Position numbers and translations under genes: made by a program
Notes under the pieces: model-generated
Seen by the model: the letters and a program-made list of their open reading frames with translations, nothing else
Databases searched by the model: none
What the model was told of the DNA's origin: nothing
Shown: positions 1 through 64,000 of the stretch, one piece after another
How the letters are laid out: the number at the start of each line of letters is the position of its first letter
Numbering within the stretch: the stretch's first letter is position 1
Origin: Escherichia coli
Lineage (GTDB): Bacteria; Pseudomonadota; Gammaproteobacteria; Enterobacterales; Enterobacteriaceae
Length of the DNA stretch: 64,000 nt
Strand: one strand, 5' to 3'
Assembly (NCBI RefSeq): GCF_024298765.1
Contig: NZ_CP101210.1

Positions 1-661
1 GGTAAAAGTACAGTTTTGCATTCAGCCGCCATGTCACGATTCTGGCACTCTGTACGGTCAGGCGGTCGGCCACCGGGCGGGTATCCTCTGCATTCAGAAC
101 GGCGCGAACGGTATTAAGCAACGCCTCCGTTGCTGTGCCGTCGCCTTCAGTGGACAGGATGGAAACCGTCACATTTGCCGGAGACGGACTGATAGCCCGC
201 GCATCACGCACCAGACCGCTGGCGCTGCGGGCAAAATACTCGTATGCACCTGACGGGCCAGCAACACTCAGGCCGTCGTACGCCCGTTGCGCCCGCAGTC
301 TCAGCGAGGTGTCGCTTTCCATCACCGCGTCGGTGGTATCCGTTGCCGGAGTGATAACCAGGCGCTTTGTGTTCATATTGCCCGCGAGGTTGTCCAGGTC
401 TGTCCCGGCGCTGTGGCTTAACATGCAGGCGCGTGCACCCTCATTGACCCGCTGGCGTAACAGCATTTCACGAAACGCTGTTGTCTGGGCGATAACGTTC
501 AGGGGTTCCGATTCCAGCTCCAGCGCGGCGGAGACGGCTTCACGCTGTTCGGCGGGATAAGCCGCAATCATCATGGCCTTTGTGTCAGCCAGAATTGCCT
601 CAAAGTCAGGCTCCGCGATGATGGCGGGGTCCGGTAACTGTGAAAGGTCAACGGCGGGCAT
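1..661 (-). CDS. baseplate assembly protein J (P2 gpJ-like), 5' part only; 3' end lies beyond window start
   Basis: Minus-strand ATG at 661 three nt after W stop; translation begins MPAVDLSQLPDPAIIAEPDF, matching the remembered P2 gpJ N-terminus; position after W as in P2. Confidence 0.75.
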   Translation of the reverse strand, partial: MPAVDLSQLPDPAIIAEPDFEAILADTKAMMIAAYPAEQREAVSAALELESEPLNVIAQTTAFREMLLRQRVNEGARACMLSHSAGTDLDNLAGNMNTKRLVITPATDTTDAVMESDTSLRLRAQRAYDGLSVAGPSGAYEYFARSASGLVRDARAISPSPANVTVSILSTEGDGTATEALLNTVRAVLNAEDTRPVADRLTVQSARIVTWRLNAKLYFY

Positions 662-664
662 GAT

Positions 665-1015
665 TTACTCCCTTAGCGTGATGGTTAATTCAACATTCTG
701 CATGGTCTGCATGACAGTGCCCGACAGCGTCACCCCGGCGCGGCCTCCTGCCTTCCAGACAACGTCGATGGCATCCAGGGCAATGCGGGGTTCCCATCGT
801 GTCAGCGCAATCACGGCAGCACTCATGCATTGCAGACGCGTGGTGTTATTCATGGGTTCGTCAATCAAATCAGGCACAAGGCTGCCATATTCCCGTCGCA
901 TAACCCGGCTTGCCAGCGGGGTGGTCAGGATGTCCCTGACTGACTGTTTCAGGTGCTCCATATCGTTCAGGTTTCCCGTCCCGTCCGGATTCATTCCTGT
1001 GTAGCGGGTTGTCAC
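665..1015 (-). CDS. baseplate assembly protein W (gpW/gp25-like)
   Basis: 116-aa ORF, size and position between V and J as in P2. Confidence 0.8.
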   Translation of the reverse strand: MTTRYTGMNPDGTGNLNDMEHLKQSVRDILTTPLASRVMRREYGSLVPDLIDEPMNNTTRLQCMSAAVIALTRWEPRIALDAIDVVWKAGGRAGVTLSGTVMQTMQNVELTITLRE

Positions 1016-1593
1016 TGCGGGCCTCCTGTCGAATCGCTGCCGCCTTTCACGCCACCGTGTTTATGCGTATGCACTGTGATGCCGTTTGAGGTGAAATCGC
1101 CGCCGCTGTGCGTGATATTGCCGCTCATCTTTCCCCCTTTTGTGACGTCAAGCGTCGCTGTTCTCAGAAGGTCTGTGCATTCCACGACGGGCGCGTCCAG
1201 TGTCACGCTGACGGATGCCTGCAGGGTGGCTGTTTTCATGCCGCTGGCGCTCAGCGCGCCTGCGTCCGCGTCGTAGCGGAACACCGCGCCGTCCGGCGCG
1301 CTGACCACGATTTCTTTCAGGCTTTTGCCGGGGGGCGGACTGGCATCACTCCACAGGCTGCCAATTATCATGGCGGTTTCCGGGTTGCCGCCAATGCAGG
1401 CAATTACCACCTGTTCGCCGGGTGATGGCGGCAGCCACACATTGAAGGCTCCCGCGCGCGTGGTGTTCCAGCGCAGCCAGCCTGTTTCCAGTCCGCCGCT
1501 GCGAACGCGCACGCGCCAGGACTTCTCATCAACTTCAGAGATGATCCCGGTACGGATGATATTGCTCAGCAGTCGCATGAGTTCTGCGCTCAC
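1012..1593 (-). CDS. baseplate spike/assembly protein V (gpV-like)
   Basis: 193-aa ORF overlapping W start by 4 nt, P2 order S-V-W. Confidence 0.8.
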   Translation of the reverse strand: MSAELMRLLSNIIRTGIISEVDEKSWRVRVRSGGLETGWLRWNTTRAGAFNVWLPPSPGEQVVIACIGGNPETAMIIGSLWSDASPPPGKSLKEIVVSAPDGAVFRYDADAGALSASGMKTATLQASVSVTLDAPVVECTDLLRTATLDVTKGGKMSGNITHSGGDFTSNGITVHTHKHGGVKGGSDSTGGPQ

Positions 1594-2234
1594 CGTACAG
1601 CCTCCGCAATCCGACCCAGCACCGTGTTATAAATCAGGCGCTCATCTGCCTGGCTGATACCCAGCAGCTCACGTACCGGGTAATCGGTGAAAATGCCCGG
1701 CGCAACCTGATCGCGCTCACCGAACTGATGAACGCGTGCAATACGTGCGGCCACGCCGCTGTAACCCACCGTCACACCGGAAGCATCTGCACGGGCTTTC
1801 AGGTAGCGGGCGGTGCGCAGTTTTACGAACATGGGGACGCGCTTTGTGCTGTCCTGGTTGATGCGCCGGGTGCGTATTTCCAGAAAACGGTCGATGTCAT
1901 CCCGGTAAAACGTGCGGATATTGTTTTTATCCTCATCCCACCCGGTAATGGTTCGCCCGTATTTCCCCGTGTCGTGATGCCAGTTTTTCAGCGTGCGTGC
2001 TTCGTTATTCCAGATAAAGCGAATGCGCTCCTGTATCCGGGTTACGCGGCGTCTGCGAGGTGTCCACGCGGTCCCGTCCGGCGCTTTCTGTGACCGGATA
2101 CGTGCCTGCTGGGCGCGGCGTAAATCCTGTGCCAGCTTTCTGGCGATGTTATTGATGACCTGCTGATTCAGGCTGTCGCGGATGGCCTCAAAGGTTTCAT
2201 CCACACGGGTGAATGCCTTATCCATCGCTTTCAC
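1590..2234 (-). CDS. tail completion / virion morphogenesis protein (gpS-like); true start may be internal
   Basis: ORF between R and V in P2 order; 214 aa is longer than P2 gpS so the start is uncertain. Confidence 0.7.
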   Translation of the reverse strand: MKAMDKAFTRVDETFEAIRDSLNQQVINNIARKLAQDLRRAQQARIRSQKAPDGTAWTPRRRRVTRIQERIRFIWNNEARTLKNWHHDTGKYGRTITGWDEDKNNIRTFYRDDIDRFLEIRTRRINQDSTKRVPMFVKLRTARYLKARADASGVTVGYSGVAARIARVHQFGERDQVAPGIFTDYPVRELLGISQADERLIYNTVLGRIAEAVR

Positions 2235-2685
2235 CCCACGTCACATCCTGGAATACATGCGACCAGTCGCCTTCGGAAGAGGGCAGACGGGGTTTTGGCT
2301 CTGGCAGGTGTTCTGCCTGCGGTGTACCCTGACTGCTGCGCGTAATGCGAACGCGTTCCCGCAGGGGGAGCGTAAACAGGAGATCGGCGCTGTCATCGTC
2401 ATTGATAACGGCGGAAAATTTGATGTCCTGATTACGCTCCGGATTGAGCAACAACTGTGGCTGATTTTCGGATAACCACGCCAGTAGCGGCAGCGTGAGG
2501 TCGTCCAGCTCCCCGGCGTAATCCATGACAAACATCACCATCTGATAGCGGTAAACAAACGAGGGCGTTTCTCCGGTCGTTTCAATGTTGCCGCTCTCCA
2601 CGAAAATGGTGAATTTTTCCGGGTTGGCCTGACACCATCGGCATGAACGGGTCATGGCTTCACGCAGGGAATCAGTTTTCAGCAT
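2218..2685 (-). CDS. tail completion protein R (gpR-like)
   Basis: 155-aa ORF, same size as P2 gpR, located after the lysis cassette. Confidence 0.75.
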   Translation of the reverse strand: MLKTDSLREAMTRSCRWCQANPEKFTIFVESGNIETTGETPSFVYRYQMVMFVMDYAGELDDLTLPLLAWLSENQPQLLLNPERNQDIKFSAVINDDDSADLLFTLPLRERVRITRSSQGTPQAEHLPEPKPRLPSSEGDWSHVFQDVTWGESDG

Positions 2686-2962
2686 GGTTGTTGTCCTCGT
2701 TGTTCAGTCGTTGCAGCCTGCGCTGTTCCAGTAATTCAATGGCCCGTTTATCCGCGTTACAGGTTTCCAGTGCATCCAGAAGGCGGTCGCCCCATATACC
2801 GAGATTTCCCCATGTGGGAGTGTCAGGGAAGGGGGGAGGCGTTACCGGTATGGTCAGCGTCTGCGGTATAAGCCGGACTGACGGCGCTGGCCGTGGCGCG
2901 TTCTGCGTGCCTGCGCAGCCTGTCAGTAAAACGAGCGTCAGGCAAAGCGTGGGCGCATTCAT
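2672..2962 (-). CDS. o-spanin (LysC/Rz1-like outer-membrane lipoprotein), start at internal Met
   Basis: Signal peptide with lipobox LLTGC; proline-rich; nested out of frame in the 3' part of the i-spanin gene. Confidence 0.6.
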   Translation of the reverse strand: MNAPTLCLTLVLLTGCAGTQNAPRPAPSVRLIPQTLTIPVTPPPFPDTPTWGNLGIWGDRLLDALETCNADKRAIELLEQRRLQRLNNEDNNHAEN

Positions 2963-3230
2963 CTTTTGCAATATCGTTGCGTAGCTGTTCACGTCTTGCC
3001 TCTCCGTCCTGATTGCGTTGCTGATTTTCCACGCGGAGTTGCGCCAGCACCTGCTGCATATCCTGTACCCCGGCGCTAATGATATTCAGGGTGTCGGCGG
3101 TACGTTTCAGGGTGCTGGCCTGCGCTTCGTTTCTGGCGTTCTCCCGGCCCAGCGACCATGACAGACGCATGGATGTTCCCCATGCGGCAATCAGAAGGAA
3201 AGCGACACCCAGCGTGGGCCAGAGCTTCAT
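2823..3230 (-). CDS. i-spanin (LysB/Rz-like), start at internal Met49 of the track ORF
   Basis: ATG at 3230 overlaps the endolysin stop (ATGA); N-terminal TM (LWPTLGVAFLLIAAW) followed by a charged coiled-coil-like region. Confidence 0.6.
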   Translation of the reverse strand: MKLWPTLGVAFLLIAAWGTSMRLSWSLGRENARNEAQASTLKRTADTLNIISAGVQDMQQVLAQLRVENQQRNQDGEARREQLRNDIAKDECAHALPDARFTDRLRRHAERATASAVSPAYTADADHTGNASPLP

Positions 3231-3619
3231 GCCGGATAGACTCCGTGTGGTAACTGAAAATGCGGTCCGTCTTTCAGGGTCTTCCAGTCGCCGCCCCATT
3301 CCACCGGAATATTCAGCTCCCGGCTGGCCTGTCTGAATGCTGCTGCGATTTTTTCGTACAGCGGCCATTCCCATGACACCTGGCTGCCGATATAAGCCAC
3401 AACATCCACGGCATGTCCCGTAAGGTGGCGGCTGTTCATGGTCTGGCTCTTACCTGTGGCCACAAGTTGCTTCTGGCGGTAACGGCTGCGCAACCCTTCG
3501 GTGATACCAAAATCCACTTCCGAAATTTCCAGTGCCCGTCGGGTCACTTTCACCAGATCAGGATTTACGCCCTGCAAATTCTTTTCGCTCCGGCTGCTGA
3601 ATTTAAATGTGTTGCTCAT
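3227..3619 (-). CDS. endolysin, peptidase M15-like (L-Ala-D-Glu / D-Ala-D-Ala peptidase type)
   Basis: 130 aa with SRHLTGHAVDV zinc-peptidase-like motif; sits between holin and spanins. Confidence 0.7.
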   Translation of the reverse strand: MSNTFKFSSRSEKNLQGVNPDLVKVTRRALEISEVDFGITEGLRSRYRQKQLVATGKSQTMNSRHLTGHAVDVVAYIGSQVSWEWPLYEKIAAAFRQASRELNIPVEWGGDWKTLKDGPHFQLPHGVYPA

Positions 3620-3939
3620 TCGTCCTTCTCCTTCCCCCTGCGATTAAAGGCCGCAATAACCTTGTCGCGTGCTTTCTCTGCGCCCATAAAACCGATTGAT
3701 GCGCCGATAAACGTCACGGCATCTTCAGGAAACCCGAAGAAGCGCAACGACCCGGCCACGGCCATGGCAAGAACGCCGCACGCCAGCGATCCCGTTACGG
3801 TCTGAACCAGTGTTCGTCCGTCATAAAGACTCATCAGCGCGGAAATGCTGACTGCCGCGCCTACTGCATACACCGTTGGCAGGTGGTCAAAGAGCCACGC
3901 AATAACCTGCTCTGTGATCCCTGTTTGAATGGTGCTCAC
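3616..3939 (-). CDS. holin (GTG start inferred)
   Basis: GTG at 3939 preceded by GGGAG, 2 nt after X stop; about 108 aa with hydrophobic TM segments and a charged C-terminus; overlaps endolysin start. Confidence 0.55.
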   Translation of the reverse strand: MSTIQTGITEQVIAWLFDHLPTVYAVGAAVSISALMSLYDGRTLVQTVTGSLACGVLAMAVAGSLRFFGFPEDAVTFIGASIGFMGAEKARDKVIAAFNRRGKEKDE

Positions 3940-3941
3940 TG

Positions 3942-4148
3942 CTACTCCCCCCACAACTGAATCATTTCTCGTTTCTTCTTCTCCGGCTCCGGCATCTCCA
4001 CGTCCTGCCCGGCGTCCAGAAATACCTGCTGACAGAGTCCGGGGTTGGCATCCAGCACCTTTTCGGTGACGCCCTGCGTCGTGCCGTAGTACCGGAAACA
4101 GAGCGAATCCACGGTGTCGCCTTCCAGTGCCTTCACTTTCATCAGCAC
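3942..4148 (-). CDS. tail protein X (gpX-like)
   Basis: 68-aa ORF between L and the holin, P2 order L-X-Y. Confidence 0.75.
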   Translation of the reverse strand: MLMKVKALEGDTVDSLCFRYYGTTQGVTEKVLDANPGLCQQVFLDAGQDVEMPEPEKKKREMIQLWGE

Positions 4149-4645
4149 AACTCCGCAAAAATTCGCGGGCGGCGCAGAATGTCAGAGATGGCCCAGCTCA
4201 CATCGCGCCACAAATCCGATGTCTGTATATCCAGTGCGTCCGCCCGGCGGTCGCCCTTATCCGTTGTGTCCGCATCGCGGTAACGCTCCAGAATCAGGGC
4301 GCGTGTGGCGGTATAAACGGCATTGCGCCAGTGCCAGAGATTGACGCTTTCTCCGTTAATTACGGGTGCCGGAACATCGGCCAGCGTCTGATGGCCAGCC
4401 GCCTGCTGTTCCTGCTGCCATGCTTCCAGCTCGCGGGTAACGTGAGCCACCGCCCCGGTGGCGGTATGCAGCAGGCGGGAGGTGGTCACGCGCCCCGGCA
4501 GTCGTACCGCCAGACGCAGCTCACGCAGCACAATATCCGGCCAGAATGCACCCGCTGAAATACGGGTATCACCATCATCGGTATCGGTGATGTCGTCCTC
4601 TGCGGGTCCGGGGTTGGTTCTGGCAACCATACTCATGGGGTTCAC
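4142..4645 (-). CDS. head completion/stabilisation protein (gpL-like)
   Basis: 167-aa ORF following terminase small subunit M as in P2. Confidence 0.8.
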   Translation of the reverse strand: MNPMSMVARTNPGPAEDDITDTDDGDTRISAGAFWPDIVLRELRLAVRLPGRVTTSRLLHTATGAVAHVTRELEAWQQEQQAAGHQTLADVPAPVINGESVNLWHWRNAVYTATRALILERYRDADTTDKGDRRADALDIQTSDLWRDVSWAISDILRRPRIFAELC

Positions 4646-4737
4646 TCCTGAAAAAATCGGGCGGTGGGTGCGCGGTGTAAACGGTCACGGAGTCAAACCG
4701 GAACACCGCGCACGCCGCCCGCTGACGGGGTCAGTCG

Positions 4738-5538
4738 TTAACCGCGCTTCGCCTTCTGCGTCGCGGTGGTTTTTCGTGTTGCAGGCTTCCGCGTTGTCTT
4801 TTTACTTTTGCTGCTTTCGTTCTGCGCCTGTGGTGTGCTGGCATCTTCTGGTGCGGCTGCGGAATCGGCTTTTTTCAGAGCGCGGGAAAGGGTTGCAATC
4901 TCGCGTTTCACACCTGCGTTCGGGTTCAGGTGCATCGCTTCGCGCAGCAGCTTCAGTGATGAGGCCATGCTGTCCGCATCGCTCAGGCTACGGCGGGCAA
5001 AGGCGCACGCCTTGCATAATTTGGCTCGCACTTCGTCCGGCATATCCTGGTTGGCGACAATTTCCCAAAGTGTGTCCAGTGGTTCGATAAAGGCGGACAA
5101 ATCCGCGTCGGCATCCGTCCCGGCCTGCGTCAGTACCGGGTTGCAGATTTCTTCGGTCAGTACCGTGGCAGCAGTACGGCCAAAGTTATCCGGCATGATG
5201 AGGTTGTGACGGACCACATACGCACCAATACGCAGCGCAAGCGGAAGATCGCCGCAGTCAATTGCCCACACCATCAGCGTGGCAATCACTTCATCCTGCT
5301 GCCCGCCGTCAGCCTCCAGCGTTCCCTCAATCCAGCCGGAAAAGTCCGGCAACAACTCTTTTTTGATGGCGGCTTTCGCGCTTCTGGCCTGTACCCCCTT
5401 AAGTCGGGCCTGTGCCAGACGCAGACGATACAGCACCTCTTCATGCGCGGTACGCGCGGCGTGGTCCACGCCTTCATTCGCCCGGCCTGCGCGCTGTGCC
5501 ATCACGTTCTGCCAGTGTTGCTGTGCAGGAGTAATCAT
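4738..5538 (-). CDS. terminase small/endonuclease subunit (gpM-like)
   Basis: 266 aa; N-terminus and MPDEVRAKL segment match the remembered P2 gpM; lysine-rich C-terminal tail. Confidence 0.85.
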   Translation of the reverse strand: MITPAQQHWQNVMAQRAGRANEGVDHAARTAHEEVLYRLRLAQARLKGVQARSAKAAIKKELLPDFSGWIEGTLEADGGQQDEVIATLMVWAIDCGDLPLALRIGAYVVRHNLIMPDNFGRTAATVLTEEICNPVLTQAGTDADADLSAFIEPLDTLWEIVANQDMPDEVRAKLCKACAFARRSLSDADSMASSLKLLREAMHLNPNAGVKREIATLSRALKKADSAAAPEDASTPQAQNESSKSKKTTRKPATRKTTATQKAKRG

Positions 5539-5583
5539 TTTTTCTCTCCGTTACAGGCGGGCATGATGCCCGCCGTGAGTTGA

Positions 5584-6636
5584 TTAGCTGTCGGCGAACT
5601 TCAGGCCAGTGACCATCGCGCACTTGCCATAGTCTTCAACGACATAAGCGTCATTGATGGACTGGTAGGTGGCGATGCGGTTGTATTCCGGCTCGTCTTT
5701 CATCAGGCGACGCATTGTTCCTTTCTGCCAGTAAATCGACAGGTTATTGAACGAGGTGATCAGCATCGTTGAATCCGGGAAGAACGGCGCAAGGAATACA
5801 TCCAGCCCGCCAATGGCGCGCGATGACAGGATGAGCTGTCCGGCAAGTAATTCCGCATTGGGATTCTGGCCGCTGATGCTGTTCAGCACGGGCAGACGCA
5901 GCGAGTTAAACAGGTTGCGCCCCATAATCACCACGAGGTCGTCAGCTTCCTTGTGCCATTCATCCAGCAGGGATGAGCGCGCGTCCTGTACCAGTGCATC
6001 AGCGTTCGCATACTTACCCGCGTGCGCCACGGTGTTGTCCATGTTGCGGGAGGTCAGCGTCACGTCATTCATTACGCGCTCGCTGGCGTCGGTTCTGATG
6101 TGCTCCAGCCATCCCACGTTAACGTCCTGAAGCAGCTTGTTGGTGCTGAAGTTGGACTCATCTGCGTGAGACGTGCCGTTGAAACCGATCATGATGCGGT
6201 CAAGCGCCACCTGCCGGGCAATCTGTGTGCTGACGCGTGACTGAAAATCAGGGTGTGCCGCCCAGGCATCAAGCTGCGGATACGAAATAAACGTGTCGTA
6301 GTTCACCTGTTCGCACTGATATTTGCGGTTTTTCAGATCAACCACGTTATTCGGGTTACGGCGTTTTGTGCCGTCATAACTGGTATTCGTGCGCGCAATC
6401 GGCCCGGTGGTGTCCAGGAGGATTTTTTCGCCTTTCTGGTCGGTCACACCGAACACGTTAATTTTTTTTGTAAATTCAGTGCTCTCCTTTACTGCGTTTT
6501 CAAAACGCTGCTGCACCGAGGGTTCCACGGTAAATCGCGATACCAGTGCAGATACCGGGATGTTGTTAAGCGACGCCTGCTGCGCCATATAGCAACCCAG
6601 CTTGTTGCGGGTAATATCTGACATCACCAGATTCAT
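5584..6636 (-). CDS. major capsid protein (gpN-like); start may be an internal Met
   Basis: 350 aa; FTVEPSV and YVVEDY segments match the remembered P2 gpN. Confidence 0.85.
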   Translation of the reverse strand: MNLVMSDITRNKLGCYMAQQASLNNIPVSALVSRFTVEPSVQQRFENAVKESTEFTKKINVFGVTDQKGEKILLDTTGPIARTNTSYDGTKRRNPNNVVDLKNRKYQCEQVNYDTFISYPQLDAWAAHPDFQSRVSTQIARQVALDRIMIGFNGTSHADESNFSTNKLLQDVNVGWLEHIRTDASERVMNDVTLTSRNMDNTVAHAGKYANADALVQDARSSLLDEWHKEADDLVVIMGRNLFNSLRLPVLNSISGQNPNAELLAGQLILSSRAIGGLDVFLAPFFPDSTMLITSFNNLSIYWQKGTMRRLMKDEPEYNRIATYQSINDAYVVEDYGKCAMVTGLKFADS

Positions 6637-6659
6637 AAAAAATTTGCTCCTTTGTCTTA

Positions 6660-7496
6660 TCAGAAGTCAGCCAGTTGATCGGAGGCTGCGCCCGTTGCGG
6701 TGAACCGGTTCTGCGGATCGCCGTCCTGCGTGCGCAGTTTTTCCTTCAGTGCTGTCAGCTCTGTGGTCAGTAAAGTGATTTTCTGGCTGTCCTGCTGATG
6801 GCGGGTTTCCAGCGCATTAAAACGGTCGATAATGTCGGCCTGTGACGTTGCGACACCTTCCACCGCTTCCTGAATACGGGAGAAACTGGCGTCATCCGCT
6901 TTGCGGCCACGGCCAATAATCCCCATAACGCGGTTAAACCACTGGGTGCCTTCTTCCTGACGTTGTTCGGTGAGTTCGATAAGTTCTGACTCCATAGCGG
7001 CGGTAAACATCGCCACGTCTCCCTGCTGACAGTTGAATGTCATCAGTTGCATACGTTGTTGTGCCGCAAAGGCCAGACGTTCCGTGCCCAGGCTGGCGGG
7101 GGTGTCGGTCATTGCCAGCCCGCGCAGGTAAGGGCCTCCCGTGATGGTTGACTGTGGTTCCAGCTCAATACTGGAGTAAATTTTTTTACCATCGTTAAGC
7201 AGGGACATCATGCGAGCGGTCGGCTCAATTTCGGCATACAGTGCCGTGCGACCTGCCAGCGGGCCATCGGTTATGTCTTCGGTGCTCAACCCCACAACAT
7301 CGCCCATAGCGGAAAACTCGCTACCGGGGAGTGGTGACAAGATGTGCTCAATATTCACACGTGCACCATAAACGGACGGGTTATAACTGGTGGCGGCAGC
7401 TTTCAGCATGTCGCCGTTGATTTCGCGCCCGTCTGCCGTTACACCGGAGACAGCCACGCGAAACTTTTTGCGGGATGTCTTTTTTTCATTAGCCAT
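6660..7496 (-). CDS. capsid scaffolding protein (gpO-like)
   Basis: ATG at 7496 preceded by GAGGGG; begins MANEKKTSRKKFRVAVSG, similar to the remembered P2 gpO N-terminus. Confidence 0.8.
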   Translation of the reverse strand: MANEKKTSRKKFRVAVSGVTADGREINGDMLKAAATSYNPSVYGARVNIEHILSPLPGSEFSAMGDVVGLSTEDITDGPLAGRTALYAEIEPTARMMSLLNDGKKIYSSIELEPQSTITGGPYLRGLAMTDTPASLGTERLAFAAQQRMQLMTFNCQQGDVAMFTAAMESELIELTEQRQEEGTQWFNRVMGIIGRGRKADDASFSRIQEAVEGVATSQADIIDRFNALETRHQQDSQKITLLTTELTALKEKLRTQDGDPQNRFTATGAASDQLADF

Positions 7497-7650
7497 AGTT
7501 TTTGCCCCTCTGACTGGTTCTTCAGTCATGATGGCAAAGCGTAACAGGCTGATACAAAGGGCTTTTGTTGTAAGAAAACAGTCAGAACAGGGGGTTAAGG
7601 AGAACGGTTTCGCGCGCGGGTAATCTTCCTGTAATTACTCAGGGGGAGCA

Positions 7651-9402
7651 ATGATTCAGGACGCTTTTGTGCGCCAGCGTGCGCGACAACTTTACTGGCA
7701 GGGTTATCCGCCCGCAGAAATATCACGTCTGATGGGAATAAACCCGAACACGATTTATGCGTGGAAAAAACGCGACCAGTGGGATGAAACGCCACCCGTG
7801 CAGCGTGTCACGCAATCCATTGATGCGCGCCTCATCCAGCTTACTGAAAAACAGAATAAAACAGGCGGTGACTTCAAGGAAATAGACCTGCTGACACGGC
7901 AGCTTAAAAAGCTGCATGATGGCCAGCCGGATGTGATTGCCGCAGGAAAGAAAGGCCGGGCGAAAAAACTCAAAAATCATTTCACGCCGGAACAGATTGC
8001 CGCACTGCGGGAAAAAATCATCAGCAGGCTGGAGTGGCATCAGCGGGGCTGGTTTGACTCCCTGACCCTTTGCAGGGAAGCCGGGATACGTAACAGGATG
8101 ATCCTGAAATCCCGACAGATTGGGGCGACCTGGTATTTTGCACAGGAAGCACTGCTGATGGCGCTGCGTGACGATGTGGTGCAACCTTATCAGCGTAACC
8201 AGATTTTTTTGTCTGCGTCGCGTCGTCAGGCGTTCCAGTTTAAAAGCATTATTCAGAAGGCCGCGGCTGAAGTTGATGTGGAGCTGAAAGGGGGCGATAA
8301 AATCATCCTCTCCAACGGCGCAGAGCTGCATTTTCTCGGCACTTCTGCTGCGTCGGCACAGTCCTATACGGGCAATTTTTATTTTGATGAATTCTTCTGG
8401 GTCAGTCGCTTTGCTGAACTGCGCAAGGTGGCTGGCGCTATGGCAACCCTCAGCGGACTGCGGCGCACCTACTTCTCCACGCCATCCACCGAAACGCACG
8501 AGGCATACGCCTACTGGAACGGCGACCGCTGGAACGAGAAAAAGGCCACGCATAAACGCCAGCGTTTTTCTGTGGACTGGAAAACGCTGCATAACGGGCT
8601 TATCTGCCCTGACCGGACGTGGCGGCAAATTGTCACGCTGGAAGATGTGGTTAATCACGGCTGGAAACACACCGATATTGATGAAATTCGTGATGAAAAC
8701 ACCGAAGACGAGTTCCTCAATCTCTATATGTGTGAGTTTGTCCGCGAAGGGGAATCGGCATTTAACCTGAATATCCTGATTGGCTGTGGTGTTGACGGAT
8801 ACGACGACTGGAAAGACTGGAAACCTTTTGCTCCCCGCCCGATGGGGAATCGCCCGGTATGGATTGGGTATGACGCAAATGGCAGCAGTGGCAACGGCGA
8901 CAGCGGCGCTGTGTCCGTGGTGGTTCCTCCGGCTGTTCCTGGTGGCCGTTTTCGAACGGTGGAGACGCGACGCGTTCAGGGGCTGGAGTTTGAAGAACAG
9001 GCCAGAGTCATTGAAGAGTTCACGTGTCGCTACAACGTGGAACACATCGGCATTGATGTGACGGGCGGGAACGGGGAGGCTGTTTATCAGATAGTGAAAC
9101 GGTTTTTCCCTGCCGCTATTCCGTACACCTTCACGCTGTCATCAAAACGGTCGCTGGTACTGAAAATGCTGCAAATAATGCGTGCAGGGCGGTGGGAATA
9201 CGATCGCGCCGAACGCGAGCTGGTCGCGGCCTTTAACGCCGTGCGTAAGGTGAAAACACCGGGCGGCTTTATCACTTACGAAACGGACCGCGCGAGGGGG
9301 ATCAGCCACGGCGACCTTGCGTGGGCAACCATGCTTGCTGTCATTAACGAACCAATTGGCGGCGAAGGAGAAAACGAGCGTTTCACGGTTATGGAGTTCT
9401 GA
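7651..9402 (+). CDS. terminase large (ATPase) subunit (gpP-like)
   Basis: 583 aa, divergent from O, followed by portal with 1-nt overlap, as in P2 P-Q. Confidence 0.85.
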   Translation: MIQDAFVRQRARQLYWQGYPPAEISRLMGINPNTIYAWKKRDQWDETPPVQRVTQSIDARLIQLTEKQNKTGGDFKEIDLLTRQLKKLHDGQPDVIAAGKKGRAKKLKNHFTPEQIAALREKIISRLEWHQRGWFDSLTLCREAGIRNRMILKSRQIGATWYFAQEALLMALRDDVVQPYQRNQIFLSASRRQAFQFKSIIQKAAAEVDVELKGGDKIILSNGAELHFLGTSAASAQSYTGNFYFDEFFWVSRFAELRKVAGAMATLSGLRRTYFSTPSTETHEAYAYWNGDRWNEKKATHKRQRFSVDWKTLHNGLICPDRTWRQIVTLEDVVNHGWKHTDIDEIRDENTEDEFLNLYMCEFVREGESAFNLNILIGCGVDGYDDWKDWKPFAPRPMGNRPVWIGYDANGSSGNGDSGAVSVVVPPAVPGGRFRTVETRRVQGLEFEEQARVIEEFTCRYNVEHIGIDVTGGNGEAVYQIVKRFFPAAIPYTFTLSSKRSLVLKMLQIMRAGRWEYDRAERELVAAFNAVRKVKTPGGFITYETDRARGISHGDLAWATMLAVINEPIGGEGENERFTVMEF

Positions 9403-10448
9403 TGAGCAGAAAAAATAAAAAAGTGCGCATGAGTTCACGCATTGATCTCGCTGATGCGCTCAGGAAAGAATCATCGCTCAGTGCATTCACATTTGATGGT
9501 CCTTATCGCCTGACCGGGCATGACCTGCTGGACAATATGTACTGTGCTGATAACGGGCGGTGGTATGAAACCCCGGTGGACTGGTACGGTCTGGCAAGAG
9601 CCGCCCGGCAAACGTCCTGGCATCAGTCTGCGCTTTACTTTAAGCGCAATGTATTACTCGGTTGCTACATCCCGCACCCGCTGCTTTCCCGGCAGGATTT
9701 CTCGGCGCTGGCGCTGGACTGGTTTGTGTTCGGTAACGCATTCCTTGAGCTTCGGAGCAATATGCTCGGCGAACCGCTTAAATTACGGCACGCCCTGGCG
9801 AAATACATGCGACGCGGAAGCGATCTTGAATCATGGTGGTATGTGCAGGATGGCAAGGACGCGTTCCAGTTTCGCCCTGGCAAAGTGTGCCACCTGATGA
9901 ATCCGGATATTAACCAGGAAATCTACGGCATGCCGGAATATCTTGGCGCATTACTCTCGGCCAGCCTTTCTCATTCGGCGGACATGTTCAGAAAACTGTA
10001 CTACGACAACGGATCCCACGCCGGGTGCATCATCTACATCGGTGCAGCGCAGGTAAACCGCGAAAGCATGGACTCCCTGAAAGAAACGTTACAGGGTGCG
10101 CGTGGTGGTGGTGCATTTAAAAACGTGCTCATTCATGCGCCCAACGGGGGCAAAGAAGGGGTGCAAATTTTGCCGTTCCAGCAGATCACCGCAAAAGATG
10201 AGTTCATGAATGTTAAGGCGGCATCCCGTGATGATGTGCTGGCTGCGCACCGCGTTCCGCCGCAACTGATGGGGGCGATGCCGGGCGAAAAAAGTGCGTT
10301 TGGTGATGTGGAGAAGGCCGCGCGGGTTTACGCAATTAACGAGCTGATGCCCGTCATGGAGGCCATGAAGCACATCAATGACTGGCTTGGCGAAGAGGTG
10401 ATCCGCTTTAACCCTTACGCACTGTTAGACACCCAGCCCACATCCTGA
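9402..10448 (+). CDS. portal protein (gpQ-like)
   Basis: 348 aa, size and position match P2 gpQ; last morphogenesis gene before the cos/cargo region. Confidence 0.85.
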   Translation: MSRKNKKVRMSSRIDLADALRKESSLSAFTFDGPYRLTGHDLLDNMYCADNGRWYETPVDWYGLARAARQTSWHQSALYFKRNVLLGCYIPHPLLSRQDFSALALDWFVFGNAFLELRSNMLGEPLKLRHALAKYMRRGSDLESWWYVQDGKDAFQFRPGKVCHLMNPDINQEIYGMPEYLGALLSASLSHSADMFRKLYYDNGSHAGCIIYIGAAQVNRESMDSLKETLQGARGGGAFKNVLIHAPNGGKEGVQILPFQQITAKDEFMNVKAASRDDVLAAHRVPPQLMGAMPGEKSAFGDVEKAARVYAINELMPVMEAMKHINDWLGEEVIRFNPYALLDTQPTS

Positions 10449-10872
10449 CGCGCTTCGCTTGTCTGCTGCTTCGCCGGGGCATAAAAAATTTATGCCCCGA
10501 CTCTCCAGCTCCTGTATCAGTCAGATAATTTCACGACGCTTTCCTGCTGATTGCCATCATCGACAGTCAGACTCTTACGCAATCCCACCGCGTTGACTGC
10601 ATGTTCTCGCCGTCTCAGTGCGATTTTGACGGCCTTACCTTTCACCCCATCAAATCAAAAGCCCTCACGTCTTTTTCACGCTCAGCGTGAGAAATACAGC
10701 CATTCTGTTGTGTCGCTGCGACATCGTTCAGGGGATGCTATTTACCCCCTGAAACGCGGGCTGTTCCCCCGTCACCTGCGCGCAGAAAAAATGCGTTTTT
10801 TTGTGCACGCACGGATCCTTGACGGATCCAGCCACCATGCGGGCCGGAAGGGCAAAAAGTCGTTCAAAAAAA

Positions 10873-10899
10873 TTGTGCAAATTTGTGCACTATTGTGCA
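10873..10899 (+). promoter_or_regulatory. three direct TTGTGCA repeats at 10-bp spacing with a nearby TATAGT; candidate operator/promoter of the cargo operon
   Basis: TTGTGCA at about 10873, 10883 and 10893 (a fourth copy near 10801); TATAGT at about 10904; about 80 nt upstream of the cargo ATG. Confidence 0.35.
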
Positions 10900-10978
10900 T
10901 TTGTATAGTGAAAAAAATATAGCAGAAAGTATACTTAGCGCCTTGTGGGCTACGTTAACTTTGCAGGAACATTTGGAA

Positions 10979-12358
10979 ATGAAAAAAATCAATAAAGAAG
11001 ATTCTAAAAGAACCTTTTTACGTGGATGGTTGCGATTTCTTCGTAGCGTTGAGAGAGCTAAGAAAAAAAAGCCTGCGCAAGAGAAAAATGGTAGTCTTCG
11101 TTTTTCCGATGAAACAACTCCTGTCCAAAACCAAGTCGCTACGTTCATTGAAAATATATCGATTATAAAAGAGTATGACTCATCAATTCTTCGTCGTGAC
11201 GCAGAGAAGATATTAATACCTAAATATTTTGACTTATATGACAATCCAGAGAAATCTCTGCTATTTATTAGTGCAGCCACAAAATTAATTGCAAGAGGTA
11301 AATGGAAATCATATATTTTTGATTACAAGAAAAACAAAAAACACTGTCTTGGTCTTGAGTGTCTATTAGGTGTTGCTCTTACAGCAGCAAGGCAAAGTAA
11401 TATAAATTTCAAAGATACGATGATTCAGATTAATGGTATCTACCCTAAAGATGAACAGTATCTTGAAATTATCAGGGATGTCGGGCTTGTAAAAGAGATT
11501 AGTAATGCTGCACCAGGTAAAGTTCTGGACTCTACTGAAGCATCGAAAAAAGCGAATCCGAAGAAACGAATCTTCTCTGCTGATAGTATCGGAAAGGAGA
11601 ATGCTTCTGCCTTTGCCCATGACAGAAAAAATGTCACTGCTGAAAAATTTACCGCATACATAAACGAATGCTTAAATGATCATAATTTAAAACTTGTACA
11701 TGAGGCAGAAAAGCATTTAACTTCCTGCATGGGGGAACTCCTTGATAATGCGGAGCGGCATTGTGGGTTAGAGCAACGCCCACGCTGGTATTTGAGAGGT
11801 TTTGTTAATAATAACGTACGAAACCCCATATGTGAGTTGGCTGTTTTCAATTTTGGGAAAACTATCAGCGAAACTTTTGATAATTTACCTGAGGATCATT
11901 TTTCATTAAGTCAACAAGTTAATCCATACATAAATAAGCATATTAAGAAAAAGGGTATGTTTAAGGAAGGATTAACAACAGTAGCGGCCTTGCAAGGGCG
12001 GGTGAGTTGTAAAAACGAGAAAGAAACTGACAGTTCTGGCACCGGAACAATTGAATTATTGAAGTTATTTCAAGATATGCATGATAATCTTAAAAAAATG
12101 GGAAGAGATATTAAAGGTGGGATAAAAATGACTTTAATATCTGGTAGTACTCATATTAACTTTGATGGATCATATAAATTAAAGCAAAGGTTGGTTAATG
12201 ACGAGGAAAGTGACATTTTTACTTACCCTTTTAATGATGTAGGGCTTGAATCTGAACCGGATCGCAACTATCTTAAGCGTATGAAGGATGCTCGATTTCC
12301 TGGAGTTATGATCAATATTCGTTTTCCTCTACCAGAAAACGCCACCCAGCGAACTTGA
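10979..12358 (+). CDS. cargo gene 1: GHKL-type ATPase / anti-sigma-factor-kinase-like protein, 459 aa from ATG 10979
   Basis: N-box-like ELLDNAERHCG, possible degenerate G1 (FNFGKT) and G2 (SSGTGT) boxes; AT-rich; AGGAA 8 nt before ATG; the track start at 10883 is a TTG. Confidence 0.6.
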   Translation: MKKINKEDSKRTFLRGWLRFLRSVERAKKKKPAQEKNGSLRFSDETTPVQNQVATFIENISIIKEYDSSILRRDAEKILIPKYFDLYDNPEKSLLFISAATKLIARGKWKSYIFDYKKNKKHCLGLECLLGVALTAARQSNINFKDTMIQINGIYPKDEQYLEIIRDVGLVKEISNAAPGKVLDSTEASKKANPKKRIFSADSIGKENASAFAHDRKNVTAEKFTAYINECLNDHNLKLVHEAEKHLTSCMGELLDNAERHCGLEQRPRWYLRGFVNNNVRNPICELAVFNFGKTISETFDNLPEDHFSLSQQVNPYINKHIKKKGMFKEGLTTVAALQGRVSCKNEKETDSSGTGTIELLKLFQDMHDNLKKMGRDIKGGIKMTLISGSTHINFDGSYKLKQRLVNDEESDIFTYPFNDVGLESEPDRNYLKRMKDARFPGVMINIRFPLPENATQRT

Positions 12359-12368
12359 GGACAGGTAC

Positions 12369-12713
12369 ATGAAAATGGCTGACATCACCATAGATTTCAA
12401 TAAGTTAGTAAAAGATAGTAACAAGAAACTTTTTGCTGGACGTTCTAATGGGCGCCAGGCCTATGATTACTTTAATATAGGGAAATTTTGCACAACCAGT
12501 AATGATAGATTATATCTATTGATCCCCAAGGGAATTGTTGTATCAAGCTCATACTTTCTAGGTATGCTTGAAACGGTTTTGCCGAAATTTTCTTCGCCTA
12601 GCGAATTTTATAGTCGCACTGTACTTGATGGTCGTGAATATAAAGAAGGTATGCTTTCTGAATTAGATAGAGCTGTAAGGAGAGGCTTACATAAAAATGT
12701 TCCCTTCTTTTAA
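12369..12713 (+). CDS. cargo gene 2: small STAS-like (anti-sigma-factor-antagonist-like) protein, 114 aa
   Basis: GAGGA 8 nt before ATG, overlapping the stop of gene 1; segment LLIPKGIVVSSSYFLGMLETV recalls the SSSF-type STAS-like signature. Confidence 0.55.
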   Translation: MKMADITIDFNKLVKDSNKKLFAGRSNGRQAYDYFNIGKFCTTSNDRLYLLIPKGIVVSSSYFLGMLETVLPKFSSPSEFYSRTVLDGREYKEGMLSELDRAVRRGLHKNVPFF

Positions 12714-13506
12714 AAATATTTTTCAAATCAAAATGACAGCGCTGTCTGTCATTTTTTTTATATTCCCCGCAGCTTGCTCTGTGACAGATTTTTCCAATAA
12801 AGAAAACATTGAATGTAATGAGTCACTTTATCCAAACACGCCTTTTTATATTTCCGATTCAGGACTTAGTGGTATATCATCACCGTTTTTGTTATCCGGA
12901 AACCCGAATGATGGCTTGATGTTTTGTGAAAAGGCAAACGACACCTTTCATAAGTTATCTCTGGCAAGGGATAACAAAAAAGATTTATTTACTAATTATT
13001 TCAAAGATGTTCCAAATTCCTATGATATATATAATATTGTAAAGGTTCCGGAAAATGGTCCAGAGTGGATTTCTATTGGCATCTCTTTATTTGCTTTAGT
13101 TTCATCCTTTGTTATTCCTTGTGTTCAACATAGAAAAGAACGTAAAGAAGCTATTAATGAAGGGTATTGGGTAAGAGAAGTAATTATGCCTAAAATTAAT
13201 GGGTTGGCATTCGATGTTGTGCAAAGTTTTAAAAACTCCATGGCATTATCAGAAGAGGAGTTTCTTAGTGTATTCAGTAATACTCTTTTACCAAAACTAG
13301 GAGAGTTACGGGATTCATTATATTTGTTTAATAGTTTTCCAGAATTAAATGCAGATATTGAAAATCTAGAAAGTATTTGTGACTCCTTGGAGGAAGAAGT
13401 TTCCAATCATATAGACTCGCCTAATGAAATAAGAATTTCTGATATATCAATGTTTCATTCCAAATTAATACAGAAATTAATTTTACTTCATAAGAAGATA
13501 GGTTGA
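12697..13506 (+). CDS. cargo gene 3: membrane protein, candidate effector (N-terminal signal/anchor, one internal TM, acidic C-terminal domain)
   Basis: Overlaps gene 2 by 17 nt; hydrophobic N-terminus TALSVIFFIFPAAC and TM WISIGISLFALVSSFVIPCV; AT-rich. Confidence 0.6.
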   Translation: MFPSFKNIFQIKMTALSVIFFIFPAACSVTDFSNKENIECNESLYPNTPFYISDSGLSGISSPFLLSGNPNDGLMFCEKANDTFHKLSLARDNKKDLFTNYFKDVPNSYDIYNIVKVPENGPEWISIGISLFALVSSFVIPCVQHRKERKEAINEGYWVREVIMPKINGLAFDVVQSFKNSMALSEEEFLSVFSNTLLPKLGELRDSLYLFNSFPELNADIENLESICDSLEEEVSNHIDSPNEIRISDISMFHSKLIQKLILLHKKIG

Positions 13507-13551
13507 TTTTCAAGGCCTCCTTATTCCTAGGGCGGCCTTAGCTCTATATTT

Positions 13552-16344
13552 CTATCGTGTTCGATGCAATAAACTGATTTTTTTGCGAGCATGTTTAGTG
13601 GTTTCACTGATTCTCTGTGCGTGCTCTGCGTCGCGGATGGCGCGCAGCATGTCAGAAAGTACGGTAACGGGTGTTTTCATGGTGTTCTGGTCTTGCTGAA
13701 GTGTGGATGCCAGGCGTGCGGCGGCTTCAGGGTCTGATGCCTCTAGTTGTTCCAGATAGCTGGCGACCGGGTTATGGCGGATCTCCGTGCTGCTTACGCC
13801 GTGATTACGACTCAGGCGTTGCCAGAGCTGCGTGATTCGGCTGTCCGGGCGGGTATCCTGTTTGCGTACAATTTCAAATCCCTGCGGTGCAATGATGCTG
13901 CCGCCAACGTACAGACTGCCGCCTCGTAACAGGTGCTGCATCTGCTGTTCACCGATATGCAGGCCGAGAGATTCAGCAGACTCCCGCCATTCTTTAGCGA
14001 GTAACTCGTGGTTATCAGGCAAAGGCTGTGGCTGTTTGCGGCTCTGTGTCCAGTTCTGCATTTCATCACTGCTGTTTTTTGCCTGTTTGTCACGCAGCGA
14101 ACGCATCAGTGCCCGGCGTTCGTGCCGTTTCAGTGAGCGCATCCATTCATTCACGTCAACGCCTTCAGGAAGCCGCGGCCACGGTGCTGGCCGTTCTTCC
14201 GGCTGTTCTGTCCCGTTGTTGTCCGTTTCCTGTACACGGGGACAGTTATTGCCACGAGTCCAAGGGGCGGCAGGGCCGCCCTGAAGGTCAAAACCATTTT
14301 CGCGGGCGCTGTCTTCCGTTTCCGGTTTACGTCTTACCAGTTTCCAGTTATCCGGATGCGTGCACACACGGGAGGATTCCCCGATGAGTGGTGACCAGAT
14401 CCCGTAAATCTGTACGCTCTGTTCGCCGTAATCATTCAGCTCATCTGCGAGGTCGTAGGCGGTGCGAATCAGGTAGTCTTTGCGTGGAACAAGTACGCCG
14501 CCCTGTTTTTCAATGTAGGTGGCAAAACACCCGGCATCGGCGGCAGCGAGTACCGCATCCATTGCGTCATCTTTCAGTCGTTGCGGGCCTTCCGGGTTGC
14601 GTGCCATCTGGCTGGCAAGGCGGCGCAGTTCACGCCACACCTGACGGGAGGGGATGCCAAAGAACTGGAACTGGCGGACCCGATGAAGGCGCGCCCAGCC
14701 GATGGCGCGCTCCACACTCTCGGCCATTGATTTTCCGGTTTCGTGGTCAACGCGTGGCTTGCCCGTTTTCGGGTCGATGCCATCCACGGCGCGGCTGTCC
14801 AGGTTCTTTCCGATGTAGGTCGCGATATAGCTGGTTGGTGTGCCTTTTGAGCCGTCGACATACTCCGCCTTAAAGCGCGGAGTAATATCATTGCCCAGCT
14901 CGTGGCGGTCTTCCTGAATGGCAATATCGCGGGTGATGGCCACGATGCTGTCGATTTCTTCCGGATGAGCAAAGACCATCATATGCCAGTGCACGGTGCC
15001 GTCATGGTGAGGCTCCACCGTGCGGATGCCATACCAGCGAAGACCGTCGCGGTTCAGTTTTTTGCGGACCGCCGCAAAAAACGTGTTAACCAGGTAATCG
15101 CTGGAGTCGCGCATGGTGGCCCCGTTCCATTTGGGATTCGGATGACCGTTCTCTGTTGTGGCGTGGTATTTTGACGGGCAGGTGACAGTCAGAAACACCG
15201 CTTTGTCGCCACGGGCTTCGGCCAGAAGTTCCAGCCCCTTCATGGTGGCCATCATTTCTGCCTTACGGTGAACCGGGTTACTTACTCCCGCGTAATACAC
15301 CGTCTCGAGATCAATCGTGAACCCGTCTTCGTTTTCCAGCATGAAACTTTTCAGGAAATCGCGTGTTTTCTCGCGCTGTGCGCGAAACTCGCTTAACGCG
15401 TCCTGGCTCAAATAGGGCGATGTTTTTCTGGAAACCAGACAGGCGGCGCGGAGTTGTTCTTCTCTCCACTCGCAACGTAACAGCCACAGTTTGCGTTTCC
15501 ACCATTCCGCACAGGTCAGGCGAAGGATTGCGCCCGGCAGCAGTTCTGTGTCCGGTTCGTTCCTCCGGTCTTTGTCTGTTGTCAGTGCGTCATAATGCGG
15601 AGGCATGGCGTGCAAGTGTAACGCCATGCGGGCCAGCATCTGATACGCCTTCAGCGTTACATCCATGGTCAGCTCGCCATCGGTCGCGCCAAAACCATCG
15701 CAGAGTTTTTCGAAGGTGCTGCTGAACATCGCCGCCGTCATGGTGGCCAGCGTCTGTATCTGGTGTTTGTTGAGTTGCGGCAGGTAAAGCAAATCGTCCA
15801 GGCGTTCACGTCCGGCAAGGGACCGATAACCCGGTGTCAGCCAACGGCTGTCGGTGCGGTCCAGACGTACGAATATTTTGCGCAGGGTTCCGCGCGCGTA
15901 GCGTTCAGCCTGCCAGCTCTTTTTGCCTTTCTGACGATCGGATTCCTGTTTTTTGCGCAGGAAAGAGAGGTGGCGGCTCAGAGGTTCACGCAGATAAACG
16001 GGAAGCACCTTCAGTGTGGCAAAAGCACGGGCCACCGGGTCTTGTTCTGTTGCCTGACGCTTGCTGATGATGCTTTGTGCCAGCTTTTCACGCTGTCCGG
16101 CTTCCTCAAGGGATGCCATGAGTTTTTTACCCACGGTGGATTGTGCGAAAAAGGCTTCCTCCTTCGCTTCCTGTTCTTTCCGGGCCTTTTTGTCCGCCTC
16201 AAGGTAGTAACGGATGGCGCGTTGCAGCTCGGTTTCAGTTTCCTGCCTGCGCTCCGTAAATCTGTCCGGATCAATGGCTGGCCGTGGTTCATTCCAGCTC
16301 CATGCAAACTCACTCATGGCTGGTATCCCGTCACGCGCTGCCAC
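13552..16344 (-). CDS. replication initiation endonuclease (P2 gpA-like, rolling-circle HUH type)
   Basis: 930 aa with HWHMMVFAH HUH-type motif; position between early genes and cargo as P2 A. Confidence 0.8.
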   Translation of the reverse strand: MAARDGIPAMSEFAWSWNEPRPAIDPDRFTERRQETETELQRAIRYYLEADKKARKEQEAKEEAFFAQSTVGKKLMASLEEAGQREKLAQSIISKRQATEQDPVARAFATLKVLPVYLREPLSRHLSFLRKKQESDRQKGKKSWQAERYARGTLRKIFVRLDRTDSRWLTPGYRSLAGRERLDDLLYLPQLNKHQIQTLATMTAAMFSSTFEKLCDGFGATDGELTMDVTLKAYQMLARMALHLHAMPPHYDALTTDKDRRNEPDTELLPGAILRLTCAEWWKRKLWLLRCEWREEQLRAACLVSRKTSPYLSQDALSEFRAQREKTRDFLKSFMLENEDGFTIDLETVYYAGVSNPVHRKAEMMATMKGLELLAEARGDKAVFLTVTCPSKYHATTENGHPNPKWNGATMRDSSDYLVNTFFAAVRKKLNRDGLRWYGIRTVEPHHDGTVHWHMMVFAHPEEIDSIVAITRDIAIQEDRHELGNDITPRFKAEYVDGSKGTPTSYIATYIGKNLDSRAVDGIDPKTGKPRVDHETGKSMAESVERAIGWARLHRVRQFQFFGIPSRQVWRELRRLASQMARNPEGPQRLKDDAMDAVLAAADAGCFATYIEKQGGVLVPRKDYLIRTAYDLADELNDYGEQSVQIYGIWSPLIGESSRVCTHPDNWKLVRRKPETEDSARENGFDLQGGPAAPWTRGNNCPRVQETDNNGTEQPEERPAPWPRLPEGVDVNEWMRSLKRHERRALMRSLRDKQAKNSSDEMQNWTQSRKQPQPLPDNHELLAKEWRESAESLGLHIGEQQMQHLLRGGSLYVGGSIIAPQGFEIVRKQDTRPDSRITQLWQRLSRNHGVSSTEIRHNPVASYLEQLEASDPEAAARLASTLQQDQNTMKTPVTVLSDMLRAIRDAEHAQRISETTKHARKKISLLHRTR

Positions 16345-16703
16345 TCCTGCGAGAAGAGGGTGGAAAGGCGGTTAAATTCAGCGGTGTATTCACTCAGCGA
16401 GGCACACCCGCCAGCAGTGTGATGCGCCAGCATTGCCGCAAATACGGAGGTCGGGGAGTCGTAATACGCCAGCAGTGATTCGCCATGCGGTGTCAGGCAG
16501 CGCAACGCCAGCCCGTGTGGTGTTAAGTCCACGCGGTAGCAGTCGTCTACTGTGAAATAAAGGGTGTCTGCATTCTCCGGTTTTGTAGTGCGTGCTCTGT
16601 TGTCACGACTACGGATGTAGAGATCAAATAATCCCTGAAGAACGGGAGCCAGACGGGTGTCCTGTGTGCGCACCCATCTTGTGAAGTCATGAGCGTCAAT
16701 CAT
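16314..16703 (-). CDS. hypothetical phage early protein
   Basis: 129-aa ORF immediately upstream of A on the same strand, overlapping its start. Confidence 0.5.
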   Translation of the reverse strand: MIDAHDFTRWVRTQDTRLAPVLQGLFDLYIRSRDNRARTTKPENADTLYFTVDDCYRVDLTPHGLALRCLTPHGESLLAYYDSPTSVFAAMLAHHTAGGCASLSEYTAEFNRLSTLFSQEWQRVTGYQP

Positions 16704-16811
16704 GCTGCAATTCTCTCTACTAAGGATGTGCGAAGGCTTCCTGCCAAAAAACTCAGAAGCGGTCGGTTACAGGAATTGGCGTTCTACGAGTAGTTATTGC
16801 TGGCTTGAGGT

Positions 16812-17030
16812 TCATTTCTGTTTAATTCCGTGCATGCTGTAGAAGAAATCAAAAGTGCTATCTATGCGTATCATGAGCTCACGCTGTATCGCTTCTGGTG
16901 TTTCTGGTTCACCTGGCGAGCCAACTCCCGCGAAGAAATCACCGATCTCGCTTTTAATAAGTGCCTTTAGCGTTGCTGAGGAATTCAGGTGTGTGCGGTG
17001 ATGTTTGCGAGTGATTCTTCTCCTGCTCAT
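16812..17030 (-). CDS. hypothetical phage early protein
   Basis: 72-aa ORF in the early operon; overlaps the upstream ORF stop by 4 nt. Confidence 0.45.
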   Translation of the reverse strand: MSRRRITRKHHRTHLNSSATLKALIKSEIGDFFAGVGSPGEPETPEAIQRELMIRIDSTFDFFYSMHGIKQK

Positions 17031-17230
17031 TTGCGTGGATCCTGTACCTGTCGGATAAGATTCACCCGCGCCACATTAGTGGCGCAGAAGTAAGTACCGT
17101 CAGTGAGATAGATGTGGTGTGCATCCTTTTCTGAGCGGTGTTTGTCGATTGTGGTAATCAGGCGTTCGTCGACTTCGTATTCACGTCCTCTGGAAGTGAA
17201 ACGAACGACAGGAAAATGCTTAATTGCCAT
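17027..17230 (-). CDS. hypothetical phage early protein
   Basis: 67-aa ORF in the early operon. Confidence 0.5.
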   Translation of the reverse strand: MAIKHFPVVRFTSRGREYEVDERLITTIDKHRSEKDAHHIYLTDGTYFCATNVARVNLIRQVQDPRK

Positions 17231-17317
17231 TACACCTCCTGGGCGTGTGCGAATACCTCCGCGAATGCGGATTGTTTTTACATTTTCTTATTTAACCTAG
17301 GGTTTTTATTTGCGCTG

Positions 17318-17431
17318 TTATTCGCCAGTGAAAAAGCGGTCAATCTTTTTTACTGAACGAATAATTCGCATAATCCCAATGGCGCAGACCACCGAAATAA
17401 TCAGAACAAGCCATGAGATAAATATACTCAT
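17318..17431 (-). CDS. small hydrophobic membrane peptide (37 aa)
   Basis: ATG at 17431 overlaps the stop of the upstream ORF (ATGA); MSIFISWLVLIISVVCAIGIMRIIRSVKKIDRFFTGE is a single TM helix with a basic tail. Confidence 0.35.
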   Translation of the reverse strand: MSIFISWLVLIISVVCAIGIMRIIRSVKKIDRFFTGE

Positions 17432-17670
17432 GCAATATTCCCCAGCTTATACGGTTCAATATGCTCCCCGCATTCTGCGGCACAGATCAGCTCGGAAAGT
17501 TCGTTAAGTGCATCCAGATCATCAGCGTAAAAAGCCACGTCATACAGACTCCGGATTGCCCTGGTTAATGAGTCACGGGCTGCACGTTCAGCATGAGTAC
17601 CTGATGCACTTAAGCGAAAATAAAAACGCTCAAGTGCTTTGTTTATGAGAGTCTTATATTCTTTGCCCAT
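17428..17670 (-). CDS. hypothetical phage early protein
   Basis: 80-aa ORF in the early operon. Confidence 0.5.
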   Translation of the reverse strand: MGKEYKTLINKALERFYFRLSASGTHAERAARDSLTRAIRSLYDVAFYADDLDALNELSELICAAECGEHIEPYKLGNIA

Positions 17671-17682
17671 CGCAACGCCCTT

Positions 17683-17959
17683 TAATCTGCTTTCTGAATT
17701 TCAGCTTCTGAATCCATGCAGATAATTTCGATATAGGGTTCATCGCCATTAACCTGACGAGCTTTTTCAGCTTCGTTAATTATTTCGCGAACGGTCTGGT
17801 ACGGAAGTTCTACTGTCAGGCGCGTACCGTTCAGATAAACGTAGGTAGCTGCATTTTTTCAGATGGAACTACTCCGTCAATAGCTGATGCGCGTAATAAC
17901 AGTTCACCGCGAAAATCAATAAAGCGGATAAATACACCTTGTGCATGGTCTTTAGTCAT
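17683..17959 (-). pseudogene. small early gene (about 92 aa if repaired) interrupted by a 1-nt frameshift in an A6/T6 run
   Basis: ATG at about 17959 gives 41 codons then stop; an out-of-frame continuation with no start codon runs to TAA at about 17683; adding one A in the homopolymer near 17854-17859 joins them. Confidence 0.4.
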
Positions 17960-17969
17960 AAAGCACCTG

Positions 17970-18320
17970 TTATAAATCAGCCTGTTTAATAAAACTTTGC
18001 CCGCGAAGCAAACGATCGACTGTGCGCAGTGCTTCGTACAATGTAAAATCCTGCCCGAACTGATTATCGCCGTTGCTTAATGCAAAAATGCGGTTTCCGG
18101 TAAACGGATTGCGTGAGCATCTGTGAACCACTATTCCAGCTTTCTCAATCAGCCAGGTGTGTTCGCCGATTTGTTTTACAGCGTGCCCATCTGGTGTTGC
18201 GTGCGTCTCGTTCAGGTTATAGCGATTGTTACTACGTGATGCACTGGTAGCGACGTGGTGTATATGGCGTTCTACGCCATTACGAAATTTGGAGTATGGA
18301 TTATTAGCGTGTTTTTTCAT
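17970..18320 (-). CDS. hypothetical phage early protein
   Basis: 116-aa ORF in the early operon downstream of the cox-like gene. Confidence 0.5.
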   Translation of the reverse strand: MKKHANNPYSKFRNGVERHIHHVATSASRSNNRYNLNETHATPDGHAVKQIGEHTWLIEKAGIVVHRCSRNPFTGNRIFALSNGDNQFGQDFTLYEALRTVDRLLRGQSFIKQADL

Positions 18321-18341
18321 GATGATGCTCTGTTCATTGTT

Positions 18342-18545
18342 TTAGCTGTTAGCCAAAGCGTCTTTTAACATCGCCACAAGGTTTACTTCAGGCTTTTCCA
18401 TTTTGGCACGTTTGGGGCGGATAATAATTCGACCGTCAGCCAACATCTTTTTGCATGTATTAAGAGGGATACCTGTTATCTCTGCATATTTCTGCAGGGA
18501 TACATAGGGGGCATTCACATTGATATTGATGGTTATACCTGACAT
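18342..18545 (-). CDS. Cox-like small DNA-binding protein (excisionase/early regulator)
   Basis: 67 aa; YVSLQKYAEITGIPLNTCKKMLADGRI resembles the Cox-type helix-turn-helix pattern; position in the early operon. Confidence 0.55.
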   Translation of the reverse strand: MSGITININVNAPYVSLQKYAEITGIPLNTCKKMLADGRIIIRPKRAKMEKPEVNLVAMLKDALANS

Positions 18546-18561
18546 CCCACTAGCCTCCTGA

Positions 18562-18768
18562 TCAGGAAGATTTGTTTTGTTCTTTCTGGGTTAGCTCTAG
18601 GCCGCGAAGGAAGATCATGCGCGCCATGTTAGAGGATGAGCGTTGTTCTTTAGTTGCCATTTCATCAATGACGGCTCGCTCTTCGAGGGACAGCCGAAGT
18701 GCCAGTCTTGGACCTGTGGCGGTGTTACGCGGAATGCGTGATCTGGTATCGTGAAGAACTTGTTTCAT
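18562..18768 (-). CDS. small ribbon-helix-helix-like regulator, first gene of the early operon
   Basis: 68 aa with RLALRLSLEERAVIDEMA; divergent from the repressor gene. Confidence 0.45.
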   Translation of the reverse strand: MKQVLHDTRSRIPRNTATGPRLALRLSLEERAVIDEMATKEQRSSSNMARMIFLRGLELTQKEQNKSS

Positions 18769-18843
18769 AGTGGTATATTGTGATCATCTAATAGCTCGTG
18801 AAATCATTTTGGTATCAAAAAAGATACCTGTCAAGGTTTTTGT
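18769..18843. promoter_or_regulatory. lysis-lysogeny switch region with divergent early and repressor promoters
   Basis: 75-bp AT-rich gap between divergently transcribed early operon and repressor gene, as in P2/186. Confidence 0.5.
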
Positions 18844-19248
18844 ATGAAAAATGATATTGGTCAGCGGTTGCGTGAGGAAAGGGAAAGATTGGGGCTTAGT
18901 CAAGTTGCTATGAGCGAAATTGGTGGAGTCAAAAAGCTAACTCAGCTTAGATATGAGAAAGGAGATAGCTTTCCTGATGCTGCGTATTTGGCAGCGCTGT
19001 CTCGTTTTGGCCTTGATGTTCAGTATGTTGTGTTGGGAATTCACTCACCTGAAACTTATAACGATGATGAGCAGGAGTTGATTACTCGCTTTCGAGCAGC
19101 TTCGTTAGATGTAAAAAACGCGGTGATCGGGGCTTTAAAAAGTGCGGGCAGTGAAAAGGAAACTCAGCCATCAGGGCGTGAGTTAAATATTTCTGGTGGT
19201 AATAACCGTATCGCTGGTCGTGACTATAACGAAACTAAGGGTAGGTGA
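18844..19248 (+). CDS. immunity repressor (CI/C-like, HTH XRE family)
   Basis: 134 aa; N-terminal LREERERLGLSQVAMSEIGGVKKLTQLRYEKG helix-turn-helix; divergent from the early operon. Confidence 0.75.
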   Translation: MKNDIGQRLREERERLGLSQVAMSEIGGVKKLTQLRYEKGDSFPDAAYLAALSRFGLDVQYVVLGIHSPETYNDDEQELITRFRAASLDVKNAVIGALKSAGSEKETQPSGRELNISGGNNRIAGRDYNETKGR

Positions 19249-19263
19249 TAGTAGGGAGGTGAC

Positions 19264-19914
19264 ATGGCCGTCAACTCAAACGGTTCAAACAATCGCGTTG
19301 CTGGGCGTGATTTTCACGAAAAGAATATTCAGATAGAGCGATATGATGGTTCTCATACCGTCAATATCGCAATCCCTTCGAATAATGATGATGACGCTCG
19401 CCCTTTGCTTAAGGCACAGCGTAAGGAGCTAAATAGCTTGGTTGCTGCTATTGCAGAAGCTAGCAATACTGAAGCGTTTATTATTTGGCAAAAAGTACAT
19501 GCGGAGATTGGTGTAGCTGGTATTGATGATATGACAATAAATCAATATAAAACAGCGGAGAGTTTTCTGCATGCAATGCTTGAGCGATGTAAAGATCATG
19601 ATGCCTGTAAGACTCTTGTAAGTTTATTACTACGTAACAGTGAAGACTGTGGACTTCGACAAAAACTTCTGCGGTATTGCCATATCAATTTCGGTACAGG
19701 ACGTTTAAACGATCTTACTCGTTCTCAGTTACAGTCTGCATTGTCGTGGTTAGAGCAACAATCGGTATCAAGCCACACAGAGAATTCGACCTTACCAGAA
19801 GTCCGCCTTCGTGCTTCAGAATTAATCCGATTTTATCCAAAAGAAATAATATTCTTTATCTGCGTAGGGGTTTTGGTAGGCGGAGCCATTTCTAGGATGT
19901 TTTTTAATTTGTAA
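19264..19914 (+). CDS. moron protein with C-terminal membrane anchor, unknown function
   Basis: 216 aa; GGGAGG 6 nt before ATG; AT-rich; C-terminal TM IIFFICVGVLVGGAI; lies between repressor and integrase. Confidence 0.55.
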   Translation: MAVNSNGSNNRVAGRDFHEKNIQIERYDGSHTVNIAIPSNNDDDARPLLKAQRKELNSLVAAIAEASNTEAFIIWQKVHAEIGVAGIDDMTINQYKTAESFLHAMLERCKDHDACKTLVSLLLRNSEDCGLRQKLLRYCHINFGTGRLNDLTRSQLQSALSWLEQQSVSSHTENSTLPEVRLRASELIRFYPKEIIFFICVGVLVGGAISRMFFNL

Positions 19915-19943
19915 TCTTACTTGAGCTAAATTGAGGCAATGAC

Positions 19944-20291
19944 ATGAAAGTAAAAAAGGTTCAACTATTAGTTGCTTTTTTATCTATGTTTTCTTTTTCC
20001 GCCGTCGCAATGCCTTTTAAAACTATTGAACGTGAGAGTTTCAATGGAGTATGGCCATTTAATACAGATGAGGTTCAATTGCAGTGTCTTGATGGTAATC
20101 CTTATGTGATGAATTTTGACGATAATAAGTTATATGCGCTTACAGGTTTGGCTCGAATAAAAGGTAAAACATTTGGTGCGTTACCGTTAGATAACAATAA
20201 TCCATTTTGGCTAGATAATGATGCCGCCCCTGGGTTAAAAAAGAATCTGGGGGACGTCACTAAGGCTGCATTTGATTTATGTGATAAGTAA
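19944..20291 (+). CDS. secreted/periplasmic moron protein, unknown function
   Basis: 115 aa with signal peptide MKVKKVQLLVAFLSMFSFSAVA and two cysteines; AT-rich. Confidence 0.55.
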   Translation: MKVKKVQLLVAFLSMFSFSAVAMPFKTIERESFNGVWPFNTDEVQLQCLDGNPYVMNFDDNKLYALTGLARIKGKTFGALPLDNNNPFWLDNDAAPGLKKNLGDVTKAAFDLCDK

Positions 20292-20296
20292 CAAAG

Positions 20297-21298
20297 ATGT
20301 CGGTTCGTAAGATTCCATCAGGTAAATGGCTTTGCGAATGTTATCCCTACGGAGCATCGGGAAAACGCATTCGTAAACAGTTTGCGACAAAAAGTGAGGC
20401 GCTCTCTTATGAGCGCCGTTTAATGAATAGTAGAGTTGGAGACGAGTTTCAAGATGGTTCTGGTCCTCGTCTTTCTGAGTTGATTGCTCGTTGGTTTGAG
20501 ATGTACGGCAAAACCTTGTCCTCTGGTGCAGAGCGCAAAGTCAAACTTGAGGCGATTTGTTCTAGGCTGGGAGATCCATTTGCTTCTCAGTTTGACAAAA
20601 ATATGTTTGCTACTTATCGGGAAAGAAGGCTATCAGGAGAATGGAATCCCAAGGGGAAGAAAAAACTTAGTGAAGCAACCGTTAATCGCGAGCAGTCATA
20701 TCTACATGCTGTTTTTGCCGAACTGAAGCGCCTTGGGGAGTGGTCTGGTGAAAACCCCCTGACTGGAATTCGCAAGTTTCGTGAGGAAGAAAAGGAGCTG
20801 GCGTTTCTGTATGTAGATGAGATTGAACGCCTTTTGATTGCGTGTGATGAGTCACGGAATAAAGATTTGGGGGTTGTTGTCCGTATTGGGCTTGCGACTG
20901 GTGCTCGGTGGAGTGAAGCAGAAGGATTAAAGCAATCTCAAGTACTGCCCGGTCGAATCACATTTGTTAAAACTAAAGGAAAGAAGAACCGCACTGTACC
21001 GATTTCACCTCAATTGCAGGCTATGCTTCCTAAAAAACGAGGAGCGCTATTTTCACCATGTTATGAGGCTTTTGACGCTGCAATTAAGAGAGCGAAGATA
21101 GAGCTCCCTGATGGGCAATTAACTCATGTGCTACGTCACACGTTTGCTAGTCATTTTATGATGCGGGGCGGAAATATTCTTGTGTTGCAAAAAATACTGG
21201 GGCATAGCGATATAAAAATGACTATGCGTTATGCGCATTTTGCTCCGGGTCATTTAGAGGCTGCTGTTGAATTAAACCCTTTTGACAATAGAGGGTAA
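20297..21298 (+). CDS. int: tyrosine-type site-specific integrase
   Basis: 333 aa; C-terminal HVLRHTFASH...ILGHSDIKMTMRYAH catalytic R-H-R-Y pattern; next to the att/tRNA fragment. Confidence 0.9.
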   Translation: MSVRKIPSGKWLCECYPYGASGKRIRKQFATKSEALSYERRLMNSRVGDEFQDGSGPRLSELIARWFEMYGKTLSSGAERKVKLEAICSRLGDPFASQFDKNMFATYRERRLSGEWNPKGKKKLSEATVNREQSYLHAVFAELKRLGEWSGENPLTGIRKFREEEKELAFLYVDEIERLLIACDESRNKDLGVVVRIGLATGARWSEAEGLKQSQVLPGRITFVKTKGKKNRTVPISPQLQAMLPKKRGALFSPCYEAFDAAIKRAKIELPDGQLTHVLRHTFASHFMMRGGNILVLQKILGHSDIKMTMRYAHFAPGHLEAAVELNPFDNRG

Positions 21299-21404
21299 AA
21301 AGTGGCGATAAAAAGTGACAATAGATTCAAATGGCGTCGTATAGAGCTATTTGCAAAGTTAATAAAATCATAAGGTTATGATTTATAAATGGTGGTTGAT
21401 AGTT

Positions 21405-21459
21405 TTTAAAATCCCTCGGCGTTCGCGCTGTGCGGGTTCAAGTCCCGCTCCGGGTACCA
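21405..21459 (+). other. prophage attachment-site core: 55-nt duplicate of the tRNA-Leu (leuZ-type, anticodon TAA) 3' end, not an intact tRNA
   Basis: TTTAAAATCCCTCGGCGTTCGCGCTGTGCGGGTTCAAGTCCCGCTCCGGGTACCA matches the remembered 3' portion of E. coli leuZ; the upstream 5' half does not fold as an acceptor stem. Confidence 0.7.
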
Positions 21460-21502
21460 TGGGAAAGATAAGAATAAAATCAAAGCAATAAGCAGTGTCG
21501 TG

Positions 21503-21527
21503 AAACCACCTTCGGGTGGTTTTTTTG
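21503..21527 (+). terminator. rho-independent terminator (native tRNA operon terminator)
   Basis: ACCACC-TTCG-GGTGGT hairpin followed by a T7 run. Confidence 0.65.
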
Positions 21528-21654
21528 TGCCTGCAACTTGTCGTTACACCCTCCTTAATTTTTAATCACCGGCAAAGCCACTCAAAAAGTATCTCTGATA
21601 CGGACCGGCATGTAAGATAGGTGCTGGCGAGTTGAGATCCACAAGGAAAAGCGT

Positions 21655-22320
21655 ATGAAAACGGGACCGTTAAACGAAAGTGAGTTGGAATGGCTGGACG
21701 ATATTCTGACCAAATACAACACTGACCACGCCATTCTTGATGTGGCGGAGCTGGACGGTTTATTGACGGCGGTGTTGAGTTCTCCGCAAGAGATTGAACC
21801 GGCACAGTGGCTGGTTGCCGTGTGGGGTGGGGCTGACTATGTGCCGCGCTGGGCGTCAGAGAAAGAGATGACGCGCTTTATGAACCTGGCTTTTCAACAT
21901 ATGGCCGATACCGCAGAGCGTCTGAACGAATTCCCGGAGCAGTTTGAGCCGTTATTCGGCTTGCGAGAAGTCGATGGCAGCGAGCTGACGATTGTTGAGG
22001 AGTGGTGCTTTGGCTATATGCGGGGCGTGGCACTTTCTGACTGGTCAACGTTGCCCGATTCGTTAAAACCAGCGCTGGGGGCGATTGCGCTGCACGGTAC
22101 TGAGGAAAACTTCGAGCGGGTTGAGAAGATGTCGCCAGAAGCGTTTGAAGAGAGCGTAGATGCCATTCGACTGGCGGCGCTTGATTTACATGCATACTGG
22201 ATGGCGCATCCGCAGGAAAAAGCTGTTCAGCAACCGATCAAAGCAGAAGAGAAACCGGGTCGTAACGATCCTTGCCCGTGCGGCAGTGGTAAGAAATTTA
22301 AGCAGTGCTGCCTGCATTAA
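21655..22320 (+). CDS. yecA: YecA (UPF0149 family protein with C-terminal SEC-C zinc motif)
   Basis: 221 aa ending [13 protein letters not shown]; conserved gene order. Confidence 0.85.
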
Positions 22321-22329
22321 GAGGTCAAA

Positions 22330-22360
22330 TTGGGTGTCAGCGTTAATTCTGGCACCCAAT
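22330..22360. terminator. hairpin between convergent yecA and tyrP (possible bidirectional terminator)
   Basis: TTGGGTGTCAG ... CTGGCACCCAA inverted repeat; no clear T-run. Confidence 0.35.
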
Positions 22361-22369
22361 AAGATCTAA

Positions 22370-23581
22370 TCACCCCACTTCTGGTAACAACCCTGCCGCA
22401 ATCAAAAATTGCACGCCAATCACAGCAATACCACAGAGAAACACCACCACCAGCGCCGGACGACCACCTTTGACCCGGTAACCCGCCTGAGGATTGTGCT
22501 TTCTGCTTTGCCAGGTCAACAGCGAAGGGATAATCAATGCCAGTACCGCCAGCGCCACACCGGCGTAACCCAGCGCCATCACAAATCCTCGTGGATAAAA
22601 CAGTGCAAACGCCAACGGCGGCAGAAAGGTAATTGCACCAGTTTGCAATCTTCCACCAACGGTATTTGAACGCTGAAACAAATCTGCCAGATAATCAAAT
22701 AAGCCTAACGCTACGCCGAGGAAGGACGTGGCGAGGGCTAAATCAGCAAATAAATGCACTGCCAGCTCAACATGCGGAGAGGCCACCATTTCGCGTAACG
22801 CCTGTAACAGCCCGTTTAATCCGGCATGATTAGCCAGCAATCCCATAAAGGTTGTTGAATCAATGCTGCCAAGGGTCGCCAGCTGCCAGAAAATATATGC
22901 CACCAGGGGGATCGCACTACCGATTATAAACACCCAGCGTAGCTTACGAATGTTGCCATCCATATAGCTGACAATACTCGGCACGCTACCGTGAAAACCA
23001 AACGACGTAAAAATCACCGGGATTGCAGACAGTGCCAGTCCCTGTTGCAACGGCAGGGTTAAAAGATTCACTTTGTGAATATGCGGTAGCAGCAATACCA
23101 GCATCACCACCAGAAAAATAATTTTGGCGCTGAACAGAAAACGGTTAAATAAATCGACCAGCGATGTCCCGACACAAACCACGCCACCGGCAACAAAAGT
23201 GAACAACAGCACGCCAGCGGTTGCCGACATTGAAATACCTGTCCAGTCGCTGATGCTGGAGGCCAACAATTCACCGGCACCGCTGATGTATGCCGCAGTC
23301 AGAGCATACATTAAGAACATCATACTGAAGCCCGTCAGCCACTGACCGTAGCGTCCCAGATAGCGTTTTGCCAGCGTGCCCAGACCGGTATCTGCCGGGA
23401 CATGCTGGTACACCTCCAGTAGTAATAGCGCCGTGTAGCACATCAACGCCCAAAGCCCAATCAACAAGATTAACGTGACGCTAAAACCAACACCTGCCGC
23501 AGCCAGCGGCATTGCCAGCATGCCTGCGCCAATTGTGGTTCCCGCCACGATAAAAACACTTCCCAGAGTTCTGTTTTTCAC
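22370..23581 (-). CDS. tyrP: tyrosine-specific transport protein
   Basis: 403-aa polytopic membrane protein; sequence and context as E. coli tyrP. Confidence 0.9.
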
Positions 23582-23771
23582 GCTTTCTTCTGTCCTGACG
23601 ATCTTTATGAGTGATATCTGCGGCGCAGGTTAAGGCATAACGGCTGATTCGTCAAACCGGCGTTACATATGGTGTAAATATAAATGTACAATAAAAAGCG
23701 TTCAGTTCTGCGCTGGCGCAAAGTCTTCATAAGCGGCAATCGCTACGCTAGGCTTTTTTTGAGGAGGAACG

Positions 23772-24011
23772 ATGGACTCTATTCACGGTCATGAAGTGTT
23801 AAATATGATGATTGAATCAGGCGAGCAATATACGCATGCCAGTCTGGAAGCAGCAATTAAAGCGCGTTTTGGTGAACAGGCACGTTTTCACACCTGCTCG
23901 GCAGAAGGGATGACAGCGGGAGAGCTGGTAGCGTTTCTGGCAGCAAAAGGCAAATTTATACCTTCGGAAGAAGGTTTTTCGACCGATCAGAGTAAGATTT
24001 GCCGTCACTGA
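23772..24011 (+). CDS. yecH: YecH (small uncharacterised protein)
   Basis: 79-aa ORF; position between tyrP and ftnA. Confidence 0.75.
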   Translation: MDSIHGHEVLNMMIESGEQYTHASLEAAIKARFGEQARFHTCSAEGMTAGELVAFLAAKGKFIPSEEGFSTDQSKICRH

Positions 24012-24018
24012 TTTGAAA

Positions 24019-24042
24019 CGGCGGCAGTAAACCTGCCGCCGG
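24019..24042. terminator. hairpin between convergent yecH and ftnA
   Basis: CGGCGGCAG-loop-CTGCCGCCG inverted repeat. Confidence 0.4.
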
Positions 24043-24048
24043 AGAACA

Positions 24049-24546
24049 TTAGTTTTGTGTGTCGAGGGTAGAGAGTTCTTTGTCGATAAAATACAAACCT
24101 TCGCCGCTTTTGCCTGCCAGACTTAATTTATCAATAATCGATTTGAACAGTTTCTCTTCTTCATGCTGCTCAGAAACATACCATTGCAGGAAATTAAATG
24201 TTGGGTAGTCCTGATTGGTCATTGCAGCATGAGCCAGTTCGTTAATTTTTTGCGTGATTAATTGTTCGTGTTTATAGGTTTCCTGGAATAATTCATCAAG
24301 TGAGGAATATTCAGCAAACGGAGATTCAACGGTATTAATACGCGGTAAGTTGCCGGTATCAGTCAGATAATCAAACAGACGCTGCATATGCGTCATCTCT
24401 TCCTGGGCGTGACGGCGCAGGAACGCGGCAGCACCTTCGAAGGTATGATAGCTGCACCAGGCGCTCATTTGCTGATAAAGCAGTGAAGAGTACAGTTCCA
24501 GGTTCATCTGCTCATTAAGTTTTTCAATCATTTCTGGTTTCAGCAT
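24049..24546 (-). CDS. ftnA: ferritin (non-haem iron storage)
   Basis: Starts [21 protein letters not shown] (165 aa) at internal Met of the track ORF. Confidence 0.9.
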
Positions 24547-24717
24547 GATAGTGCTCCACAAAGGTTATATTTGTTGCTGTGGCGTCACTATAATTTGTTA
24601 TTTTATTATTTGCAAAAGGTAAAATATAAACTTCATTTATTAAAAATACGAATGGGAATAAAACGCATTACCGCTATTTATTTAATCAGCGAAGATCCCC
24701 CTCGCTGATTAAAACAT

Positions 24718-25041
24718 TTAGAGAAAGACAGGGAAGGCGGAATGATGGCACTGATATGACAAAGTGAATTCCGTATTCAAACATAAGGAACCCGCAAAGA
24801 GGCTACAGTTGCCTACTGGCTGACCAAAGGGGATAGCGTGGGTATAGCCTTCCTGCTGGCATGCGCGATCGGCGATCCCGCGACTGACATAACGATCGGT
24901 ATAGGCATGCTGCAAAAAAGCCTGGTCATAAACCAACCGTACAATACCTGTTGCCGCGTCAACTTCGCTCACATGGGCCTGGCGAGTAACCGTACACCCC
25001 GCCAGCGTTATTAATGAAAGAGTCAGAATCAGAAGTCTCAT
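24718..25041 (-). CDS. yecR: YecR lipoprotein
   Basis: 107 aa with lipoprotein signal LITLAGC. Confidence 0.8.
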   Translation of the reverse strand: MRLLILTLSLITLAGCTVTRQAHVSEVDAATGIVRLVYDQAFLQHAYTDRYVSRGIADRACQQEGYTHAIPFGQPVGNCSLFAGSLCLNTEFTLSYQCHHSAFPVFL

Positions 25042-25303
25042 GGTCCAGCCAGAAGAGTAAAAGAAAGCACTATTTTACGCGTTACAGCGCTGCGACAATG
25101 GCCGGAAAAGACGCCTGGCAGGCGCTATTTCTCGCCATCTGTAGGTGTCAGAAATGGGGTAGCTGCTTTTTGATTATCATTTTTATAACATTAAAGGGGT
25201 ATTTATGTGATTTACATCACATAAAGATTGATTTTTGTGATGGTTGTCATATTATAAGCGCAAAGACAATAACACATGTATAACAAATGGTCGGAGTGCC
25301 GCG

Positions 25304-25390
25304 ATGAAACTGCGCAAAATCCTGAAAAGTATGTTCAATAACTATTGCAAGACGTTCAAAGACGTACCGCCAGGCAATATGTTCCGATAA
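25304..25390 (+). CDS. azuC: small protein AzuC (28 aa)
   Basis: ATG...TAA encodes MKLRKILKSMFNNYCKTFKDVPPGNMFR; followed by a strong terminator. Confidence 0.75.
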   Translation: MKLRKILKSMFNNYCKTFKDVPPGNMFR

Positions 25391-25391
25391 C

Positions 25392-25419
25392 AAAAAACCT
25401 GCTCCGGCAGGTTTTTTTG
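25392..25419 (+). terminator. rho-independent terminator after azuC
   Basis: AAAAAACCTGC-TCCG-GCAGGTTTTTTT hairpin with T-run. Confidence 0.7.
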
Positions 25420-25504
25420 TGTCCTGATGACGGTGGATGTGACTATCGCTGAAGATGTGAAGCCGCTACTATAACGGCTTTCAAAATGCTATCAGGAGTT
25501 TACG

Positions 25505-25756
25505 ATGTCCCAGCCGCTGAATGCCGATCAGGAACTGGTTTCTGATGTGGTTGCTTGCCAGTTGGTTATCAAACAAATTCTGGATGTTCTCGATGTGATC
25601 GCACCCGTTGAAGTTCGCGAAAAAATGTCCAGCCAGCTAAAGAATATCGACTTTACTAACCATCCCGCCGCCGCAGACCCGGTCACCATGCGGGCAATCC
25701 AAAAAGCCATCGCGTTGATTGAACTCAAGTTTACCCCACAGGGCGAATCCCATTAA
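25505..25756 (+). CDS. yecJ: YecJ (small uncharacterised protein)
   Basis: 83-aa ORF; conserved position. Confidence 0.75.
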
Positions 25757-25833
25757 AAAACCGCTGCTTCAAAAAAATGAGGCAGCGGTTTCTCAAAAAC
25801 TTCATCGGCGCAATGCATTAGCGCCGATGATGA

Positions 25834-26337
25834 TCAATGTAGCTGATGCGACACGACATTCAGAACATGTTGGTCGGTCTGCACAGGGCACATACCCGCA
25901 AGTTTCGCACTGCGCACTTCATCAAGAATGGTTTGCAGCAACAGGCCATCATGCTGCTGTTCTTTTTCCAGATCGCGCAGGAAATTGACGGTTGAATCAT
26001 CATTCAGTTCTTTCGCTTCATCGGCTAACTGTGCCAACGTACTAGAACGTTGCTCGTATTCTTCCATCGTTTTTTGGAACAGTTCTTCCAGAGAGTTCAG
26101 TTTTTCACCGGGAACATCAATGGCTTTAACGATGGGGGTAGCGCCGACACTCTTCATAAAGTTAAACATGCGCATCATTTGGGTCACATTACTCTGTGCC
26201 TGGGCGCGAAGGAAAGTGGCGGTGCCGTTCAGACTCTGTTCAGAACACCAGTTACTCAGGTGAAGGTAGAGATTGGATGCGTAAAACTCGCGGTTCATTT
26301 GAGAGTTGAGTTTGAGAAGCATTCCAGCGGTTGCCAT
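25834..26337 (-). CDS. ftnB: ferritin-like protein FtnB
   Basis: 167 aa starting [21 protein letters not shown]. Confidence 0.85.
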
Positions 26338-27133
26338 ACCTAATATCCTTATATCCAGAAGTGGAGAGGTGCAAGATAAATCAAAACACCATAATTACTG
26401 TTTGCAGAATAATTCCTTTCTGCCGGTCCGAAATGTGATCGTGGAGTCAATTCTGACGATGATCTGAAATAAGAATAACGTCTGAACGGGTATAAGAAAA
26501 TGCTTAAATCATCAAGTTTATATATTTTTACATTTCATTGATGAAATCAATGTAACTGCAATGAATTTTAATGATAGTGCTTTTTGTATCTTGTTGATAT
26601 TAATCGATTAATTTGAATTCATGATGAAGTGATGGTTTTATAAAACGTTTTTTCATTTTTGCGAGATGGCTCTCATTATACGTGTTCTGTTAATTAATGA
26701 GCACAGTGATAATTAATGGCGAAATGAATGACGCACATTTTCCACATCTTTGAGTTGTGGTTATTACACCATTGCAAAAACTCAACGCCAGGTAATGCGG
26801 CCTATTGACTGGTTAAAAAGAAGACATCCCGCATGGGTACCAAAGACAACAAGGACTTCCAGGCTAATCTTATGGATTATTCTGCTGTGCACTCGATAAT
26901 TTGTCTGACAAATTCGCTTTTCCTTATGTCTTTTCCCGCTAAATTTATGCACGTTCTCACTGTAATTCTGCGATGTGATATTGCTCTCCTATGGAGAATT
27001 AATTTCTCGCTAAAACTATGTCAACACAGTCACTTATCTTTTAGTTAAAAGGTAATGCTTTGTTTTCCGATTAATTTAACGAATGTCATTCGTTTTTGCC
27101 CTACACAAAACGACACTAAAGCTGGAGAGAACC

Positions 27134-28123
27134 ATGCACAAATTTACTAAAGGCCTGGCAGCCATTGGTCTGGCAGCCGTTATGTCACAATCCGCTATGG
27201 CGGAGAACCTGAAGCTCGGTTTCCTGGTGAAGCAACCGGAAGAGCCGTGGTTCCAGACCGAATGGAAGTTTGCCGATAAAGCCGGGAAAGATTTAGGGTT
27301 TGAAGTTATTAAGATTGCCGTGCCGGATGGCGAAAAAACATTGAACGCTATCGACAGCCTGGCTGCCAGTGGCGCGAAAGGTTTCGTTATTTGTACTCCG
27401 GACCCGAAACTCGGCTCTGCCATCGTGGCGAAAGCGCGTGGCTACGATATGAAAGTCATTGCCGTGGATGACCAGTTTGTTAACGCCAAAGGTAAGCCAA
27501 TGGATACCGTTCCGCTGGTGATGATGGCTGCGACCAAAATTGGCGAACGTCAGGGCCAGGAACTGTATAAAGAGATGCAGAAACGTGGCTGGGATGTCAA
27601 AGAAAGCGCGGTGATGGCGATTACCGCCAACGAACTGGATACCGCCCGCCGCCGTACAACGGGTTCTATGGACGCACTGAAAGCTGCAGGATTCCCGGAA
27701 AAACAAATTTATCAGGTACCTACCAAATCTAACGACATCCCGGGGGCATTTGACGCTGCCAACTCAATGCTGGTTCAACATCCGGAAGTTAAACATTGGC
27801 TGATCGTCGGTATGAACGACAGCACCGTGCTGGGCGGCGTACGCGCGACGGAAGGTCAGGGCTTTAAAGCGGCCGATATCATCGGTATCGGTATTAACGG
27901 TGTGGATGCGGTGAGCGAACTGTCTAAGGCACAGGCAACCGGCTTCTACGGTTCCCTGCTGCCAAGCCCGGACGTACATGGTTATAAGTCCAGCGAAATG
28001 CTTTACAACTGGGTAGCAAAAGACGTTGAACCGCCAAAATTTACCGAAGTTACCGACGTGGTGCTGATCACGCGTGACAACTTTAAAGAAGAACTGGAGA
28101 AAAAAGGTTTAGGCGGTAAGTAA
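27134..28123 (+). CDS. araF: L-arabinose ABC transporter periplasmic binding protein
   Basis: Starts MHKFTKGLAAIGLAAVMSQSAMA (signal peptide) at internal Met of the track ORF. Confidence 0.9.
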   Translation: MHKFTKGLAAIGLAAVMSQSAMAENLKLGFLVKQPEEPWFQTEWKFADKAGKDLGFEVIKIAVPDGEKTLNAIDSLAASGAKGFVICTPDPKLGSAIVAKARGYDMKVIAVDDQFVNAKGKPMDTVPLVMMAATKIGERQGQELYKEMQKRGWDVKESAVMAITANELDTARRRTTGSMDALKAAGFPEKQIYQVPTKSNDIPGAFDAANSMLVQHPEVKHWLIVGMNDSTVLGGVRATEGQGFKAADIIGIGINGVDAVSELSKAQATGFYGSLLPSPDVHGYKSSEMLYNWVAKDVEPPKFTEVTDVVLITRDNFKEELEKKGLGGK

Positions 28124-28192
28124 TTTGCCGGAAAGATTCCCCTCTGCATGATGCAGAGGGGGTGTGAACGACCAGTGATTCACGGAGACGTT

Positions 28193-29707
28193 ATGCAACA
28201 GTCTACCCCGTATCTCTCATTTCGCGGCATCGGTAAAACGTTTCCCGGCGTTAAGGCGCTGACGGATATTAGTTTTGACTGCTATGCCGGTCAGGTTCAT
28301 GCGTTGATGGGTGAAAATGGCGCAGGAAAATCAACTCTCTTAAAAATCCTCAGCGGAAACTATGCGCCAACCACGGGTTCTGTAGTGATTAATGGGCAGG
28401 AAATGTCCTTTTCCGACACGACCGCAGCACTTAACGCGGGGGTGGCGATTATTTACCAGGAGCTGCATCTCGTGCCGGAAATGACCGTCGCGGAAAACAT
28501 CTATCTCGGCCAGCTGCCGCATAAAGGCGGCATTGTCAATCGCTCATTGCTGAATTATGAGGCGGGTTTACAACTTAAACATCTTGGTATGGATATTGAC
28601 CCGGACACGCCGCTGAAATATCTCTCCATTGGTCAGTGGCAGATGGTTGAAATTGCCAAAGCCCTGGCGCGTAATGCCAAAATTATCGCCTTTGATGAGC
28701 CAACCAGCTCCCTCTCTGCCCGTGAAATCGACAATCTTTTCCGCGTTATTCGTGAACTGCGAAAAGAGGGGCGGGTGATCTTATACGTTTCTCACCGTAT
28801 GGAAGAAATATTTGCCCTCAGCGATGCCATCACTGTCTTTAAAGATGGACGTTATGTCAAAACCTTTACCGATATGCAGCAGGTTGACCACGACGCCCTG
28901 GTGCAGGCGATGGTCGGGCGCGACATCGGCGATATCTACGGCTGGCAACCGCGTAGTTATGGCGAGGAGCGGCTGCGTCTTGATGCTGTGAAAGCACCAG
29001 GCGTACGTACGCCAATAAGTCTGGCGGTTCGCAGTGGTGAAATTGTCGGTCTGTTTGGTCTGGTCGGGGCAGGGCGTAGCGAATTAATGAAAGGCATGTT
29101 TGGCGGGACGCAAATCACCGCCGGTCAGGTTTATATCGACCAACAGCCGATCGATATTCGTAAACCGAGCCACGCCATTGCCGCAGGCATGATGCTCTGC
29201 CCGGAAGATCGCAAAGCGGAAGGCATTATTCCCGTGCACTCCGTTCGCGACAATATCAACATCAGTGCCAGACGTACACATGTGCTCGGCGGTTGTGTAA
29301 TCAACAACGGTTGGGAAGAAAACAATGCCGATCACCACATTCGTTCGCTCAACATCAAAACGCCGGGCGCTGATCAACTGATCATGAATCTCTCAGGCGG
29401 AAATCAGCAAAAAGCCATTCTGGGCCGCTGGTTATCGGAAGAGATGAAGGTCATTTTGCTGGATGAACCTACGCGCGGCATTGATGTTGGTGCTAAGCAC
29501 GAAATATATAACGTAATTTATGCGCTGGCGGCGCAGGGTGTGGCGGTGCTGTTTGCCTCCAGCGACTTACCTGAAGTCCTCGGCGTTGCCGACCGGATTG
29601 TGGTGATGCGGGAAGGCGAAATCGCCGGTGAATTGTTACACGAGCAGGCAGATGAGCGTCAGGCACTGAGCCTTGCGATGCCTAAAGTCAGCCAGGCAGT
29701 TGCCTGA
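28193..29707 (+). CDS. araG: L-arabinose ABC transporter ATP-binding protein
   Basis: Two ABC cassettes (GENGAGKST Walker A, LSGGNQQK signature); start [10 protein letters not shown]. Confidence 0.9.
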
Positions 29708-29721
29708 GTAAGGAGAGTATG

Positions 29722-33074
<3,353 letters not shown>

Positions 33075-33080
33075 GAGCGG

Positions 33081-33509
33081 TTAATCTCCCGTAAGTGGAA
33101 CTAACAGCACATCGACCTCACTTGAGGCAATCACTCTTTTCGCCGAGCAGGATGCTCGCGAAAAGAAACTGTGATTGTGATTACCGCAAATCACCAAATC
33201 GAAATGATATTTGCGACAAACTTCCAGAATATGTTCGCTTAACTCACCGTAGGCAATAAACGTCTTGTCAACGGGATACCCCGCATCCTGAATTAACTTA
33301 TCAAGAAAGCTTTGCGTTTCTTCCTGCATCACGCTGCGTAAATCTTCAAGCATCGGCGCAGCTAATTGATTGTACATTTCCGGGTCGGAAGCGAGAGTAA
33401 TTAAACTGATGTGTCCCTTTACTGGCCTGGCGATAGATACCGCTTTTGCCAGCAGTTGCTGACTTTCCGGTGTAACCGCAACAGCGACAAGAATATTGCT
33501 ATAGCTCAT
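33081..33509 (-). CDS. uspC: universal stress protein C
   Basis: 142-aa Usp-family ORF convergent with otsA. Confidence 0.85.
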   Translation of the reverse strand: MSYSNILVAVAVTPESQQLLAKAVSIARPVKGHISLITLASDPEMYNQLAAPMLEDLRSVMQEETQSFLDKLIQDAGYPVDKTFIAYGELSEHILEVCRKYHFDLVICGNHNHSFFSRASCSAKRVIASSEVDVLLVPLTGD

Positions 33510-34289
33510 AACCTGTTCCTTATTCTGTGAACTTCAGGTGACATTAAAGCTTTACTCCTAATGGAGAAACGACGCAATCCCAACTCAGTCAAACAGGTAA
33601 ATATTAGCGTGATTATTAGTAAATACAATTAATCAATCACTCTCGGTGATCATATGATTTCAACTGTAATTATAAGAAAATAATGTACTGATTCTCCATA
33701 TTAAACAAGTGGTTAATATATGTAAAACATTTTATTAACATTAAGTTGATTGTTGCCTTTCTTTGTATTTAATTAGTTTGTTGTGCGGTAAGTGTCTGTT
33801 TAAAAATAGCTTATCTGGTATTGCATTAAAGCAATTATTTATAGCAGATGATTATTTACGGTGAGTTATTTTAACTGTGCGCAACATCCCATTTCTATTA
33901 TTCCTGTTTCATTTTTGCTTGCTAGCGTCGCGAAAAACTTTTTAACAGATTGAAATACACCCAAAACAAAAGTATGACTTATACATTTATGTTAAGTAAT
34001 TGAGCGTTTTGTGTGATCTGCATCACACATTATTGAAAATCGCAGCCCCCCTCCGTTGTATGTGCGTGTAGTGACGAGTAAAGTTGCGTCGATTTAGGAA
34101 AAATCTTAGATAAGTGTAAAGAACCCCTTCTATTTGTAAGGACTTATTAAATCCCACAAAGGGGCTCTGCCTATTGCAGCTTATCGCAACTATTCTAATG
34201 CTAATTATTTTTTACCGGGGCTTCCCGGCGACATCACGGGGTGCGGTGAGACCGCATAAAAATAAAGTTGGTTATTCTGGGTGGGAATA
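33510..34289 (+). promoter_or_regulatory. flhDC promoter and long 5' leader region
   Basis: About 780-bp AT-rich non-coding interval upstream of flhD; no insertion sequence present. Confidence 0.6.
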
Positions 34290-34640
34290 ATGCATACCTC
34301 CGAGTTGCTGAAACACATTTATGACATCAACTTGTCATATTTACTACTTGCACAGCGTCTGATTGTTCAGGACAAAGCGTCCGCTATGTTTCGTCTCGGC
34401 ATAAATGAAGAAATGGCGACAACGTTAGCGGCACTGACTCTTCCGCAAATGGTTAAGCTGGCAGAAACCAATCAACTGGTTTGTCACTTCCGTTTTGACA
34501 GTCACCAGACGATTACTCAGTTGACGCAAGATTCCCGCGTTGACGATCTCCAGCAAATTCATACCGGCATCATGCTCTCAACACGCTTGCTGAATGATGT
34601 TAATCAGCCTGAAGAAGCGCTGCGCAAGAAAAGGGCCTGA
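34290..34640 (+). CDS. flhD: flagellar master regulator FlhD
   Basis: Starts [24 protein letters not shown], 116 aa. Confidence 0.9.
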
Positions 34641-34642
34641 TC

Positions 34643-35221
34643 ATGAGTGAAAAAAGCATTGTTCAGGAAGCGCGGGATATTCAGCTGGCAATGGAATTGA
34701 TCACCCTGGGCGCTCGTTTGCAGATGCTGGAAAGCGAAACACAGTTAAGTCGCGGACGCCTGATAAAACTCTATAAAGAACTGCGCGGAAGCCCACCGCC
34801 GAAAGGCATGCTGCCATTCTCAACCGACTGGTTTATGACCTGGGAACAAAACGTTCATGCTTCGATGTTCTGTAACGCATGGCAGTTTTTACTGAAAACC
34901 GGTTTGTGTAATGGCGTCGATGCGGTGATCAAAGCCTACCGTTTATACCTTGAACAGTGCCCGCAAGCAGAAGAGGGACCGCTGCTGGCATTAACCCGTG
35001 CCTGGACATTGGTGCGGTTTGTTGAAAGTGGATTACTGCAACTTTCCAGCTGCAACTGCTGCGGCGGCAATTTTATTACCCACGCTCACCAGCCTGTTGG
35101 CAGCTTTGCCTGCAGCTTATGTCAGCCGCCATCCCGGGCAGTAAAAAGACGTAAACTTTCCCAGAATCCTGCCGATATTATCCCACAACTGCTGGATGAA
35201 CAGAGAGTACAGGCTGTTTAA
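34643..35221 (+). CDS. flhC: flagellar master regulator FlhC
   Basis: 192 aa with CNCCGG...CSLC zinc-binding cysteines. Confidence 0.9.
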
Positions 35222-35245
35222 CTGATACGGTGTGGCGAAACATTC

Positions 35246-35279
35246 CAGCAGCGGTAACGACGTACCGCTGCTTTTTTTT
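35246..35279 (+). terminator. rho-independent terminator after flhC
   Basis: CAGCAGCGG...CCGCTGC hairpin followed by a T8 run. Confidence 0.7.
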
Positions 35280-35347
35280 GCCCCTATCGCGTGTTAACGC
35301 CTGACGACTGAACATCCTGTCATGGTCAACAGTGGAAGGATGATGTC

Positions 35348-36231
35348 GTGCTTATCTTATTAGGTTACCTGGTTGTTCTCGGTACAGTTTTCGGCGGTTA
35401 TTTGATGACCGGTGGAAGCCTTGGAGCACTCTATCAACCCGCTGAACTGGTGATTATTGCCGGTGCAGGGATTGGGTCGTTTATCGTCGGCAATAATGGC
35501 AAAGCGATTAAAGGCACGCTGAAGGCGCTGCCGTTGCTGTTTCGTCGCTCCAAATACACCAAAGCAATGTATATGGATCTGCTGGCTCTGCTTTATCGGT
35601 TGATGGCGAAATCGCGGCAGATGGGGATGTTTTCGCTGGAACGTGATATTGAAAATCCCCGTGAGAGCGAGATCTTCGCCAGCTACCCACGCATCCTTGC
35701 GGATAGCGTCATGCTTGAATTTATCGTCGATTATCTGCGCCTGATTATCAGCGGTCACATGAACACCTTCGAAATCGAAGCTCTGATGGATGAAGAGATT
35801 GAGACGCACGAAAGCGAGGCAGAAGTCCCGGCGAACAGTCTGGCGCTGGTCGGTGACTCACTTCCGGCGTTTGGTATTGTTGCGGCTGTAATGGGGGTCG
35901 TTCACGCGTTAGGTTCAGCCGATCGTCCTGCCGCCGAGCTGGGGGCGCTTATCGCACATGCGATGGTGGGGACTTTCCTCGGTATTTTATTGGCTTACGG
36001 ATTTATTTCCCCATTAGCGAGTGTTTTACGTCAGAAAAGCGCCGAAACCAGCAAAATGATGCAGTGCGTCAAAGTCACACTGCTATCTAATCTGAACGGT
36101 TACGCACCGCCTATCGCCGTTGAGTTTGGTCGCAAAACGCTCTATTCCAGCGAACGTCCGTCGTTTATTGAACTGGAAGAGCATGTGCGTGCGGTGAAAA
36201 ATCCGCAACAACAGACGACAACCGAGGAAGC

Positions 36232-36235
<4 letters not shown>
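35348..36235 (+). CDS. motA: flagellar motor stator protein MotA
   Basis: 295-aa four-TM protein; conserved operon. Confidence 0.95.
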
Positions 36236-39127
<2,892 letters not shown>

Positions 39128-39147
39128 ATGAGTAAAAAGGTAACAAT

Positions 39148-39651
39148 ATGACCGGTATGACGAATGTAACAAAGCTGGCCAGCGAGCCGTCAGGCCAGGA
39201 ATTTCTGGTATTTACCCTTGGTGATGAAGAGTACGGTATTGATATTCTGAAAGTGCAGGAGATCCGTGGCTACGATCAGGTAACACGGATTGCGAACACG
39301 CCAGCGTTTATCAAAGGCGTCACGAATCTGCGCGGTGTTATTGTGCCGATTGTGGACTTACGAATTAAGTTCAGCCAGGTGGATGTGGACTATAACGACA
39401 ACACGGTAGTTATCGTCCTGAATCTCGGACAGCGGGTGGTCGGCATCGTGGTTGACGGCGTCTCAGACGTGCTTTCATTGACGGCGGAGCAAATTCGTCC
39501 GGCACCGGAATTTGCCGTGACGCTTTCAACAGAATATCTCACTGGACTGGGTGCACTGGGCGACCGTATGTTGATTCTGGTGAACATCGAAAAACTGCTG
39601 AACAGCGAAGAGATGGCGCTATTAGATAGCGCGGCGTCAGAAGTGGCGTAA
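39148..39651 (+). CDS. cheW: chemotaxis coupling protein CheW
   Basis: 167-aa ORF after cheA. Confidence 0.95.
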
Positions 39652-39737
39652 TTCTCCCGATTTCCTCAATTGCAATGAACCCGATGATCTGCGCATCGGG
39701 TTTTTTATTTCAGTTTCGCGGCGGGTGGCATCAGCAA

Positions 39738-39764
39738 TAAAGTTTCCCCCTTCCTTGCCGATAA
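39738..39764 (+). promoter_or_regulatory. sigma-28 (FliA) class 3 promoter upstream of tar
   Basis: TAAAGTTT - 15 nt - GCCGATAA matches the sigma-28 consensus TAAA-N15-GCCGATAA. Confidence 0.6.
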
Positions 39765-39795
39765 CGAGATCAACTTGTTTTCAGGAAGGTGCCTT

Positions 39796-41457
39796 ATGAT
39801 TAACCGTATCCGCGTAGTCACGCTGTTGGTAATGGTGCTGGGGGTATTCGCACTGTTACAGCTTATTTCCGGCAGTCTGTTTTTTTCTTCCCTTCACCAT
39901 AGCCAGAAGAGCTTTGTGGTTTCCAATCAATTACGGGAACAGCAGGGCGAGCTGACGTCAACATGGGATTTAATGCTGCAAACGCGCATTAACCTGAGTC
40001 GTTCAGCGGTGCGGATGATGATGGATTCATCCAATCAGCAAAGTAATGCCAAAGTTGAATTGCTCGATAGCGCCAGGAAAACATTGGCCCAGGCAGCGAC
40101 TCATTATAAAAAATTCAAAAGCATGGCACCGTTACCTGAAATGGTCGCTACCAGTCGTAATATTGATGAAAAATATAAAAACTATCACACAGCGTTAACT
40201 GAACTGATTGATTATCTTGATTATGGCAATACTGGAGCTTATTTCGCTCAGCCAACCCAGGGAATGCAAAATGCAATGGGCGAAGCGTTTGCTCAGTACG
40301 CCCTCAGCAGTGAAAAACTGTATCGCGATATCGTCACTGACAACGCAGATGATTACCGATTTGCCCAGTGGCAACTGGCGGTTATCGCGCTGGTGGTGGT
40401 ATTGATTCTGCTGGTGGCGTGGTACGGCATTCGCCGTATGTTGCTTACACCGCTGGCAAAAATTATTGCTCACATTCGCGAAATCGCCGGTGGTAACCTG
40501 GCGAATACCCTGACCATTGACGGGCGCAGTGAAATGGGCGACCTGGCGCAGAGCGTTTCACATATGCAACGCTCTTTGACTGACACCGTCACTCATGTGC
40601 GTGAAGGTTCAGATGCCATCTATGCCGGTACCCGTGAAATTGCGGCGGGCAACACCGATCTTTCCTCCCGTACGGAACAGCAGGCATCCGCGCTGGAAGA
40701 AACTGCCGCCAGCATGGAGCAGCTCACCGCGACAGTGAAGCAAAACGCCGATAACGCCCGCCAGGCCTCGCAACTGGCGCAAAGTGCCTCCGACACCGCC
40801 CAGCACGGCGGCAAAGTGGTGGATGGCGTAGTGAAAACGATGCATGAGATCGCCGATAGTTCGAAGAAAATTGCCGACATTATCAGCGTTATCGATGGTA
40901 TTGCCTTCCAGACTAATATACTCGCGCTGAATGCCGCTGTTGAAGCCGCGCGAGCGGGTGAACAGGGCCGTGGTTTTGCCGTGGTGGCGGGCGAAGTGCG
41001 TAATCTTGCCAGTCGCAGCGCCCAGGCGGCAAAAGAGATCAAAGCCCTCATTGAAGACTCCGTCTCGCGCGTTGATACCGGTTCGGTGCTGGTCGAAAGC
41101 GCCGGGGAAACAATGAACAATATCGTCAATGCTGTCACCCGCGTGACTGACATTATGGGCGAGATTGCATCGGCATCGGATGAACAGAGCCGTGGCATCG
41201 ATCAAGTCGCATTGGCGGTTTCGGAAATGGATCGCGTCACGCAACAGAACGCATCGCTGGTGCAGGAATCAGCTGCCGCCGCAGCTGCGCTGGAAGAACA
41301 GGCGAGTCGTTTAACGCAAGCGGTTTCCGCGTTCCGTCTGGCAGCCAGCCCACTCACCAATAAACCGCAAACACCATCCCGTCCTGCCAGTGAGCAACCA
41401 CCGGCACAGCCACGACTGCGAATTACTGAACAAGATCCAAACTGGGAAACATTTTGA
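39796..41457 (+). CDS. tar: methyl-accepting chemotaxis protein II (aspartate/maltose receptor)
   Basis: Starts [21 protein letters not shown], 553 aa, conserved MCP signalling domain. Confidence 0.95.
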
Positions 41458-41502
41458 CGAGTTTTTACTAACGCGGTCATTGCCGCCTGATGGGGAGCGT
41501 TG

Positions 41503-43104
41503 ATGTTTAATCGTATTCGAATTTCGACCACGCTGTTTTTAATTTTGATTCTCTGCGGGATCTTGCAGATTGGCAGTAACGGCATGTCTTTTTGGGCATT
41601 TCGCGACGATTTGCAACGACTGAATCAGGTCGAGCAGAGCAATCAGCAACGTGCGGCATTAGCGCAAACTCGGGCGGTAATGTTACAGGCCAGTACCGCG
41701 CTGAACAAAGCGGGCACTCTGACGGCGCTTAGCTATCCGGCGGATGACATTAAAACGTTGATGACGACGGCGCGCGCCAGTCTGACGCAATCCACCACGC
41801 TGTTTAAAAGTTTTATGGCGATGACTGCGGGCAACGAGCACGTCAGGGCGTTGCAAAAAGAGACGGAGAAAAGTTTTGCCCGCTGGCACAACGATCTCGA
41901 ACATCAGGCGACCTGGCTTGAAAGTAATCAACTTTCGGATTTCCTCACTGCGCCGGTGCAGGAATCACAGAATGCGTTTGACGTTAACTTTGAGGCCTGG
42001 CAGCTGGAGATCAACCATGTGCTGGAAGCTGCCAGTGCGCAAAGCCAGCGTAACTATCACATTTCGGCGCTGGTGTTTATCAGCATGATTATTGTTGCAG
42101 CGCTCTACATCAGCAGTGCGCTGTGGTGGACGCGCAAGATGATTGTTCAACCACTGGCCATCATCGGTAGCCATTTTGACAGCATTGCTGCGGGTAATCT
42201 GGCGCGTCCGATTGCAGTGTATGGTCGCAATGAGATCACCGCCATTTTTGCCAGTCTGAAGACCATGCAGCAGGCTTTGCGTGGGACGGTAAGTGATGTG
42301 CGTAAGGGAAGCCAGGAGATGCACATTGGTATCGCGGAGATTGTCGCAGGCAATAACGATCTCTCAAGTCGTACCGAACAGCAGGCGGCATCGCTGGCAC
42401 AAACGGCCGCCAGTATGGAGCAATTAACCGCCACGGTAGGGCAAAACGCCGATAACGCACGACAGGCGTCGGAACTGGCAAAAAATGCCGCGACAACGGC
42501 GCAGGCGGGCGGTGTTCAGGTCAGTACCATGACTCACACCATGCAGGAGATCGCCACCAGCTCGCAAAAAATTGGCGACATTATCAGCGTTATCGACGGC
42601 ATTGCTTTCCAGACCAATATTCTGGCCCTGAATGCGGCAGTGGAAGCGGCTCGCGCCGGAGAGCAGGGGCGTGGTTTTGCGGTAGTGGCAGGTGAAGTGC
42701 GCAATCTTGCCAGCCGTAGCGCCCAGGCAGCAAAAGAGATCAAAGGGCTGATCGAAGAGTCAGTCAATCGTGTCCAGCAGGGTTCGAAACTGGTGAATAA
42801 CGCCGCCGCGACCATGACCGATATTGTCAGTTCGGTGACCCGCGTGAACGACATTATGGGAGAAATTGCTTCGGCGTCGGAAGAACAATGGCGGGGGATT
42901 GAGCAGGTTGCACAGGCTGTCAGCCAGATGGATCAGGTGACTCAGCAGAACGCCTCGCTGGTAGAAGAAGCGGCGGCGGCAACGGAACAACTGGCGAACC
43001 AGGCTGACCATCTTTCGTCGCGTGTGGCGGTATTTACCCTTGAAGAACATGAAGTAGCACGACATGAGTCGGCGCAGTTACATATTGCGCCAGTGGTATC
43101 CTGA
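41503..43104 (+). CDS. tap: methyl-accepting chemotaxis protein IV (dipeptide/pyrimidine receptor)
   Basis: Starts MFNRIRISTTLFLILILCG, 533 aa, directly downstream of tar. Confidence 0.9.
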   Translation: MFNRIRISTTLFLILILCGILQIGSNGMSFWAFRDDLQRLNQVEQSNQQRAALAQTRAVMLQASTALNKAGTLTALSYPADDIKTLMTTARASLTQSTTLFKSFMAMTAGNEHVRALQKETEKSFARWHNDLEHQATWLESNQLSDFLTAPVQESQNAFDVNFEAWQLEINHVLEAASAQSQRNYHISALVFISMIIVAALYISSALWWTRKMIVQPLAIIGSHFDSIAAGNLARPIAVYGRNEITAIFASLKTMQQALRGTVSDVRKGSQEMHIGIAEIVAGNNDLSSRTEQQAASLAQTAASMEQLTATVGQNADNARQASELAKNAATTAQAGGVQVSTMTHTMQEIATSSQKIGDIISVIDGIAFQTNILALNAAVEAARAGEQGRGFAVVAGEVRNLASRSAQAAKEIKGLIEESVNRVQQGSKLVNNAAATMTDIVSSVTRVNDIMGEIASASEEQWRGIEQVAQAVSQMDQVTQQNASLVEEAAAATEQLANQADHLSSRVAVFTLEEHEVARHESAQLHIAPVVS

Positions 43105-43122
43105 AGTGATTGAGAAGGCGCT

Positions 43123-43983
43123 ATGACTTCATCTCTGCCCTGTGGGCAAACGTCTTTATTGTTACAGATGACCGAGCGCCTGGCGCTTTCCGACGCGCAT
43201 TTTCGGCGGATAAGTCAATTGATCTATCAACGAGCCGGGATCGTTCTGGCTGACCATAAACGCGACATGGTTTACAACCGACTGGTTCGTCGTTTGCGTT
43301 CGCTGGGACTGACGGATTTCGGCCATTACCTGAACTTGCTGGAATCTAATCAGCACAGCGGTGAGTGGCAGGCGTTTATCAATTCGCTGACCACGAATCT
43401 GACGGCTTTTTTCCGTGAGGCGCATCATTTTCCTCTGCTCGCGGATCACGCCCGGCGTCGTTCTGGCGAGTATCGCGTATGGAGCGCGGCGGCTTCGACC
43501 GGCGAAGAGCCGTACAGCATTGCGATGACGCTGGCTGACACATTGGGCACCGTGCCCGGACGCTGGAAAGTGTTTGCCAGTGATATCGACACCGAAGTGC
43601 TGGAAAAAGCCAGAAGCGGTATTTATCGCCATGAAGAGTTGAAAAACCTGACGCCGCAGCAACTGCAGCGGTACTTCATGCGAGGGACGGGACCGCATGA
43701 AGGGCTGGTACGCGTGCGTCAGGAGCTGGCGAACTATGTTGATTTTGCCCCGCTGAATTTACTGGCGAAACAGTACACCGTGCCGGGGCCGTTTGATGCG
43801 ATCTTCTGTCGTAACGTCATGATCTACTTCGATCAAACTACCCAGCAGGAGATTTTGCGCCGCTTTGTTCCGCTCCTTAAACCCGACGGATTGCTGTTTG
43901 CGGGTCACTCTGAAAACTTTAGCCACCTTGAGCGCCGCTTCACGCTGCGTGGTCAGACGGTGTATGCGCTAAGTAAGGATTAA
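43123..43983 (+). CDS. cheR: chemotaxis protein methyltransferase CheR
   Basis: 286-aa ORF in conserved position. Confidence 0.95.
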
Positions 43984-43985
43984 CG

Positions 43986-45439
<1,454 letters not shown>

Positions 45440-45449
45440 GGATGCGACT

Positions 45450-46094
45450 ATGATGCAACCATCAATCAAACCTGCTGACGAGCATTCAGCTGGCGATATC
45501 ATTGCGCGTATCGGCAGCCTGACGCGTATGCTGCGCGACAGTTTGCGGGAGCTGGGGCTGGATCAGGCCATTGCCGAAGCGGCGGAAGCCATCCCCGATG
45601 CGCGCGATCGTTTGTACTATGTTGTGCAGATGACCGCCCAGGCTGCGGAGCGGGCGCTGAACAGTGTTGAGGCGTCACAACCGCATCAGGATCAAATGGA
45701 GAAATCAGCAAAAGCGTTAACCCAACGTTGGGATGACTGGTTTGCCGATCCGATTGACCTTGCCGACGCCCGAGAACTGGTAACAGATACGCGGCAATTT
45801 CTGGCAGATGTCCCCGCGCATACCAGCTTTACTAACGCGCAGCTGCTGGAAATCATGATGGCGCAGGATTTTCAGGATCTCACCGGACAGGTCATTAAGC
45901 GGATGATGGATGTCATTCAGGAGATCGAACGTCAGTTGCTGATGGTGCTGTTGGAAAACATCCCCGAACAGGAGTCGCGTCCAAAACGTGAAAACCAGAG
46001 TTTGCTTAATGGACCTCAGGTCGATACCAGCAAAGCCGGTGTGGTAGCCAGTCAGGATCAGGTGGACGATTTGTTGGATAGTCTTGGATTTTGA
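45450..46094 (+). CDS. cheZ: CheY-phosphate phosphatase CheZ
   Basis: Starts [22 protein letters not shown] at internal Met of the track ORF, 214 aa. Confidence 0.9.
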
Positions 46095-46102
46095 TTTGTA
46101 TT

Positions 46103-46170
46103 GCCTGATGTGGCGTGACTACGTCATATCAGGCGGTCGTATAACGCGATGACGCCGCATCCGACAAACG
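46103..46170. repeat. REP-like palindromic element(s) between cheZ and flhB
   Basis: GCCTGATGTGGCGTGACTACGTCATATCAGGC inverted repeat and GCGATGACGCCGCATCCG unit. Confidence 0.4.
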
Positions 46171-46295
46171 CATACTATGCTTGATGTGTGGCAGTAAAAG
46201 CCCTAAATCCCGCCTGTTTTGCCCCTTACTCAAACCATTGAACGCTTTGCGCTCTGGCATCATTTACGCTTAATACTCTTTCCAGGATTGGCGAT

Positions 46296-47444
46296 GTGTC
46301 TGACGAGAGCGACGACAAAACAGAAGCCCCCACACCTCACCGACTAGAAAAAGCGCGGGAAGAGGGGCAAATCCCGCGTTCCCGTGAACTGACTTCACTG
46401 CTGATTTTGCTGGTAGGCGTTAGTGTTATCTGGTTTGGCGGTGTGTCGCTGACCCGTCGATTGTCGGGCATGCTCTCCGCTGGGCTGCATTTTGATCACA
46501 GTATTATCAATGACCCGAATCTGATCCTCGGGCAAATTATTCTGCTGATCAGAGAAGCCATGCTGGCGCTGCTGCCGCTGATTAGCGGCGTGGTGCTGGT
46601 GGCGCTCATTTCTCCGGTCATGCTGGGAGGGCTGGTATTTAGCGGCAAATCCTTGCAGCCGAAGTTTTCCAAACTCAACCCGCTACCGGGCATTAAACGG
46701 ATGTTTTCGGCACAAACCGGTGCGGAGTTGCTTAAAGCGATTTTGAAATCCATCCTGGTCGGCAGTGTGACGGGGTTTTATCTCTGGCACCACTGGCCGC
46801 AAATGATGCGCTTAATGGCGGAGTCCCCCATTACCGCCATGGGTAATGCGATGGATCTGGTAGGGCTGTGCGCATTGCTGGTGGTGCTTGGTGTCATTCC
46901 GATGGTGGGATTTGACGTCTTTTTCCAAATCTTCAGCCACCTGAAAAAGCTGCGTATGTCACGGCAGGATATTCGTGATGAGTTCAAACAAAGCGAAGGC
47001 GACCCTCATGTCAAAGGGCGAATCCGTCAGATGCAGCGAGCTGCGGCGCGGCGGCGGATGATGGCCGATGTGCCGAAAGCGGACGTTATCGTCAATAACC
47101 CAACTCACTACTCAGTGGCTTTGCAGTATGACGAAAACAAAATGAGCGCACCGAAAGTGGTCGCTAAAGGTGCAGGGCTGGTCGCGCTGCGCATTCGTGA
47201 AATTGGCGCTGAAAATAACGTCCCGACGCTTGAAGCGCCGCCGCTGGCGCGTGCGCTGTATCGACATGCGGAGATCGGTCAACAAATCCCGGGTCAACTG
47301 TACGCCGCGGTGGCGGAAGTGCTGGCCTGGGTCTGGCAACTGAAACGCTGGCGTCTGGCTGGTGGACAGCGCCCTGTACAACCTACTCATCTTCCGGTGC
47401 CGGAAGCCCTGGATTTTATTAACGAGAAACCGACCCATGAGTAA
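46296..47444 (+). CDS. flhB: flagellar export apparatus protein FlhB
   Basis: 382-aa membrane protein preceding flhA. Confidence 0.95.
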   Translation: MSDESDDKTEAPTPHRLEKAREEGQIPRSRELTSLLILLVGVSVIWFGGVSLTRRLSGMLSAGLHFDHSIINDPNLILGQIILLIREAMLALLPLISGVVLVALISPVMLGGLVFSGKSLQPKFSKLNPLPGIKRMFSAQTGAELLKAILKSILVGSVTGFYLWHHWPQMMRLMAESPITAMGNAMDLVGLCALLVVLGVIPMVGFDVFFQIFSHLKKLRMSRQDIRDEFKQSEGDPHVKGRIRQMQRAAARRRMMADVPKADVIVNNPTHYSVALQYDENKMSAPKVVAKGAGLVALRIREIGAENNVPTLEAPPLARALYRHAEIGQQIPGQLYAAVAEVLAWVWQLKRWRLAGGQRPVQPTHLPVPEALDFINEKPTHE

Positions 47445-49515
47445 TCTGGCCGCGATGCTGCGCCTGCCCGCAAACCTGAAATCGACACACTGGCAGATCC
47501 TTGCCGGACCGATTTTGATCCTGTTGATCTTGTCGATGATGGTACTGCCACTGCCCGCATTCATACTCGACCTGCTGTTTACCTTCAATATTGCCTTGTC
47601 GATCATGGTGTTGCTGGTGGCGATGTTTACCCAACGCACGCTTGAGTTTGCTGCGTTTCCGACGATTCTGTTGTTTACCACGTTGTTGCGTCTGGCACTT
47701 AATGTGGCTTCAACCCGTATCATTTTGATGGAAGGGCATACCGGCGCGGCGGCGGCTGGAAAGGTGGTCGAAGCGTTCGGTCACTTCCTCGTTGGTGGCA
47801 ATTTCGCTATCGGTATCGTGGTGTTCGTCATTCTCGTGATCATCAACTTTATGGTCATTACCAAAGGTGCCGGGCGTATTGCGGAAGTAGGCGCGCGCTT
47901 TGTTCTCGATGGTATGCCGGGGAAGCAGATGGCGATTGACGCCGACCTTAACGCCGGATTGATTGGTGAAGATGAAGCGAAAAAACGCCGCTCCGAAGTG
48001 ACTCAGGAAGCCGATTTTTACGGCTCGATGGACGGGGCAAGTAAGTTTGTTCGCGGCGATGCCATCGCCGGGATCCTCATCATGGTCATAAACGTTGTCG
48101 GTGGGTTGCTGGTCGGCGTGCTGCAACATGGTATGAGCATGGGACACGCGGCGGAAAGTTATACGCTATTGACTATTGGCGACGGTCTGGTGGCACAAAT
48201 TCCGGCGTTGGTGATTTCTACCGCCGCGGGGGTCATCGTTACGCGTGTCAGCACCGATCAGGATGTTGGCGAGCAGATGGTGAATCAGCTTTTCAGTAAC
48301 CCAAGCGTTATGTTGTTAAGCGCCGCCGTGCTCGGTTTACTCGGCCTGGTGCCTGGAATGCCGAACCTGGTATTTTTGCTGTTCACTGCCGGATTGCTGG
48401 GACTGGCCTGGTGGATCCGCGGACGTGAACAAAAAGCGCCTGCCGAACCAAAACCGGTAAAAATGGCAGAGAATAATACCGTTGTCGAAGCGACGTGGAA
48501 CGATGTGCAACTGGAAGATTCTCTGGGAATGGAAGTGGGTTATCGCCTGATCCCGATGGTCGATTTCCAGCAGGATGGTGAGTTGCTGGGCCGTATACGC
48601 AGTATTCGCAAGAAATTTGCCCAGGAGATGGGGTTTCTGCCGCCGGTGGTGCACATTCGCGACAATATGGATCTGCAACCTGCCCGCTATCGCATTTTGA
48701 TGAAAGGCGTGGAGATAGGCAGTGGTGATGCTTATCCGGGGCGTTGGTTGGCGATTAACCCTGGTACCGCTGCCGGGACGTTACCTGGTGAGGCGACCGT
48801 CGATCCGGCATTTGGCCTGAATGCTATCTGGATTGAAAGTGCGCTTAAAGAACAGGCGCAGATTCAGGGGTACACCGTGGTTGAGGCCAGCACGGTGGTG
48901 GCAACCCATCTTAACCACCTCATTAGCCAGCATGCCGCAGAGCTGTTTGGTCGTCAGGAGGCACAACAGCTGCTGGATCGCGTCGCCCAGGAGATGCCAA
49001 AGCTGACGGAAGATCTCGTTCCTGGCGTCGTCACGCTTACCACACTGCATAAAGTGCTGCAAAATCTGCTCGATGAAAAAGTGCCGATTCGCGATATGCG
49101 CACCATTCTCGAAACGCTGGCGGAACATGCGCCCATCCAAAGCGATCCGCATGAATTAACCGCCGTCGTGCGCGTAGCGTTGGGACGGGCGATTACTCAG
49201 CAGTGGTTTCCTGGCAAAGATGAAGTCCATGTTATTGGCCTCGATACACCGCTGGAACGTTTGTTGCTACAGGCGTTGCAGGGCGGGGGGGGACTGGAGC
49301 CAGGGCTGGCGGATCGTTTACTGGCGCAAACTCAGGAAGCGCTATCCCGTCAGGAGATGTTGGGTGCGCCGCCGGTATTGTTGGTGAACCACGCGCTGCG
49401 ACCATTATTGTCTCGCTTCCTGCGCCGCAGCCTGCCGCAGTTAGTGGTGCTGTCGAATCTGGAACTATCTGATAACCGACATATCCGCATGACGGCGACA
49501 ATTGGTGGTAAATGA
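47437..49515 (+). CDS. flhA: flagellar export apparatus protein FlhA
   Basis: Starts MSNLAAMLRLPANLKSTHWQILAGPILILL; 692 aa. Confidence 0.95.
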   Translation: MSNLAAMLRLPANLKSTHWQILAGPILILLILSMMVLPLPAFILDLLFTFNIALSIMVLLVAMFTQRTLEFAAFPTILLFTTLLRLALNVASTRIILMEGHTGAAAAGKVVEAFGHFLVGGNFAIGIVVFVILVIINFMVITKGAGRIAEVGARFVLDGMPGKQMAIDADLNAGLIGEDEAKKRRSEVTQEADFYGSMDGASKFVRGDAIAGILIMVINVVGGLLVGVLQHGMSMGHAAESYTLLTIGDGLVAQIPALVISTAAGVIVTRVSTDQDVGEQMVNQLFSNPSVMLLSAAVLGLLGLVPGMPNLVFLLFTAGLLGLAWWIRGREQKAPAEPKPVKMAENNTVVEATWNDVQLEDSLGMEVGYRLIPMVDFQQDGELLGRIRSIRKKFAQEMGFLPPVVHIRDNMDLQPARYRILMKGVEIGSGDAYPGRWLAINPGTAAGTLPGEATVDPAFGLNAIWIESALKEQAQIQGYTVVEASTVVATHLNHLISQHAAELFGRQEAQQLLDRVAQEMPKLTEDLVPGVVTLTTLHKVLQNLLDEKVPIRDMRTILETLAEHAPIQSDPHELTAVVRVALGRAITQQWFPGKDEVHVIGLDTPLERLLLQALQGGGGLEPGLADRLLAQTQEALSRQEMLGAPPVLLVNHALRPLLSRFLRRSLPQLVVLSNLELSDNRHIRMTATIGGK

Positions 49516-49907
49516 TGAGAACTTTATTAGCAATATTATTGTTTCCGCTGCTGGTGCAAGCCGCCGGGGAGGGGATGTGGCAGGCGAGCAGTGTGGGCGT
49601 TACGCTGAATCACCGTGGTGAGTCGATGTCGTCAGCGCCTCTTTCTACTCGACAACCTGCTGCAGGATTGATGACGCTGGTGGCGTGGCGTTATCAGCTT
49701 ATCGGCCCGACACCTGCAGGACTGCGGGTTCGCTTGTGTTCACAATCTCGTTGTGTCGAATTAGAAGGGCAGAGTGGAACCACCGTGGCCTTTTCCGGTA
49801 TAGCGGCAGCAGAACCGTTGCGATTTATCTGGGAAGTGCCTGGCGGTGGGCGGTTAATTCCGCCGCTGAAAGTACAACGTAATGAAGTGATTGTGAATTA
49901 TCGTTAA
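49515..49907 (+). CDS. flhE: flagellar protein FlhE
   Basis: 130 aa with signal peptide MRTLLAILLFPLLVQA; start overlaps flhA stop. Confidence 0.85.
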   Translation: MRTLLAILLFPLLVQAAGEGMWQASSVGVTLNHRGESMSSAPLSTRQPAAGLMTLVAWRYQLIGPTPAGLRVRLCSQSRCVELEGQSGTTVAFSGIAAAEPLRFIWEVPGGGRLIPPLKVQRNEVIVNYR

Positions 49908-49911
49908 TGAT

Positions 49912-49945
49912 AAAAAAGCCGATGTCTGCCATGACATCGGCTTTT
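49912..49945. terminator. bidirectional rho-independent terminator between convergent flhE and argS
   Basis: AAAAAA-GCCGATGTC-loop-GACATCGGC-TTTT. Confidence 0.7.
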
Positions 49946-49959
49946 GCCGTATAACGCGA

Positions 49960-51693
49960 TTACATACGCTCTACTGTCTCAATACCCAGCGTATCCAGAC
50001 CCAGTTTCAGCGTCTTCGCCGTCAGTTGTGCCAGTTTCAGACGGCTGTTACGCACTTCTTCGTTTTCTGCGCTGAGGATCGGGCAGTGCTCGTAGAAACC
50101 AGAGAACAGACCGGCCAGATCGTACAGGTAAGCACACATCACATGCGGCGTGCCTTCACGGGCAACCACGGTGAGGGTTTCTTCAAACTGCAGCAGGCGA
50201 GCAGCCAGTTGCGCTTCACGATCTTCACGGATGATAACCGGAGCTGCAGCCAGTTGCTCTTCGTCAATTTCTGCTTTACGGAACACGGACAATACACGCG
50301 TGTAAGCATACTGCATGTATGGCGCGGTATTACCCTCAAACGCCAGCATGTTGTCCCAGTCGAAGATGTAGTCGGTAGTGCGGTTTTTGGAGAGATCCGC
50401 ATATTTCACCGCACCAATACCAACCGCGTTAGCCAGTTTTTCCAGCTCGTCAGCTGGCATGTCCGGGTTTTTCTCTGCCACCAGACGGCGTGCGCGTTCC
50501 AGTGCTTCATCCAGCAGATCGGCCAGTTTCACCGTACCGCCAGCACGGGTTTTGAACGGTTTGCCGTCTTTACCCAGCATCATGCCGAACATGTGGTGTT
50601 CCAGCGGTACGGATTCCGGTACATAGCCTGCTTTGCGGACGATAGCCCACGCCTGCATCAGGTGTTGATGCTGACGGGAGTCGATGTAATACAGCACGCG
50701 ATCGGCATGCAGTGTTTCATAACGATATTTCGCACAGGCGATATCAGTGGTGGTGTAGAGATAGCCACCATCTTTCTTCTGAATGATCACGCCCATCGGT
50801 TCGCCTTCCTTGTTTTTGAACTCATCAAGGAATACGACGGTCGCGCCTTCGCTTTCTACTGCCAGACCTTTGGCTTTCAGGTCCGCCACGATACCCGGCA
50901 GCATTGGGTTGTAGAGGCTTTCACCCATCACGTCATCACGGGTCAGCGTCACGTTGAGACGATCGTAGGTGATCTGGTTCTGCGTCATGGTGATGTCGAC
51001 CAGTTTGCGCCACATCTCGCGGAAATATTCGTCACCGCTTTGCAGTTTTACCACGTAGTTACGTGCACGCTCGGCAAACTCTTCATCTTCGTCGTAATGC
51101 TTTTTCGCATCGCGGTAGAAACCTTCAAGGTCAGCCAGCTCCATTTCACCAGCGTTTTCCTGCTGCTGCTTTTCCAGCCATGCAATCAGCATACCGAACT
51201 GAGTGCCCCAGTCGCCGACGTGGTTTGCGCGAATCACTTTGTGACCGAGGAACTCCAGAGTACGAACTGCTGCGTCACCAATAATGGTAGAGCGCAGGTG
51301 ACCAACGTGCATCTCTTTCGCCACGTTTGGCGCAGAGTAGTCAACCACAATGGTCTGTTTTTCTGGCGTAGCAACACCGAGACGATCGGACGCCAGCGCC
51401 TGCTGAACATGTTCAGCCAGGAATGCCGGATCAAGGAAAATGTTGATAAAGCCAGGACCCGCGATCTCAACTTTGCTGGCGATACCGTTAAGATCCAGAT
51501 GAGTCAGCACCTGCTCTGCTAATTGTCGCGGTGCCATACCCAGTTTTTTAGCAACTGCCATCATGCCGTTAGCCTGATAGTCGCCGAACTGAACTTTTGC
51601 TGACTGACGAACCTGCGGTTCGCAATCCGCAGGCGCGCCTGCCGCAATCATGGCCTGACGGACTTTTTCTGAGAGAAGAGCCTGAATATTCAC
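49960..51693 (-). CDS. argS: arginine--tRNA ligase
   Basis: 577 aa with class I HIGH-type motif (EMHVGHLRS) and KMSK-like region. Confidence 0.95.
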
Positions 51694-51908
51694 CGGAATA
51701 CCTTACATTGATGAAGCGAGCAAAATTTGCCCGCACCAGTTAAAGAAATTAGGGCGGGAGTATACTGCAAATGGCTGTTTTCGTCAGCAACGTGCGCGTG
51801 GCGTATTGCCGTTTTCACTATTGCATCAGAAGCGGCGTGCAATCAGCGGTTGGTTGGCGCAGGGCAACAGGGTAAATTAACGCTTTTATTGAACGACGAA
51901 GAGTGATT

Positions 51909-52475
51909 ATGGCGAACTGGCAATCTATCAACGAGTTGCAGGATATTGCATCGGATTTACCGCGATTTACCCACGCATTAGATGAACTTTCCCGCCGTCT
52001 GGGGTTGGATATCACTCCGCTGACTGCCGATCACATTTCTTTGCGTTGCCATCAAAACGCCACTGCTGAGCGCTGGCGTCGCGGGTTTGAACAGTGCGGC
52101 GAGCTTTTGTCAGAAAATATGATCAATGGCAGGCCGATTTGTCTGTTTAAATTGCATGAACCGGTACAGGTTGCTCACTGGCAGTTTTCCATTGTGGAGC
52201 TACCGTGGCCCGGGGAAAAACGTTACCCGCACGAAGGTTGGGAACATATTGAAATCGTTCTGCCGGGCGATCCAGAAACGCTGAATGCCCGTGCGCTGGC
52301 ATTGCTTTCTGATGAAGGACTCAGCCTGCCGGGGATCTCAGTTAAAACCAGTTCGCCAAAAGGTGAGCATGAGCGATTACCGAATCCGACGCTGGCGGTC
52401 ACCGATGGCAAAACGACCATTAAATTTCATCCGTGGTCCATTGAAGAGATCGTTGCCAGCGAGCAGTCGGCGTAA
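51909..52475 (+). CDS. yecM: YecM (VOC-like metal-binding protein)
   Basis: Starts MANWQSINELQDIASDLPRFTHALDE, 188 aa. Confidence 0.8.
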   Translation: MANWQSINELQDIASDLPRFTHALDELSRRLGLDITPLTADHISLRCHQNATAERWRRGFEQCGELLSENMINGRPICLFKLHEPVQVAHWQFSIVELPWPGEKRYPHEGWEHIEIVLPGDPETLNARALALLSDEGLSLPGISVKTSSPKGEHERLPNPTLAVTDGKTTIKFHPWSIEEIVASEQSA

Positions 52476-52479
52476 TTAA

Positions 52480-53235
<756 letters not shown>

Positions 53236-53281
53236 TTTTTACCGTTGCATCATGTCGCCCAATATGATGCTTGCTCGTACC

Positions 53282-53315
53282 AGGCCCCTGCAATTTCAAC
53301 AGGGGCCTTTTTTTA
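53282..53315 (+). terminator. rho-independent terminator after cutC
   Basis: AGGCCCCTG-loop-AGGGGCCT hairpin followed by a T7 run. Confidence 0.75.
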
Positions 53316-53622
53316 TCCCTGAGCAGTATAAAAAACGAACGATTGCCGTGATCTGTTGAGCGGGTGACAGTGCGCATAGCGTTGTGCTAAAAATATTTTA
53401 TATATTCACATTCATTATGTGATTTAAATTGCCAAAACTGACAAATATATATTCTAAATAACAACTGGGTTATTCCTTAGCAATTAATGATTACATTGTA
53501 ATAAATCATATTCTTTATCGATTGTTTCAGGCAGTGTTGTGCCGAATTAAGCAAGCAGTCAATTCGTTGTGTATTTATTTATACAATGGTATCGGTGTCC
53601 TGGAATTTAATTAGAGGAATCT

Positions 53623-54723
53623 ATGCGAGGGAAAAAACGCATTGGGTTATTGTTTTTGCTGATAGCGGTTGTGGTTGGTGGCGGCGGGTTATTACTGGCG
53701 CAAAAAGCCTTACATAAAACGTCGGATACCGCATTTTGCCTTTCCTGCCACTCGATGAGTAAACCTTTTGAGGAATATCAGGGAACTGTCCACTTTTCAA
53801 ACCAGAAAGGGATACGTGCGGAATGTGCCGATTGCCATATTCCAAAGTCAGGGATGGATTATTTATTTGCTAAATTAAAAGCATCTAAAGATATTTATCA
53901 TGAATTTGTTAGCGGCAAAATAGACAGTGATGATAAGTTCGAAGCTCATCGCCAGGAAATGGCCGAAACAGTATGGAAAGAATTAAAAGCAACTGACTCT
54001 GCAACCTGCCGTAGTTGCCATTCTTTTGATGCCATGGATATTGCCTCGCAAAGTGAATCTGCGCAGAAAATGCATAATAAAGCGCAAAAGGACGGCGAAA
54101 CCTGTATCGATTGCCATAAAGGCATTGCCCATTTTCCGCCAGAAATAAAAATGGATGACAACGCGGCGCATGAGCTGGAAAGTCAGGCCGCTACTTCAGT
54201 TACTAATGGCGCACATATTTATCCTTTCAAAACTTCTCGCATAGGCGAACTGGCTACCGTGAATCCTGGTACCGATCTCACCGTCGTTGATGCCAGTGGC
54301 AAACAGCCGATCGTTCTGTTGCAGGGTTATCAAATGCAGGGCAGTGAAAACACGCTCTACCTGGCGGCAGGTCAACGGCTGGCGCTAGCCACATTAAGTG
54401 AAGAAGGTATCAAGGCGCTGACGGTAAACGGGGAATGGCAGGCTGACGAATACGGCAATCAATGGCGTCAGGCGTCTTTACAGGGTGTGCTTACCGATCC
54501 CGCATTAGCGGACCGTAAACCTCTATGGCAATACGCTGAAAAACTTGACGATACCTATTGCGCTGGTTGCCATGCCCCTATTGCCTCCGACCATTACACC
54601 GTCAATGCATGGCCGTCCATTGCCAAAGGAATGGGTGCGCGAACCAGCATGAGCGAAAACGAACTGGACATTTTGACGCGGTACTTCCAGTACAACGCCA
54701 AAGATATTACCGAGAAACAGTGA
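53623..54723 (+). CDS. torY: pentahaem c-type cytochrome TorY (NapC/NirT family)
   Basis: 366 aa with multiple CxxCH haem motifs (CLSCH, CADCH, CRSCH, CIDCH, CAGCH) and N-terminal TM. Confidence 0.9.
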
Positions 54724-54747
54724 TCCTCGTTGATCAGGGAGGAAGTT

Positions 54748-57177
54748 ATGACATTAACAAGACGTGAATTTATTAAACATAGCGGTATTGCGGCAGGGGC
54801 GCTGGTGGTGACATCGGCTGCACCGTTACCTGCATGGGCAGAAGAGAAGGGCGGCAAAATTCTCACCGCGGGCCGTTGGGGAGCGATGAACGTAGAAGTG
54901 AAGGACGGCAAGATTGTTTCTTCGACAGGCGCGCTGGCGAAAACCATACCGAACTCCTTACAGTCTACGGCGGCGGATCAGGTACACACCACGGCGCGTA
55001 TTCAGCATCCGATGGTGAGAAAAAGCTATCTCGATAATCCACTGCAACCGGCGAAAGGTCGTGGCGAAGATACCTATGTACAGGTGAGCTGGGAACAAGC
55101 ATTAAAACTGATTCATGAGCAACACGATCGTATTCGTAAAGCTAACGGACCATCGGCCATTTTTGCCGGATCTTACGGCTGGCGTTCTTCTGGCGTGTTG
55201 CATAAAGCGCAAACCTTACTGCAACGTTATATGAACCTGGCGGGCGGTTATTCCGGGCATAGCGGCGATTATTCAACCGGAGCGGCACAGGTGATCATGC
55301 CGCATGTGGTCGGTTCTGTAGAGGTGTATGAACAGCAGACCTCCTGGCCGCTGATTCTGGAAAACAGCCAGGTTGTGGTGCTGTGGGGGATGAACCCGCT
55401 GAACACGCTCAAAATTGCCTGGAGCAGTACCGATGAGCAAGGGCTGGAATACTTCCATCAGCTGAAAAAATCTGGCAAACCAGTGATTGCCATTGATCCT
55501 ATCTGCTCCGAAACCATCGAATTCTTTGGCGATAATGCCACCTGGATCGCACCGAATATGGGCACCGACGTGGCACTGATGTTAGGGATTGCGCATACCC
55601 TGATGACACAAGGCAAACACGATAAAGTGTTCCTTGAAAAATACACTACCGGGTATCCGCAGTTTGAAGAGTATCTGACAGGTAAGAGCGATAATACGCC
55701 GAAGAGCGCGGCCTGGGCGGCGGAAATTACTGGCGTACCGGAAGCGCAGATTGTCAAACTTGCAGAACTGATGGCGGCGAATCGCACGATGCTGATGGCA
55801 GGCTGGGGGATCCAACGCCAGCAATACGGTGAACAGAAACACTGGATGCTGGTGACGCTGGCGGCGATGTTAGGGCAAATTGGTACACCGGGCGGCGGTT
55901 TTGGATTCTCTTATCATTACTCCAACGGTGGCAACCCGACGCGTGTTGGCGGCGTGCTGCCGGAAATGTCTGCGGCGATTGCCGGACAGGCCAGCGAGGC
56001 CGCTGATGATGGCGGAATGACGGCGATTCCTGTTGCCCGTATCGTCGATGCGCTGGAAAATCCTGGCGGCAAATATCAGCATAACGGTAAAGAACAAACG
56101 TATCCGAATATCAAAATGATCTGGTGGGCGGGTGGCGGTAACTTTACCCATCACCAGGATACTAATCGTCTGATTAAAGCATGGCAGAAACCGGAGATGA
56201 TCGTCGTTTCTGAATGCTACTGGACCGCAGCTGCTAAACATGCAGATATCGTATTACCGATCACCACATCGTTTGAGCGCAATGACCTGACGATGACCGG
56301 TGATTACAGCAACCAGCATATTGTGCCGATGAAGCAGGCTGTCGCTCCGCAATTTGAAGCGCGCAACGATTTTGACGTGTTTGCCGATCTTGCTGAATTA
56401 CTCAAACCTGGCGGAAAAGAGATCTATACCGAAGGTAAAGATGAAATGGCGTGGCTGAAATTTTTCTATGATGCCGCTCAGAAAGGTGCCCGTGCGCAAC
56501 GCGTGACTATGCCGATGTTTAATGCTTTCTGGCAGCAAAATAAACTGATCGAAATGCGCCGCAGTGAGAAGAACGAACAATACGTTCGTTATGGTGATTT
56601 CCGCGCCGATCCGGTGAAAAATGCGCTGGGTACGCCAAGCGGCAAAATTGAGATTTACTCCAAAACGCTGGAAAAATTTGGCTATAAGGATTGCCCGGCA
56701 CACCCAACCTGGCTTGCGCCTGATGAGTGGAAAGGTTCCGCCGACGAGAAGCAGTTGCAGCTTCTGACCGCACATCCGGCACACCGTTTACACAGTCAGC
56801 TTAACTATGCGGAACTGCGTAAAAAATATGCGGTTGCCGATCGTGAACCGATCACTATTCACACCGAAGATGCTGCTCGCTTTGGTATTGCGAATGGCGA
56901 TCTGGTGCGTGTCTGGAACAAACGTGGTCAGATTCTGACAGGCGCGGTGGTGACTGACGGGATCAAAAAAGGCGTGGTATGCGTGCATGAAGGTGCATGG
57001 CCAGATCTGGAAAATGGCTTGTGTAAAAACGGCAGTGCGAACGTGTTAACGGCGGATATCCCCAGCTCTCAGCTGGCAAATGCCTGTGCCGGTAACTCTG
57101 CGCTGGTGTATATCGAAAAATATACGGGCAATGCACCGAAGTTAACGGCGTTTGATCAGCCAGCTGTTCAGGCATAA
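54748..57177 (+). CDS. torZ: TMAO/N-oxide reductase catalytic subunit TorZ (molybdoenzyme)
   Basis: Starts [21 protein letters not shown] (twin-arginine signal), 809 aa; GGGAGG before ATG. Confidence 0.9.
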
Positions 57178-57228
57178 GACGTGAAAAGCGCCCGGAAACG
57201 GGCGCTGAGGTTATGCAAACGTAAAACT

Positions 57229-57327
57229 GCCTGATGCGCTATGCTTATAAGGCCTACATAGTCCCTGCAATATATTGAATTAGCAAGGTTTTGTAGGCCG
57301 GATAAGGCGTTCACGCCGCATCCGGCA
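57229..57327. repeat. REP/BIME palindromic elements downstream of torZ
   Basis: GCCTGATGCGCTATGCTTATAAGGCCTAC and GTAGGCCGGATAAGGCGTTCACGCCGCATCCGGCA match the canonical REP palindromic unit. Confidence 0.7.
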
Positions 57328-57341
57328 GTAATACCAGACCT

Positions 57342-59489
<2,148 letters not shown>

Positions 59490-59541
59490 ACAAACTCCCT
59501 TTAAAATGGCCGATGGCACCTGTCTATGATAGGTGGCAAAT

Positions 59542-60360
59542 TCAGAAAAGAGAAGATTGCTGTGGAATAGCCGGAACTGCTCCGATCTCTGGAAGCGTTT
59601 TACGTAAGTCTTCCCACAGGGTATGTACCAGTTCCGGGGCCTGGGCAATATCTGGCGTATGTAAAAAAAGATAAGGCGTAGTGGTCTGATGCCACTGTGC
59701 TAATTTTTGTAACCAGACCTGAAATAACTCCCGGTTTTGCGTCATATCATCACTACCGATAAAACGGATCAGTGGATTTTTCGCCGTCAGTACAGCATGT
59801 ACCGGAACTTTAGGTTTTTTTCGTTGAGCGTCGCGAATAGCTTCACTGTGTGGACGTGCTGCATGAACCGGGCGGCTGTCTAAAATCACCCGATTAACGC
59901 CGCGCTGATGTAAACCGCGATTAAGCGTTTGTTCCTCTTCCCCTTTGGCGAAAAACTGTGGATGGCGGACTTCCACCCCATAATTAAATTCACCGGGAAG
60001 AGAATCGAGAAAATGCCAAAGCGCAGGCAGCTCTCGTGGGCCGAATGTGGCAGGCAGTTGCAGCCAGTATTGTCCAATGCGCGGAGCCAACGGTGACATG
60101 CGGGTCAAAAATTCAGTCACTAAATCATCGCAATGCCGTAATGCTGCCTGATGCGAAATGGTCGCCGGAAACTTAAAACAGAAGCGGAAGTCATCTGTGG
60201 TCTGCTCACGCCAGCGCAGGACAACCTCGGGTTTCGGCAGGGCATAAAGCGTGGTGTTACCCTCCACGCAGTTAAAGTGGCGGGCATACTCTTCAAGGTT
60301 GGTGATCCCCAACCGCACCCATTTAGGATGCGACCATTGCGGCAGACCGATGTAAATCAT
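59542..60360 (-). CDS. yecE: YecE (DUF72 family protein)
   Basis: 272-aa ORF; overlaps yecD stop. Confidence 0.8.
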
Positions 60361-60923
60361 AACGCGTGGAGGATCTCTTCCACACTGCGCACACGGGCGA
60401 TGCGCGGGTAGATATGATTAATGCTGTTATTGTGCTGCTCGGCGCTGGCGGCGCTACAGGCATCTTCGGCAATCACCAGATTAAAACCGAGTTCCCAGGC
60501 ATTGCGGGCGGTGGATTCAACACCGATATTGGTCGAGATCCCACATAACACTATTGTATCGATACCCCGGCGGCGTAATTGCAACTCCAGATCCGTACCG
60601 TAAAACGCACCCCATTGACGTTTGATGATTTCGATATCGCTGTCGGTTGCACCTAATGCAGCAGGATGTTGCCACCAGTTTTCGGGCAACACTTTTGCGG
60701 GGGAGGGGGCATCAACCGGCTGTTTTAATGCTTCGGCGTAATCGGCAGACCAGCCAACGCGCACCAGAAACACGGGCTGACCGCTGGCGCGAAATTTCGC
60801 CGCCAGCTTCCCGGCGCGATTAACCACCTCATCGGCAGTATGTGGACCTCCGGCAAAAGGTAAGATGCCTTCTTGTAAATCAATCACCACCAGCGCGGTG
60901 GTTTTAGCATTAAGTTCAAGCAT
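60357..60923 (-). CDS. yecD: isochorismatase-family hydrolase YecD
   Basis: Starts [19 protein letters not shown], 188 aa. Confidence 0.85.
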
Positions 60924-61232
60924 GATGACTCCTGACAAAACAAAATCGTGCCTCTCACCTTAATGCGATTAGCCGATGGCGGAACGACAAATTTTGTTAA
61001 TTTTTATGAGTTCGGGCAACACCTTTATAGCAAACTGGCGTAGAGTCTGATTTCAGGCCCGATATAAAGTGGTAACGAGGCGTTCCAGCGCGGGCCAGGC
61101 TCTTACGGTGCGGCAGAATTTCCAGTATAATAGCCGCCTTTTTTCATTCAGTTGTGACATACAGCTAACGCTGCGACTTGGTCACCTGCGCAGCAGGGGG
61201 CATCCGCCGGCAGCTAAGTTAAGGGATATCTC

Positions 61233-63005
61233 ATGCGTACAGAATATTGTGGACAGCTCCGTTTGTCCCACGTGGGGCAGCAGGTGACTCTGTGTGGTTG
61301 GGTCAACCGTCGTCGTGATCTTGGTAGCCTGATCTTCATCGATATGCGCGACCGCGAAGGTATCGTGCAGGTATTTTTCGATCCGGATCGTGCGGACGCG
61401 TTAAAGCTGGCCTCTGAACTGCGTAATGAGTTCTGCATTCAGGTCACGGGCACCGTACGTGCGCGTGACGAAAAAAATATTAACCGCGATATGGCGACTG
61501 GCGAAATCGAAGTACTGGCGTCCTCGCTGACTATCATCAATCGTGCAGATGTTCTGCCGCTTGACTCTAACCACGTCAACACCGAAGAAGCGCGTCTGAA
61601 ATACCGCTACCTCGACCTGCGTCGCCCGGAAATGGCTCAGCGCCTGAAAACCCGCGCTAAAATCACCAGCCTGGTGCGCCGTTTTATGGATGACCACGGC
61701 TTCCTCGACATCGAAACTCCGATGCTGACCAAAGCCACGCCGGAAGGCGCGCGTGACTACCTGGTGCCTTCTCGTGTGCACAAAGGTAAATTCTACGCGC
61801 TGCCGCAATCCCCGCAGTTGTTCAAACAGCTACTGATGATGTCCGGCTTTGACCGCTACTATCAGATCGTTAAATGCTTCCGTGACGAAGACCTGCGTGC
61901 TGACCGTCAGCCTGAATTTACTCAGATCGATGTGGAAACTTCTTTCATGACCGCGCCGCAAGTGCGTGAAGTGATGGAAGCGCTGGTGCGTCATCTGTGG
62001 CTGGAAGTGAAGGGCGTGGATCTGGGCGATTTCCCGGTAATGACCTTTGCAGAAGCAGAACGCCGTTATGGTTCTGATAAACCGGATCTGCGTAACCCGA
62101 TGGAACTGACCGACGTTGCCGATCTGCTGAAATCTGTTGAGTTTGCAGTATTTGCAGGTCCGGCGAACGATCCGAAAGGCCGTGTTGCCGCTCTGCGTGT
62201 TCCGGGCGGCGCATCGTTGACCCGTAAGCAGATCGACGAATACGGTAACTTCGTTAAAATCTACGGCGCGAAAGGTCTGGCTTACATCAAAGTTAACGAA
62301 CGCGCGAAAGGTCTGGAAGGTATCAACAGCCCGGTAGCGAAGTTCCTTAATGCAGAAATCATCGAAGCCATCCTGGATCGTACTGCCGCGCAAGATGGCG
62401 ATATGATTTTCTTCGGTGCCGACAACAAGAAAATTGTTGCCGACGCGATGGGCGCACTGCGCCTGAAAGTGGGTAAAGACCTTGGTCTGACCGACGAAAG
62501 CAAATGGGCACCGCTGTGGGTTATCGACTTCCCGATGTTTGAAGACGACGGTGAAGGCGGCCTGACGGCAATGCACCATCCGTTCACCTCACCGAAAGAC
62601 ATGACTGCTGCAGAACTGAAAGCTGCACCAGAAAATGCGGTGGCGAACGCTTACGATATGGTCATCAATGGTTACGAAGTGGGCGGTGGTTCTGTGCGTA
62701 TCCATAATGGTGATATGCAGCAGACGGTGTTTGGTATTCTGGGTATCAACGAAGAGGAACAGCGCGAGAAATTCGGCTTCCTGCTCGACGCCCTGAAATA
62801 CGGTACTCCGCCGCACGCAGGTCTGGCATTCGGTCTTGACCGTCTGACCATGCTGCTGACCGGCACCGACAATATCCGTGACGTTATCGCCTTCCCGAAA
62901 ACCACGGCGGCAGCATGTCTGATGACTGAAGCACCGAGCTTTGCTAACCCGACTGCACTGGCTGAGCTGAGCATTCAGGTTGTGAAGAAGGCAGAGAATA
63001 ACTGA
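61233..63005 (+). CDS. aspS: aspartate--tRNA ligase
   Basis: 590 aa, class II aaRS; [24 protein letters not shown]. Confidence 0.95.
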
Positions 63006-63122
63006 TATGACTCAAATACACGAAATCATTCGCGTTGCATCGAGGCGGCAACTGAGTGAACTCCCATGAGCATAGATAACTATGTGAATGGGATGAGCGA
63101 AGGCAGTCAACGAAGAGGCAGC

Positions 63123-63575
63123 GTGAAGGATAAAGTGTATAAGCGTCCCGTTTCGATCTTAGTGGTCATCTATGCACAAGATACGAAACGGGTGCTGATG
63201 TTGCAGCGGCGTGACGATCCCGATTTCTGGCAGTCGGTAACCGGCAGCGTGGAAGAGGGTGAAACCGCGCCGCAAGCTGCCATGCGCGAAGTAAAGGAAG
63301 AGGTCACCATCGATGTTGTCGCTGAACAACTGACCTTAATTGACTGTCAGCGCACGGTAGAATTTGAAATTTTTTCACATTTACGTCATCGCTATGCGCC
63401 GGGCGTGACGCGTAATACGGAATCATGGTTCTGTCTTGCGCTCCCGCACGAACGCCAGGTCGTCTTCACTGAACATCTGGCCTACAAGTGGCTTGATGCG
63501 CCTGCTGCGGCGGCGCTCACTAAGTCCTGGAGCAACCGGCAGGCGATTGAACAGTTTGTAATTAACGCTGCCTGA
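63123..63575 (+). CDS. nudB: dihydroneopterin triphosphate diphosphatase (Nudix), GTG start
   Basis: Begins (V)[17 protein letters not shown]; Nudix box [21 protein letters not shown]; 150 aa. Confidence 0.85.
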
Positions 63576-63603
63576 ACAGGCAGGGCTATCTGGAGATATT
63601 TTT

Positions 63604-64000
63604 ATGGCAGGTCATAGTAAATGGGCCAACACCAGACATCGTAAAGCTGCGCAGGATGCTAAGCGCGGTAAAATCTTCACTAAAATCATTCGTGAGCTGG
63701 TAACCGCGGCTAAGCTGGGCGGTGGTGATCCGGACGCTAACCCGCGTTTGCGTGCAGCAATTGATAAAGCACTGTCTAACAACATGACCCGTGACACTCT
63801 GAACCGCGCAATTGCACGAGGTGTGGGCGGTGATGATGATGCAAACATGGAAACCATCATCTACGAAGGTTACGGTCCTGGCGGCACTGCAATCATGATT
63901 GAATGTCTGTCTGACAACCGCAACCGTACCGTTGCTGAAGTGCGTCATGCATTCAGTAAATGTGGCGGTAACCTCGGTACTGATGGTTCAGTAGCCTATC
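63604..64000 (+). CDS. yebC: YebC/PmpR-family transcriptional regulator, 5' part only (runs off window end)
   Basis: Starts [33 protein letters not shown]; no stop before the window end. Confidence 0.85.

Follow-up and report, generated by a model that had tools for sequence, protein, structure and literature searches.

The integrase-proximal junction of a P2/HP1-like prophage at the tRNA gene leuZ of Escherichia coli

The minimal attB of Haemophilus phage HP1, whose host belongs to the Pasteurellaceae, is an anticodon stem-loop, and strand exchange by its integrase is said to have been mapped, by Hauser and Scocca in 1992, to a 7-bp overlap within that stem-loop. A review table lists for the same phage an 18-bp attB, a 420-bp attP, IHF as the host factor and Cox as the directionality factor (PMC4111918). 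Amongst the P2-like phages, those with 186-type integrases are treated, in the passages of Nilsson and colleagues (PMC3448106) that deal with integration, as a tRNA-integrating group set apart from the P2 type; their attL and attR are described there as sharing common cores that restore the tRNA and extend variably beyond it, over 50–110 nt. The sites named in those passages are tRNA-Ile, tRNA-Met, tRNA-Lys and ssrA, with tRNA-Leu given for HP1. The prophage considered below resembles this group in its integration into a tRNA gene, in its long common core and in the position of int at one end of the prophage; it differs in its site, E. coli leuZ, which goes without mention in the same passages.

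leuZ has been listed as a site of prophages and integrative elements in Shiga toxin-producing E. coli (STEC) O121:H19 and O145:H28 (PMC8767318, PMC7067040). Two lambdoid phages, mEp390 and Fostie, have an attP that carries the same leuZ block as the prophage described here, at 88.5% and 86.7% identity, respectively, and through the stem of the terminator; neither block begins more than 2 nt away from the anticodon-loop base at which the block described here starts, and that of mEp390 begins at this very base. Because these attP sequences carry the leuZ block and because of the STEC listings, leuZ is to be regarded as a shared and well-used target. The mEp390 block has a terminator stem with a different loop and a compensated change in the T stem, which means that the whole 3′ half must be used together. 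In contrast to these likenesses, the integrase of mEp390 is only 21% identical to that of the window, which rules out close integrase homology as the reason for the shared target. In both lambdoid phages, moreover, the integrase gene lies on the other side of the core, ending up beside the intact tRNA, and there is a separate Xis-type excisionase. The arms of the mEp390 attP (L004 2450–2458 and 2631–2669) contain ATGGCGAA repeats, one on the + strand and four on the – strand, with a TGGCG core as in the arm repeats of the HP1 type; this may be coincidence or convergence.

Four further deposited records, ON470596.1, ON470604.1, ON470624.1 and ON470627.1 (vB_EcoM-569R10, 720R5, 705R4 and 783R5; 20–27 kb), are 100% identical to positions 21405–21540 of the window. 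Their matches include 12 nt of host flank past the repeat, they contain no match to the integrase of the window, and they have the appearance of other elements integrated at leuZ whose records retain host flank.

The leuZ fragment and the phage arm beside it

The window, that is, the whole 64-kb stretch of E. coli DNA that was analysed, has P2-family structural and replication genes to the left of the junction, and yecA and tyrP to the right of it. We shall argue that positions 21299–21528 are attR, the junction on the integrase side, of a P2/HP1-like prophage (Peduoviridae) inserted in leuZ, the gene that closes the glyW-cysT-leuZ tRNA operon of E. coli, and that attP and attB recombined inside 124 bp of identity, leaving the host tail here and restoring the tRNA at attL. 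We put the probability of this reading at about 0.93. What was found is a partial tRNA 3′ end, with int and phage genes on one side and host genes on the other, together with a repeat at the far end in relatives, unoccupied sites in other genomes and an attP form of the phage. The features are collected in Table 1.

The last 55 nt of leuZ, the gene for tRNA-Leu with anticodon UAA, are present on the + strand at 21405–21459 (TTTAAAATCCCTCGGCGTTCGCGCTGTGCGGGTTCAAGTCCCGCTCCGGGTACCA), and all 55 are identical to those of the intact leuZ of the closest complete genome, a gene confirmed by ARAGORN. The first base of the fragment is also the first of the anticodon loop (TTTAAAA), its end is the CCA, and it begins exactly 106 nt after the stop codon of the integrase gene. 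A 52-nt exact core of this tRNA tail occurs only once in the window (21408–21459, +), and none of 100 shuffles gave a match. The element is a tRNA 3′ fragment without a usable 5′ half, and not a gene, because the five bases 5′ of it (TAGTT) do not match the anticodon stem (AGGGA), because ARAGORN finds no complete tRNA across the whole 64-kb window, and because the Rfam tRNA model gives it 17 bits, short of the gathering score of 29.

The first-pass annotation of this DNA had already described a 55-nt match to the 3′ end of leuZ, from anticodon loop to CCA, lying 106 nt past the integrase stop and followed by a hairpin with a T-run and then by yecA; it had added that the preceding bases could not supply the 5′ half of a tRNA. 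These statements are borne out, the first of them to the base. The extent that it gave to the feature, 21373–21531, does contain the fragment and the terminator, but its start takes in 32 nt of phage arm DNA.

Table 1. Features at and near the junction, in coordinates of the window.
Feature	Position	Strand	Basis
Cox-like excisionase/repressor gene; likely directionality factor for excision	18342..18545	–	PHROG phrog_575 'Cox-like excisionase and repressor', E 1.2e-27; homologue in NC_049344 annotated alike
CI-type helix-turn-helix repressor gene; first in the rightward cI-orf-orf-int block, which reads towards the junction	18844..19248	+	PHROG transcriptional regulator/repressor families; counterpart in G12 is 'helix-turn-helix domain-containing protein' in RefSeq
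Tyrosine integrase gene, HP1-type, 333 aa	20297..21298 (including TAA stop)	+	58% to HP1 integrase, E 2e-139; 1AIH, E 4.6e-75; phrog_1 integrase, E 1.4e-76
Phage P arm of attR (int stop codon to core)	21299..21404	+	Missing from empty sites; present beside the core in attP-form contig L009 with 3 mismatches in 106 nt
Candidate arm-type integrase binding repeats: TGGCGAT (21303–21309), degenerate TGACAAT (21315–21321), TGGCGTC (21332–21338)	21303..21338	+	Motif matches
Possible IHF site, AATCATAAGGTTA, one mismatch to WATCARNNNNTTR, in the only stretch of the P arm alignable with HP1 attP	21366..21378	+	Consensus scan and alignment with HP1 attP; weak consensus match
Anticodon-loop heptamer TTTAAAA; left edge of identity and likeliest 7-bp crossover (overlap) region	21405..21411	+	Identity with leuZ starts here
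Displaced, non-functional leuZ 3′ fragment: anticodon loop, 3′ anticodon stem, variable arm, T arm, 3′ acceptor strand, CCA	21405..21459	+	Exact leuZ match; no tRNA called; Rfam 17 bits
att repeat common to attR (here), attL and attP: tRNA 3′ part, spacer, terminator; 124 bp	21405..21528	+	100% to the copy completing leuZ in G12 (L001 7133–7256) and NCCP 15734; exact in attP-form contig L009 (3808–3931)
Intrinsic terminator of the glyW-cysT-leuZ operon, probably the host copy: 9-bp stem, UUCG loop, T7 run; now 3′ of int	21502..21527	+	RNA fold; same element directly after leuZ in empty sites; SCU-111 SNP for host origin
yecA, first host gene to the right of the junction	21655..22320	+	ORF list; RefSeq 'UPF0149 family protein YecA' at the corresponding place of a genome 100% identical here

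The integrase encoded next to the fragment is identical to HP1 Int at 197 of 337 residues, end to end, with homology across the arm-binding, core-binding and catalytic parts, and its best match amongst solved structures is the catalytic domain of the HP1 integrase, with the P2 integrase structures ranking lower. Amongst deposited phages the only close relative of the protein is that of prophage record 520873 (96%), followed by those of SopEPhi, PSP3 and ENT90 (52–56%) and of P88 (39%). The resemblance to HP1 extends beyond the enzyme. In both phages int reads towards attP, and the 3′ part of tRNA-Leu(UAA) follows in the same orientation, starting at TTTAAAATCCC in HP1; both have TGGCGRY repeats with an 11-bp spacing at comparable positions, which in HP1 are on both arms, two copies lying to the left of the loop, at about 100 bp as here, and four just past the block of host-like sequence. 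Some similarity reaches the last ~40 nt of the P arm, the host-like block runs well past the tRNA 3′ end, and a gene for a Cox-type directionality factor is present here too. The two systems differ in their hosts (Enterobacteriaceae here) and in how the block is completed, since here it ends with the operon terminator, at 124 bp, whereas that of HP1 continues through a spacer and a second tRNA-like gene to about 180 nt. The arms are otherwise not alignable. HP1 has a hairpin of its own right after int, whereas no second hairpin was found 3′ of int in the window. The remainder of the phage is P2/186-like, of the kind found in E. coli, and the related prophage record NC_049344 is placed in the genus Xuanwuvirus. 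Judged by these likenesses, the att module at leuZ is probably of the HP1 type.

The TGGCGRY repeats would be putative arm-type sites for Int. The lone TGGCGRY in the P arm of the window has a P of about 0.16, which is not significant by itself; in the complete genome G12 the P′ arm has three such repeats with an 11-bp spacing (L001 7274, 7285 and 7296), for which the Poisson P is about 1e-4.

The far end of the prophage, unoccupied sites and the attP form

The attL of the prophage in the window lies beyond the left edge of the window, and the evidence on the far end comes from three close relatives with complete genomes, G12, SCU-111 and NCCP 15734. Amongst 5426 complete E. coli genomes none covers the window in full; the best match, SCU-111, covers 95% of positions 1–23000 at 97.9% identity, and positions 1–21298 are colinear with the prophage of G12 at 98–99.6% identity, except for a cargo slot at 10900–13592. 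In G12 the order is uvrC-pgsA-glyW-cysT-leuZ, then a P2-family prophage of ~36 kb that ends in int, then the fragment, yecA and tyrP, and this order is retained in SCU-111 and NCCP 15734. At the far end in all three there is an intact tRNA-Leu(UAA) with the same 3′ sequence, in the glyW-cysT-leuZ cluster. The direct repeat shared by the two ends is 124 bp long, not 55; it runs from the anticodon loop through the CCA, a 42-nt spacer and the terminator, and ends 2 nt past the T-run. Its two copies are identical at 124 of 124 positions in G12 and likewise in NCCP 15734, and are separated by 35,992 bp in G12, 36,988 bp in SCU-111 and 37,015 bp in NCCP 15734. Because the copies are 36.0–37.0 kb apart in these relatives, the intact leuZ of the strain from which the window comes is predicted to lie roughly 15–16 kb past the left edge.

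The first-pass annotation had expected the reconstituted tRNA at the far end of the prophage, outside the window, and had held that the lack of a matching repeat or tRNA at the other boundary would speak against its reading. Both the 124-bp repeat and the intact leuZ are present there in the three relatives, which supports the expectation. Its proposal to look for the empty site in related strains was followed in silico, with a synthetic empty site made by joining the leuZ side of G12 to the yecA side of the window. This reconstructed site is uninterrupted in 3792 of the 5426 complete E. coli genomes, in many of them at 100% identity and in one piece. In the same set the int–fragment–yecA junction is found in 492 genomes (about 9%) and the left junction, between leuZ and the phage, in 614.

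A search pattern that demanded the P arm, the block and the P′ arm in one piece matched one contig of IMG/VR (L009; 34,888 bp). In this contig the P arm (from 3702), an identical 124-bp block (3808–3931) and the P′ arm are contiguous; the P arm differs at three of 106 nt, the contig and the window encode the same integrase protein, and the phage ogr, D and sheath genes follow. The contig could be an excised circle or the junction of a tandem lysogen, and it gives the sequence of attP either way. Since the repeat reaches the end of the terminator and the attP-form contig has the whole block, the phage possesses a tRNA tail and a terminator of its own. 'Escherichia phage 520873' (NC_049344.1) was considered as a source of attP and rejected, since the record is an extract from a prophage, taking in host yecA but ending short of attL. 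That record (L003), deposited as a 'complete genome' and the exemplar of the species Xuanwuvirus xv520873, carries an int that is broken into two ORFs, and its tail sheath gene is interrupted by an IS100.

It might be supposed that the junction is a fossil, the prophage being defective or having lost its left end, so that the fragment is an inert scar without a partner repeat. The left end is indeed out of view in the window, and decay is evident in the related 'phage' record, a prophage whose int is split and which has acquired an IS100. In the window, however, the int ORF is intact and encodes the same protein as the attP-form contig, cox and cI genes are present, and the phage DNA as far as 21298, the cargo slot aside, is colinear with the G12 prophage, with SCU-111 and NCCP 15734 also carrying the cargo cassette of the window. 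We consider a fossil junction unlikely.

Origin of the two copies and the point of exchange

Which of the two copies is the host's can be asked in SCU-111, where they differ at a single base, equivalent to position 21494 of the window: the attL copy has A and reads AAGCAGTG, and the attR copy has T and reads AAGCTGTG. The attP form in IMG/VR has A at this position, and a synthetic empty site with the T allele and the right-flank haplotype of SCU-111 is matched at 100% in five genomes, each of which has a single unoccupied site. T would therefore be the allele of the host lineage and A that of the phage, which indicates that the copy of the terminator on the yecA side is host DNA, that the copy following the intact leuZ is phage-borne, and that the crossover falls within 21405–21493. 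This argument uses one lysogen, SCU-111; G12 and NCCP 15734, whose copies are identical, are uninformative for placing the crossover. The description of the element at the junction as the native terminator, beside the displaced original 3′ end of the tRNA, is thus upheld as far as the yecA-side copy is the host's, but the terminator belongs to the duplicated att sequence and does not merely adjoin it, and an identical copy is carried in the phage attP.

Within the interval that is bounded on the left by the first base of the anticodon loop, where identity with leuZ begins, and on the right by the SNP, the crossover is most likely to take place across the 7-nt anticodon loop TTTAAAA. The loop is favoured because identity begins exactly there, and because the phage would not need an exact copy of the variable arm outside a working tRNA. 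In attP the five bases to the left of the loop, TAGTT, barely resemble the AGGGA of the anticodon stem, and one half-site of the core would thus be poor.

Crossovers in the T loop are common among other integrase subfamilies, and in both attP and attB the T arm of leuZ (GCGGG-TTCAAGT-CCCGC) forms a perfect inverted repeat whose halves are 7 nt apart. Were strands exchanged there (about 21436–21442), the phage would have contributed 21405 to about 21440, and host DNA would begin only after that, which is compatible with the SNP at 21494. However, the first base of the anticodon loop is exactly where attP and host become identical, a phage recombining in the T loop would have no reason to keep 21405–21435 exact, and the attP of HP1, whose integrase is 58% identical, starts at the same place; an exchange in the T loop is accordingly quite improbable. 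That the copy in the window is instead phage-borne, with the far-end leuZ keeping its native 3′ end and terminator after a crossover at the right edge of the repeat, fits the identical copies of G12 and NCCP 15734, which cannot discriminate, but is scarcely credible given that in SCU-111 the yecA side has the T of the five unoccupied sites and the leuZ side the A of the attP form, and that a crossover to the right of the terminator would make the exact tRNA copy of the phage pointless.

With exchange at the anticodon loop as the preferred reading, the course of integration would be as follows. The phage attP brings a 124-bp copy of host DNA that begins with the leuZ anticodon loop and takes in the whole of the operon terminator, and the HP1-type tyrosine integrase would recombine it with the chromosome inside this identity, most likely at TTTAAAA (21405–21411), presumably with the assistance of IHF, Cox being needed for the reverse reaction. 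At attL, outside the window, the 5′ half of the host leuZ would be joined to the phage-borne 3′ half and terminator, giving a tRNA operon that is intact and properly terminated. At attR the original host 3′ half and its terminator would stay behind int as a non-functional remnant; everything from 21405 rightwards would be unchanged, and yecA would keep its native upstream region.

The terminator, the neighbouring genes and the meaning of the junction

The terminator hairpin, GAAACCACC-UUCG-GGUGGUUUU, occupies 21502–21523, beginning 42 bases past the CCA, and has its T-run (T7) at 21520–21526. The 76-nt stretch that contains it folds at –19.7 kcal/mol (z = –2.2). A simple terminator scanner did not list 21502–21527, which we take to be a false negative since RNA folding shows the hairpin clearly. 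Of the host genes beyond it, yecA is annotated in one RefSeq genome that is 100% identical to the window across 20300–22600.

In sequence terms the leuZ terminator is the first one downstream of the cI-orf-orf-int block, and it may end those transcripts both in the prophage and in the free phage. The two conserved ORFs of the block that have no assigned function lie at 19264–20291, between the cI-type repressor gene and int, and read with int towards the junction. One encodes a 216-aa protein (phrog_5825, with a weak match to a membrane protein) and the other a 115-aa protein (phrog_2950, DUF2511); they are probably cargo expressed in lysogeny.

A broader proposal is tentative, and we would give it somewhat less than even odds: that the captured leuZ terminator serves the phage twice, ending int transcription in the free and the integrated state and terminating the host tRNA operon at attL; that the HP1-type integrase/att module recognises the same anticodon-loop core of tRNA-Leu(UAA) in two bacterial families; and that the unrelated integrase of mEp390 arrived by convergence at this core and at an arm motif, TGGCG, much like that of the HP1 type. 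The double use of the terminator suggests itself because the 124-bp block ends 2 nt past the T-run and int is followed by no other hairpin.

Several observations concern the prophage at a distance from its junction. Between the portal gene and the replication endonuclease gene, the stretch 10450–13550 appears to be a variable cargo slot, which we take to correspond to the known hotspot of P2 for anti-phage genes. In the window it contains three ORFs on the + strand (10883–12358, 12369–12713 and 12697–13506), for which no PADLOC or Pfam match was found; their only PHROG match is that of the 491-aa ORF to phrog_3364, of unknown function (E 2.9e-07). The cassette is shared with SCU-111 and NCCP 15734, where its products are 'hypothetical proteins', whereas the slot of G12 has DUF3800 and ParM/partition genes instead. 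The slot may hold an uncharacterised system. In these leuZ prophages a tail module of sheath, tube, E, tape measure and U runs in the opposite transcriptional direction to the V-W-J-I-H-G module of baseplate and fibres (L001 11897–17482 versus 18180–24432; L003 27238–34782), an arrangement from which the tail gene order of P2 differs. Between the modules, in a region outside the window, a DNA invertase and alternative fibre genes are found in some relatives. Elsewhere in the window, matches at the Rfam gathering score are those of ordinary chromosomal small RNAs, namely MicL (53007–53314, +), C0465 (39671–39748, –) and ES036 (CssrF; 57250–57292, –).

The junction is an ordinary feature, of a kind already known and at a known site, and nothing in it challenges current understanding. 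It is of use chiefly to annotation, where it fixes the right boundary of the prophage at 21404/21405–21528, and the attR reading explains what would otherwise appear to be a tRNA pseudogene. For the host, the insertion leaves both the tRNA operon and yecA functionally intact. For the phage, the homology with HP1 provides a ready and experimentally characterised model for the integration and excision of this common E. coli prophage.

Follow-up and report, generated by a model that had tools for sequence, protein, structure and literature searches.

An insertion-free flhDC regulatory region in Escherichia coli that is not the K-12 allele

The 780 bp that separate uspC from flhD in the DNA studied here, a stretch of 64,000 nucleotides hereafter called the window, are almost certainly the native and uninterrupted intergenic region of a natural, non-K-12 strain of Escherichia coli. 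The locus is the flhDC regulatory region, no insertion is present in it, its landmarks and the adjoining FlhD and FlhC proteins are intact, and alleles that are interrupted at this place are rare among complete E. coli genomes. Insertions in this region have consequences in the laboratory: K-12 stocks of poor motility become more motile, and express flhDC more strongly, when IS1, IS3 or IS5 inserts between about -96 and -476 (PMC5493358, PMC5100188). The original prediction had described the region upstream of flhD as a known target of insertion sequences, one of which is carried here by some K-12 stocks. Both statements hold, as such insertions are documented in the literature and the MG1655 reference genome carries IS1H (768 bp, insA5/insB5; b1893/b1894) at 1978503-1979270, between flhD and uspC. 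The allele in the window, to judge from its sequence, is a natural one, yet it is not that of K-12.

The locus and its landmarks

By open-reading-frame calls and by annotation transfer alike, the gap between uspC and flhD measures exactly 780 bp (33510-34289 of the window). Its GC content of 35% stands against 50.7% for the 64-kb window, and the composition within the gap is uneven, at 30% from -581 to -100 and 42% in the promoter-proximal part. The position, size and AT-richness that had been attributed to the region upstream of flhD are thus accurate. Further, its predicted identity as the flhDC regulatory region is supported by gene context and homology. The genes are arranged in the order otsB-otsA (plus strand), uspC (minus strand), the gap, and then flhD, flhC, motA and motB (plus strand). 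That is, uspC and flhD diverge within an otsBA-uspC-flhDC-motAB locus, and the interval is homologous over its full length to reference E. coli genomes. The elements of the flhDC class I regulatory region are also in place: a CRP site at -71.5, a sigma-70 promoter and a leader of about 198 nt, the start of which is assigned by homology. The features to which we refer below are these, those without a strand being marked as such:

33081-33509, minus strand: uspC (universal stress protein C), a 142-aa open reading frame divergent from flhDC
33510-34289, no strand: uspC-flhD intergenic region, the flhDC class I regulatory region, uninterrupted (780 bp, 35% GC)
33984-33991 (-107 to -100), no strand: empty MG1655 IS1H site CATTTATG, an 8-mer that flanks IS1H on both sides in MG1655
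33992-33995 (-99 to -96), no strand: IS5 hotspot TTAA, unoccupied, with the sequence running straight through it
34012-34027, no strand: cAMP-CRP site TGTGATCTGCATCACA, centred at -71.5, read from the sequence
34056-34084, plus strand: flhD sigma-70 promoter, by transfer of the K-12 start site
34091-34289, plus strand: flhD 5' untranslated leader, 199 nt (198 nt in K-12), with its putative start at G 34091
34091-34311, minus strand: antisense RNA AsflhD, by homology with K-12 b4839
34095-34108 (+5 to +18), no strand: RcsAB-box-like sequence TAGGAAAAATCTTA, read from the sequence, which holds the first GGA motif of the leader
34109-34185, plus strand: predicted 5' stem-loop of the leader, from an RNAalifold consensus of 8 alleles
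34290-34640, plus strand: flhD coding sequence, intact (116 aa, ATG at 34290)
34643-35221, plus strand: flhC coding sequence, intact (192 aa)

The coding sequences that border the interval are close to those of K-12. The identity of uspC to its K-12 counterpart is 98.6% at the nucleotide level. FlhD is the same protein as in K-12, with two nucleotide differences in its gene that are both synonymous; FlhC is likewise unchanged, and all eight differences from K-12 in flhD and flhC together are synonymous.

The coordinates of the transcribed part of the interval derive from K-12. In that strain, AsflhD is annotated at 1978176-1978395, and its far end, 1978395, lies at -198 from the flhD ATG, which corresponds to G 34091 here, given a 1-bp indel. 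By this analogy, we infer that flhD transcription starts at G 34091. A start at this position is consistent with the location of the IS5 target TTAA at -99 to -96 and with the CRP site being centred at -71.5. The latter value fits the class I CRP site of flhDC as reportedly published by Soutourina et al. (1999). AsflhD itself starts 22 nt inside flhD and acts in antisense (PMC9600491). The first part of flhD (34290-34358), the AsflhD promoter region included, is identical to K-12.

The closest relatives of this allele are found in many E. coli genomes, among them those of the isolates APEC O78:H4 E14033, strain 104 and 2009C-3133, in which all 780 bp are 100% identical and the flanking genes and their orientation are alike. 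In the first of these, whose intergenic region is thus identical, the boundaries of the gap are also annotated identically. From 21405 to 64000, a length of 42,596 bp, the window is colinear with E14033 and shows only 2 mismatches to it (99.995% identity). These sole differences fall at 27153, near the start of araF, and at 36586, in motB; the latter gene remains a full-length open reading frame despite the change.

Absence of an insertion sequence

One comparison is with MG1655 itself. When IS1H (768 bp) and one 8-bp duplication, CATTTATG, are taken out of that genome, what remains aligns end to end with the interval, with 32 substitutions and one 1-bp indel. The alignment to K-12 that had been proposed as a check therefore gives a colinear result once the element and its duplication are set aside. 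Six more diverse alleles, those of O157:H7, UTI89, BL21 and three others, are also colinear with the interval and differ in length by the same 1-bp indel only.

The sites at which elements are known to insert are empty. The 8-mer CATTTATG is present as a single copy at 33984-33991, which identifies this position as an unoccupied IS1 site. The adjacent TTAA, which spans -99 to -96 relative to the start of flhD transcription, is the site of recurrent IS5 insertion (PMC5100188), and it too is single. No duplicated target flanks an insertion in the interval, and no element of at least 768 bp with a transposase reading frame and terminal inverted repeats, as would characterize an IS-activated flhDC allele, is present.

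Direct searches agree. Neither the real IS1 of MG1655 nor a real, 1195-bp IS5 (taken from strain EV36) gave more than chance matches of at most 25 nt by blastn against the whole window, and none of these were in the interval. A fuzzy search for the ends of IS1 and IS5 with up to three mismatches found none in the interval. Families other than IS1 and IS5 are excluded by the colinearity described above and by the absence of coding capacity: no open reading frame in the interval exceeds 44 aa. The small reading frames (23-44 aa) lack a credible Pfam match, and we rejected them as genes. An Rfam scan of 32900-35500 at E <= 1 yielded no match. Inverted repeats in the interval are imperfect, at 73-91% complementarity, and are at chance level, with 2 pairs matching at 16 or more of 22 positions compared to 3-12 in shuffled sequence. 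Direct repeats amount to two short, two-copy families that flank nothing. These results sustain the original prediction in two respects: the region is non-coding sequence without interruption by a transposase reading frame (longest frame 44 aa, no Pfam match), and terminal inverted repeats are missing from it, the IS1 and IS5 ends being absent and other inverted repeats being no more than expected by chance. The findings that had been named as contrary evidence, IS terminal repeats or target-site duplications, are both absent from the interval.

The interval thus differs in a well-defined manner from the known IS-bearing alleles. The flhDC region of MG1655 is the same locus with the same promoter architecture and identical FlhD and FlhC proteins, but it has an IS1 about 100 bp upstream of the start with a duplication of CATTTATG, where the present allele has an empty site. 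The IS5-activated alleles of K-12 (in MC1000, motile variants of BW25113 and Fnr- derivatives of MG1655) share the same region and the same TTAA target; in them, the 1195-bp IS5 occupies TTAA or another site as far upstream as -476 (PMC5100188), and no IS5 is found here. Certain phylogroup A strains from wastewater have IS30/ISEc33 in the same intergenic region, which is also not the case here (PMC5007776). Two further alleles, from genomes that match the interval only in part, are the products of IS-mediated deletions that start in this region. In EV36 mutant 5a, IS5 (3487-4681 of the locus) lies at the TTAA hotspot, exactly after ...CATTTATGTTAA, and is fused to a TTAA inside flhC, such that flhD and the start of flhC are lost. 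In strain E05, IS1 (3222-3990 of the locus) is followed by a deletion in which flhDC, motAB, cheAW and part of tar are lost.

How common is the insertion-free state? A match to the interval exists in 5,421 of the 5,426 complete genomes of E. coli; in 5,271 of them a single place contains at least 80% of the interval, and 58 of 60 genomes in an evenly spaced sample have single-piece, full-length matches. With a query of 780 bp, however, pieces up to 890 bp apart are joined, and the search was therefore repeated with two 390-bp halves, which insertions of the size of IS1 do split. For the distal half, 43 genomes have matches in two places, and at least 80% of it is found in one place in 5,370 of 5,417 genomes. 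For the proximal half, the corresponding numbers are 138 genomes and 5,271 of 5,401, and 25 genomes are without a match. The region is thus uninterrupted in about 96-97% of the 5,426 complete genomes, with an interruption or a deletion in roughly 3-4%. As the rows of matches reveal, many of the interrupted or deleted genomes are laboratory derivatives of K-12. Further, the IS30 insertion associated with wastewater was present in none of 845 human and animal isolates (PMC5007776). The insertion-free condition is the default of the species; it is ordinary and already known. It is K-12 that is atypical, and in two ways, as it carries IS1 and also has an imperfect CRP half-site. The present allele is of limited practical use, as a clean natural reference in which the targets of IS1 and IS5 are empty.

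Regulation, allelic variation and alternative explanations

The original prediction went on to suggest wild-type regulation of the flagellar master operon, which is reasonable as a reading of the nucleotide sequence. As we envisage it, transcription would start about 199 nt before the flhD ATG, from a weak sigma-70 promoter that depends on cAMP-CRP bound at -71.5. H-NS, LrhA, OmpR, RcsAB, Fur, IHF, MatA and YjjQ would repress this promoter by binding to the early leader and to the AT-rich DNA upstream, and the long leader would be targeted by CsrA, several Hfq-dependent small RNAs and the antisense RNA AsflhD. The protein- and RNA-binding events in this scheme are those expected from the K-12 literature, and the level of expression is likewise a projection by analogy. 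The sequence TAGGAAAAATCTTA at +5 to +18 is invariant in all eight alleles compared, and we take it to be the RcsAB box of flhDC; Francez-Charlot et al. (2003) are reportedly the source for that box. RcsAB is named among the proteins that bind the flhDC regulatory region (PMC5493358), and the long flhD leader is a target of CsrA and of several small RNAs (PMC3634460, PMC3750693). The genes for the trans-acting regulators (lrhA, hns, rcsB and others) are located outside the window.

With no IS between the promoter and the silencing DNA that lies upstream of it, expression of flhDC should follow its native, condition-dependent control, and the partly derepressed state of K-12 stocks that bear IS1 or IS5 would not be expected. 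Given a native control region together with intact FlhD and FlhC, motility in this strain should be regulated, as opposed to constitutively raised.

The promoter is composed of a -35 hexamer TTGTAT (34056-34061), a 17-bp spacer and a -10 hexamer TAAAGT (34079-34084), the latter reading TACAGT in K-12. Only 7 of the 12 hexamer positions agree with the consensus, which explains why our consensus scan did not list it. Such weak hexamers fit a promoter that depends on an activator. Within the interval, the scan for consensus promoters and terminators returned three minus-strand promoter-like sites, where 3.5 would be expected by chance, and no terminators. The best of the promoter matches, TGGAGA-18-TATAAT at 33698-33669 on the minus strand, agrees with the consensus at 10 of 12 positions and points toward uspC. 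This candidate could serve uspC, and it overlaps two polymorphic positions (33698 and 33699).

The K-12 CRP half-site is TCACG, as opposed to TCACA in the window, where the A is at 34027. This A is found in 7 of 8 compared alleles. Of 4,928 genomes, 407 have the exact K-12 48-mer around the CRP site and 4,513 have a version that differs from it at one position. The perfect CRP palindrome is hence the majority allele of the species, and K-12 is the odd one out. The A at 34081 in the -10 hexamer, by comparison, is a minority variant, shared with only one close allele of the seven compared.

Among eight alleles, variable sites in the interval are concentrated in two places, the AT-rich sequence of its distal part (33570-33750) and positions +33 to +83 of the leader; very little variation is seen in the core promoter and in the 3' part of the leader. 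The second of these clusters of natural polymorphism (34123-34173) falls in the apical part of the predicted 5' stem-loop, and 12 variable columns lie within 34110-34169. One pair in this stem changes from C-G to A-U between alleles, with a C.U mismatch at the same place in three of the eight. The predicted folding energy of the leader is -60.1 kcal/mol here compared to -53.6 kcal/mol in K-12, with the stem of the present allele being the strongest. Folds of single leader sequences are not significantly better than those of shuffled sequences (z = -1.6 and -0.9). Because of this, and because only one compensatory pair is seen in eight alleles, the structure of the leader must be regarded as predicted only.

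Substitutions inside the CRP half-site, the -10 hexamer and the leader stem mean that the quantitative behavior of this allele may differ from that of K-12. A quantitative regulatory difference is possible but unsupported. In the least improbable of the alternatives to the reading given above, the interval would be free of insertions and nonetheless unlike the K-12 wild type, with point changes of the lineage having shifted the set point or the responsiveness of flhDC. The changes in question would be the -10 sequence TAAAGT in place of TACAGT, the perfect CRP palindrome, the stronger apical stem of the leader and a G at +160. We consider this alternative, and the involvement of these changes in it, unlikely. 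In its favor, some of the 32 substitutions (with the 1 indel) that distinguish the interval from K-12 are in the CRP site, the -10 hexamer and the leader, and only 145 of 5,421 genomes (about 3%) reach an identity of at least 99% across the entire interval; the more stable predicted fold and the one compensatory pair in the leader stem also point in this direction. Against it, the perfect CRP site is the majority allele, both variants of the -10 hexamer match the consensus at 4 of 6 positions, and the folding energies are not significantly better than those of shuffles. The amount of change also does not call for a special explanation. Identity to K-12 is 95.8% over the interval compared to 98.2-99.4% for the flanking genes, but by a rough estimate the divergence of 4.1% is of the same order as that at synonymous sites in those genes. 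It is thus not in excess, and mostly neutral drift is enough to account for it.

It is somewhat less likely still that this minority allele, by way of its -10 A, perfect CRP palindrome and stronger apical stem, sets a heritably different level of flhDC, or a different responsiveness to small RNAs or CsrA, in an APEC O78:H4-like lineage. If that were true, point variation instead of IS insertion would tune motility in nature.

We return to the preferred reading, that of a native interval under native control, to weigh two objections to its being free of insertions. The first is that all of the compared strains might have in common a degenerate mobile element or a miniature inverted-repeat element, to which a test of colinearity would be blind. 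The imperfect inverted repeats in the interval, for instance the 22-nt arms at 33756-33777 and 34142-34163 (73% complementary), could be seen as its remnants. Such repeats are no more common than in shuffled sequence, however, and these arms enclose the functional promoter and the CRP site. No flanking target duplications, similarity to IS1 or IS5, Rfam family or coding capacity accompany them, and the interval and its halves are found in a median of one place per genome, with a maximum of two. A hidden element is thus very improbable.

The other objection, equally improbable in our estimation, is that the continuity of the interval is an artefact of assembly, a real IS having been collapsed or skipped: copies of IS elements are the classic points at which short-read assemblies break or collapse, but the junction-free sequence is the same, base for base, as that of many independently finished genomes, the surrounding 42.6 kb are 99.995% identical to a complete genome, and a collapsed IS usually breaks a contig and does not result in seamless closure without a duplicated target.

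The neighboring prophage and its probable cargo genes

Another part of the window, a prophage with uncharacterized cargo genes (1-21404), holds more interest than the flhDC region. This segment belongs to a P2-like (P88-like, Xuanwuvirus) prophage and includes genes for a terminase, a portal protein, a gpA replication protein, a repressor and an integrase. APEC E14033 is without a prophage at the matching position, and its colinearity with the window starts at 21405. The break is inside the tRNA-Leu of a Gly-Cys-Leu tRNA cluster, and ARAGORN detected no tRNA within the window; 21405-21459 is therefore only a 3' fragment of the tRNA, i.e., a copy of the attachment site. The integrase gene (20297-21298) adjoins this fragment.

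Between the portal gene and gpA are three plus-strand open reading frames, at 10883-12358, 12369-12713 and 12697-13506. The first encodes 491 aa when read from a TTG codon (probably about 459 aa in reality), and the others encode 114 and 269 aa. In the related phage 520873, this slot is instead filled by ParM and partition genes. None of the three had a match in Pfam, PADLOC or NCBIfam. Only the first two have PHROG matches, both to families of unknown function: phrog_3364 (E = 3e-7) and, marginally, phrog_37359 (E = 0.006). The first belongs to a small family of "hypothetical proteins" of about 459 aa with a patchy distribution over Enterobacterales and Aeromonas. Its conserved residues, E253..N257..H261 and a glycine-rich G354-x-G356-T357, suggest a GHKL-type ATP-binding domain. 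The structural model of this protein is a confident one (pLDDT 82), and a Foldseek search of the PDB with it returned SpoIIAB and CheA-P4 as the best matches, which are weak (E >= 0.1). The reading frames at 10883-13506 look like the uncharacterized cargo of a prophage hotspot and are candidate anti-phage or accessory genes.

Two small prophage reading frames also lie on the plus strand at 19264-20291, between a repressor-like HTH gene and the integrase. One, of 216 aa, matches phrog_5825, whose function is unknown, and has a weak similarity to the N-terminus of Flk that is far below the cutoff of that family. The other, of 115 aa, is a DUF2511 protein.

Follow-up and report, generated by a model that had tools for sequence, protein, structure and literature searches.

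The window that we analyzed is a 64,000-nt stretch of Escherichia coli DNA, and E. coli strain 13P477T matches it at 100%. We focus on two adjacent chemotaxis receptor genes, tar (39796..41457) and tap (41503..43104), which are both on the + strand of a cluster with the gene order motAB-cheAW-tar-tap-cheRBYZ. Directly 3' of tap lies cheR (43123..43983, + strand). The RefSeq annotation of a 100%-identical record (NZ_CP019273.1) assigns tar, tap, and cheR in the same way, with cheA/cheW and cheB/Y/Z on the flanks, so the gene calls of the first-pass annotation were correct. The products are methyl-accepting chemotaxis protein II (Tar, 553 amino acids) and methyl-accepting chemotaxis protein IV (Tap, 533 amino acids).

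Tar and Tap have the same Pfam domains. The N-terminal four-helix-bundle ligand-binding domain (TarH, PF02203) was found in both proteins above the curated cutoff (E = 2.3e-41 for Tar and 3e-42 for Tap). It is accompanied by HAMP (PF00672; E = 1.6e-11 and 4.5e-10) and, C-terminal to HAMP, by MCPsignal (PF00015; E = 5.2e-63 and 1.2e-56), with the full profile (1-172) covered. Going by these features, both receptors are enterobacterial transmembrane methyl-accepting chemotaxis proteins (MCPs) of the Tar/Tap type. The predicted methyl-accepting residues are Q295, E302, Q309, and E491 in Tar, and the equivalent residues in Tap are Q293, Q300, Q307, and E489. The C-termini differ: Tar ends in DPNWETF, while Tap ends in IAPVVS and lacks the NWETF pentapeptide. 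A C-terminal NWETF is characteristic of the high-abundance receptors, and the low-abundance receptor Tap does not have it.

The two genes align to each other without gaps at a constant offset of 1701 nt (repeat families D1 and D2). The homologous signalling-domain segments, at 40627..41136 in tar (+ strand; about residues 278-447 of Tar) and 42328..42837 in tap (+ strand), are 73.3% identical (374/510 nt). Identity is 71.6% for the wider segment 40560-41259 and its tap counterpart, and it peaks at 80-86% in 90-nt windows. The longest exact word that the genes share is 21 nt, whereas in 200 shuffles this length averaged 10.4 nt and never exceeded 15 nt. This similarity is far beyond chance. The first-pass annotation had reported long near-identical stretches in the two genes. 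The motif it quoted is indeed in both: GACATTATCAGCGTTATCGA occurs exactly twice within 39001-44000, at 40876 (tar) and 42577 (tap), and it is followed by TTCCAGAC at 40906 and 42607. But near-identity is an overstatement, because identity is only 73% over 510 nt and no exact run exceeds 21 nt; even the quoted 38-nt stretch has three mismatches between tar and tap. What the self-alignment reveals is extended but diverged homology (homeology), with islands of exact identity of at most 24 nt.

The longest of these islands includes the quoted motif and lies at 40875..40895 in tar and 42576..42596 in tap (both + strand). It is 21 nt long in the window, where tar has a T at 40896, and 24 nt long (extending to 40898) in most strains; a C at 40896 gives the 24-nt form. 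The second-longest island is 18 nt (40740..40757 in tar and 42441..42458 in tap, both + strand), and the third is 16 nt (41029-41044 and 42730-42745). The homeologous region also holds many exact islands of 7-11 nt. The repeat search also gave inverted repeats (I1-I13), which are short, imperfect, and 71-93% complementary; we take them to be due to chance.

Why are tar and tap similar? Across the 510-nt segment, identity is 84% and 85% at codon positions 1 and 2 and 52% at position 3, so synonymous sites are heavily diverged. The signalling domains are about 76% identical as proteins, and even where the residues are identical, codon identity is about 0.4-0.7. As controls, we compared tar to unlinked paralogs over the same 170 codons. 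Nucleotide identity is 76% for tar and tsr, 73% for tar and tap, and 71% for tar and trg, and identity at the third position is 0.51, 0.52, and 0.48, respectively. In other words, tar resembles tap in the same way, and about as closely, as it resembles tsr or trg. As the first-pass annotation had suggested, this is paralog conservation: it is concentrated at the first two codon positions and does not exceed what is seen between tar and the unlinked genes.

A competing explanation is that the neighboring genes are kept similar, or made similar again, by gene conversion (concerted evolution). The arrangement would allow it, as tar and tap lie side by side in the same orientation and in perfect register, and at two neighboring polymorphic sites in tar (40599 and 40602) the minor allele is the tap base. 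However, third-position identity is no higher for tar and tap than for tar and tsr, and tar is more similar to tsr overall. Among 33 informative sites in a small sample of alleles (11 of tar, 10 of tap), the polymorphism matched the paralog at 12, where 11 (one third) were expected (P = 0.42), so we found no excess of paralog-matching variants in these alleles. Across 5,426 genomes, long tracts of tap within tar or of tar within tap are absent, apart from the deletion fusions described below. Because tap resembles tar no more closely than unlinked tsr does, and because the polymorphism test gave no signal, we see no gene conversion, and we consider it very improbable as the source of the similarity; the suggestion of gene conversion in the first-pass annotation is not supported. 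The similarity reflects family-wide constraint on the proteins, and adjacency has not homogenized the genes. We propose that tar and tap are old tandem paralogs from the enterobacterial MCP family, whose signalling domains would be kept alike by the need to fit a common CheA/CheW/CheR/CheB machinery. Under such constraint, identity at the DNA level would come to about 73%, and synonymous sites would be heavily diverged.

The first-pass annotation also proposed that the shared stretches are a substrate for recombination or deletion between tar and tap, and that junctions should be compared among strains. We used megablast to search 5,426 complete E. coli genomes with a chimeric tar'-'tap query. 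Three records matched at 100% coverage (with 98.6%, 98.6%, and 93.7% identity), and all others scored 88.3% or less. In each of these three genomes, tar' is joined in frame to 'tap, and exactly 1701 nt are missing. The fusion is a single CDS of 1608 nt, which is the span from the start of tar to the stop of tap minus 1701, and cheR follows directly. The neighboring che genes are annotated as intact in all three. These complete chromosomes belong to one frog isolate (China) and two pig isolates (Korea and Belgium), and strains with fusions include ET474, PEC389, and ETEC4088. Thus, the deletion that was predicted does occur in wild strains, and one of the crossovers is at the very motif that had been flagged, while another is at the next-longest island; such fusions are rare (3/5,426). 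Beyond the complete genomes, public assemblies contain 71 contigs that encode one fusion protein and 28 that encode another, with the gene order cheW-fusion-cheR in every case, and the same two alleles span 140 and 58 index blocks of assemblies. In the 5,426 genomes, a chimeric tap'-'tar query never scored above the level of normal genomes, so we did not find the reciprocal product. This is not an argument against the mechanism, because an intramolecular deletion or slippage does not require a reciprocal product.

To locate the junctions, we relied on sites that are strictly diagnostic of tar or tap. At all six loci analyzed, tar-type sites give way to tap-type sites just once, and 764 of 764 diagnostic sites are concordant. 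In the three complete genomes, the switch lies in the 24-nt island (L003 and L004), which is the crossover of the commonest natural fusion, or in the 18-nt island (ETEC4088, L005). If crossovers were spread evenly along the 800 nt that were surveyed, both would land in the two longest islands with a probability of about 0.003. We also checked a protein collection for 10 further predicted hybrids, and four were present exactly. The junctions of these four are in the 18-nt island (SRR23529899, L022) and in identities of 8, 7, and 8 nt; the 8-nt identities are at 40705..40712 (tap side 42406-42413; L023) and at 41245..41252 (tap side 42946-42953; L025), both on the + strand and in register. Across the six loci, then, the switch intervals are 24, 18, 18, 8, 7, and 8 nt of exact identity. 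The joints lie at Tar residues 304-306, 315-321, 358-368, and 484-486. Since the look-up could detect a hybrid only if it was in register, in frame, and set in a K-12-like allelic background, this spectrum of junctions is biased. The events at 7-8 nt imply that long identity is not strictly required. The substrate for deletion is islands of 18-24 nt (7-8 nt for some events) within 73% homeology. How many independent events these fusions represent is uncertain: a single diagnostic site separates L024 from L003, and L005 and L022, which have a junction interval in common, show 29 differences over 6,608 positions at the locus.

Could the fusions be artifacts of assembly or sequencing (collapse of the paralogs), or engineered laboratory constructs? 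The fusions are rare, several of the carriers are draft assemblies or Logan short-read assemblies, and hybrid Tar-Tap receptors have reportedly been built in the laboratory (Weerasuriya 1998). On the other hand, three carriers are complete chromosomes of animal isolates, the two common alleles recur over many independent assemblies, and the partition of diagnostic sites is perfect. Collapse also seems implausible: assemblers typically use k-mers longer than the shared words (7-24 nt), and the divergence between the copies is 27%. As for laboratory strains, several carriers are close to MG1655, but none of the seven that we compared has flanks identical to its own, which speaks against the carriers being K-12 laboratory strains. 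Overall, we view an artifactual or engineered origin as extremely improbable.

We propose instead that a rare crossover or slipped misalignment at an exact island deletes exactly one 1701-nt period. The product is a single in-frame gene that combines the sensor, transmembrane segments, HAMP, and (usually) first methylation helix of Tar with the distal signalling domain of Tap, and its C-terminus is that of Tap, without NWETF. The pathway could be either RecA-dependent homeologous exchange or RecA-independent slippage. Shen and Huang reportedly found, in 1986, that RecA-dependent exchange has a minimal efficient processing segment of about 23-27 bp, and work by Lovett and colleagues in the 1990s is said to have described RecA-independent slipped misalignment between close repeats. 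The fusions resemble deletions between direct repeats with short homology in that the junctions are in exact identity islands of copies only 1.7 kb apart, and both types of junction in the complete genomes use the longest islands. Unlike simple direct repeats, the sequence around the islands is 27% divergent, and this much divergence should strongly depress RecA-dependent exchange if mismatch repair is active. Among the paralogs that we compared, tar and tap are the one pair that is adjacent and in direct register, so an exchange would yield a small, viable deletion at this locus alone. We are confident in the joint account, in which old paralogs under protein constraint, with no detectable homogenization, undergo rare 1701-nt deletions at short islands of identity.

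That tar and tap are paralogs and can form hybrids is textbook chemotaxis genetics, and recombination between them was reportedly known from laboratory fusions in 1987. Slocum, Halden, and Parkinson are reported to have isolated spontaneous tar-tap fusions in E. coli K-12 that year; the deletions are said to have arisen when the homologous regions encoding the C-terminal parts recombined, and the Tar(N)-Tap(C) hybrid transducers to have retained the specificity of Tar. The fusions described here have the same architecture, but they are natural, in animal isolates and in public surveillance assemblies, and their junctions are mapped to the nucleotide. In 1998, Weerasuriya, Schneider, and Manson reportedly engineered Tar-Tap ("Tarp") and Tap-Tar ("Tapr") chimeras with joints in the linker/HAMP region. 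Like Tarp, the natural fusions place the sensing module of Tar on the cytoplasmic output of Tap, without the NWETF tether; unlike in the engineered chimeras, the natural joints are at the four sites listed above rather than in the linker/HAMP region. In the searchable literature, which did not include Borziak 2013 or Lane 2006, we came across no account of natural (non-laboratory) tar-tap fusions. Strains with a fusion would probably lose Tap-mediated taxis and would sense aspartate and maltose via a Tap-type output that lacks the tether for CheR/CheB.

Loss of tap by another route is common. PMC3559539 and PMC12623472 cite Lane et al. 2006 and Borziak et al. 2013 for the loss of tap in uropathogenic or phylogroup B2 E. 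coli. In our data, 1,059 B2-type genomes lack a segment within tap (41634..42995, + strand) and share one junction, which corresponds to a 1,362-nt deletion at an imperfect microhomology with tar intact. We considered whether homology between tar and tap might account for this common loss as well, and we ruled this out, as the deletion lies wholly inside tap. The B2 loss is like the fusions in that it strikes the same locus and removes the function of Tap, and unlike them in that it is intragenic and keeps tar whole.

Given this parallel, the fusions might be selected, as a way to remodel the receptor repertoire by losing Tap sensing and making Tar tether-less. Junctions recur (in at least four distinct intervals), two alleles have reached dozens of assemblies, the che neighbors are annotated as intact in the three complete genomes, and tap has been lost independently in about 20% of genomes. 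Still, the frequency of the fusions is very low, the assembly counts may reflect clonal sampling, cheR is split in one carrier (L021), and the laboratory hybrids of 1987 were reportedly defective in signalling. We therefore think that selection is unlikely. There is a slim chance that wild lineages repeatedly make Tar-Tap hybrids, propagate them in at least two cases, and have them selected as a second route, next to the B2 deletion, to discard Tap and retune Tar. Whatever their fate, annotation pipelines name the fusion product simply "tar" (as seen in the three complete genomes), so comparisons of receptor repertoires would miss that tap and the NWETF tether are gone.

The stretch 39700-43200 is a 100% match to E. 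coli strain 13P477T (NZ_CP019273.1), in which RefSeq annotates tar, tap, and cheR, with cheA and cheW before them and cheB, cheY, and cheZ after. In the window, tar (39796-41457, + strand) encodes 553 amino acids, tap (41503-43104, + strand) encodes 533 amino acids, and cheR starts at 43123. Both receptors match the Pfam families TarH, HAMP, and MCPsignal, all well over the curated cut-offs. Tar ends in NWETF, which Tap lacks. Tap has some unusual variants: codon 42889-42891 (residue 463) is TGG (Trp) in the window and CAG or CGG in nine other sampled alleles, so within this sample Trp463 is unique to the window strain. This residue lies in the conserved segment SASEEQ(Q/W)RGIEQ of the second methylation helix. 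In strain 2313, tap is 1605 nt long owing to an insertion of 3 nt in the part that encodes the periplasmic domain (equivalent to ~41888 in the window), and in two further records the alignment to the tar-tap query spans 3504 nt, not 3501.

The first-pass annotation described long near-identical stretches in the signalling-domain regions of tar and tap. The 20-mer that it quoted does occur exactly twice, at 40876 and 42577. A repeat finder reported two tar/tap families, of 300 and 185 nt, and both are spaced by 1701 nt, which places the two genes in ungapped register. In shuffled sequences, the longest shared word averaged 10.4 nt, with a maximum of 15, so the tar/tap signal is far above chance. 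But "long near-identical stretches" is an overstatement: 40627-41136 and 42328-42837 are 73.3% identical (374/510), no exact run exceeds 21 nt (the next longest are 18 and 16 nt), and the 38-nt example that it gave has three mismatches. Identity is 71.6% between 40560-41259 and its tap counterpart, and the best 90-nt windows reach 80-86%. At 40896, most other strains have C, the tap base, which makes the longest island 24 nt (40875-40898); the T in the window strain and in 2 of the 10 other sampled tar alleles cuts it to 21 nt.

The annotation's explanation, paralogue conservation, was right. Identity between tar and tap is 84%, 85%, and 52% at the three codon positions, and where the two genes encode the same amino acid, they use the same codon in only about 40-70% of cases. 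The similarity thus resides at the protein level. As controls, we compared the same 170 codons with the paralogues tsr, trg, and aer from MG1655. Nucleotide identity, third-position identity, and longest exact run were 73%, 52%, and 21 nt for tar-tap, 76%, 51%, and 28 nt for tar-tsr, and 71%, 48%, and 23 nt for tar-trg. tsr is megabases away from tar, yet it is at least as similar to tar as tap is, and tar and tap are not homogenised by their adjacency. The 28-nt run (tar 41088-41115; nucleotides 1299-1326 of MG1655 tsr) is longer than any tar-tap run, which again marks the similarity of tar and tap as unexceptional. This run could in principle also serve as a site for ectopic recombination.

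Gene conversion, which had also been proposed, is unsupported. Using 11 tar and 10 tap alleles, we scored polymorphic positions whose major allele differs from the base in the paralogue. The paralogue's base was the minor allele at 12 of 33 such sites, which is no excess over the expected one third or so (P = 0.42), and third-position identity is like that of tar-tsr. We conclude that there is no detectable gene conversion between tar and tap in this small sample. At tar 40599 and 40602, 3 nt apart, the minor allele is the tap base (3 of 11 alleles and 2 of 11, respectively). The pair may reflect either chance or conversion of a very short patch; local tar/tap identity is only ~55%.

The two genes do recombine, if rarely. 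As a query against 5,426 complete E. coli genomes, we used an 800-nt chimera of tar 40496-40895 followed by tap 42597-42996. Normal genomes matched with 96% coverage and 88.3% identity, while three outliers had 100% coverage: ET474 and PEC389 (both 98.6% identity) and ETEC4088 (93.7%). Each has a single 1608-nt CDS between cheW and cheR, which is exactly the span from tar start to tap stop less 1701 nt. At 764 diagnostic sites, where every sampled tar allele differs from every sampled tap allele, all three fusions switch once from tar-type to tap-type, with zero discordant sites. The switch is at 40875-40898 in ET474 and PEC389, whose alleles are identical, and at 40740-40757, the second-longest identity island, in ETEC4088. 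Thus, the recombination or deletion substrate that had been suggested is borne out by three fusions in complete genomes, with one junction at the quoted motif. Under a uniform distribution of crossovers across the 800 nt surveyed, the probability that both of these crossovers hit the two longest islands is ~0.003. The reciprocal tap'-'tar query found no such product in the same 5,426 genomes. RefSeq/PGAP names the hybrid CDS (2801-4408 in each retrieved locus) "tar: methyl-accepting chemotaxis protein II," so surveys of receptor repertoires that rely on annotation would overlook both the chimerism and the missing tap.

The two fusion proteins encoded by these genomes occur on 71 and 28 contigs of the public protein collection, and every retrieved context has the order cheA-cheW-fusion-cheR-cheB-cheY-cheZ. 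The carriers of the commoner allele that we sampled all have the 24-nt junction. We also predicted 10 hybrids at other in-register identity runs, in a K-12-like allelic background, and looked up their exact sequences; 4 of 10 were present, and their contig DNA gave a clean partition of all 764 diagnostic sites. Because this look-up was limited to in-register, in-frame hybrids of one background, the spectrum of junctions is biased. The junction in SRR23529899 is in the same island as in ETEC4088 (40740-40757), and the two loci differ at 29 of 6,608 positions. Others are at 40705-40712 (locus L023; 8-nt identity), 41245-41252 (L025; 8-nt identity), and 40867-40873 (L024; 7-nt identity directly beside the 24-nt island). 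L024 and ET474 may go back to one event, with a single additional change in L024. There are at least four distinct junction intervals. None of the seven fusion carriers compared had flanks identical to MG1655. Collapse during assembly is an implausible source of the fusions, given that the words shared by the two copies fall below the usual k-mer length of assemblers and the copies themselves diverge by 27%.

These fusions are exact one-period deletions with junctions within identity islands, and among complete genomes, the longest islands are preferred. Two routes might produce them: homeologous exchange that depends on RecA, close to the minimal processing segment, or slipped misalignment, independent of RecA, of repeats separated by 1.7 kb. 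On the Tar protein, the junctions correspond to residues 304-306, 315-321, 358-368, and 484-486. Each hybrid keeps the sensor, transmembrane segments, and HAMP domain of Tar and has the tail of Tap, without NWETF, so fusion strains would be expected to have lost Tap sensing. The che neighbours are annotated as intact in ET474, PEC389, and ETEC4088. In one draft carrier of the 24-nt junction (L021), cheR is split into two ORFs of 210 and 89 amino acids (4127-4986), which suggests a frameshift or stop in that isolate.

Slocum, Halden and Parkinson (1987) reportedly found that many spontaneous deletions around tar and tap result from recombination of the homologous C-terminal coding regions, and the resulting hybrid transducers are said to have had Tar specificity and impaired signalling. 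Weerasuriya et al. (1998) reportedly engineered Tar-Tap and Tap-Tar chimeras and traced the weak clockwise signalling of Tap to the cytoplasmic domain. Given this laboratory work, tar-tap recombination is already established, and tar and tap are an ordinary, known paralogue pair. Possibly the sole novelty is fusions with mapped junctions in wild isolates, of which the searchable literature made no mention; the most relevant comparative papers lie outside that search.

Tap is more commonly lost in another way. About 1,100 of 5,425 genomes cover under 80% of the tar-tap query. In the main class (61% coverage), which includes Nissle 1917 and O25:H4 strains, tar is intact, the first 131 nt of tap are retained, and 41634-42995 is missing. 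This fits the reported absence of Tap from phylogroup B2 and uropathogenic strains (PMC3559539, PMC12623472). A junction-spanning query found the same junction in 1,059 of 5,426 complete genomes, of B2 type (at least 99% identity). The junction (about 4422-4433 on locus L001) has imperfect similarity between AACGACTGAATCAGGTCGA and AACTGGCGAACCAGGCTGA, with microhomology of ~19 nt. We rejected tar/tap homology as the cause, as the deletion is within tap and its junction is outside that homology. The short remnant of tap is annotated by RefSeq as a "Tar ligand binding domain-containing protein" pseudogene.

Follow-up and report, generated by a model that had tools for sequence, protein, structure and literature searches.

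The window analysed here, a 64,000-nt stretch of Escherichia coli contig NZ_CP101210.1, very probably carries the common flhE–argS allele that is free of yecT and yecV, with a spacer that is the conserved Rho-independent terminator of argS and with insertion as the likelier origin of the yecT segment that other strains carry at this site. The features of the junction are as follows:

49515..49907, + strand: flhE, 130 aa, at the end of the flhBAE operon; TAA stop at 49905-49907 (open reading frame list, RefSeq annotation of strain 104, Pfam)
49908..49959, no strand: flhE–argS spacer, 52 bp, the yecT/yecV-free ('short') allele
49914..49945, − strand: argS hairpin, predicted intrinsic terminator (terminator scan, fold z-scores, position conserved in the alignment)
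49960..51693, − strand: argS, arginine--tRNA ligase, 577 aa, convergent with flhE (open reading frame list and RefSeq annotation)

The original prediction that flhE and argS converge directly, with about 52 bp and no gene between them, is confirmed by the coordinates, by the open reading frame list and by the RefSeq annotation of strain 104. The spacer between the flhE TAA and the argS stop (TTA on the + strand, 49960-49962) is exactly 52 bp. The product of flhE matches the Pfam FlhE family at 4.6e-41, and the ArgS protein accession WP_001025322.1 is common to K-12 and strain 104 in RefSeq. In E. coli strain 104 (NZ_CP029164.1) the RefSeq gene order is flhA, flhE, argS, yecM, with nothing between flhE and argS, and this strain is 100% identical to the window over 49300-50600 and 99.995% identical over 21405-64000. 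Because such a near-identical strain carries these annotations, the identities of flhE and argS are secure. The 3' end of flhE (49902-49910) reads CGT TAA TGA, a pair of tandem stops in which the second in-frame stop, the TGA at 49908-49910, forms the first bases of the spacer. In E. albertii (CGG CAG TGA) and in the divergent "E. coli" L006 (CGC CAA TGA), flhE translation ends at that TGA, and FlhE is consequently 131 aa long.

A tblastn search with YecT found no YecT-like sequence anywhere in the whole window (best E = 5), and no open reading frame of the LprI family (PF07007) lies between flhE and argS, where the spacer is just 52 bp. The 14-codon yecV reading frame MSIFRIHLDGNKKA is not present in the window either: its first 9-10 codons have no counterpart in the spacer, and the terminator arm ATAAAAAAGCC alone is retained. 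In an Rfam scan of 49000-52500 the sole match was a sub-threshold SgrS inside argS (E = 0.26), which we treated as chance, its 15.8 bits lying far under the gathering score of 37.

Outside the junction, the first 21.4 kb of the window (within 1-21459) are a P2-like prophage with capsid, portal, terminase and replication endonuclease genes and an integrase-sized open reading frame at 20297-21298, integrated into the tRNA-Leu gene leuZ. Of leuZ only the 3' 55 nt are left, at 21405-21459, and ARAGORN found no tRNA in the window. At the corresponding site strain 104, which came from a chicken in Liaoning, has an intact glyW-cysT-leuZ cluster, with different DNA in place of the prophage. Across the 42.6 kb compared, the window and strain 104 show two differences only, at 42632 and 58209; the window strain is therefore very close to strain 104 and set apart from it by the prophage at leuZ.

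It had also been proposed that yecT lies near this junction in K-12 and that the window strain appears to lack it. An alignment with the K-12 derivative CJ236 (NZ_CP029238.1, 1961796-1962579) bears this out, with both gene content and spacing differing: the flhE–argS interval of CJ236 is 784 bp long, compared with 52 bp in the window, and holds yecT together with yecV, so yecV is missing from the window besides yecT. In CJ236, yecT lies on the argS strand and is 489 bp long (162 aa; Pfam LprI, PF07007, LprI / DUF1311 family, 1.1e-17), and yecV lies on the flhE strand, 45 bp and 14 codons long, with its final codons within the argS terminator arm. Homology between the window and K-12 runs up to the flhE stop codon and resumes 3 bp before the argS stop, with no convincing alignment in between. 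When the short spacer is compared with the long interval, only the argS terminator shows significant local similarity, at ATAAAAAAGCC(T)GAT, which scores 23 where shuffles average 12 (sd 2) and none of 500 gets as high. We dropped a likeness of the short spacer to the K-12 flhE-yecT hairpin, which is not the best local alignment. The G+C content of the 784-bp K-12 segment is 39.4%, versus 52.7% for flhE and 53.3% for argS.

Neither form of the junction is rare. With at least 80% of the query covered in one piece, the short junction is found in 1,782-1,783 of 5,426 complete E. coli genomes (33%), and the K-12-type 784-bp segment is found in 3,642 of the 5,426 (67%); the two counts sum to 5,425, and that the two sets do not overlap is assumed from this sum and not genome by genome. 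The flhE–argS junction is thus essentially a two-allele site in E. coli, with short and long forms at about 1:2. The yecT/yecV-free junction is a common presence/absence polymorphism of a small accessory gene pair and is not specific to this strain, and the polymorphism is plainly visible already in standard references such as CFT073. Genomes with the short allele include CFT073, strain 104, 118UI, one O18 strain and one O166:H15 strain; those with the long allele include K-12 derivatives, O157:H7, O55:H7, O111:H8, O103:H2, O121:H19 and KO11FL. Going by these few named strains and their usual types, the short allele presumably belongs to B2/D-type or extraintestinal lineages and the long allele to A/B1/E. 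In the literature we found no paper that discusses the flhE–argS polymorphism; the matches to yecT concern BglJ-RcsB/H-NS regulation and laboratory yecT-flhD deletions.

These counts bear on two explanations that would make the short junction peculiar to the window. An artefact of assembly or collapse is barely conceivable, given that nothing was found in its favour, that the identical sequence stands in independent complete genomes (strain 104 at 100%, 118UI, the O166:H15 strain and others) and that CFT073 has the same 52-bp gap. Scarcely more credible is a recent deletion of yecT in the window strain or its clone, for example an IS-mediated deletion of the motility region as in K-12 derivatives. 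K-12 derivatives do repeatedly lose the stretch from yecT to flhD, as reported for Keio strains after FLP expression and for evolution in the mouse gut (PMC13082787; bioRxiv 10.1101/2020.12.04.412072), but in the window the flhDC-mot-che-flhBAE block is whole, the junction carries neither an IS element nor a scar, and the same junction occurs in the 1,783 genomes, at varied identities of 94-100%, as well as in E. albertii. The deletions of the K-12 lineage are unrelated to the window allele, whose motility block is intact.

Judged from its sequence and predicted fold, the 52-bp spacer is the conserved intrinsic (Rho-independent) terminator of argS, set directly against the flhE stop. Its only hairpin has stems at 49914-49926 and 49933-49945, which form 13 pairs around a 6-nt loop (49927-49932), with a G+C-rich core of nine pairs between GCCGATGTC (49918-49926) and GACATCGGC (49933-49941). 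Against shuffled sequence the fold z-scores are -5.8 and -5.2 on the two strands, and 0 of 200 shuffles are as good. Read in the argS sense, the stem-loop has the form of an intrinsic terminator, with a centroid of about -20 kcal/mol (z = -5.2), and is followed 3' of the stem on the − strand by the U-tract UUUUUUAUCAUU, the U6 of which is the complement of the A6 at 49912-49917. The core stem begins 18 nt past the argS stop, the downstream placement expected of an argS terminator, and the terminator scan called the hairpin on the − strand only.

Both the placement and the pairing are conserved. We aligned 12 sequences in the argS sense (four short alleles, four long alleles, one Salmonella and three Citrobacter), and throughout this alignment the hairpin lies 18-26 nt past the argS stop codon. 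None of the 12 departs from the GCC/GGC core or the UUUUUAU tract, and five of the nine consensus pairs are altered on both sides with pairing kept, as compensatory changes. The K-12 and Salmonella argS terminators, loop included, align with a score of 36 versus a shuffle mean of 14 (0 of 500), and the hairpin of the E. albertii short allele aligns to one Citrobacter terminator with a score of 24, also versus a shuffle mean of 14 (0 of 500).

The spacer had further been described as holding one bidirectional terminator. The single hairpin stands, as does its argS-sense U6, which is invariant, whereas termination in the flhE sense is only partly supported. The flhE-sense tail after the stem, UUUUG (49942-49946), has four U and falls below the scan rule of 5 T in 8, and the tail varies among other short alleles, being UGUUG in CFT073, FDAARGOS_1299 and RM14723 and CUUUG in L006. 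Bidirectional termination is plausible but weak in the flhE direction, and the hairpin resembles an argS terminator that would act there only in part, if at all. Its structure suggests that it would end argS transcription efficiently and would probably also stop flhBAE transcripts arriving from the other side, though less well.

A FlhE scan of species-representative genomes gave 58 loci, none of them from E. fergusonii, E. marmotae or E. ruysiae. Within Escherichia, E. albertii and L006 have the short allele, with an flhE–argS gap of 55 bp, and E. whittamii and Escherichia sp. E1V33 have gaps of 771 and 787 bp with yecT present. The alleles do not follow species boundaries, yecT being present in E. 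whittamii and E1V33 and missing from E. albertii and L006, and the flank sequences group by species and not by allele. Between K-12 and E. whittamii/E1V33, yecT has 95.7-97.1% nucleotide identity, flhE 91.6-94.6% and argS 94.7%. Both alleles are old, because the divergence of yecT between species is about equal to, or slightly under, that of its flanks.

Other genera have a different arrangement. In Salmonella, Citrobacter, Enterobacter, Leclercia and others with argS within 4 kb, the gap is 2.1-3.9 kb and without yecT, and none of the roughly 50 non-Escherichia loci has a YecT homologue adjoining flhE. The gene content of these gaps, read in Salmonella and one Citrobacter only, is a GH88 hydrolase and/or a PBP2 paralogue: Salmonella enterica subsp. 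diarizonae (L011 4394-7907) has a Glyco_hydro_88 gene and a PBP2-type transpeptidase paralogue between flhE and argS, and Citrobacter sp. (L022 4394-6459) has the PBP2-type paralogue only. We take the PBP2 paralogue of the Salmonella interval to be PBP2SAL. Most non-Escherichia loci share a conserved motif, roughly TTTTGATnnAAAGAAACGCTGTTTTAT, at about 70 nt past flhE, and this motif resembles an operator or promoter element. The yecT upstream/yecV region was no more similar than shuffled sequence to the DNA that lies upstream of the PBP2 gene in Salmonella or Citrobacter.

As to which allele came first, we lean towards an insertion of the yecT segment, long ago, into a junction of the short type. 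The segment looks like an old insertion because its G+C content is 39% against 53% in the flanks and because no other genus sampled has it at this site. The TAA stop of the short allele, which matches the flhE stop in other genera, also favours insertion. Regulation of the kind that yecT shows in K-12 is common for acquired AT-rich DNA. In that strain an hns stpA mutant has moderately higher yecT expression, and BglJ-RcsB activates the gene (PMC3950696), which again favours insertion.

The opposite direction, in which one ancient deletion between the flhE stop and the argS terminator removed yecT and yecV and the short allele then spread by homologous recombination in Escherichia, is possible, although we give it distinctly less credence. 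The gene has long been in the genus, being present in E. coli, E. whittamii and E1V33 with a divergence that matches the flanks, and the short forms in E. coli, L006 and E. albertii have one junction structure in common, which is consistent with a single event. Such a deletion sits poorly with the low G+C content of the segment and its absence elsewhere, with the short form of E. albertii, and with the extra codon (TAA, CAA or CAG) before the TGA of the short spacer, which would not remain after a simple deletion of the long allele. In most classifications E. albertii branches off early within Escherichia.

The K-12-type allele has the same terminator and, between it and the flhE stop, about 730 bp of additional low-G+C DNA, which comprises a terminator hairpin for yecT, yecT itself with its promoter region, and most of yecV. 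The two alleles coexist in E. coli and in other Escherichia species. Under the insertion that we favour, the lineage of the window strain would either never have had yecT or have lost it in the distant past through recombination with a short allele. Neither a target-site duplication nor the ends of a mobile element flank the yecT segment. A single direct repeat was found, the 11-nt TGTGAATTATC, at the 3' ends of flhE and yecT. In the K-12 allele (locus L001) its copies lie at 2093-2103, which corresponds to 49892-49902 of the window and thus to the last flhE codons, and at 2222-2232 in the yecT stop region; they are 129 bp apart and are kept in O157, E1V33 and E. whittamii. The repeat could be a microhomology footprint of the joining of the yecT segment, or it could be chance.

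A plasmid route for yecT was considered and rejected, given only four matches and no diverged mobile homologues. Two of the four are megabase-sized records that look like mislabelled chromosomes, the third, of 0.44 Mb, has yecT annotated, and the fourth is a 5-kb record from Klebsiella oxytoca with 99.4% identity.

The short spacer is an ordinary junction layout in E. coli and in itself matters little. It does mean that K-12 is not a universal template for the flhE–argS junction and, because about a third of E. coli are without both YecT and YecV, which are uncharacterised, any role proposed for them is dispensable. The junction also offers a natural comparison between one terminator shared by two convergent operons and separate terminators, with respect to readthrough of flhBAE antisense to argS. 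A more speculative reading, which we regard as improbable, is that presence or absence of yecT/yecV is an ancient polymorphism across Escherichia species, kept by selection on an envelope protein of the LprI family (a putative lysozyme inhibitor). If this were true, carriage of YecT would pay in some host niches and cost in others, which would account for the survival of the two alleles side by side, at about 1:2 in E. coli and also among its sister species.

Among comparable known junctions, that of CFT073 (NC_004431.1, 2113349-2113400) shares with the window the gene order, the 52-bp gap, the tandem TAA-TGA, the position of the hairpin and the A6/U6 tract. The CFT073 spacer differs from that of the window by three substitutions, two in the loop or upper stem and one that turns the flhE-sense tail from UUUUG to UGUUG. 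The K-12 interval has the same flanking genes, the same ArgS protein and an orthologous argS terminator about 20 nt past the argS stop, but it is longer by 732 bp, with yecT, yecV and a separate yecT terminator hairpin. In Salmonella and Citrobacter, flhE and argS are likewise convergent and the argS terminator is recognisably the same as that of the window, whereas the interval holds 2.1-3.7 kb of unrelated genes, for a Glyco_hydro_88 protein and a protein with Transpeptidase and PBP_dimer domains, and no yecT. Bidirectional intrinsic terminators between convergent bacterial genes have been described from full-length RNA profiling of E. coli. The window resembles them in having one hairpin between convergent stops, bordered by an A-tract and, across the stem, by T residues; unlike the invariant U6 in the argS sense, however, its flhE-sense U-tract is only 4 nt long and is not conserved among short alleles.
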